DNA of 32,000 nt from positions 1,530,001-1,562,000 of the forward strand of contig CP104013.1 of assembly GCA_025839675.1 (NCBI GenBank), written 5' to 3'. The position numbers and the translations under genes were made by a program. A model generated the notes under the pieces. The model saw only the letters and a program-made list of their open reading frames with translations. It made no database searches and was not told the DNA's origin. Source of the DNA: Candidatus Lokiarchaeum ossiferum. Its GTDB lineage: Archaea; Asgardarchaeota; Lokiarchaeia; Sigyniarchaeales; Promethearchaeaceae. Below are positions 1-32,000 of this stretch, in pieces (position 1 is the stretch's first letter; each line of letters opens with the position of its first letter).

Positions 1-319
1 GACTAATTGAAACAATTTGGCCATCATAGCCAGTTTCTTCTTTCAATTCTCGAAGAGCTGCTTGTTGAGGAGTTTCACCCTTATCTACCAACCCAGCCGG
101 AAAACTAATTTCTATCTGATTAATAGATGCTCGAGGCTGTGAAATAAATAAAAATTTATTATATCTTCGTGAACGGCAAACTACGGACACAATTTGTCTA
201 TTTTGATTTCGTGAAACATAATCCCATTCTTGTTTATTTCCCGTTTTATCAAGATAAGTAACTTGCTTTAATTCCAACCATTTGGTAGCATACAAATTCT
301 TCGTGCTTTGTACTTTCAT
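1..319 (-). CDS. Nudix hydrolase, ADP-ribose pyrophosphatase-like (C-terminal part runs off the window)
   Basis: Absent from the ORF track because the window edge truncates it. My translation from ATG (319-317) downwards has no stop to base 2: MKVQSTKNLYATKWLELKQVTYLDKTGNKQEWDYVSRNQNRQIVSVVCRSRRYNKFLFISQPRASINQIEISFPAGLVDKGETPQQAALRELKEETGYDGQIVSIS. It contains the Nudix box GX5EX7REUXEEXGU (GLVDKGETPQQAALRELKEETGY). Confidence 0.8.
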   Translation of the reverse strand, partial: MKVQSTKNLYATKWLELKQVTYLDKTGNKQEWDYVSRNQNRQIVSVVCRSRRYNKFLFISQPRASINQIEISFPAGLVDKGETPQQAALRELKEETGYDGQIVSIS

Positions 320-404
320 GACTAATAGTTTTTTTGTGTTCTTAAAAATGTACCTAGGAAATGTTATGTTTTAATTCAATGAAAGTTTTTGGTAGTTGAA
401 CGAG

Positions 405-1340
405 ATGAAGAAAGCGGATTTTAAATACTACGGTTTATTAGTGATCGCAATGTTTTTCTGGGGTTTGAGTTGGCCGCTTGCACAAATCATGGTAGGACAA
501 GCAACTCCATTTCAGGTTGGATTATTCCGCTTCTTAATTGCCAGCTTACTATACATTATCATTTTATTTTGTACTAACTTTAAAATTATCAAGACATATA
601 CCTGGAAATCTGTTAGAGATTTTACAATTCTTGGATTATTAGGTATTTTTGGATATGGTTTTTTATTCTTAACTGCTATGCAATTTACTACATCATCGCA
701 AGGAGCAGCAATCGCAGGAATACAACCAAGCTTAATCGCTATCGCATCCTTTCTTATTTTTGGTGAGAAATTATATCCAAAATGGAAGTATTTTGGGATA
801 TTATTAAGTTTCTTGGGAGTTTTAACAATTATTGGAATTCAATCCTTCATTGAGTTCAATAAAAATCACCTAATTGGTAATTTTATTGTTTTTATTGCCT
901 TTTTATTCTGGTGCGGGTATACTCTTTATGGCAAAAAAATTATGCAAAAATATTCTTCATTAGAAACCACCACTTGGAGTTCTTTTACAGGTATGCTTAT
1001 GTTTGGGGGAGCAGCTTTAATTGAAAATAGATGGTCCCAACTGGTAAATGTCCCAGCAAGTTTTTGGTGGAATATTTTAATTTTAGGAGTATTTACAACG
1101 GTAGTGGGCTTTTTCTTATATTTTTATGTTATTAATAAAATCGGCGCAGTTCGTTCGGGAGTTTTTATCAACTTAGTTCCCGTCTTTGGAACACTCCTAT
1201 CAATAATCATTTTGAACCAAGAAATTACATGGACCCTTTGGATTGGTTTAGTTTTAATTTCTGGGGGAATACTTATCATCAATTATCCCAAAGATTTTTC
1301 AAATAAAGAACAACTCAAAGAGCAAATGATTTTAGATTAG
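405..1340 (+). CDS. EamA/DMT-family membrane transporter
   Basis: About 10 hydrophobic helices in two similar halves, typical of EamA duplication. The track start at 396 is TTG; the first ATG is at 405 (MKKADFKYYGLL...). Confidence 0.85.
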   Translation: MKKADFKYYGLLVIAMFFWGLSWPLAQIMVGQATPFQVGLFRFLIASLLYIIILFCTNFKIIKTYTWKSVRDFTILGLLGIFGYGFLFLTAMQFTTSSQGAAIAGIQPSLIAIASFLIFGEKLYPKWKYFGILLSFLGVLTIIGIQSFIEFNKNHLIGNFIVFIAFLFWCGYTLYGKKIMQKYSSLETTTWSSFTGMLMFGGAALIENRWSQLVNVPASFWWNILILGVFTTVVGFFLYFYVINKIGAVRSGVFINLVPVFGTLLSIIILNQEITWTLWIGLVLISGGILIINYPKDFSNKEQLKEQMILD

Positions 1341-1975
1341 GATAGAATGGATTTTTTTATTAAAATTTGGTAAATTTCGGATGGATTCTTAACGATATAA
1401 GCATCAATACCGATATTTTGAGCACCAATTACATTGTTTGGGACATCATCAAAGAAGAGAGTTCTAGCGGGTTCACAATTAATCTGGTTTAATAATTTTG
1501 AATAAATTTTAGATTCTGGTTTGTGACACTTCATTTCATGAGAACAAAAGATTTGTTTAAAAAATCGAGTTATTTGTGTGAAATGAATTTTCCAGTGGGA
1601 AGCATGCAAAGCATTTGTATTTGAAAGAATATAAAGAGGATATTTTGATTCTAATTGTTCTAAAATTGGAAGAATACCATTAGGAATTCCAAGATGGATA
1701 TTATTCCAGCCTAATTTAAATATGGAGAAATCCCATTCTATCCCTAAAACCTCTGTGAGATAGGTAAAATAATCCATGGAAGAGAGTTTCCCTATTTCAA
1801 AATCATAAAGTACTGAATCAAATTTATAATTCTTTTGAAAAAAATCAAAGGAATATTCGGTTAAATCAGCCCATTTTTCAAATGTTCGAGTGAAAGTGTA
1901 ATTTATAAGAACATTTCCCAAATCAAAGACGATAGCATCATAAGGCAAATTGAGAGTACTAGATTTTTGATCCAC
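1337..1975 (-). CDS. HAD-superfamily hydrolase (subfamily IA-like phosphatase)
   Basis: HAD motifs in order: I 'VFDLGNVL', II 'ILSNTN', III 'CHKPE', IV 'FFDDVPNNVIGA'. GTG start at 1975. Its stop overlaps the convergent EamA stop by 4 nt. Confidence 0.8.
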   Translation of the reverse strand: MDQKSSTLNLPYDAIVFDLGNVLINYTFTRTFEKWADLTEYSFDFFQKNYKFDSVLYDFEIGKLSSMDYFTYLTEVLGIEWDFSIFKLGWNNIHLGIPNGILPILEQLESKYPLYILSNTNALHASHWKIHFTQITRFFKQIFCSHEMKCHKPESKIYSKLLNQINCEPARTLFFDDVPNNVIGAQNIGIDAYIVKNPSEIYQILIKKSILS

Positions 1976-1992
1976 AAAATAGCTAGGAAGCC

Positions 1993-2006
1993 TAAATATT
2001 TAAATA
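1993..2006. promoter_or_regulatory. TATA-like A/T palindrome in a divergent intergenic region
   Basis: 'TAAATATTTAAATA' is centred about 25 nt upstream of the minus-strand GTG at 1975. That spacing fits an archaeal TATA box driving a leaderless mRNA. A near-identical element sits at 4701-4714. Confidence 0.35.
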
Positions 2007-2082
2007 GATTCGATTATATTATTTTCGAAATTATGAAAATTTGTTTTTTGATGAATAAAAAAAAAATTGGGAGAATACATCT

Positions 2083-2973
2083 ATGTACAAATTAATATAC
2101 GCCTTTAGAAGCACAAAAATTGATTTTCGCACCATTTTACTTGCTGCAAGTATTCGATCTTTTGCAGGCAAGTTAAATGAATGTCCGATTATTATTGCCT
2201 ACAATGATGAGCACACTAAAATTTCACATGAACATCAACAAATTCTCAAGACATTAAATGTCTCTCTTATATCTTTCCAACTTTCAAAGGATTTTCATAA
2301 TGATTTTTTTGCTGATTTTGTCAAAGCTGCTGGAATTATTGAAAAGAAAGTCTATAACGAAACAGAAAATTTAGTCTGGTTAGGCCCTGATACTTTGATC
2401 TTCAAAGAACCCACTCATTTTCTTTTACCTGAAGGCATAAAAATTGGATATCGACCTGTTCACCACATCAACATAGGAAGCCTTTTTGGATCCCCAATCG
2501 ATGACTACTGGAATCTAATTTTTAGATTGTGTGAAGTACCTACGGAACGCTTTTTTCCAATGGAAACTCATGTTGATTTAGATATCATTCGCCCCTATTT
2601 CAATGCTGGATCTATTATAACACGCCCAAAAGAAGGTTTATTTCAAATCTGGTGGGAAAAATATCAACAATGGCACCAAAATAAGGAATATCTTGAACTA
2701 TGTAAAGTTAAACCCGCCAATCGCATTTTTTTCCACCAGGCAATCTTATCGGGATTAATTTTAAACCGATACACAAAGAATTCCTTACTAAAACTTCCAA
2801 AAAATTACAATTATCCTCTGCATCTTCACACACAAAATTCCCGAAAAGATAAGCCCAAAGATTTTGAGGATATGATCACAATTCGGTATGAAAACCGTGA
2901 CATTTTAGAGAATATTGCGCTACCTAATCACATAAAAACATGGATATCAAAAGAATTATCAAAAATCGATTAA
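2083..2973 (+). CDS. hypothetical protein with weak GT-A/GT8-like glycosyltransferase motifs
   Basis: 296-aa ORF with ATG start and GGGAG 11 nt upstream. 'WLGPDTLIF', 'YFNAGSIITRP' and 'HQAILSGLI' loosely resemble the GT8 DxD / FNxG / DQDxLN blocks. The functional call is weak. Confidence 0.5.
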   Translation: MYKLIYAFRSTKIDFRTILLAASIRSFAGKLNECPIIIAYNDEHTKISHEHQQILKTLNVSLISFQLSKDFHNDFFADFVKAAGIIEKKVYNETENLVWLGPDTLIFKEPTHFLLPEGIKIGYRPVHHINIGSLFGSPIDDYWNLIFRLCEVPTERFFPMETHVDLDIIRPYFNAGSIITRPKEGLFQIWWEKYQQWHQNKEYLELCKVKPANRIFFHQAILSGLILNRYTKNSLLKLPKNYNYPLHLHTQNSRKDKPKDFEDMITIRYENRDILENIALPNHIKTWISKELSKID

Positions 2974-3452
2974 CGATCATAGAATAATGTGTGCATATGG
3001 GGTTTAAAACCCAAAGATTTCCAAAATGATTGGGATACTTCATTTTTTTCCGCTACGGAAAGTTCAATCCGAGAAATTTCCTTATCCTTAAGCCAATCAA
3101 GCGCTTTTTTAAATAACTGTTGTCCTATATGATGTCGACGAAATTCATTCAACACAACCGTATCAAATATAGACCCTTTTTTTTTGATTTGATATACAGG
3201 AGGATATAATGTTGTTTTCCCCGAAATATATCCAACTATTCTTTTTGAATTAATTTCTTCTGCAACAAATATAAAAGCACTGTCAGTTTCTGAAAAAAAA
3301 GAATGTGCAAAAGTACGGTAGTTTTCAGTGGCCTCTTTACAAGGGGTAAAAATAGAATCAAGTTGTGAATGAAAACGAGTAAGTTCTTCCCATAAATTAA
3401 CAATAGAATCAATATCTGTTTCTTGGGCTCGGCGAATAAGAAAGGATTTCAT
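2970..3452 (-). CDS. GNAT-family N-acetyltransferase
   Basis: 160 aa. Acetyl-CoA binding motif A is 'RRHHIGQQLFKKALDWL', and the C-terminal 'FWKSLGF' is typical of GNATs. Confidence 0.85.
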   Translation of the reverse strand: MKSFLIRRAQETDIDSIVNLWEELTRFHSQLDSIFTPCKEATENYRTFAHSFFSETDSAFIFVAEEINSKRIVGYISGKTTLYPPVYQIKKKGSIFDTVVLNEFRRHHIGQQLFKKALDWLKDKEISRIELSVAEKNEVSQSFWKSLGFKPHMHTLFYDR

Positions 3453-3500
3453 AAGTATTAGATTAAATTAGAAGGAAAAAAAAGTTTCTTCTGATAGCAT

Positions 3501-4670
3501 CTACTCGGTTGATTCTTGTTTTAGAAATTTTGTTAGATCGGCCAAATTCTTTTTAAGTTTTGCAGTTTCGGATCGAAATCCATCAATGGTTTTTAATATC
3601 TGAGAGTATTTTTGAACAAGATGCTTATATCCGGTCAATTTTTGTAGTTTTACTTTATTTTTGATTAATTCAGTAAGAGATTCTTGGAATTTATCGACCC
3701 AAGAATAAATATAGTTGTCAGAAGCAATGACTGCTTCAAGCATCGCAACCGAGATCGATTCTAAGAAATAAATTCGAGATTTTTGGTAGACTTTAGGATA
3801 ACTTTGAATGATATTCTGTTCCAATAATTGACTTAATTTTCGAGAAATCGTACTCAGAGATAAAGAACATTGTTGTTCAATCAAATTTTGAGTTACTGTA
3901 TGTCTGGTTTGGAGATAATTAAAAGTATGATTTAAAACAGTGTCATTGCTAAAGAAAATATTATTTTCAACATTGTAAGATATGAATATTTTTTCAAGTG
4001 CAACTAATTCTGGAGGAAATTCGATTATTTCCTTTTCTTTTTTCAAAGATCGGATATTTTCGGAGAAGAAGTCATATTTTTTCTCTTCAGAAATTGTTCT
4101 TCGTTGAACTTCAATATAATTGCGAACCCCATTAATTCGTTGAGACAAAAACTGCGATTTTTGCGGATATTGTAAAGAAAATTCAGATATTTGGTTCTGT
4201 AAATTTATGAGAAACTCATCCAACACTTCCAAATCACGCACAATTAAAGAGAAATCTTGATACACGAAATTTATAACATCAGATTTTAACTTATAGCAAA
4301 ATTTATGAGTGCTTGGTATATGACCACGAGTAAGAATATTCCCTTGGATCAGACTTCGCAAGGTGGTGGAAATTGTGCTGGTAGAAAATGCTTTCTGGTT
4401 TTTCTTTTGATTTTTTGTATTTTCAACAAATGTGGTTTGTGTTAAATCTCTTAATGATTCTTGAGTAAGTGCATCGTAAATTTGCATATAACCAAAAATT
4501 TCCGTGGTAGTATGATCTAAACTTGAAATTCGTGCAATGTTTACGAAAAAACTTAAGAGACGCTGCTCATATTCTTTTAGAGGGCCATCTAAGATTGGAT
4601 CAATCATTCTTGTCATCTGATTATTATAGTTTTGGTTAAAATTATTTCTAGTTGTGATTCCATTATTCAT
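3501..4670 (-). CDS. putative transcription regulator with two winged-helix domains and a coiled-coil tail
   Basis: 389 aa. The N-terminal GbsR/MarR(COG1510)-like pattern is 'LLSFFVNIARISSLDHTTTEIFGYMQIYDALTQESL...FSTSTISTTLRSLIQGNILTRG'. A second wHTH is 'LSLSTISRKLSQLLEQNIIQSY...RIYFLES'. The C-terminus is Lys/Leu-rich and helical. Confidence 0.65.
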   Translation of the reverse strand: MNNGITTRNNFNQNYNNQMTRMIDPILDGPLKEYEQRLLSFFVNIARISSLDHTTTEIFGYMQIYDALTQESLRDLTQTTFVENTKNQKKNQKAFSTSTISTTLRSLIQGNILTRGHIPSTHKFCYKLKSDVINFVYQDFSLIVRDLEVLDEFLINLQNQISEFSLQYPQKSQFLSQRINGVRNYIEVQRRTISEEKKYDFFSENIRSLKKEKEIIEFPPELVALEKIFISYNVENNIFFSNDTVLNHTFNYLQTRHTVTQNLIEQQCSLSLSTISRKLSQLLEQNIIQSYPKVYQKSRIYFLESISVAMLEAVIASDNYIYSWVDKFQESLTELIKNKVKLQKLTGYKHLVQKYSQILKTIDGFRSETAKLKKNLADLTKFLKQESTE

Positions 4671-4700
4671 GAACTTTTTCCCTACTTAATGAAATAAGTT

Positions 4701-4714
4701 TAAATATTTTAAAT
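4701..4714. promoter_or_regulatory. TATA-like A/T palindrome in a divergent intergenic region
   Basis: 'TAAATATTTTAAAT' lies about 35 nt upstream of the minus-strand ATG at 4670. It differs from the element at 1993-2006 by a single extra T over the first 14 positions. Confidence 0.35.
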
Positions 4715-4732
4715 TATTCTGTTTTCGAAAAA

Positions 4733-4760
4733 ATGAAAATATGCGAAATCATATTTTCAT
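4733..4760. promoter_or_regulatory. perfect 10-bp inverted repeat (candidate operator)
   Basis: ATGAAAATAT-gcgaaatc-ATATTTTCAT, 31 nt upstream of the ATG at 4791. It sits between the divergently transcribed wHTH gene and the surface-protein gene. Confidence 0.35.
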
Positions 4761-4790
4761 GACCTTTTTTCGTAGTAGAGTTGATTAATT

Positions 4791-6950
4791 ATGAAACAGA
4801 AAACAAAAAACAAAGTTGAATTTCACAATTTTAAAAGAACATTTTTAAAATGTTCCCTGTTCATATTTCTTGCAATCAATATGACACCATTGTTAGAATC
4901 CATTTCGCTGAGAAATGTGGAAGCTACAGATTCATCATCGGAAGCTCCATACAAAATTCTATTTATCATGGATGAAAATTATGGAGGTAATTGTAAATAT
5001 ATTATTGAAATCTTTGAGAACTATGGATGGGAAGTTACCACCACAGCCACAAAAAAAACAATTATCGGTTGCAGTTATGTGAGTTTTAAAGAGTTTACAG
5101 TCAATAAAACCCTCAGAACGGTAAATTTTCTGGATTATGATTGTATTTCAATCCTGCCAGGTAAAGACCATGAAAATCTAAATAAGAGCGAATCATTTTT
5201 AGATAAGATCCAAGATGCCGTTTACAGTGGAATAATCGTTTCTGCATGGTGTCGTGCAGTACTATTACTTGCACGAGCAAATGTTATTAGGGGGCGCACA
5301 GTTACAGGTAATGATGCAGATAAGGATATCTTAATCGCCGCGGGCGCCACCTTCAAATCTTACTGCCCTCCAATTCGTGACAACAATGTGATTACTTCTG
5401 TTCGTAGCAAATATTATCGACAAGAAACATGCGATCTTATCAAAGATACAGTTGAAAATTACGTTCCTGAGGTTGTTGACTTTTCAACATATTTAGGGGG
5501 TACAGGAGATGAACAAGGTGTTTCTTCAAGGTTAAAATATTTGGGAGATACTGAACTCGATTCTCAAGGAAACATCATTGTTTTAGGGAGAAGTGCGTCC
5601 GCCGATTTTCCGGTAAAAAATGCATTTCAAGAAAACAAATCTAGGGGTATCGATGTCACAATTACCAAATACTCGCCAGGAGGGAAGATAATCTTCTCAA
5701 CCTTCTTTGGAGGTTCCGGCGATGAATGGGGTACGGGATTAGCACTTGATTCTGAAGATAATATTATATTCGGCGGGACAACGACATCACCTGATTTTCC
5801 TCTCAAGAATGCTTATCAAACAGAATTAAAGGGCGGGTCAGAAGCAGAAAATGACATATTTTTCGCTAAATTAAGCAGTGATGGACAAACACTATTTCAT
5901 TCATCCTACTTGGGAGGCACAGACAGTGAGTGGTGTTATGCATTAGCAGTGAGTTCCAATGGAGAGATTGCAGTGGCAGGGTTGACCGATTCCACGGATT
6001 TTCCAATGATGAATCCAATACAAGAAGAAAAAGCAGGATATCATGATATCTATGTAACAAAATTTGATAGCTCTGGACAAGAAATTCTTTTATCAACCTA
6101 TATTGGACAAGCAGGAGGAGATTCATGTCGTGGGTTAGGATTTGATTCTCATGGCAACCTATATGCCACAGGAGAATTAACCGGTTCCGATCTTGCAAAG
6201 GGAGCAGTATTCCAAAGACAGGCAGGAGGAGGATCCGATGCTTTCTTAGCAAAATTCAGTAAGAAAGGGGATCTCAGCTTCCTTACCTATTTAGGAGGAT
6301 CCAATGTTGAACGAGCCACAGATTTGACAATCGACAGTCAAGATAATATAATAGTTACAGGATATACCTACTCGACGAATTTTCCAACCAAGAAAGCCTT
6401 TCAAGACGAAATTGCGGGGTCCTATGATATCTTCGTGACAAAAATAAGTTCCACCGGAATGCGAAAAATATTTTCAACATTCCTAGGAGGAAATAATATC
6501 GATCAAGGACATGCGATAAGTGTTGATAAAGATGATAATATTGTGGTTGTAGGAAGCACAAAGTCCTCTGATTTTCCAATTACAATAGAATCTTTGGCGA
6601 ATCTTACGGGGAAAACGGAAGCATTTATCGTAAAACTATCAAAATCAGGAAAGGAGATGCTTTATTCAACAACAATTGGAGGTGCCCAAGACGATATTGC
6701 AATTGCGACAGTTAGTACTTTAGATTATAGCCAAATAATTGTTGGTTTCACATTCTCAACTAATTTTCCGGTGATCGATGCAACCCAAGACTGTTATGGG
6801 GGAAATTGTGATATCTTTATGACCAAATACTATATGCCCTATGAAAGTTCTTTCACAACTCAAAATTCAATTCCTGGACCATCAATGATACTTATAATTT
6901 CTCTTGGAATTGTGGCAATTGTGTTTTTAATGATAAGTAAAAGTAAGTAA
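4791..6950 (+). CDS. secreted/membrane-anchored DJ-1/PfpI-like domain fused to a 7-repeat SBBP beta-propeller
   Basis: N-terminal hydrophobic signal (CSLFIFLAINMTPLL). The DJ-1/PfpI-like region has a nucleophile-elbow Cys (IVSAWCRAVLLLARANVIRGRTVTG). Seven repeats of the form 'S(T/S)(Y/F)LGG...D' + 'DFP(V/L/M/T)(K/M)NA(F/Y)Q' match the SBBP repeat pattern. C-terminal tail: 'IPGPSMILIISLGIVAIVFLMISKSK'. Confidence 0.8.
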   Translation: MKQKTKNKVEFHNFKRTFLKCSLFIFLAINMTPLLESISLRNVEATDSSSEAPYKILFIMDENYGGNCKYIIEIFENYGWEVTTTATKKTIIGCSYVSFKEFTVNKTLRTVNFLDYDCISILPGKDHENLNKSESFLDKIQDAVYSGIIVSAWCRAVLLLARANVIRGRTVTGNDADKDILIAAGATFKSYCPPIRDNNVITSVRSKYYRQETCDLIKDTVENYVPEVVDFSTYLGGTGDEQGVSSRLKYLGDTELDSQGNIIVLGRSASADFPVKNAFQENKSRGIDVTITKYSPGGKIIFSTFFGGSGDEWGTGLALDSEDNIIFGGTTTSPDFPLKNAYQTELKGGSEAENDIFFAKLSSDGQTLFHSSYLGGTDSEWCYALAVSSNGEIAVAGLTDSTDFPMMNPIQEEKAGYHDIYVTKFDSSGQEILLSTYIGQAGGDSCRGLGFDSHGNLYATGELTGSDLAKGAVFQRQAGGGSDAFLAKFSKKGDLSFLTYLGGSNVERATDLTIDSQDNIIVTGYTYSTNFPTKKAFQDEIAGSYDIFVTKISSTGMRKIFSTFLGGNNIDQGHAISVDKDDNIVVVGSTKSSDFPITIESLANLTGKTEAFIVKLSKSGKEMLYSTTIGGAQDDIAIATVSTLDYSQIIVGFTFSTNFPVIDATQDCYGGNCDIFMTKYYMPYESSFTTQNSIPGPSMILIISLGIVAIVFLMISKSK

Positions 6951-6968
6951 TTGAAACATTTTGTTACC

Positions 6969-6983
6969 TTTTTTTCCCTTTTT
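6969..6983 (+). terminator. oligo-T tract (putative archaeal terminator)
   Basis: T7 then CCC then T5, starting 19 nt after the stop at 6948-6950. Confidence 0.35.
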
Positions 6984-7200
6984 AGAAATGAACTTGATTT
7001 ACTTTGAAATCATAATTCTTTGTATGTGGTTTTCTATGAGAACTCATGTTTAAATAACGAGAATTCAAAAATTGGTTGTAAATTTGATATTCTATTTCAG
7101 GAATTTGAGCATCAGGATGAGTAATTTTATTATTTTCAAATTTCAATAAAGAATTTTTTAAAATCGTTTCAATTTGCGAATTTATATATTCTATACCCAT
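6982..7200 (-). CDS. small hypothetical protein
   Basis: The track ORF 6982-7221 starts at TTG; the first ATG is at 7200 (MGIEYINSQ...). No recognisable motifs, so coding status is uncertain. Confidence 0.3.
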   Translation of the reverse strand: MGIEYINSQIETILKNSLLKFENNKITHPDAQIPEIEYQIYNQFLNSRYLNMSSHRKPHTKNYDFKVNQVHF

Positions 7201-7522
7201 GATAATTAGATCAGAATACAAAGAAAAATATCTTTTGATACAATATTCGTAAGAAATTTAAATATAGAAATTTTTTTCCCAAAAAATGCATTTCTAAACT
7301 TCAATCCTAATTGCTAAAATACAGAACCGCTCAAATTATAAAGAACAATATCAAAAAAATAAGCAGTATTTCGAACGTATTCAGCGAATTTACCTCAAAT
7401 ACAAACTTTAATCAGAAAAGTATGAATTGATTAAAAGCAAAGTTTTTAATATTATTGATTCTCTTTTATGAATAAACAGAACATTCTATTAGAATGCAAA
7501 GATATCGGGTGCGGAAAAACAA

Positions 7523-9445
7523 GTGGATTATAATGAAATTTTAGACAAGTTGTTTCAAAAGAGCAATTTTCGAGAAGGAATTGAATTAATCAAGAAGTTA
7601 GAATTGGATTCTTCAGTATCTCAAACAATTCAGACGAGAATTCAAGTTAAGAAAATAAAATTTCTTGAAAAATTGGAAAAATATTCTGAAGCATTAATTC
7701 TCGCAGAAAATTTATTAAATCTTCCAACCACCGCATCCAATCCTAAATTACGAGCACAAATATTAATTGAACGAGCAAAAGTTTTATTCTCCACTGGAGA
7801 TATGACCAATTGCCTTATTACCATAAAAATGGCAGAATTAAATCTAATTTCTTACAGAAATGACCGTGATCCTGAAAGTAATGAATTGATGGCAATGTTA
7901 ATTCTTTTACGTGGTGGATATAATTGGCATCATGGAGAATTAAAAAATGCATTGTATTATTTCAAATTAAATTTGGAATTGCAAGAAGAAATTCAAAACC
8001 CGTTAGATCTTGCTCACGCCTATAATAATGTTGGTGTATTGTACAATGCCACAGGAGATTTAACTTCTGCTTTAAAATATTTGAAAACTGCGTATCAAAA
8101 ATATGACCAAATTGGTTCTACACGTGGCTTGTCCAAAACCGGAAATAATATTGGGGCAATATTGATTCAATTAGGAAAATTAGATGAGGCCTTATATTAT
8201 ATGAAAAAATCACTCGATACAGATATAATCGAAAGTTATATTGATGGTATCAGAGTTGCTTCCCATAATATCGGGGAAGTTTATTGGCATAAGGGAGAAT
8301 TCCAGATGGCTTTAGCTTACCTAAAACAAAGTTTGGATCTATGCAGTAAAATAAAAGATAATTTTCATATAACTGAGACACTTATTCCCCTAATTGCAGT
8401 TTCATTAGAACTAAATTATATTACCAAAGCCGAAGCATATTTAACCCAAATCAAAGAAATTGAAAAACAATCGGAGAATGCAATCATCCATCAACGATTC
8501 TTACTAGCGAATTCACTCATTTTAATTCAAAAAAATGATAAAGTACATTTAGAGCAAGCGGAGACATATTTGAAAGAAATTGTTCAAGATAAAATTCGAT
8601 ACCACGACATATCGATGATGGCAGTGATACATCTTTGCAGGATTCAGATTAAGCAAATGGAAAGAACCAACGATTTGTCGATAATGAACGATTTGAATGA
8701 AAATCTTGAATTTATAATAAACAACTGTTTAGAAAGTCATTCACATTCGTTACTCATTCAGTCCTATTTGATAAAAGCGCGTTTATCAATGATTAATTTA
8801 AATTTTGCTGATTCACAGAAATTATTTCTAGAAGCAAAAAATAAAGCCCACACTTATGGCTTGAATCGCCTAGAACATGAAATCTGCTTAGAATATGATC
8901 GATTCTTACTAAATTCAGCCTTTTGGAAATGGAATTCACATGTTGAAATTGAACATTATAAAAAATCACAAATTAATCAAATTAAATTGCAATTGGAATC
9001 ATTTTTTGCCCCGAAGAATACACAGATCAACGATCTCAATAAAGAAGATCCCTATGCTCTAATATTCTTAAATAAGAAGGGTAATATTTTATTAACGAAA
9101 GAATTTAATCCGGAATGGAAAGAAAATTCCCTCGCCTTCGATATTTTCAAATTGAATTTAAATACAAAATTACAACAATTCTTATTCGATTCTATTGATC
9201 TGGCAAAATATGAAGAGTTTAATTTAATTTTTCGAGAATTCAAAGAAGTAATTATTTGTTATGTGTTTAAAGGATCGAGCTTTATTGCATCTAGGAAAAT
9301 GGATAGCTTGATAACAAAATTGAATGAAAAACAAATATTTATTTCGAAGTTATCCAAAGCTTCTTCGGAAAATAAACAAATTTACATGGCTAGAGAACAA
9401 TTTTTTAGTCAATGGCTACAGAGATTTATCACAACTTCGACATAA
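7523..9445 (+). CDS. TPR-repeat protein with an uncharacterised C-terminal alpha/beta module
   Basis: 640 aa with GTG start. Multiple TPR units, e.g. 'AHAYNNVGVLYNATGDLTSALKYLKTAYQKY', 'GNNIGAILIQLGKLDEALYYMKKSL' and 'SHNIGEVYWHKGEFQMALAYLKQSLDL'. The C-terminal ~100 aa (nt 9044-9330) is not TPR-like. Confidence 0.8.
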   Translation: MDYNEILDKLFQKSNFREGIELIKKLELDSSVSQTIQTRIQVKKIKFLEKLEKYSEALILAENLLNLPTTASNPKLRAQILIERAKVLFSTGDMTNCLITIKMAELNLISYRNDRDPESNELMAMLILLRGGYNWHHGELKNALYYFKLNLELQEEIQNPLDLAHAYNNVGVLYNATGDLTSALKYLKTAYQKYDQIGSTRGLSKTGNNIGAILIQLGKLDEALYYMKKSLDTDIIESYIDGIRVASHNIGEVYWHKGEFQMALAYLKQSLDLCSKIKDNFHITETLIPLIAVSLELNYITKAEAYLTQIKEIEKQSENAIIHQRFLLANSLILIQKNDKVHLEQAETYLKEIVQDKIRYHDISMMAVIHLCRIQIKQMERTNDLSIMNDLNENLEFIINNCLESHSHSLLIQSYLIKARLSMINLNFADSQKLFLEAKNKAHTYGLNRLEHEICLEYDRFLLNSAFWKWNSHVEIEHYKKSQINQIKLQLESFFAPKNTQINDLNKEDPYALIFLNKKGNILLTKEFNPEWKENSLAFDIFKLNLNTKLQQFLFDSIDLAKYEEFNLIFREFKEVIICYVFKGSSFIASRKMDSLITKLNEKQIFISKLSKASSENKQIYMAREQFFSQWLQRFITTST

Positions 9446-9460
9446 GCTAGGTAATGTCTC

Positions 9461-9467
9461 TTTTTTT
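9461..9467 (+). terminator. oligo-T tract
   Basis: T7 located 16 nt after the stop at 9443-9445, in a convergent gap. Confidence 0.3.
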
Positions 9468-9505
9468 CCACAAAAATTTTAACTTTAAACTCCTTTCATT
9501 CAAAC

Positions 9506-10318
9506 TTATAATTGAGAAAGCCAAAAAACGTTCTTTTTCATTTTATCCAAAGATTCAATCGTTCCCACATCACACCAAAGTTCATTTTCATGCATTTTTA
9601 TCAATTTCACCGTGAAGTATTTCTCTTTAATTATTCGAATTATTGGCTCAGTAAGTTCTATTTCTCCCCGAATTGTAGGTTTAGACTCTTTTAGCAAGCC
9701 AAATATGATTTGATCGAAGATATAAATTCCAGAATTATTTAAATCTGTTTTCGGAGCCTTCGAATTTGGTTTTTCAATGAAATTTAGTATTGTATCTCCT
9801 TCATAATAAATCGCGGCTCCTGCAGAAGGATCTTCCGTGGGATTGCCTACGAGGTAGAACGGATTATGATCTTGCTGATAAGTGTGATATAACCTTAAAA
9901 AAACACTTTTACTGACTAAAAGATCTCCATAAGTCAGTAAAAAAGAAGAAAAACCAAGATCTTTAAGAGATTTTTCAACTAAGAGTGTAGCTCCTCCCGT
10001 TCCATTGATTTCTTTTTGACGAATAAAGTGGAATGTTAAGGGATCAGTTATTGGGTTAATTTTATTTCCAAAAATTACATAAGCTGCAGATAAGAAATCA
10101 TGTTGGATCCAATTTTCAACCAGAGTTGCCTTATACCCTGTAACAATGAAGAAATCGCGTATTCCAACTTGAATCAATCCAGAAAGAACATAATCAAGAA
10201 GGGGTTTGCCGTGAATCATGACTAATACCTTTGGGATCTTATCAGTATAGGGGCGCAGTCGTTTACCTTGTCCTGCAGCAAGTATTACTGCAGGTAATTT
10301 TTGCATTTCTTTCTCCAT
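9506..10318 (-). CDS. sugar-1-phosphate nucleotidyltransferase (NTP-transferase family)
   Basis: The N-terminal signature 'AVILAAGQGKRLRPYTDKIPKVLVMIHGKPLLDYVL' is the G-x-G-x-R-L loop of glucose-1-P thymidylyl/uridylyl-transferase-type enzymes. The start may instead be the second ATG at 10306. Confidence 0.85.
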   Translation of the reverse strand: MEKEMQKLPAVILAAGQGKRLRPYTDKIPKVLVMIHGKPLLDYVLSGLIQVGIRDFFIVTGYKATLVENWIQHDFLSAAYVIFGNKINPITDPLTFHFIRQKEINGTGGATLLVEKSLKDLGFSSFLLTYGDLLVSKSVFLRLYHTYQQDHNPFYLVGNPTEDPSAGAAIYYEGDTILNFIEKPNSKAPKTDLNNSGIYIFDQIIFGLLKESKPTIRGEIELTEPIIRIIKEKYFTVKLIKMHENELWCDVGTIESLDKMKKNVFWLSQL

Positions 10319-10632
10319 AAATAGCGATTTCCTTTACGGTTTAAATTAGAAATAATCATGATCTTATCTAAATGACAATATTAAGACATGAAGACCATAT
10401 TAATCCAACATCACTCAGTTGGGATGATTTTAGATCCTAAGGGAAATAACATGAGGGAAATAATAAGGTTTTTCTAAAAAATCAGGTTGTTTAAACATGG
10501 AAACTTTGATCCCGACAGTTTAAGGCGGTTAAATGTCAAAAGGAAAAAAAATGAACTACTGATCTCCAACTTGTCGAATCACTTATAATAACGTTTGTGT
10601 ATTAATGTGATAGAAAAACGTGAGAGATCCCA

Positions 10633-11466
10633 ATGGAGAATATTCACCCTAAAACTTTTCAAACTCATGCGGGTAAAATCGAATATTATTATCAGAAGAA
10701 CCCCAACAATGATTTAACTATTCTTTTCATACATGGATTAACAGGAAACAAAGAATGGTTTCCAGATCAATACCAGCGTTTTGACTTGCAACGATATTCT
10801 TGGATAACCTATGATTTATTAGGACATGGGAAATCCGATAAACCTCCACACCAGGAATATTATACAATGGAATTTCAGGCATCTATTCTTCGCCAATTAC
10901 TAGAGACTCTCGATGTAAAGCAAATGATCATATTTGCACATTCCATGGGAGGTCCCATAGCAATTTCTTTACTGGAAAATATTTTAAATCCTTCAACACA
11001 ATTTAAGATAGATTGTGAAGTACTTGGCTTATTCTATTTAGAAGGAAACTTGGATCGTGGAAATGCAACCTTTTCGGGTATAGTCGCAGATTATTCCCAG
11101 GAAGCTTTTGAGGAAAACTTTGAATCTTTCATTCAAGACATAGCCCCCCCTTCAGATCCAGACTCAATAGAGACCTTAGAAGCATTCCGAACAATAGGAG
11201 CATTTGCCCTTTGGGCAACTTGTGTTGATTTAGCCCGTACATCTAGACGCGAGGATTTGTTGCCGCGCTTACTGAAAATTGCATCATTTCCTATTTATTT
11301 TATATTTGGGGAAAATAATAAAGGGACATATTCTTCTGAATTGCTTCTCCAAAATAATAATCAACCGTTAATCTACATTCCGAAAGCAGGTCATGGATTA
11401 TACTTAGAAAATCCCCGGGATTTTTGGAAACAAACACTATCCCTTCTTGAATCGAAAATGATGTAG
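10633..11466 (+). CDS. alpha/beta-fold hydrolase
   Basis: Oxyanion region 'ILFIHGLTGN', nucleophile elbow 'AHSMGG', and C-terminal catalytic His context 'KAGHGLYLENP'. Confidence 0.85.
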   Translation: MENIHPKTFQTHAGKIEYYYQKNPNNDLTILFIHGLTGNKEWFPDQYQRFDLQRYSWITYDLLGHGKSDKPPHQEYYTMEFQASILRQLLETLDVKQMIIFAHSMGGPIAISLLENILNPSTQFKIDCEVLGLFYLEGNLDRGNATFSGIVADYSQEAFEENFESFIQDIAPPSDPDSIETLEAFRTIGAFALWATCVDLARTSRREDLLPRLLKIASFPIYFIFGENNKGTYSSELLLQNNNQPLIYIPKAGHGLYLENPRDFWKQTLSLLESKMM

Positions 11467-11767
11467 TAAATATCATAAAAAGGTTTTAATTCTTCTACTA
11501 GGAAAGTTGTAATTCAAGAGAATTTCAGCATTCACATAATTGTTATTTATTAGCCAAACTGGATCCCAATCAAGACTGATAAGCATCAATTGTCATTTAT
11601 TTCTCGTTTTTTCAATGTACTATGATGAAGCTAGAAAAAAAGATATGATGAAAAAAAGAGCACTAATATCAAAATGATCGCCTTTATTGTCAATTTTTGG
11701 ACTCCCAGACTTTTATTTCACATTGAAAAAACATATTATTAGCACTATTAAAAAATTATAAACCACA

Positions 11768-12895
11768 ATGGTAGATATCATATTGAAAACCTCCACAATT
11801 CCACAGTCAGAACAAATAGCCTTGGCGATCGAAAACGGATATACGCGCCTAATTAACAAAGAATTAATCAAAACATTTACAGATGCTTTCCGATTTTCAT
11901 TCAATTCCCCAAAATTTGGCCTTTTCCTTTTGCGAACCATTTTCCACCAGAAAAAAGCCCTCAAAATGCGAAAAAGGTGGAAAAAACAAGAGTTAAATGT
12001 ACCAGCATTTCTAATATTTAGTGTCACAGGATCGTGCAACCTCCGGTGTAAAGGGTGCTATTCTCACGCTCAACATCGTGATAAAGAAGAAGAACTCTCC
12101 TCCCAAAGACTGCAAGAAATTATTCAGGAAGCTAAAACCTTGGGAATTTCGGTTATTTTAATTGCCGGAGGTGAACCTTTCATGCGGAAAGAACTTTTAG
12201 ACATCACCAAACAACATCCGGAAATCATCTTTCCTATTTTTACAAATGGATTATTAATTGACGATACAATCATCTTGAAATTGAAAACACAAAAAAATGT
12301 TGTCCCTGTCATTAGTATTGAAGGACGCTATGAAGAAACCGATCTTCGACGCGGAACTGGTGTTTTTAAGAAAGCACAAGAAGTGATGGAAACGATGGAC
12401 AAAAATCACATATTTTTTGGGACATCGATTACGGTTACTTCCAAAAACTATGATGTTGTCATGAGTCCCGAATTTGTGGAATCCATAATCGGTTATGGCA
12501 GCAGGTTATTTTTCTATGTCGATTACGTCCCGATTCAAGAAGGTACCGAAAATTTGATGCTCTCGATCGAACAAGCTCAACAAATAACAAATATTTCAGC
12601 AAGCTACAAAAAAAAATACTCTAAGCTATTTGTGGCCTTCCCGGGAGATGAAGAAAAGTTAGGAGGATGCTTATCGGCAGGGCGGGGATTTCTTCACATC
12701 AGTCCCGAGGGTAGAATTGAACCCTGCCCATTTGCTCCATATTCAGATATTAACTTGAAAGATCACTCTTTGCAGGAAGCCCTTCGTTCCAAATTTCTAA
12801 AAGAAATTCGCGATAACCATTCCCAATTACTAGAAACTCAAGGAGGTTGCGCATTATGGGAACAACAGGATTGGGTTCGATCTTTATTGGAGTAA
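11768..12895 (+). CDS. radical SAM enzyme with a twitch/SPASM-like C-terminal Cys region
   Basis: CX3CX2C in 'GSCNLRCKGCY' and GGE motif 'IAGGEPF'. The C-terminal 'CLSAGRGFLHISPEGRIEPC' fits CX9-15GX4C, followed by an extra Cys in 'GGCALW'. There is an N-terminal extension of about 77 aa. Confidence 0.85.
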   Translation: MVDIILKTSTIPQSEQIALAIENGYTRLINKELIKTFTDAFRFSFNSPKFGLFLLRTIFHQKKALKMRKRWKKQELNVPAFLIFSVTGSCNLRCKGCYSHAQHRDKEEELSSQRLQEIIQEAKTLGISVILIAGGEPFMRKELLDITKQHPEIIFPIFTNGLLIDDTIILKLKTQKNVVPVISIEGRYEETDLRRGTGVFKKAQEVMETMDKNHIFFGTSITVTSKNYDVVMSPEFVESIIGYGSRLFFYVDYVPIQEGTENLMLSIEQAQQITNISASYKKKYSKLFVAFPGDEEKLGGCLSAGRGFLHISPEGRIEPCPFAPYSDINLKDHSLQEALRSKFLKEIRDNHSQLLETQGGCALWEQQDWVRSLLE

Positions 12896-12898
12896 AAA

Positions 12899-12910
12899 TT
12901 TTCTTTTTTT
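12899..12910 (+). terminator. oligo-T tract
   Basis: TTTTCTTTTTTT immediately after the stop at 12893-12895. Confidence 0.35.
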
Positions 12911-13047
12911 CTAACTAATCCTCATTTATTGAAATAAAAACTTATACATCAATTCTTTTTCTAAAATCATGAGCCCAAAACCATGGAAGATATTCAATTG
13001 ACAAAAAAATAACCTCAGTTTTACGGGATAAAGATTTTCTAAAAGGG

Positions 13048-13308
13048 TTGCTGGGATTTCTTGGAATATATCTTATCGTTGTAGTAATTGCAGTGAGTAA
13101 TATGCTCATATTTGGAGGATTTTTTTTGCTTATATTCATAGTTTTCTTCTTCTATCTTATTGTATGTTATCCAATTGGGTTCATTTTAATAAAGAAAGCC
13201 AAGAAAAAAGCTTTTGGAAATGGTTTAATGGGGGTAATGTCCATTGTTATCTTAATTTCAGTTTTCATTTACTTCATACCACAGATATTTGGTTTCACTC
13301 CCGATTAA
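13048..13308 (+). CDS. small hydrophobic membrane protein (3 predicted TM helices)
   Basis: 86-aa ORF that is strongly hydrophobic, with a 'KKAKKKAF' loop. The track start is TTG; an internal ATG is at 13102. No homolog recognised. Confidence 0.35.
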   Translation: MLGFLGIYLIVVVIAVSNMLIFGGFFLLIFIVFFFYLIVCYPIGFILIKKAKKKAFGNGLMGVMSIVILISVFIYFIPQIFGFTPD

Positions 13309-13653
13309 TCCGGTTGGATAGAAATTCATGTATTTGGATAGTCAATGACTTAAATAAATGTCTTACGATTGCATGATTACAGTTTCTTTTTTAGTTGGTG
13401 AATACAAGGGAGCAGAAAACATGTGATTTGATTAGAAAAAAGTTAATTTAAGAAAAGTTTAAGAAATTTTCCTTTCATGTATTTTTTGCTATTTACTCAA
13501 AGTGCAGTTTGAATTGAATTAAGGGAACCAAAAAGATGTTAAAAAGTAAAATCGTTAAATACTTTTAGCAGAATAGGATTATCTGCATTCCATTACCATA
13601 GTATCTTATTGCTAATAGCCAAAATAAAAACTAAAAATGAAATAAAAAGGAGA

Positions 13654-14091
13654 TTAGCGAAAATTTTTTTCGAAAATTTTTTGCTCCTTTGTTACAGTAT
13701 AGTTTAATTTAGTGTAAAATTTATGCGCGAGTTTCCGTTTACTGTTACAACGCACTCTAACCTTCCTGTTTTCATTAAAGAGCCCTTCTACATGCTTCAC
13801 TAACAATTTTCCTATTCCATTCCCACGTTCTTTTTCATCTACTACTAATCCACCAATTTCAGTAAAGGGTTTTGAGGTAAGTCTTATAGCCGTGAAGCAA
13901 TGAATATACCCAACCACTTGATCATTAACAACGGCAACGAAAGCAAAGTGGTCCGGTTTTTTCAATATTGCATGGATTTGGCTCTTCACTACATCAAAAC
14001 TCACTTTTGATCCCAATTGAATTGCAAGAGAAGTAATAAATTCACTATCATTCAAGGAAACAGGTCTTATCAAAACTTCATTCTTCATCAT
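13654..14091 (-). CDS. GNAT-family N-acetyltransferase
   Basis: 145 aa. Motif A is 'ERGNGIGKLLVKHVEG', and the C-terminal 'AHKFYTKLNY' is the usual FY-x-K-x-GF-like block. Confidence 0.85.
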   Translation of the reverse strand: MMKNEVLIRPVSLNDSEFITSLAIQLGSKVSFDVVKSQIHAILKKPDHFAFVAVVNDQVVGYIHCFTAIRLTSKPFTEIGGLVVDEKERGNGIGKLLVKHVEGLFNENRKVRVRCNSKRKLAHKFYTKLNYTVTKEQKIFEKNFR

Positions 14092-14220
14092 TCATCACTA
14101 ATTTTCATTACGTATAATTAATAATTATTATTTTTTCTACATTATATTTTTCCCCTATCGCTTGTTTTCATTCACCTGGTGGTTCAATTCTTTTGTTTGA
14201 GGATGGAGAGATTGAATGCA
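14052..14220. repeat. direct repeat, copy A (GNAT 5' end plus upstream region)
   Basis: By-eye alignment to 15197-15370 gives roughly three-quarters identity. Long shared blocks include tcaaggaaa, attcttcatc, ttcatca, tttcatt, aataattatt and tttcattcacct. Confidence 0.7.
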
Positions 14221-14389
14221 AGATTGGTCACCCATTTTTTCTTATTGTAAATATTGGATTTGCAAGTATGGTTTTTTATTCAGTCTTTCTTTCAATACAT
14301 CTCGAAGAACACCTTTTTAATCATTATTGAATTATATAACTGCATATTTACAATTTCCAACCATTTTTCTAAAAGAGGAAAATTCAAAT

Positions 14390-15007
14390 ATGGATAAACT
14401 TGAATTGAGGAAAATTTGTCCCCCATTTTCAGAAATGTCTGAAGAAAAGCAGCAATTATTAATGAAACTACACGTTACAATTAATAGAACCAGAATCAGT
14501 TCTAACCAAACTCAATTCATCGTTGAAGTAGATCAAAATAATATTGTGCGATATATTTTGATTGATGCTGGAAAATCATATACTTCACCCAAAATACTTG
14601 AATTAGTTGAAGAGATCCCTTTGTTATTTCCTGATCTTCTAAAATTGTACTGTGATATTACAGGAATGTGGAAAATTCCAGTTGTTTGGGGATCTCTCCG
14701 AAATCTTATTCTTTTAAGGTGTGGTAATGATTTGGGACCACTCCAATCTTTCCCTTTTTCATCTTTGTGTAATTTAAAATACCTCGAATTGTGGGGTAAT
14801 TTTTCATTTCTGCCGGAATCGATAGGCGCTCTCCAGTATTTAGAAGAAATTCACATCATTTCTTGTCACAAATTAAAAAACTTACCATTATTTTTTATGC
14901 ATCTCCCCTCTCTCCAAAACCTACATATCCGAGATTGTCCACAATTAACTATCTCAAAATTGCTTTACGACAACCTTTGCAAGCAGTCTAAGTTCAAGTT
15001 TGATTGA
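14390..15007 (+). CDS. small leucine-rich-repeat (LRR) protein
   Basis: The track ORF starts at TTG 14327. An in-frame ATG at 14390 is preceded by AAGAGGAAA. LRR units: 'LRNLILLRCGNDLGPLQSFP', 'LCNLKYLELWGNFSFLPESIGA', 'LQYLEEIHIISCHKLKNLPLFFMH' and 'LPSLQNLHIRDCPQLT'. Confidence 0.7.
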   Translation: MDKLELRKICPPFSEMSEEKQQLLMKLHVTINRTRISSNQTQFIVEVDQNNIVRYILIDAGKSYTSPKILELVEEIPLLFPDLLKLYCDITGMWKIPVVWGSLRNLILLRCGNDLGPLQSFPFSSLCNLKYLELWGNFSFLPESIGALQYLEEIHIISCHKLKNLPLFFMHLPSLQNLHIRDCPQLTISKLLYDNLCKQSKFKFD

Positions 15008-15084
15008 CAAGGAATAGCAAGGTGTAATTTTTTTTACTACTTTGTAGCCGATATACCATATTTTCAAATTAAAGTGCAAACGAA

Positions 15085-15234
15085 GTATACATTAATTGAA
15101 GACTGAATAATTTATAGGTATGTATAATGATGGAAATTTCCTGGATCATTGAGAATTTGTCGATATGCATACGTTCGATCTTGAATTTATAATTACTCAA
15201 GGAAATGGGTCTAAATCAGATCAACATTCTTCAT
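15085..15234 (-). pseudogene. degraded GNAT paralog remnant
   Basis: The reverse strand reads ATG AAG AAT G.. TTG ATC TGA TTT AGA CCC ATT TCC TTG, i.e. MKN-LI*-RPISL. The intact GNAT at 14091 reads MMKNEVLIRPVSLND, so the remnant has out-of-frame indels and stops. A possible 3'-end remnant ('ataaattattcagtcttcaattaatgtatact' versus 'ataaattttacactaaattaaactatact') suggests a large internal deletion. Boundaries are approximate. Confidence 0.4.
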
Positions 15235-15370
15235 CTTTCATCATTAAACTTTCATTGCTATATCTTTAATAATTATTTTTTTTCCATATTACATTTTTTC
15301 CCTATAGTTTGGTTTCATTCACCTAATTGATTCACACGGTTTTTTGATAATATGGAGGAAACCAAATTTG
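15197..15370. repeat. direct repeat, copy B
   Basis: Partner of 14052-14220. It ends about 45 nt from the 3' end of tRNA-Arg. Confidence 0.7.
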
Positions 15371-15404
15371 ATTTTAAAAGTGATAATAGGACAAAACGGA
15401 TAGT

Positions 15405-15414
15405 AAAAAGAAAA
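15405..15414 (-). terminator. oligo-T tract directly after the tRNA
   Basis: The reverse strand reads TTTTCTTTTT immediately 3' of the encoded CCA. Confidence 0.5.
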
Positions 15415-15492
15415 TGGTGGGAGATAAGGGATTCGAACCCCCGACATCTGGCTCCGAAGGCCAGCGCCATATCCAGGCTAGACTAACCCCCC
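15415..15492 (-). tRNA. tRNA-Arg (anticodon UCG), CCA encoded
   Basis: Reverse complement: GGGGGGT-TA-GTCT-AGCCTGGATA-TGGC-G-CTGGC-CTTCGGA-GCCAG-ATGTC-GGGGG-TTCGAAT-CCCTT-ATCTCCC-A-CCA. It folds by hand into a cloverleaf with a 7-bp acceptor stem (two G-U pairs), 5-bp anticodon stem, loop CU-UCG-GA, T-loop TTCGAAT and a 5-nt variable loop. The D stem has one U-U mismatch. Confidence 0.9.
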
Positions 15493-15953
15493 ACGGGAAT
15501 ATTTTAAAAAAACAAGTCGCATTCTTCAATCAAATTAATGATTCCTTCTAGCATAGTAATCATTACAGATTATTTATGTTAAATTCAGCCACCTTTTTTA
15601 ATTTTTTGATTACACCTAGAAAGAAGTGATATCCACCGAGATTTTGATAAATCAAGGAAGAGGGTATCACATAGTTTAAAAGGAAAGATGTAAGGAAGAT
15701 GATTGTTTCTTCAGACTGGAAAATCATTGTGAAATGTCTCATTAAGAAATATTTAGGATCACCGATAATTCTTACCGCCCAGATTTGGGAATAAGATAAT
15801 GGATAGGAATCATACTTGTATTTATAGGAGTAATTTGGCGGAAAAGGACAAAAAAAGCGGAAATTTTAAACCATTATGAATTGAAGTAATCGAATTTGCG
15901 CGATGGGTATTTTTTAGGTAAAAAAATTGATACGATTTTACCGTGTTATAATT

Positions 15954-17639
15954 TTATTTTTCAATAATGTAGGCCATGGATTTTTTCCCCTTTTTTTCAA
16001 GTCGGATTAAATTTGCCTCAACTAACTTATCCAAGTGATATTTAATTGTCTTTCGATTCAACTCCATCCGAGTTGCAATGCGATTTTGAATTATGCCGGG
16101 GTTTTCTGAAATAATCTCAAAGATTTGCAGTGTTTTCTTACTTTTCGCAATCTTGGGATTAAAATTAGCGAAGGGATTTTTTTCTAAATATGGAAAAAAG
16201 ACAATATAATTGCCTACTCTTTGTTTGTAAATAATTTTATAGGTTTCAAGGATATCTAAATGCCATGCTAAATTACTTGGGGATGTGTCGATCTGCCGTA
16301 ATAATTCGCTATAATGAATTCCGGCTTCATCGATGATAAGGTCTATTAATCTACTGCGAAACTCATTTTCTAACACTTCTTCCATCGATAATCGATGGGG
16401 AAATGTGTTCATTGGAAGAAATCGGTCTGTTAGGTAATGGCGATATTGTTCCTTAGACATCGCAAACCCAAATATAATAACTATCAACCCAAGTAATGAA
16501 AAGATATAAAATAAGGGCTCATTCAACAAAGTAGAAATATTAAAAACAAAGGGATCAATTATAATTCCGATAACACCCATCTTAGGATCATGAAAAATAT
16601 GGTCTCCTCTAGGATAATTGAGATATAATATCGAATTTTCATCATTAAAACTCACTAAGACATCTCTATGCACATTATCAACAAGAACCGAATTTTCCCA
16701 ACTGAACATCCCTGAAAAAGAATTATCAGTAGTATGTAATCCATTCTCATTTTGGGAATACCCCTTTTTTTCATCTTCGGTTTCATCTTCATACTCATAC
16801 TCTTTATCCGATTCTAATGAAGTAGAGAGTGCAATTTGAGAGAAGTTGGATAAGAAAGGAAAATTCGAGATCTCTATGTCAAACTTCATCTGAGTAGGAG
16901 TCTGTATAGTTCCACTAATGTTTTCAAATTCTTCAACAAAGTAAAACCTTAAGAGAAAAACATCATCGATTGTGGAAATTGTTAAGATGTGAATCGTTGA
17001 ATTTGATAAAGTTGTGGAAGTTGAATAATTTATGGGATAAAATTGTGGAAATTCATAAGTTTGAATTATCTCATCGACATTTGGATTATATACATCATTG
17101 TTATTGATGTCTATAAATTCAATCAGATTTGAAAAGAATATTTCGAATTTCAATTTGATTTCGTCCGAATTATACTCTGATTCATATTCTAATTCTAATC
17201 CCACTCCAATATCGGATATTTTTACGCTGAATTGAATTTTATCTTTCATTGATTCCATTTTTCGAACGGATTGAATTTTAGCTTCTTCAGACGAAACTTC
17301 AATCTCCAGTTCTCGTTCATTTTCCTGTTCTTTTTCATCCTTAATCTTATCGTTATCTTTATCTTCTGGATCTTCCGGTTCTTCGGGGTCTTCGGGATCT
17401 TCCGGTTCTTCGGGGTCTTCGGGATCTTCCGGTTCTTCGAGGTCTTCGGGATCTTCGAGGTCTTCGGGATCTTCGGGATCTTCGGGATTTTCAGAATTTT
17501 TAGTAATATCTGCACCCATTTCATCAGAAGTAGAGGTTTTTTGAAATGAAGTCGCTGCATCCCATAGAAAAATATTTGCAAATAATCCTATAATTAGAAT
17601 AAACCCAATACTTCTGCGATGTTTTGATACAAGATTCAT
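15954..17639 (-). CDS. membrane-tethered protein: acidic-repeat linker + uncharacterised ectodomain + TM helix + two cytoplasmic winged-helix DNA-binding domains
   Basis: 561 aa. N-terminal anchor at residues 9-25 follows 'KHRRS'. (PED/PEE)n occupies residues 50-93, and ectodomain residues ~110-360 are homologous to the upstream ORF. The TM helix is 'LFYIFSLLGLIVIIFGFAM' (375-394). Two ArsR/MarR-like wHTH units follow: 'IHYSELLRQIDTSPSNLAWHLDILETYKIIYKQRVGNYIVFF' and 'IIQNRIATRMELNRKTIKYHLDKLVEANLIRLEKKGKKSMAYI'. Confidence 0.8.
   Translation of the reverse strand: MNLVSKHRRSIGFILIIGLFANIFLWDAATSFQKTSTSDEMGADITKNSENPEDPEDPEDLEDPEDLEEPEDPEDPEEPEDPEDPEEPEDPEDKDNDKIKDEKEQENERELEIEVSSEEAKIQSVRKMESMKDKIQFSVKISDIGVGLELEYESEYNSDEIKLKFEIFFSNLIEFIDINNNDVYNPNVDEIIQTYEFPQFYPINYSTSTTLSNSTIHILTISTIDDVFLLRFYFVEEFENISGTIQTPTQMKFDIEISNFPFLSNFSQIALSTSLESDKEYEYEDETEDEKKGYSQNENGLHTTDNSFSGMFSWENSVLVDNVHRDVLVSFNDENSILYLNYPRGDHIFHDPKMGVIGIIIDPFVFNISTLLNEPLFYIFSLLGLIVIIFGFAMSKEQYRHYLTDRFLPMNTFPHRLSMEEVLENEFRSRLIDLIIDEAGIHYSELLRQIDTSPSNLAWHLDILETYKIIYKQRVGNYIVFFPYLEKNPFANFNPKIAKSKKTLQIFEIISENPGIIQNRIATRMELNRKTIKYHLDKLVEANLIRLEKKGKKSMAYIIEK
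17362..17492. repeat. in-frame tandem repeat (27-nt units built of 9-nt subunits) encoding (PED/PEE)n
   Basis: 'ggatcttccggttcttcggggtcttcg' occurs identically at 17368-17394 and 17395-17421. A third copy with one mismatch is at 17422-17448, followed by one 18-nt and two 9-nt partial units. Confidence 0.9.
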
Positions 17640-17705
17640 TTTAAGAACTCACTTTAGGAAGATACTTAAAAAAAGAAAGAGAAATCTTTCTAAAAAAACT
17701 ATTTA

Positions 17706-18896
17706 TTACTTCTTTTTCTTAAAAACAATTAACGCAATTGAAATTCCTGCAATGCCAAACATAATCCAAAGAGGATATCCAGGAATATTTGCAATCAAAT
17801 CTGAAATAGCTCCGTCAGTTGGATTGGTTGATACATCGGTTGACATCATAGGTGATTCTGTAAGTAATCCTTGAACACCTATTTTTGGATCATGATATAT
17901 ATTAGTTCCATGAGGGTAATTGAAGAATATTTTCTCATCATTGACATCAATATCATCTGCTGAAACGGGATTGACTAGTACATCTTCACTCATCCCGTCG
18001 ATATTTGCATATTCTGCCCATGTAAAGGCGGCGGCAAACCCATTCATTACACTTGCAAGTCCTGATTCTTGAACTGCGAATCCATTCACTTCATCTTCTG
18101 TATCGTGTTCTACAGCATATTCGGATTCGGATTCTAATTTTGTGTACAGTGCTAAACGAGATGTTGAATTCAAGAATGGAAAGTCGTTTATTTCAATATC
18201 AAGTTTCACTTGGGTGGGAGTAATTGTGGTGGAATTCACGTTCATAAATTCTCCTGCCGCAAATAAATGGATAGTAAATACATCATCAGCAGTGCCAATT
18301 TTAATGTAATGGAGAACTGAAGAATCATTTTGTGTTATTGCGGTATATTCCGGATCTTTGAATGTATCTATTAGGTATTCTTGCAGAATAGTGTCATTGG
18401 ATTTATTAAACATTCCATCTCCATCAATATCTACGTATTCAATGATTTTTTTAAACACGGTCTTGAATTCCACTTCCAATTCAGATTCGGTTGTCGCATT
18501 TTCGTATTCAGACTCAAACTCGAGCTTAAGCGCAATTCCATCATCCCAATGAATTTTCACTTGAAATTTGTTAGTGACATTTCCGTGTTCCATCTTTGAT
18601 TCAATTTGAATTTCATTTTCTGATACTTCGATCTGAACTTCACGTTTATTTTCATCTTCATATTCATCATCGATGTCATCATTATCCTCATCAATATCTT
18701 CATCTTTAGCAAGATTTTCATCTATGCTATCGTTTGTTTCTTCATCTTCATTGTCATCAGTTTCATTTACCGTATTCAAACTGATTCCAGCATTCCTTTC
18801 ACTCTCTAGTGAGGTATTATAAATTTGACCATTCACAATACCTAAAGAAAGAAAGAATGCTCCCAATAAAACCAAACCAATTAATTTTTTTTTCAT
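17706..18896 (-). CDS. cell-surface acidic protein, paralog of the ectodomain of 15954-17639
   Basis: 396 aa. Signal peptide 'MKKKLIGLVLLGAFFLSLGIVNG', then a D/E/N-rich linker. A DxDxDG loop 'VDIDGDGMFNKSND' lies at nt 18393-18431. Conserved blocks are shared with the downstream gene. C-terminal tail: 'IPGYPLWIMFGIAGISIALIVFKKKK'. Confidence 0.8.
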   Translation of the reverse strand: MKKKLIGLVLLGAFFLSLGIVNGQIYNTSLESERNAGISLNTVNETDDNEDEETNDSIDENLAKDEDIDEDNDDIDDEYEDENKREVQIEVSENEIQIESKMEHGNVTNKFQVKIHWDDGIALKLEFESEYENATTESELEVEFKTVFKKIIEYVDIDGDGMFNKSNDTILQEYLIDTFKDPEYTAITQNDSSVLHYIKIGTADDVFTIHLFAAGEFMNVNSTTITPTQVKLDIEINDFPFLNSTSRLALYTKLESESEYAVEHDTEDEVNGFAVQESGLASVMNGFAAAFTWAEYANIDGMSEDVLVNPVSADDIDVNDEKIFFNYPHGTNIYHDPKIGVQGLLTESPMMSTDVSTNPTDGAISDLIANIPGYPLWIMFGIAGISIALIVFKKKK

Positions 18897-19036
18897 AATA
18901 AGCTCTAAACATCACATCTCGTGAAGGATATATAAAGAAATTGGGAGGATTTTGACCCTACAAATTTGTATATGCAAGTTTTTAGAAATTTACCGGTCCC
19001 TTGCTTTTTATCTTCTTAGTCAGTCTATCATTATTT

Positions 19037-19288
19037 ATGGTAGTTACTCATCCGTTTAAAGTTGCGTTAGAAAAAGAAATTGCGACTTGGAACAATTATC
19101 GTCGGGGGCTTCGGCCAGAGGATCGTCTATATTTTGATGAAGTCATGAATGCAGCTCGAAAACATTGGAAAGAAATAGGGGCTTGTCAACGATTGGTACC
19201 GATGGAACCGATTTTTCTTAGCGTGATGGTAGAACAACAAAGAAAATTGGAAGAATTGAAAAAAGAATTGAAACAAATAATGATATGA
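19037..19288 (+). CDS. small hypothetical protein (helical, charged)
   Basis: The track ORF starts at TTG 19001; an in-frame ATG is at 19037 (MVVTHPFKVALEKEIATWNNYRRGLRPEDRLYFDEVMNAARKHW...). Composition is balanced and protein-like, and it is divergent from 17706-18896. No family recognised. Confidence 0.45.
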   Translation: MVVTHPFKVALEKEIATWNNYRRGLRPEDRLYFDEVMNAARKHWKEIGACQRLVPMEPIFLSVMVEQQRKLEELKKELKQIMI

Positions 19289-19599
19289 TCTATAAAAGAT
19301 ACCTAAATTCTTAATTTCAATGCATTTTCGGCATAACATAAATAAGATTCATTCCAATTGGTAATAATGAAAGAATAAATAGTATAATTCTAATCATGAC
19401 ATTCTTATTCACCTTATTTCACAGGTACGATTAAATATGTATAAAAATGCTGTGATCAAAGTACTTTCTAATTTAAAGTTACGAATTTTTAATTTATGAC
19501 AAGAAATTAGAGACAACTCGCTCCTATTATGAAAAATCTGGAACTTTTCTTATTTTAAATAATATAGAAAAAATTTAATGACCTTGAAAAATAACCAAA

Positions 19600-19959
19600 T
19601 TATTCTTCCTTAGGTTTCCATTGCCAAGCAATCCATATAGACAATAAATTGAAACATACATAAACAATTGTCAATAAATATCCCCAACCTACATGAACAT
19701 CGAAGAAATTCATGACATTGAATACGAGAAATATAGGGGGAACAACAAGGTTTAAAATCCTGACCACTTTGCGCTTGCAGAAGAGAGGTAATAAGATCAT
19801 AACAGTCTGAATGATTGCCAGGGGAGTTGCTACAAATAATAATAGTGAGTCGTCTGCGACTTCCGTGATTTCTTGCATGAGGGATAGCATGTCTCCAAAA
19901 GTCCAAAGTAAAAATTGAGATATCCAAATAGCCGAAAGTTTGAGTTTTGTGTCTTCCAT
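19600..19959 (-). CDS. small integral membrane protein (about 4 TM helices)
   Basis: 119 aa with ATG start and four hydrophobic segments. I prefer it over the overlapping alternative frame 19610-19969, which is Cys/Arg/His-rich and not protein-like. Confidence 0.6.
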   Translation of the reverse strand: MEDTKLKLSAIWISQFLLWTFGDMLSLMQEITEVADDSLLLFVATPLAIIQTVMILLPLFCKRKVVRILNLVVPPIFLVFNVMNFFDVHVGWGYLLTIVYVCFNLLSIWIAWQWKPKEE

Positions 19960-20108
19960 AGATTTTCACTTCAATAATAGGTTGAATTGAAAAGTCACAT
20001 TTCTAATACCATGATGAAACCTTTGGATCACCCTATTAATATATTGATATTATTCAATATGAATATTAAAACTTAGTAAGAATTTAGCTAATTAAGGAGA
20101 AATTGAAT

Positions 20109-20144
20109 AAAAACAAAAAATGTCACTTAATATTTTTTGTTTTT
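20109..20144. repeat. perfect 13-bp inverted repeat with a 10-nt spacer
   Basis: AAAAACAAAAAAT (20109-20121) - gtcacttaat - ATTTTTTGTTTTT (20132-20144), located in the 507-nt divergent intergenic region. Confidence 0.6.
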
Positions 20145-20466
20145 GAATAAGTGGTCAATTTTATCATCGACAACTAACTTAATATAGCACGAGAAATAAT
20201 GAAAATTTAAATAACCGTATTTCAAGCACGCCCATTTGATTGCTATTGATCTTGGATATACATCAGTAGTGTTTTTTAATGAAAGCGAATAAATCAAGGA
20301 AGAAAAATATAATAAAAACCTTTGATATATGAATTGAATCCTGCGAATGATGAACTGTTTTGTTAAAATTATTAATTAATTTTGAGTAATCTATGTTCGA
20401 AAACTATCCCCTATATTTTAAATATCAAATTGATGGTAACATGATTAGAAGAGGAGTGATTCAAAA

Positions 20467-21594
20467 ATGCAATTTGACTTATTTTACCATGTGGTAAGAA
20501 AATTTAACAAAAGAAGAAATATCATTATGTTCGGATGTGGAACATTGATATTATTATCAACGATCATGATTTATTCAGAAAGTGCGATGGGAGATACCCA
20601 ATTAATAACGCAAAATATGAGTGACACACCAAAATCAGCCACAAATTATGGACATCTTCAGATATCAGAGCAAAATAATTGGTCCACCTATCCAGAAATC
20701 GCCCAGGGAAAAGGAACATATGATGAACCATATATTATCGACGGGGTCACTTTTGATGCAAATTACCTGAAATTTTCCTTGAAGATATCAAATACTCAAG
20801 ATTATATGATATTTCGGAATTGTGTCTTTAATGGGTCCTATAATGGTGATAGTGGTTCGTTCATAATCGATTCATGCTCCAATATTGACATCATCAGCTG
20901 TGAAATTATCAATAATGAACAGACGGGATTATTTATTAAAGATTCACAGAATATTACTGTTTTTCAGACGACGATTGAATATAATTCTGACACAGGTATA
21001 TCATGTTCAAATTCTTCCAATATCACTTTTGAATCGAATATAATTGAGGCTACTGATGGTATAGGAATCCTGATCGAATCAAATTCACACAATATTGAGA
21101 TTTTAAAAAATGGTATTGGTTATAATGAAATTGGAATAAAAATTATGTCTTCGAGCTCGTATGTCAATGTTACTGAGAATGATTTTGATGGGAACTCAAA
21201 TTATCATGTGATACTCGTTCAATCATCATTTAACAGTATCATTGGAAATACATTATCTGAAAATGATGGAAATGAAATCATCGATGAAAGCAATGATGAA
21301 ACAAATACAATAAGGGATAATAGTATTACATATCTTCTTGGGGAATTCTATTTAGAGCAAGATTATATGTTGCTAGTTTATTATGGATTAATTATTGGAA
21401 TAGTTATAACCGCTGTCATAATAGGGCGGATAAGAAAAAGAAAACGTTCTGCAAATAAACAAAAGATTAACGTAAATCGAATAAAGGATTTTTGTCCCCA
21501 TTGTGGTGAAATTTTGCCAAAAATTCCACATAAAGAGATCTCTAATCAACCAAGAGTTAATTATTGTGAACATTGTGGAGAAAAAATACTTTAA
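20467..21594 (+). CDS. surface right-handed beta-helix (PbH1-repeat) protein with a C-terminal TM helix and cytoplasmic zinc ribbon
   Basis: GAGGAG lies about 10 nt upstream of the ATG. N-terminal anchor 'IIMFGCGTLILLSTIMIY'. About 22-residue repeats such as 'SNIDIISCEIINNEQTGLFIKDSQNITVFQTTIEYNSDTGISCSNSSNITFESNIIEATDGIGILIESNSHNIEILKN' resemble NosD/pectate-lyase-like parallel beta-helix proteins. TM helix 'LLVYYGLIIGIVITAVIIG' is followed by 'RIRKRKR', then 'CPHCGE...(17)...CEHCGE'. Confidence 0.8.
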   Translation: MQFDLFYHVVRKFNKRRNIIMFGCGTLILLSTIMIYSESAMGDTQLITQNMSDTPKSATNYGHLQISEQNNWSTYPEIAQGKGTYDEPYIIDGVTFDANYLKFSLKISNTQDYMIFRNCVFNGSYNGDSGSFIIDSCSNIDIISCEIINNEQTGLFIKDSQNITVFQTTIEYNSDTGISCSNSSNITFESNIIEATDGIGILIESNSHNIEILKNGIGYNEIGIKIMSSSSYVNVTENDFDGNSNYHVILVQSSFNSIIGNTLSENDGNEIIDESNDETNTIRDNSITYLLGEFYLEQDYMLLVYYGLIIGIVITAVIIGRIRKRKRSANKQKINVNRIKDFCPHCGEILPKIPHKEISNQPRVNYCEHCGEKIL

Positions 21595-21627
21595 CCCATT
21601 TTTACTTACTTTTTCTAATAAAATTGC

Positions 21628-21996
21628 TTATTTTGGACAATAGGCTATGCCATCGATCTGGCATTTCAATCCTTCCGGACCACCTTTATGAGCAAATTCT
21701 GTCGAAAGGGTTTTTCGAGCAGGATAAACACCCTTAAATTTCTCTTTGAAGACAGCTTCCATAATAGGGATGTCCCAAGGATCCCGAAGTAACACATTGA
21801 CTTGGACCACAGCAGATAAAGTCATGTCAAAGAGGGTTAAACGTCGCTCCATATCTTCGAGAGCACCTTCGACTTGTTCTTTGATGGTTCCCCCAACATT
21901 TCCTACACAAAAGGTTAAAAAAATATAATCACCGGCTTTAACAGCACCTGAATATGCATATTCAGAATTAACATCTTTTCGTATTATATCACCCAT
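21628..21996 (-). CDS. RidA/YjgF/L-PSP-family protein
   Basis: 'YAYSGAVKAGDYIF', 'QVEGALEDMERRL', 'VVQVNVLLRD' and 'YPARKTLS...IDGIAY' follow the RidA fold pattern. The track start at 22008 is TTG; I use the ATG at 21996 (MGDIIRKD...). Confidence 0.8.
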   Translation of the reverse strand: MGDIIRKDVNSEYAYSGAVKAGDYIFLTFCVGNVGGTIKEQVEGALEDMERRLTLFDMTLSAVVQVNVLLRDPWDIPIMEAVFKEKFKGVYPARKTLSTEFAHKGGPEGLKCQIDGIAYCPK

Positions 21997-22526
21997 AAGG
22001 AATAACAAAATTAAGAGATAATTTAAAGCTACTCCTCAATGAAAAACTTATTTACGATTAAATTGGTAGAATAAAACCTAAGATAAAAAGCGAGATTTCG
22101 AATTTATTCTTAAACTGATGATATTAGTTTGATAAAAAAAGATAAATATTTGCTAGTAGAACTTGGACCCCTATTCTTTTATGTTGTCTTAAAGCTTAAG
22201 AAAGGTATAAGTTAAAACAAACAACTAAGGGTGAAAACATGGAAATAATAATAAATGTGAACGAATATATCAAGTATGAAAAATTAGAAGATTCTTTATA
22301 GCAATTGAAACAATTCTATGCAAATAACTTTTTTTCCTTTGAAATATCAGTATTTCACTTATGTTCTTAAGATGAAACTTGACCTAAGTTGAATGAAAAT
22401 ATTTTAACCATTAGAAGTAATTATATTAAATGAGAAGATTTGAAAGTATACGTGTGATAAACATGTATTAATTCGCATGTTAGTATTGAAAAAGGTTTAA
22501 CCTGAAAAAATAGAGAATGATAGGTA

Positions 22527-23546
22527 ATGAAAAAAATACGTTTAGGAAGAACTGATTTAGAAGTATCAAGAATTGGTATGGGAGGAATTCCCTTACAACG
22601 TCCTTCTGAAGAAAATGCAGTTAAACTAATTAAATTTGCCTTGGATCAAGGCATAAATCTAATTGATACATCCCGACATTATGGCACAAGCGAAGAACGA
22701 ATTGGAAAAGCATTGAAAGGCCGGAGGGATGAAGTTATTTTAATTACACGACAAAGTTTAATGGACGGAATGACAGCAAAGAAGAACTTGCAACAAAGTT
22801 TAGCCACACTTCAAACGGATTACATTGATGTTTGGGAATTTCATAATGTGGGAAAAGAAAAATATGAGAATTTATTAAAACCTGGGAGCGCCTTCGATGT
22901 TGCTAAACAAGCGCAAAAGGAAGGCAAAATCAAACATATAGGTATAACGAGTCATTGTTTTGAAACTATGAAGAAAGCTATTATTTCAGAAAACTTTGAT
23001 GTGGTGTTATTTCCATTCAATTTTGTCAACAATGAAGCAGCAGATTCCCTAATTCCTTTAGCAAAAAAATTAGACATTGGATTTACTTCGATGAAACCTT
23101 TTGCTGGAGGTAGATTGCAAAATGCATCTCTTGTTATGAAGTATCTTATGCAATTTGACGATGTAATCCCTGTTCCAGGATTTGAGAAAATCGAGGAAAT
23201 TGAAGAAGTAGTTAAAATAGTAGAGGGAAACTACAAACTATCAACCGAAGAAATGCATCAAATTGATCTAATGAAAAAAGATCTCGGAAAAAAATTCTGC
23301 CAATGGTGTGGCTATTGCATGCCTAGCTGTCCCCAAGATATTTATATTCCAGGAGTAATCAATCTTAAGGTAAGTTACAATTTATGGCCCCAAGGAGACT
23401 TTGTAGCTAATTATCAAAAAGAAGTTAATAAAGCAAAAAAATGTATTGAATGTCGAATTTGTGAGAGTAAATGCCCCTATAGCTTAGAAACCGTCAATTT
23501 ATTAAAGAAAGGGATTGGTTTTTTTGACAGCATAGCCCAACTTTGA
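22527..23546 (+). CDS. aldo/keto reductase fused to a C-terminal 2x[4Fe-4S]-type Cys-cluster domain
   Basis: AKR N-terminus 'LGRTDLEVSRIGMGGIPL...INLIDTSRHYGTSEERIGKAL'. Cys motifs 'CQWCGYCMPSCP' and 'CIECRICESKCP'. This is a known COG1453-type architecture. Confidence 0.85.
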   Translation: MKKIRLGRTDLEVSRIGMGGIPLQRPSEENAVKLIKFALDQGINLIDTSRHYGTSEERIGKALKGRRDEVILITRQSLMDGMTAKKNLQQSLATLQTDYIDVWEFHNVGKEKYENLLKPGSAFDVAKQAQKEGKIKHIGITSHCFETMKKAIISENFDVVLFPFNFVNNEAADSLIPLAKKLDIGFTSMKPFAGGRLQNASLVMKYLMQFDDVIPVPGFEKIEEIEEVVKIVEGNYKLSTEEMHQIDLMKKDLGKKFCQWCGYCMPSCPQDIYIPGVINLKVSYNLWPQGDFVANYQKEVNKAKKCIECRICESKCPYSLETVNLLKKGIGFFDSIAQL

Positions 23547-23748
23547 AAAAATTTAGGATTGTAAGAATTTTCAGAAAGGGAATTTATTGATTACCTTATA
23601 TTTTTCACTTTGAAATTTTTTCCACAATCAACCATCTTAGAGAACAAACGAGTAACAGGTCAAAAACCAGCAATTAGAAGAAAAATAAAAATAAAAATTA
23701 ACAGAAATTTAGATGTGAAAAAAGATAGGAAATAAGCGGAGTGTATGT

Positions 23749-25209
23749 TTACTCCTTTAATTCCAAATCATCCAGAGCTTTATTACGACGGGTTTGAATT
23801 TCTTTAACTTTTTCCGTATTGAGGGAAAATAAGGACGCAAATACAACCCCGATAATTAATGCACAGGCGGGAAAAATCGACATTAAAAGGCGCAAACCCA
23901 GTTGTTGTTTCGGAGTCACAGCAACCAAATCCACTTCTTCCCACCCATTATATGAGGTAAACACGATATTGATGCAAATAATGATCAAAATAGTAGCTAA
24001 ACGGATGAAGACCGCATGAACTCCAAAAAAGGAAGCTTCCCGTCGCTGATGGGTACGCAACTCATCTTCATCAATAACATTGGAAATATTCCGATCAATA
24101 AAATAGGGGCCACCTCCAAAACCTATTCCAATAAAAGCCATGGCGATCATAGCACCTACATATTCAGTAATGAAATACAATGGAATTAAGGAAACAGCCC
24201 AAAAGATCATACATACGATAAAAGCTTGACGACTACCAATTTTTTTATCCAACCATGACCAAAATAGCACACCGGGGATGGAACATAGAAACACAGTCAC
24301 TAATAACAAGGTCGTTTCAAACGCATTTTTACTTAAATCGAATTGAATGGAGGCATAGATCGGTAAAACCATCGGTAAAATCCCAAAGACATACCAATTC
24401 ATGGTGGAAGCCATTACGATTAAAATAAAATCTTTGTTTTTGAACGTATATTTGAACGAATCAAGCAAGGAAAGGGTTTTTTGTTCTTGAAGTTCTTCCA
24501 AAGGACGTTCCCGAATTCCAGTTTTGATATGCCCTAACATTGTTACTAAAATGCACACCCCAAAGATTGCCCCGCAAAGAATATACTGGCGACGAGTTAT
24601 TGCATCTGTCCCTACTAAATCAGTTATTACTATTCCCGGTAAGGCAAAGGCAACTAGTAATCCAACCACCATTAAAATCCGACGAGAGCGCCCCACTTCT
24701 TCACGAGCTCGATCCGATCGAAACATTTCAGGATAAAGGGAAGTATGATTCAATGAGTAGGTTGTATAGAATGTGTCAAATAAGATCATACTGATCGCCA
24801 TATAAATGGCAATAACAGTATCGCTCCCTTCAATAGGTGTAAAAAGAAACACCATCACAAGCGGTAGAGGAATGATCATAGAAATTATCCAAGGTCGTCG
24901 CCGCCCACCACCAAATTTCTTCGTACGGGTTCTATCAGAGAGAGCACCAAGAATTGGATCATTAAAAGCATTGAAGATCGACCAGATTATGAAGACAATG
25001 GTTACGGTATCAATTGGGAGGCCTATCACAACGGAATAAAAGGTGAAGATTAAAAAGGAAAATCCTTGATAGGCAATTAAATCGGGTATTTCCCCAAGAG
25101 AAAACCCAAGATTCAGTTTTAAGGGAACTTCCCGTCCCGACTTGGGTTCAAGAGTATTACTTTGTGAGTCCATAGTATTATTCAACGGTTGACCTAAAAA
25201 AGACTTCAT
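23749..25209 (-). CDS. MFS transporter, glycoside-pentoside-hexuronide (GPH) cation symporter-like
   Basis: About 12 TM helices. The GPH signature after TM2 is 'NAFNDPILGALSDRTRTKKFGGGRRRPW'. The track start at 25227 is TTG; the first in-frame ATG is at 25209. Confidence 0.85.
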   Translation of the reverse strand: MKSFLGQPLNNTMDSQSNTLEPKSGREVPLKLNLGFSLGEIPDLIAYQGFSFLIFTFYSVVIGLPIDTVTIVFIIWSIFNAFNDPILGALSDRTRTKKFGGGRRRPWIISMIIPLPLVMVFLFTPIEGSDTVIAIYMAISMILFDTFYTTYSLNHTSLYPEMFRSDRAREEVGRSRRILMVVGLLVAFALPGIVITDLVGTDAITRRQYILCGAIFGVCILVTMLGHIKTGIRERPLEELQEQKTLSLLDSFKYTFKNKDFILIVMASTMNWYVFGILPMVLPIYASIQFDLSKNAFETTLLLVTVFLCSIPGVLFWSWLDKKIGSRQAFIVCMIFWAVSLIPLYFITEYVGAMIAMAFIGIGFGGGPYFIDRNISNVIDEDELRTHQRREASFFGVHAVFIRLATILIIICINIVFTSYNGWEEVDLVAVTPKQQLGLRLLMSIFPACALIIGVVFASLFSLNTEKVKEIQTRRNKALDDLELKE

Positions 25210-25250
25210 TTTCAAGATCTGAAACAAAATACCCCTAAAAAGTGATTATA

Positions 25251-25610
25251 TCATTCTTCTTTAGAGGGAGAAAAATCGAGTTTTAGGATGGCCAGTTCTG
25301 ATCCCATTCCTGTATCACGGGTTCCTACGAAAATTTTACTTGGAAGAGGGGAATTTTGATCGGGAGAAAAGATAACAGGGAATGGAAATTTATGGTTATG
25401 AAGAGGCAAAAATTTTCCAGCAGAATTTTTTTGTTCCATCATCACCACATCATTGAATTCTTTCAGCTCAACATAATATGGAATAGCCATGCTGGAACAT
25501 TTTGGGCACCCCGGATAAAACCGAGTTGAGATAAATAAAACAGGTTTGAAGAAGTGTGGGAGATGTTGGAGTAAATATTCTTTTATTTTTCCCATCGCAA
25601 TAAGTTGCAT
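25251..25610 (-). CDS. hypothetical thioredoxin-fold-like protein (CPKC motif)
   Basis: 119 aa with ATG start. 'PVLFISTRFYPGCPKCSSMAIPYYVELKEF' (beta-CxxC-helix) followed by 'FPFPVIFSPD' (cis-Pro-like loop) suggests a thioredoxin fold. The call is weak. Confidence 0.45.
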   Translation of the reverse strand: MQLIAMGKIKEYLLQHLPHFFKPVLFISTRFYPGCPKCSSMAIPYYVELKEFNDVVMMEQKNSAGKFLPLHNHKFPFPVIFSPDQNSPLPSKIFVGTRDTGMGSELAILKLDFSPSKEE

Positions 25611-25696
25611 AATTGATGTGAAAAACCCAAGGGAAAAAAAGATAATGACTTTTAAGGTAGGAAAAGTATTTTGGAGAGAAATGTCATTTCATTTTT

Positions 25697-26329
25697 GTGG
25701 AAAAACCATTTCTTGAGATCTCGGTGGTAAAAACTACAGAAAAAAGATTTCCTCCTGTAGAAATATTGAAACGAATGCAACTTAGTTTTAAAAACCATTT
25801 CAACATCACAGGAAACATTCATAATTTGGATAATAATCCTTATCTACGATTCGTTTTTAATTCGAGAAGCGACTTTGAATTTTTATATGATCAAGATTAT
25901 GAGGCTTATGCATTTTTGTATGACCATATTTTAACCAATGAAATGGACTTCAATTTTATAGAAGAAACAGTGAACCGAAATAAACCATCTGAACCGAAGG
26001 ATGTAGCTGAAAATTATCTCATTTTTCATTACAAATCTAATACAATTGAACCAATGCGTCGTAATTACCGGTTGACTACAAAAATGAATAATTTAATGGG
26101 ACAAAATATTGCTTATGAAGAAATAGAGACGGGGTTTCTCCGTTTTATCCACAGTAAAGAAGATTTTGAAAGTATGTTGGTAATGACCACCAAGAAGAAA
26201 GGATGGGAGGATTATTTTAAATCCAAGCAAATTTCATTGACACACCCTACAATACAGACGTTTTTTGAAATCGTCGATAGATGGGAACAAAAAGTGAGAG
26301 AAAAACATGGAGTTTTACAAAATCCATGA
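25697..26329 (+). CDS. hypothetical protein
   Basis: 210-aa ORF with GTG start (alternative ATG at 25775). Composition is protein-like, and it sits 55 nt upstream of the acyltransferase gene on the same strand. No motif recognised. Confidence 0.5.
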   Translation: MEKPFLEISVVKTTEKRFPPVEILKRMQLSFKNHFNITGNIHNLDNNPYLRFVFNSRSDFEFLYDQDYEAYAFLYDHILTNEMDFNFIEETVNRNKPSEPKDVAENYLIFHYKSNTIEPMRRNYRLTTKMNNLMGQNIAYEEIETGFLRFIHSKEDFESMLVMTTKKKGWEDYFKSKQISLTHPTIQTFFEIVDRWEQKVREKHGVLQNP

Positions 26330-26384
26330 TTAGAGATTTCAAAAAATTCATAAGGAATCATTAACCAAAATAATTTGAAAAAAA

Positions 26385-27683
26385 ATGGAACAGCGCCTTC
26401 TTCATCCCTATGAATCCATGCTGAGTGGTTCTAACATCACACTTGCAGTTCAAATTCAAGGTCAACTTTCCCAAGGGAATCTTCTCCAAGCTCTTCACCA
26501 AACTGCTCTAATACATCCCTATTTACAATATGAAATTTGCATTCACCAACCAGATTCACAGCAAAATACAGCAAAACAATTCTTCCAAAAGAAAAAACCT
26601 CTTGAATTCAACATTCATTCAGAAACTGCACCAGTTACCCAAGATTCGTGGCAGGAGCGGATACAAAAAGTGAGTAGTTCTCCTCAAACAAATATGAATG
26701 CCCTATCTCAGATTCAACTATATTCCGATCCTAATAACAATAACAATGATCTTATCTTGGTGTTTAACCATGCAGGAATTGATGGATTGGGAGTCTTCCA
26801 TGTTTTAGACATTTTACTCCAATCTTTGGCAAAACCATCCGAAGTTTTAGGTAAAAAACGTGTTTTCCAAGACATCATTAGTCGAATCCCTAATAGTTCT
26901 GGAGAAATTCCATATCCTTCCTTACCAAACGATGCTCATCCACCCTTAATGTTTTCTTCAAATTATCCGCCTAACACTCCAGCTCAAATAAAAGGCGTTT
27001 GGGCAGAATTTTCAGAGGATGAAACCAATCAATTACGCCAAATTTGCAGAAAAAATGAGAGCACGATTCAAGCGGTGATTACAACGGTTGAAATGATCGC
27101 CCTTTTAAAATATCTCAGGCAAATTTCACCCTTACCACAAACCATAATCCATATGGCCCCAATCAATATGCGCCCCTTTGTAGAACCGCCATTAGAACGT
27201 GAAGATTGTGTTTGTGGAAGTTCTGCAGTATTATGGTCTCAAAAAATTACATCTACCATGGGATTGTGGGAATGTATACAGGATTCGACAGTCAAACTCA
27301 AACAAGAAATAAATCGAAAAGCAGCCTTACGGTGGTGGTATAATATGGCAAAGGGTGAATTTATCAATCCTTCCACATTTATGGCATCCTCAATTGGAAA
27401 CACTCCAATTAAAAAAACCTATGGAGAATTCACCGTTTCCGCAGTAAAATTAATAGGAGGAGCATATGATAAAGCAATTACAAGTCAAGCAGGATCAATG
27501 GTTCATGCATATACGGTATGCAATCACCTCAATATCACTTTAGCATTTACTAATCCCCCTATATCAAAGGATTGGGGTCAAGGAATATTAGATGATATGG
27601 TTTTTATCATAAAGAATATGCTGAAAATTTCTGATAAAGACCTTGAGATAGGACAGATCCTCCAACTTTTATCACTGAAATGA
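26385..27683 (+). CDS. condensation-domain superfamily acyltransferase (PapA5 / WS-DGAT / NRPS-C-like, HxxxDG)
   Basis: 432 aa. The catalytic motif 'NHAGIDG' is at residues 128-134 (the H129-D133 core maps to nt 26769-26783), in the usual position. The N-terminal 'GQLSQGNLLQALHQTALIHPYLQYEI' block is typical of this superfamily. The later 'ESTIQAVITTVEMIALLKYL...PINMRPFVEPPL' is colinear with the PapA5-type layout as I remember it. Confidence 0.7.
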   Translation: MEQRLLHPYESMLSGSNITLAVQIQGQLSQGNLLQALHQTALIHPYLQYEICIHQPDSQQNTAKQFFQKKKPLEFNIHSETAPVTQDSWQERIQKVSSSPQTNMNALSQIQLYSDPNNNNNDLILVFNHAGIDGLGVFHVLDILLQSLAKPSEVLGKKRVFQDIISRIPNSSGEIPYPSLPNDAHPPLMFSSNYPPNTPAQIKGVWAEFSEDETNQLRQICRKNESTIQAVITTVEMIALLKYLRQISPLPQTIIHMAPINMRPFVEPPLEREDCVCGSSAVLWSQKITSTMGLWECIQDSTVKLKQEINRKAALRWWYNMAKGEFINPSTFMASSIGNTPIKKTYGEFTVSAVKLIGGAYDKAITSQAGSMVHAYTVCNHLNITLAFTNPPISKDWGQGILDDMVFIIKNMLKISDKDLEIGQILQLLSLK

Positions 27684-27687
27684 ACCC

Positions 27688-27700
27688 TTTTTTAATTTTT
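27688..27700 (+). terminator. oligo-T tract
   Basis: T6-AA-T5 starting 5 nt after the stop at 27681-27683. Confidence 0.35.
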
Positions 27701-27808
27701 GCATCCCTTTTTGCTACAATGCCCTTATATTTTGAATTCTAACAATTAATTATTTTTAAAAAAAAAATGCTCGCTTAAATATTTAAATTCCTAGCACAAA
27801 GAAAAGAT

Positions 27809-29221
27809 ATGAAACAAAGTGGCTCTGATCAAGACCCAATCATTCCAAGAAAAGTTCTTATTATCCTCGAGTTAGGGGTGATAATTGTGGGATTTCTCTT
27901 ATTTCTTCGCTTTCATAATCCAGGAGTGATCCTAATTTCAATTGTATTGATGATTATAATTTGGCTATTAGGCAAACGCCCAAAAAAACAACCCTATGAA
28001 TATTTATTTGATCAAAAACAACAAGAAGGAACCCTCCCATACGTTCCAGATACTCGATTCGATCAGCCTTATACCCCTCACCTCCCCAGCCCAGAAAAGG
28101 CAATGATACTTCCCTTTACGACAGAGGGGACCAAAACACGAATATACAAAAATTTCCAAGAAGCGGCTGAATATAATACAGGTTGGTTAAATGCTGAAAC
28201 CCAAACCTTAAATTTGGATACCGAGGATGAAGTTATATTAAGTCATTGGACCCCACTACAAGTGTTACTAAAGAAATCCTTTGGAGATTCCCTGAAATCA
28301 TTTATCATGCTTTGTTTTTATTTCAGTATTTACGCGGTTATTTCCTATTTTGTCACAATGAGAAGTGGAGATGCGAAAGCAGCTCGAGATGCTGCCATGC
28401 AAGCTTTGTTCTTCCCATTATTTCCCTATATTTTGATCTCTTATCGAAGTTTGGATAAGTATATCAAAGCTTTGGGTACGGCGTTCTTCTTAATGGTTGC
28501 AGTATTCATCCCCTTATCAGCAAATGGATTTATTTCGGGAGAAGGAATTCCCTTTTTAAAATACTTCTTATTTATCGATAAATATTTTGAAGGTCTCTCA
28601 GGTTTATTGGCCCAAGCAACAGGCACAGAAACATACATCCAATTTACGAACCGAATGTTAATAATTGTTTTTGCTTTTGAATTCATTCTTATGATTGTGT
28701 ATGCGTTTATTAAGACACGTCCCTACATCCATACAGTAATTTCAAAAAAAGCCATTTTTATTCGTGCTAAAACGAAGAAATCGGTCTTTGAGATAATCAA
28801 ACTGGTTTTTTGGATCATATTCAACCCTTTTAACATCAAACAATATAAAGATATTCGAGATCGGGTGAAATATAATCGCATGACTGCTTTGGAAGGACAT
28901 CATCATGATTTTAGCCGGGTCCCCTATGATTCCATTGAAAAATTGAAAATTCATAAACACAACATAAGAGGCACAGTCTTTTTGCTTATTTTAATGATGG
29001 GAGTTGGAATTTTAACACTCAAATTTTTTATCGGTTTTGGCCTCATTGGAATTGCGATCGTTCTGCTACTTCGAACTATGCGTTTTAATAACACCTATCG
29101 AATCACCTTAGATGTAAAACGATCAAAAGTGGAAGGATCCTGGATATTAAGCCATCAATCGGATATTTTTGAATTTGACAGGGTACCGGAATCTATCACG
29201 CAGTATTTCCGTCAAATATAG
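27809..29221 (+). CDS. polytopic membrane protein of unknown function
   Basis: 470 aa. Two N-terminal TM helices, a central cluster of about 5-6 TM helices and two C-terminal TM helices, separated by soluble segments. No motif recognised. Confidence 0.65.
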   Translation: MKQSGSDQDPIIPRKVLIILELGVIIVGFLLFLRFHNPGVILISIVLMIIIWLLGKRPKKQPYEYLFDQKQQEGTLPYVPDTRFDQPYTPHLPSPEKAMILPFTTEGTKTRIYKNFQEAAEYNTGWLNAETQTLNLDTEDEVILSHWTPLQVLLKKSFGDSLKSFIMLCFYFSIYAVISYFVTMRSGDAKAARDAAMQALFFPLFPYILISYRSLDKYIKALGTAFFLMVAVFIPLSANGFISGEGIPFLKYFLFIDKYFEGLSGLLAQATGTETYIQFTNRMLIIVFAFEFILMIVYAFIKTRPYIHTVISKKAIFIRAKTKKSVFEIIKLVFWIIFNPFNIKQYKDIRDRVKYNRMTALEGHHHDFSRVPYDSIEKLKIHKHNIRGTVFLLILMMGVGILTLKFFIGFGLIGIAIVLLLRTMRFNNTYRITLDVKRSKVEGSWILSHQSDIFEFDRVPESITQYFRQI

Positions 29222-29232
29222 CCCAATTAAGA

Positions 29233-29249
29233 TTTTTTCTTATTTTTTT
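29233..29249 (+). terminator. oligo-T tracts
   Basis: T6-CT-TA-T7 starting 12 nt after the stop at 29219-29221. Confidence 0.35.
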
Positions 29250-29298
29250 CTATTTTTAGCCCGTAAAATCTTTTTAAGAGAGTTTGTTTATTGAGCTT

Positions 29299-29655
29299 AT
29301 GGAAAAAGTGAATCTGACTCAAAAATTCGATCTTTTTTCGGAGTATTTTAATCCTAAAATTGTGGGTGAATTAAACAATCAAGCCGTAAAATTGGTCAAA
29401 TTCAAAGGCCCTTTTGTATGGCATCATCATGAAGCAGAAGACGAACTATTTCTGGTAATTAAAGGAGAAATGAGCATAGAATTTCGGGAAAAGACGATAT
29501 TCTTACATGAAGGAGAATTTTTAGTGGTGCCCCATGGCATTGAACATCGCCCCAACGCCACTGAAGAAGTTCATGTCTTAGTATTCGAACCCCTATCAAC
29601 AATTAATACCGGAAATAAACAAAACAACTTCACAGTGCAATGCGAAAGAATTTAG
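29299..29655 (+). CDS. cupin-domain protein
   Basis: Cupin motifs 'WHHHEAEDELFLVIKGEM' (G(X)5HXH-like) and 'GEFLVVPHGIEHRP'. The track start at 29284 is TTG; the ATG is at 29299. Confidence 0.8.
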   Translation: MEKVNLTQKFDLFSEYFNPKIVGELNNQAVKLVKFKGPFVWHHHEAEDELFLVIKGEMSIEFREKTIFLHEGEFLVVPHGIEHRPNATEEVHVLVFEPLSTINTGNKQNNFTVQCERI

Positions 29656-29755
29656 CCCTGTGTAAAAAACAAATTTTAATGATGTAGATAAAAAATAAGC
29701 CTTTTTTGCCTTTTTTATCACCCAAGACAACAAAAACCTTACCAAAATCAATTTT

Positions 29756-30820
29756 TCACAATGTTGAATAATTCATAAAAGAAGAACCAGGATTTTTTTC
29801 TGTAACCATGCGATCCTTGAAATATGAAGCTAACTTTTCTTCCCACTCGGGAGAATAATAGTATCGACCCCATAATCTTTGTTTAGCTCCGGTTGATAGC
29901 GATAAAAACCAATCAAAGGTCTGCCGCAGACCATCTATTAACCGATAGCGCGGTTTGAACCCAAGTTCTGTAATTGCCTTGATATTAGAGAAAGTCATGG
30001 ATATGGGATATTCATACGGCCATAATCGCCTTTCTAAGGACCAATTTAAAGATAACACATCATTAGATGTGAAGAAAGTATATTTGAACGGGATTTTGCA
30101 CCACCAGCTCACAAGACGCGCAAGCTGAAGACTAGTTATAAATTCTCCTGTCGTGGCATTATATATTTGGCCAATAGAACTCGAGGATTGAGCCGCTAAT
30201 AAACAGAGATCTGCCATATCTTCAGCATGTATCATATCCAAATAAAGGGATTCGGGTGAAAGTAAATATAGCGGTAGCTGGGAAAGAATACGATGAAAAA
30301 AATATGCTTCTTTAAAGGAATAATTATCTGGCCCATAAATATATGTTGGTCGTAAAATGACTACAGGAAATCCAAATTCGTGATAAGCTTTGAGCAAATC
30401 TCGTTCACACATCCGCTTTCCTAAGGGATAGGAAGGTTCTGTGTTATTAATCGGTCCAACAGGATCTGTTTCATAAATAGGGTGAGTTATATAACGCTCA
30501 ATGTGGTTCAAATCATAAACATCGACTGTACTCACATGAATGAACTTTTTTATTCGCCCTTTTAACATACCAAGGAGTTGCTTACTTTCGGTCCCCTTCC
30601 AAGCAATAAAATCGAACACCCAATCAAATTCCTTATCGATTAATACTTGCTGTAAAGCATCCACATGATTGCGATCTAGTTTATGGTGGATCACACCAGA
30701 AGGATAAATAAAAGGTTGATTCCCGCGATTGATGACCGTAATAGCATGGCCTGCCGCGTGCAATTTGAGCAGTAATTGTTTCCCACTAAAACGAGATCCC
30801 CCAATGATTAAAACTTGCAT
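29756..30820 (-). CDS. NAD-dependent epimerase/dehydratase (extended SDR)
   Basis: Rossmann motif 'VLIIGGSRFSGKQLL' and catalytic YxxxK in 'YPLGKRMCE'. The 354-aa length is typical. Confidence 0.85.
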   Translation of the reverse strand: MQVLIIGGSRFSGKQLLLKLHAAGHAITVINRGNQPFIYPSGVIHHKLDRNHVDALQQVLIDKEFDWVFDFIAWKGTESKQLLGMLKGRIKKFIHVSTVDVYDLNHIERYITHPIYETDPVGPINNTEPSYPLGKRMCERDLLKAYHEFGFPVVILRPTYIYGPDNYSFKEAYFFHRILSQLPLYLLSPESLYLDMIHAEDMADLCLLAAQSSSSIGQIYNATTGEFITSLQLARLVSWWCKIPFKYTFFTSNDVLSLNWSLERRLWPYEYPISMTFSNIKAITELGFKPRYRLIDGLRQTFDWFLSLSTGAKQRLWGRYYYSPEWEEKLASYFKDRMVTEKNPGSSFMNYSTL

Positions 30821-30885
30821 GAGGAAATTAAGGATCGAAAACGTTAAAGATTTCCTTTAGCAAAGAAAAATGACAAAGTAAAATT

Positions 30886-31701
30886 TTAAATTCGTTTGGC
30901 ATAGAGCATATAAACACCCATACGACTCCCGAGATCATCTTCCACGAGATACACTGAAAATCCTTTAGAAGTCAAGAATGACTGCATTTCATGATGAAGA
31001 TTTTTACATCCAACAATATGCGTATGCACTTCCATTGAGATTTGTCGAATTAAGGGCCAATGATCTTCTTGAATTCCCGCGATCACTTCTCGCTCAGCAT
31101 TTTCTGCGTCAATTTTCAGAAGATCAATCCGTTTAATATCATGTTCTTCTATAAAGGAAGAAAGAGTTCGTACATGGCATCGAATTTTTTCACTTTGATA
31201 TAATTTTTTGAGACTTCGATTAACAACCCATTTTCGTAAGAATTTCGGAACAATACGGGCCAAGGGATTCGTTTTTACCACCACATCATTATAATTTTCT
31301 AAATATTTTTTTAATTTAAAGTCCCAATCCACGGGATGGGCTGTAGAATCAGCACACACTTTAGGAAAGTAATAAAATTCAATATCTTTCTCTTCATTGG
31401 AAAGACCAACATTAAAAAGGTGGGTAAAATTAGAATCTGATGTGATATTTGCAGATAACACTTTAAAAATCACAGGTACAGGTTCAAATATATAAATATC
31501 TAGATTTTTAGCGCAATTTTGGACAAACCGGGAGAATAAACCAATATTCCCACCAACATCAAAAATGATATCACCATCTGAGATTGAAATTTCATGCTGC
31601 AAATATTGTTTTTCAACATAAATCTCATTATAAACATACAAAGCGGTTAATTTATCTATATAATATAAGGATTCTCCATTAGGTAGGATTAAGTTGTTCA
31701 T
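30886..31701 (-). CDS. FkbM-family SAM-dependent methyltransferase
   Basis: 'IIFDVGGNIGLFS' (SAM motif I) and 'IDLLKIDAENAEREVI' are typical of the FkbM family. The track start at 31734 is TTG; the ATG is at 31701. Confidence 0.85.
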   Translation of the reverse strand: MNNLILPNGESLYYIDKLTALYVYNEIYVEKQYLQHEISISDGDIIFDVGGNIGLFSRFVQNCAKNLDIYIFEPVPVIFKVLSANITSDSNFTHLFNVGLSNEEKDIEFYYFPKVCADSTAHPVDWDFKLKKYLENYNDVVVKTNPLARIVPKFLRKWVVNRSLKKLYQSEKIRCHVRTLSSFIEEHDIKRIDLLKIDAENAEREVIAGIQEDHWPLIRQISMEVHTHIVGCKNLHHEMQSFLTSKGFSVYLVEDDLGSRMGVYMLYAKRI

Positions 31702-31757
31702 TTCTTTTAACCTAAGATTTCCTTGATTTTTCAAAATATAAAGCTATCGATTGAAAT

Positions 31758-32000
31758 TCACTGAAGAGGGGTTATATCAGATTTTTTACTAGGAACCACC
31801 ATGCGATTTGACTTTCTGCGGTTGCATGCTAAGCAAAGTATTTGAATATTATCCACAGTACTTGTTCCACCTCGAGAATAGGGAATAATATGATCATATT
31901 CAATATTTTCTGATGCCCCACAAACTACGCATCGACCTTGATCCCGCTTCCACACACATAGACGAACATAAGCAGGAATATCCCGCCCAGTAGAAATATA
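31758..32000 (-). CDS. HNH endonuclease (N-terminus off window)
   Basis: 'CVVCGASENIEYDHIIPYSRGGTSTVDNIQILCLACNRRKSNR' is the HNH motif. The reading frame stays open upstream of the track's GTG (31955) to base 32000 (YISTGRDIPAYVRLCVWKRDQGRC...), so the gene is probably truncated by the window edge. Confidence 0.8.
   Translation of the reverse strand, partial: YISTGRDIPAYVRLCVWKRDQGRCVVCGASENIEYDHIIPYSRGGTSTVDNIQILCLACNRRKSNRMVVPSKKSDITPLQ

Follow-up and report, generated by a model that had tools for sequence, protein, structure and literature searches.

Why should two neighbouring genes of Candidatus Lokiarchaeum ossiferum encode the same extracellular domain, once on a plain surface protein and once on a protein that runs on through a membrane helix into a pair of winged helices? 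The question is posed by two minus-strand open reading frames, genes B (17706..18896) and A (15954..17639), which lie 66 nt apart in a 32,000-nucleotide stretch of contig CP104013.1 (hereafter the window), exactly where the first-pass annotation had placed them. On balance we think it probable, from features read in the sequence, that A is a type-I transmembrane transcription regulator which senses the outside of the cell and controls the promoter of the surface-protein gene.

Architecture and predicted topology of the gene pair

Gene B encodes a 396-aa protein, identical to NEF87_001252 of Ca. Lokiarchaeum ossiferum and 100% identical to P0257, in which a signal peptide (aa 5-23), an acidic linker rich in D and E (26 of 60 residues), a GLMP-like ectodomain and a Loki-CTERM anchor follow one another, much as the first-pass annotation had described. 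The ectodomain (17862..18647, minus strand; aa 84-345) was modelled by AF2 as an all-beta supersandwich with pLDDT above 90; its Ca-type loop reads DIDGDG (aa 156-161), and residues 335-338 form an invariant HDPK turn. The C-terminal sorting signal (17709..17786, minus strand; aa 371-396) is made up of an IPGY motif, a TM helix and KKKK. It scores 29.9 bits with the NCBIfam model for Loki-CTERM (NF033507), whose cutoff is 19.9, and relatives of B carry the NCBI name Loki-CTERM proteins, a term of which we found no mention in the literature searched. Such an ending is like the PGF-CTERM/archaeosortase-type signals in its motif, TM helix and basic cluster, although for Loki-CTERM neither a processing enzyme nor what becomes of the anchor has been established. 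In the family alignment the IPG[FY] motif is kept in B-like proteins and missing from A-like ones; protein A has lost PG[FY] at the homologous position and gave no match to NF033507.

Gene A, for whose exact product no record was found, encodes 561 aa and has the composition proposed for it earlier: an N-terminal TM/signal segment (aa 11-29 by hydropathy, after KHRRS), a (PED)n stalk, the ectodomain (16560..17318, minus strand; aa 108-360; AF2 pLDDT about 95), a second TM helix (TM2; 16458..16514, minus strand; aa 376-394 by hydropathy, helix 375-405 in the AF2 model) and two winged helices. The stalk is encoded by a 9-nt coding tandem repeat (17361..17492, minus strand; TRF) of 14.7 copies with a 27-nt super-period, and a public Logan assembly breaks off within this repeat. 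A further hydrophobic stretch at aa 354-372 was considered as a third TM segment and rejected, as alignment and AF2 model identify it as the last beta-strand and linker. Behind TM2 the family alignment shows a conserved juxtamembrane motif, MSK.EYR.YL..R.......HRLSME.

Both predicted cytoplasmic units appear as canonical winged helices in the AF2 model and score above Pfam thresholds. The first (wH1; 16191..16385, minus strand; aa 419-483) matches HTH_HVO_0163_N (PF24266; 41.2 bits vs 31), whose namesake HVO_0163 is regarded as a transcription factor of the ArsR type (PMC10294847). It has the order H-H-H-beta-beta, is acidic (net -5) and, with the pattern PGIHY.ELLR...SNLAWHLDILETYKII, is the most conserved part of A-type proteins. 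The second (wH2; 15966..16157, minus strand; aa 495-558) matches HTH_24 (PF13412; 46 bits vs 21.9) and is strongly basic, with a net charge of +9 and a family mean of +6.3; judged from its sequence, it is likely the DNA-contacting unit. Other Pfam matches of A are HTH_20 (39.5; GA 27), MarR (27.1; GA 24.6) and, marginally above GA, HTH_5 (23.4 vs 22). Profile searches against the PDB returned solved ArsR/SlyA-type proteins (5duk_A, 2.3e-7; ArsR 6j05_A, 1e-4), and Foldseek superposed wH2 on 6j05_A with an rmsd of 1.3 Å over 66 columns.

The ectodomain of A is flanked by two hydrophobic segments whose non-ecto sides bear positive charges, it carries N-glycosylation sequons, and its B-like homologs are clearly exported by signature, with signal peptide and C-terminal anchor. 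From these three observations we infer that the ectodomain lies outside and the tandem winged helices inside, and the topology deduced in the first-pass annotation thus holds.

The shared ectodomain and its likeness to GLMP

Proteins A and B share 37% identity over 317 aa (BLASTP, E=3e-59) across a common all-beta domain of ~260 aa, and every colinear block by which the paralogy was originally recognized lies within this alignment. The DxDxDG-type loop noticed at the same time is a family-wide feature, its residues E153, D156 and D168 being invariant or nearly so, and the ectodomain of A probably binds Ca2+. The family is large (375 clusters at E<=1e-30), and wherever a source gives the taxon of a member, it is Asgard.

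The first-pass annotation had recognized no named family for the ectodomain; Foldseek searches with the AlphaFold models point to a named relative. For both proteins the top PDB matches were the luminal domain of GLMP (6nyq_C at 1.8e-9 with TM 0.53 and 8r8q_B at 1.4e-8 for A; 8r8q_B at 6.3e-8 and 6nyq_C at 2.2e-7 for B), followed by glycosidase supersandwich domains that were weaker by 3-4 orders of magnitude. At the level of sequence the signal is faint. Pfam NCU-G1 (PF15065) matched the B ectodomain colinearly with E=0.071 and 12.5 bits, below the gathering score of 27, and full-length A and B gave no NCU-G1 match at E<=1. The same model was matched weakly, and again colinearly, by 14/54 and 36/127 family members (best E=2.3e-7, which corresponds by extrapolation to ~30 bits), and it was the only recurrent ectodomain family among their Pfam matches. 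An hhalign comparison with a single GLMP sequence and with a mammal-only profile (Neff 1.9) gave a probability of about 1%, and the ectodomain profile found no GLMP among PDB sequences. The ectodomain thus looks related to eukaryotic GLMP/NCU-G1 at the level of the modelled fold, and weakly so in sequence.

The likeness extends to the overall plan. GLMP too is a type-I protein with a signal peptide, a glycosylatable beta-sandwich of ~300 aa on the non-cytoplasmic side and a single TM helix, and it is the best structural match of both models (E 2e-9 to 2e-7, TM about 0.5). Its short basic tail is shared by B, whereas A departs from it by the added winged-helix module. The Asgard proteins differ from GLMP in being highly acidic, in their DxDxDG loops and invariant HDPK turn, in being wired to winged-helix regulators and in having no conserved MFS partner near their genes.

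Fused and split cassettes

A genome scan recovered 35 loci, 34 of them labelled Asgard and one (L038) Thermoplasmatales. A B-like gene lies directly upstream of an A-like gene in 6 of the 8 loci of the fused type. At ~24-26 loci the cassette is split over three genes on one strand, of which g1 encodes an ectodomain with anchor, g2 an ectodomain with TM helix and cytoplasmic tail, and g3 a soluble winged-helix protein; the linkage g1-g2-g3 holds in all of these ~26 cassettes. The adjacency predicted for related genomes was thus borne out. The g3 proteins show HVO_0163_N and HTH_24 in the same order as A and match its C-terminal profile at 1e-13 to 1e-19. The fused form is devoid of the g2 tail, a segment of ~110 aa that matched no family or solved structure, and of the N-terminal ~65 aa of g3, which are the parts that a covalent link would make redundant. 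Such fusion and fission indicate that sensor and regulator are linked.

Pairing is frequent but not obligatory, since fused-type genes without an adjacent B-like gene (L041, L042) and solitary B-like genes (L018, L022, L007, L004) both occur. Across 36 loci no other conserved neighbour was found, transporters included. In a crude NJ tree the ectodomains of the two paralogs form sister clades within each cassette subfamily, a pattern in keeping with a ligand common to both or with contact between them, although gene conversion rather than selection could also have produced it.

Promoter element and intergenic region

Upstream regions of MK-D1, L004, L006 and L032 were included in an alignment of the B promoter. 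Conserved columns comprise the TATA box TTTATATAT (18928..18936, minus strand), about 36 nt upstream of the B ATG, and the block CACGAGAT that follows it (18916-18923). Directly upstream of the TATA box lies a dyad-like element, GGGTCAAAATCCTCCCAAT (18940..18958, minus strand), which we regard as a candidate operator and which is unique in the window (0.03 matches expected by chance). The element also precedes g1 in L040 and the solitary regulator genes of L041 and L042. A strict regular expression for it had 4 matches in 424 kb, all of them at cassette promoters, against an average of 0.75 in shuffles. The pattern GGGWGAAA..TCCC(AAT) beside the TATA box is kept although the proteins of the genomes compared share only ~40-55% identity, and it tracks the first gene of the cassette, solitary regulator genes included. 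Split cassettes have a TATA-adjacent motif of their own, TTACCATTT, with 10/11 occurrences in 395 kb at cassette promoters. It is possible that the dyad-like element is bound by another factor or is an unusually conserved BRE-proximal sequence.

The intergenic region between B and A (17640..17705, minus strand) contains a T7 run (17692-17698), a hairpin (AGAAAGA-tttc-TCTTTCT, 17674-17691), a second T-run (17668-17673) and a TATA-like box, TTTTTAAG, about 30 nt before the A ATG. The orthologous spacers of MK-D1, L034 and L006 likewise have T-runs followed by clear TATA boxes. A scan of this region for bacterial-type terminators found none.

Discussion

If A is a regulator of the kind we favour, its acidic, GLMP-like beta-sandwich would be held outward on the flexible (PED)n stalk and joined by one TM helix to the cytoplasmic tandem ArsR-type module, while B would be a plain surface protein that presents the same domain on a Loki-CTERM anchor. 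The ectodomain of A could then report an extracellular state that also concerns B, either through a common ligand or through direct contact of the two ectodomains. A change at this domain would pass across the membrane to the winged helices, which would act, from the membrane or after proteolytic release, on the dyad-like element next to the TATA box in the first promoter of the cassette. The outcome would be to set expression of the surface protein or, where A is solitary, of A itself. Most other Asgard lineages may divide this logic between two proteins, a receptor paralog and a soluble winged-helix protein encoded next to it, which the cytoplasmic tail of the former presumably holds or releases.

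As a class, transmembrane transcription regulators (TTRs) are widespread among archaea (PMC10269533), and ArnR and ArnR1 of Sulfolobus have been characterised (PMC6396743), a point on which the first-pass annotation, which knew of no characterised archaeal system of such a design, needs amending. A has two of the features that define the class, a predicted DNA-binding domain (four Pfam HTH models above GA; AF2) and at least one TM region (the hydropathy segments and AF2 helix given above); for the third, control of transcription from the membrane in answer to an external cue, the conserved promoter element of the cassette is indirect evidence. As in ToxR, TcpP, CadC and ArnR/ArnR1, sensor part, TM region and predicted cytoplasmic HTH are combined in one polypeptide, which would link the signal to the promoter at the membrane. 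The likeness to ToxR and CadC on which the first-pass annotation had built its proposal holds for the proposed manner of working and not for family membership. ToxR and CadC have an N-terminal OmpR-type winged helix and a C-terminal periplasmic sensor, whereas A gave no Trans_reg_C match and bears a tandem ArsR-type module at its C-terminus behind a GLMP-like beta-sandwich sensor; because its DNA-binding domain is C-terminal, its topology is reversed, that of a type-I protein. ArnR differs in having an N-terminal HTH, C-terminal TM helices and no large ectodomain, and none of ToxR, TcpP, CadC and ArnR is encoded together with a paralog that displays its sensor domain. Nor is A an ArsR/SmtB metalloregulator, as its match to HTH_metalloreg (NF033788; 45.3 bits vs 55) falls below the cutoff, the Cys/His metal sites (alpha3N / alpha5) are lacking and the protein is without any cysteine.

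Parallels to the split form exist in bacteria. In the RsgI-SigI systems of Clostridium thermocellum, a membrane sensor bears extracellular modules like those on the secreted or surface proteins it regulates, sensor and effector see the same ligand, and a soluble regulator is held by the cytoplasmic part of the sensor, as we propose for the split cassettes. Those systems are, however, of the sigma/anti-sigma type with carbohydrate-binding modules or glycosidase domains, whereas the Asgard regulator is an archaeal winged-helix protein paired with an uncharacterised tail domain, and sensor and regulator are fused in the window. The BlaR1-BlaI and MecR1-MecI pairs also place a TM sensor with an extracellular ligand-binding domain alongside a soluble winged-helix regulator and autoregulate their operon, but BlaR1 cleaves BlaI through a cytoplasmic zinc-protease domain and the g2 tail has no family match.

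The role of A as a regulator gains support from the fusion and fission with a soluble winged-helix protein and from the promoter element that follows the cassette. What speaks against it is that the tandem as a whole resembles winged-helix scaffolds rather than classical transcription factors: its best Foldseek matches are RPC34-like 8iue_P (3.8e-5), ScpB 6juv_A (1.7e-4) and ESCRT-II 3cuq_A (3.8e-4), with SelB also among them. ESCRT-II-type winged-helix proteins are abundant in Asgard archaea, and wH1, the most conserved unit, is acidic. The tandem could on these grounds be a protein-protein adaptor that ties a receptor/adhesin pair to ESCRT-type, cytoskeletal or SMC-kleisin-like partners. We consider this unlikely, as the E-values of these matches are modest with TM scores <= 0.3, the individual units are of ArsR/MarR/HTH_24 type by sequence, wH2 is basic throughout the family, the closest solved sequences are DNA-binding proteins and a cassette-specific promoter element exists.

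The resemblance to GLMP, which serves the MFS-type dipeptide transporter MFSD1 of lysosomes as accessory subunit (PMC11252000), raises another reading, to which we give slightly less credence again. B-like proteins could be accessory subunits of transporters and A a co-sensor of transporter or substrate status, as CadC reads LysP. In the window, about 5 kb separate the A-B pair from an MFS_2 gene, and the solitary g1 genes of L018 and L022 adjoin MFS transporters (in L018 an MFS_2 gene 157 nt upstream on the same strand). However, MFS genes are common, L018 and L022 are sister loci whose MFS adjacency may be a single event, no transporter was a conserved neighbour in 36 loci, and the MFSD1-contacting loop of GLMP has no identified counterpart in A or B. 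Least probable, in our view, is that A and B are structural parts of a heteromeric surface coat or glycocalyx and that the winged-helix tail is constitutive and non-signalling, for example a nucleoid-membrane tether or a basal autoregulator blind to the outside. Cultured Asgard archaea appear to be without a classical S-layer (PMC11284389), and other abundant surface proteins are therefore to be expected; the size of the family and its acidic, sequon-bearing proteins on long stalks would suit such a part. A mere coat would not explain why a dedicated regulator, fused or adjacent, has been conserved alongside receptor-like paralogs in at least three subfamilies, or why receptor-type and anchor-only paralogs consistently differ, as is typical of sensor/effector pairs.

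Taken with a membrane-bound regulator, the GLMP-like fold also permits an evolutionary reading, which we put forward tentatively and would sooner doubt than expect: the ectodomain family could be an archaeal ancestor or sister of lysosomal GLMP/NCU-G1, formerly a surface receptor or co-receptor module wired to winged-helix regulators. Before eukaryogenesis the domain would have stood on the cell surface, tied by fusion or operon to gene regulators, and it would later have come to face the lumen of the lysosome, the topological counterpart of the cell exterior. More speculatively, the fused form might be shed at the invariant membrane-proximal HD-PK turn and then cleaved within the membrane, a release of a transcription factor that would be reminiscent of Notch and SREBP in the closest prokaryotic relatives of eukaryotes.

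In summary, the observations of the first-pass annotation are confirmed and its interpretation is partly supported. Among known organisms, Asgard archaea are the nearest relatives of eukaryotes, yet almost nothing is known of how they perceive their environment and their syntrophic partners, and little of the make-up of their S-layer-less surface. The cassette represents a large, previously undescribed family, restricted to Asgard archaea apart from one locus labelled Thermoplasmatales, that couples a surface domain directly to gene regulators. Both of the model strains in culture, L. ossiferum and P. syntrophicum MK-D1, carry it, which makes the predictions testable now, and the candidate operator, the predicted soluble DNA-binding fragment and the paired surface protein are all defined. 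If the homology to GLMP is true, a protein associated with membrane trafficking and the lysosome would join the eukaryotic signature proteins with Asgard roots, and the cassette would hint at the ancestral job of GLMP.

Results

A surface protein and a membrane-bound winged-helix protein share one ectodomain

Gene B (17706-18896, 396 aa) and gene A (15954-17639, 561 aa) lie on the minus strand with 66 nt between them, as the first-pass annotation had described. Its proposal that the two products carry the same ectodomain was confirmed by BLASTP, which aligned A and B at 37% identity over 317 aa (E=3e-59), covered all of the colinear blocks listed in that annotation and ran on through the C-terminal transmembrane (TM) helix of B and the TM2 helix of A. 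In B, a signal peptide and a D/E-rich linker precede the shared domain (aa 84-345), which is followed by IPGY, a TM helix and KKKK, and the C-terminus scores above the cutoff of the NCBIfam sorting-signal model Loki-CTERM (29.9 vs 19.9 bits). In A, KHRRS and TM1 are followed by a (PED)n stalk, the shared domain (aa 108-360), TM2 and two winged-helix units (wH1 and wH2); these units, likewise proposed earlier, match the Pfam models HTH_HVO_0163_N (41.2 vs 31 bits) and HTH_24 (46 vs 21.9). The stalk is encoded by a 9-nt tandem repeat (17361-17492, minus strand) of 14.7 copies with a 27-nt super-period. The B sequence matches NEF87_001252 of Candidatus Lokiarchaeum ossiferum at 100% identity, a protein labelled "EF-hand domain-containing" in UniRef; the protein collection searched contains the exact product of B but not that of A. 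One public Logan assembly breaks off within the PED repeat of A; copy-number variation or an annotation problem may be involved.

AlphaFold models of the two proteins, built from family alignments, are confident (mean pLDDT 85.1 and 84.5), with values above 90 for the ectodomain itself, which is all-beta in both. For A, the model adds a single long TM helix spanning aa 375-405 and a pair of winged helices of canonical H-H-H-beta-beta form. A three-TM topology, which would put the winged helices outside the cell, was ruled out: in the alignment, aa 354-372 correspond to the final beta-strand and linker of B-like proteins, and they are modeled as strand and coil. The winged-helix (wHTH) module of A would be cytoplasmic and the ectodomain outside.

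The ectodomain resembles the luminal domain of GLMP

The first-pass annotation recognized no named family for the ectodomain. Full-length A and B indeed match no Pfam family in this region, but Foldseek searches of the PDB placed first the luminal domain of GLMP, a eukaryotic lysosomal protein (Pfam NCU-G1, PF15065), both for B (8r8q_B, 6.3e-8; 6nyq_C, 2.2e-7) and for A (6nyq_C, 1.8e-9, TM 0.53 over 335 columns; 8r8q_B, 1.4e-8). The next matches, generic glycosidase and YidC beta-supersandwich domains, were weaker by 3-4 orders of magnitude. The GLMP luminal domain has been described as a beta-sandwich like that of a glycoside phosphorylase N-domain (PMC11252000). Among isolated ectodomains, NCU-G1 was the only Pfam family matched repeatedly, by 14 of 54 family members (best E 3.6e-4) and 36 of 127 representatives of the broader family (best E 2.3e-7). 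These matches are colinear, ectodomain residues ~30-180 always falling on profile positions ~40-190, as were those of 10 likely candidates scanned in addition, all weaker than E=2.3e-7.

The window ectodomain itself scores 12.5 bits against an NCU-G1 threshold of 27, which excludes formal Pfam membership of the window proteins, and attempts at direct sequence proof of homology came back empty. The ectodomain profile did not find GLMP among PDB sequences, hhalign matched the ectodomain neither to a single GLMP sequence nor to a shallow mammal-only GLMP profile, and a mammalian GLMP HMM found nothing in the ectodomain family. The GLMP query sequence agrees with 6nyq_C at 403 of 404 residues, and the GLMP search returned only mammals among the matches listed. 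Weighing the fold and the colinear NCU-G1 matches against the empty hhalign comparisons and the sub-threshold score, we consider remote homology to GLMP/NCU-G1 likely but not proven; the most novel possibility is an ancestral link between the Asgard ectodomain and GLMP.

Clustered at 50% identity, the family comprises 1,744 representatives with E<=1e-3 (375 with E<=1e-30), and all named members come from Asgard lineages. A literature search found nothing linking GLMP with Asgard archaea, or NCU-G1 or GLMP with archaea. Two Pandoravirus proteins in BFVD resemble the B model (E=7.5e-7 and 1.2e-5) and could be copies, carried by giant viruses, of a GLMP-like protein from amoebae. Conserved features of the ectodomain, for which calcium binding is plausible, include two DxDxDG-type acidic loops and an HDPK(I/M)G beta-turn (B aa 335-338, 17883-17894; A aa 350-353) that is invariant in all family members at the membrane-proximal end of the domain. 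This turn includes an Asp-Pro bond and is a candidate structural turn, metal site or shedding/autoproteolysis site.

Fused and split cassettes in Asgard genomes

A genome scan seeded on the ectodomain yielded 35 loci, at which every ORF was classed by HMMs for the ectodomain and the C-terminal module of A. All but one are Asgard (34/35: Promethearchaeota, Hermod-, Thor-, Hod- and Odinarchaeota), the exception being one weak match labeled Thermoplasmatales. The GC-rich contig with this label (locus L038, 615-3175) holds a pair of neighboring ectodomain paralogs that are very divergent and have RRR-tail anchors; no wHTH gene lies near them, and the contig represents either mis-binning or a rare non-Asgard occurrence.

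The window, P. syntrophicum MK-D1 and loci L006, L032 and L034 have the fused version, in which a gene for ectodomain, TM helix and two wHTH units comes after an anchor-only ectodomain gene of the same orientation. Exact-protein look-up added three fused-type loci, of which L040 holds a complete pair and L041 (Harpocratesius) and L042 a solitary regulator gene. The pair is therefore adjacent at 6 of 8 fused-type loci, and split cassettes likewise keep their genes together; linkage is conserved in other genomes. The split version (~24 loci, about 26 cassettes, two of them tandemly duplicated) consists of three co-oriented genes: g1 encodes a signal peptide, ectodomain, TM helix and basic tail; g2 a signal peptide, ectodomain and TM helix followed by a helical cytoplasmic tail of ~110 aa, which is conserved and for which neither Pfam nor PDB gave a relative; and g3 a soluble protein of ~220 aa in which an extra N-terminal ~65 aa precedes the same HVO_0163_N and HTH_24 pair as in A. 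At L010 and L019, two full split cassettes of different tree subfamilies stand in tandem on one strand.

The coexistence of fused and split cassettes is classical fusion/fission evidence that a receptor-type ectodomain protein and a wHTH protein work together, and the g2 tail and g3 N-terminus, both missing in the fused form, are the pieces that a covalent link would replace. A crude NJ tree contains at least three cassette subfamilies in which the g1 ectodomains form the sister clade to the g2 ectodomains, so that the paralogs diversify together, whether because a shared ligand or contact is selected for or because of gene conversion. Clustering of the ORFs flanking cassette loci found no third conserved partner, such as a protease, archaeosortase or transporter. 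A g1 gene stands without a regulator at L018, L022, L007 and L004; in the last (5783-7078, a Promethearchaeum MAG) a DDE transposase gene follows the B-like gene at the position expected for the regulator. At L021 (3535-6891, Hodarchaeum mangrovi), two anchor-only ectodomain genes surround one whose 269-aa product has several TM helices and, at its N-terminus, an ArsR-type wHTH, which is a third mode of pairing a GLMP-like ectodomain with a membrane-bound wHTH.

Promoter elements and neighboring genes

Upstream of B, a block at 18916-18960 (TAGGGTCAAAATCCTCCCAATTTC-TTTATATAT-N-CACGAGAT) is conserved in MK-D1, L004, L006 and L032, even though the encoded proteins are only ~50% identical to those of the window. 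Beside the TATA box of B lies a dyad-like element (18940-18958), a 19-mer that occurs once in the window against a chance expectation of 0.03 matches. The element, GGGWGAAA...TCCC(AAT), also adjoins the TATA box of g1 in L040 and immediately precedes the solitary regulator genes of L041 and L042; a strict regular expression found 4 copies in 424 kb, all four at cassette promoters (shuffle mean 0.75). Split cassettes have another TATA-adjacent motif in common, TTACCATTT-N-TTTAWATA, with 10 of its 11 occurrences in 395 kb at g1 promoters, which fits the conservation of g3 far above that of the ectodomains (mean column identity 63% vs 42%).

In the spacer between B and A, T-runs (17668-17698) and a small hairpin precede a TATA-like box, and orthologous spacers have T-runs and then clear TATA boxes; transcription of B thus probably starts at the regulated promoter, and that of A at a separate, weaker one of its own. 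A scan for promoters and terminators of bacterial type was uninformative, the source being an archaeon. The 5'UTR of B-like genes in MK-D1 and relatives (L005, L004 and L006) carries a conserved hairpin-like CAACTAAAAAAGTTG block between TATA box and start codon, which is missing in the window, where the leader of B is only ~10 nt.

Around the pair, a small divergent gene lies upstream of B (19001-19288, plus strand; annotated in a public assembly as an 83-aa DUF8156 protein), and a tRNA-Arg(TCG) gene (15415-15492, minus strand) lies downstream of A. On the side of A there is also a gene for a 226-aa leucine-rich-repeat protein (14327-15007, plus strand), which in Pfam matches best to LRR models of the plant disease-resistance type. 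At 20467-21594 (plus strand), 1.6 kb from the pair, a 375-aa protein is encoded whose N-terminal TM/signal segment is followed by a right-handed beta-helix (NosD; PF13229, E=3.4e-18), a TM helix and a C-terminal CxxC...CxxC zinc ribbon. It is a further membrane protein of type I, with a tail in the cytoplasm that would bind nucleic acid or protein.

Discussion

On balance we lean, if only modestly, toward A being a type-I transmembrane transcription regulator that senses an extracellular condition and acts on the cassette promoter. Its GLMP-like ectodomain would sense a condition that it has in common with B, the surface paralog encoded alongside; this could be a common ligand, as in the RsgI/SigI systems, or direct contact between the two ectodomains. 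From there the signal would reach the tandem wHTH, which would act, at the membrane or after cleavage, on the TATA-adjacent dyad as candidate operator. In split cassettes, the same logic could operate through a soluble regulator docked on the receptor tail.

DNA binding by the cytoplasmic module is suggested by wH2, which is strongly basic (net +9; family mean +6.3), and by a profile search against solved structures, in which the closest matches were small archaeal and bacterial DNA-binding wHTH proteins (5duk_A, 2.3e-7; ArsR 6j05_A, 1e-4; SlyA). One winged-helix unit of A can be superposed on ArsR with an rmsd of 1.3 A over 66 columns. The other unit, wH1, is acidic, and no segment is more conserved. 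As a pair, wH1-wH2 resembles the tandem-WH scaffolds RPC34, ScpB, SelB and ESCRT-II, and for this reason we retain a non-transcriptional protein adaptor as an alternative for the tail, an improbable one given the basic wH2 and the DNA-binding nature of its closest solved relatives. We would give slightly less credence to a role of A and B as transporter accessory or co-sensor. At L018 (4291-6936) and L022 (5360-9168), the solitary g1 genes adjoin MFS transporter genes with no regulator there, an MFS_2 gene lying 157 nt upstream of g1 on the same strand in L018, and the window has an MFS_2 gene (23749-25227, minus strand) ~5 kb from the pair; this proximity echoes GLMP-MFSD1. However, this sample is tiny, L018 and L022 are sister loci, and no transporter is conserved beside cassette loci. 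That A and B form a purely structural surface coat seems to us more improbable still.

As for known systems, the first-pass annotation had likened A to ToxR and CadC. The likeness holds in function, A being a putative transmembrane regulator, but not as family membership, since its DNA-binding domain differs in both type and position. ArsR metalloregulators were likewise excluded, A falling below the HTH_metalloreg cutoff and having no cysteines. The earlier view that no archaeal system of this design had been characterized needs narrowing: transmembrane transcription regulators are common in archaea as a class (PMC10269533), with ArnR/ArnR1 as examples (PMC6396743), but the type-I tandem-ArsR-wHTH design is new. 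The literature search found no mention of Loki-CTERM or the NEF87_001251-3 tags, and the main text of the MK-D1 glycoproteome paper does not mention DSAG12_03183-5.

The same module also occurs in a second Asgard family (~420 aa; homologs P0053-P0097), in which one TM helix joins the two wHTH units to an ectodomain of ~190 aa that is unrelated and matches no Pfam family. In L032 (7871-9055, minus) and L040 (8355-9506, minus), a member is encoded at a distance of 2-3 kb from the cassette, on the other strand. This second family makes the type-I arrangement of ectodomain, TM helix and two wHTH units a general Asgard theme. In addition to that design, our analysis brings forward as new a sensor domain duplicated as a sorted surface protein, a cassette conserved in fused and split form across Asgard archaea together with its promoter element, and the GLMP-like nature of the putative sensor.
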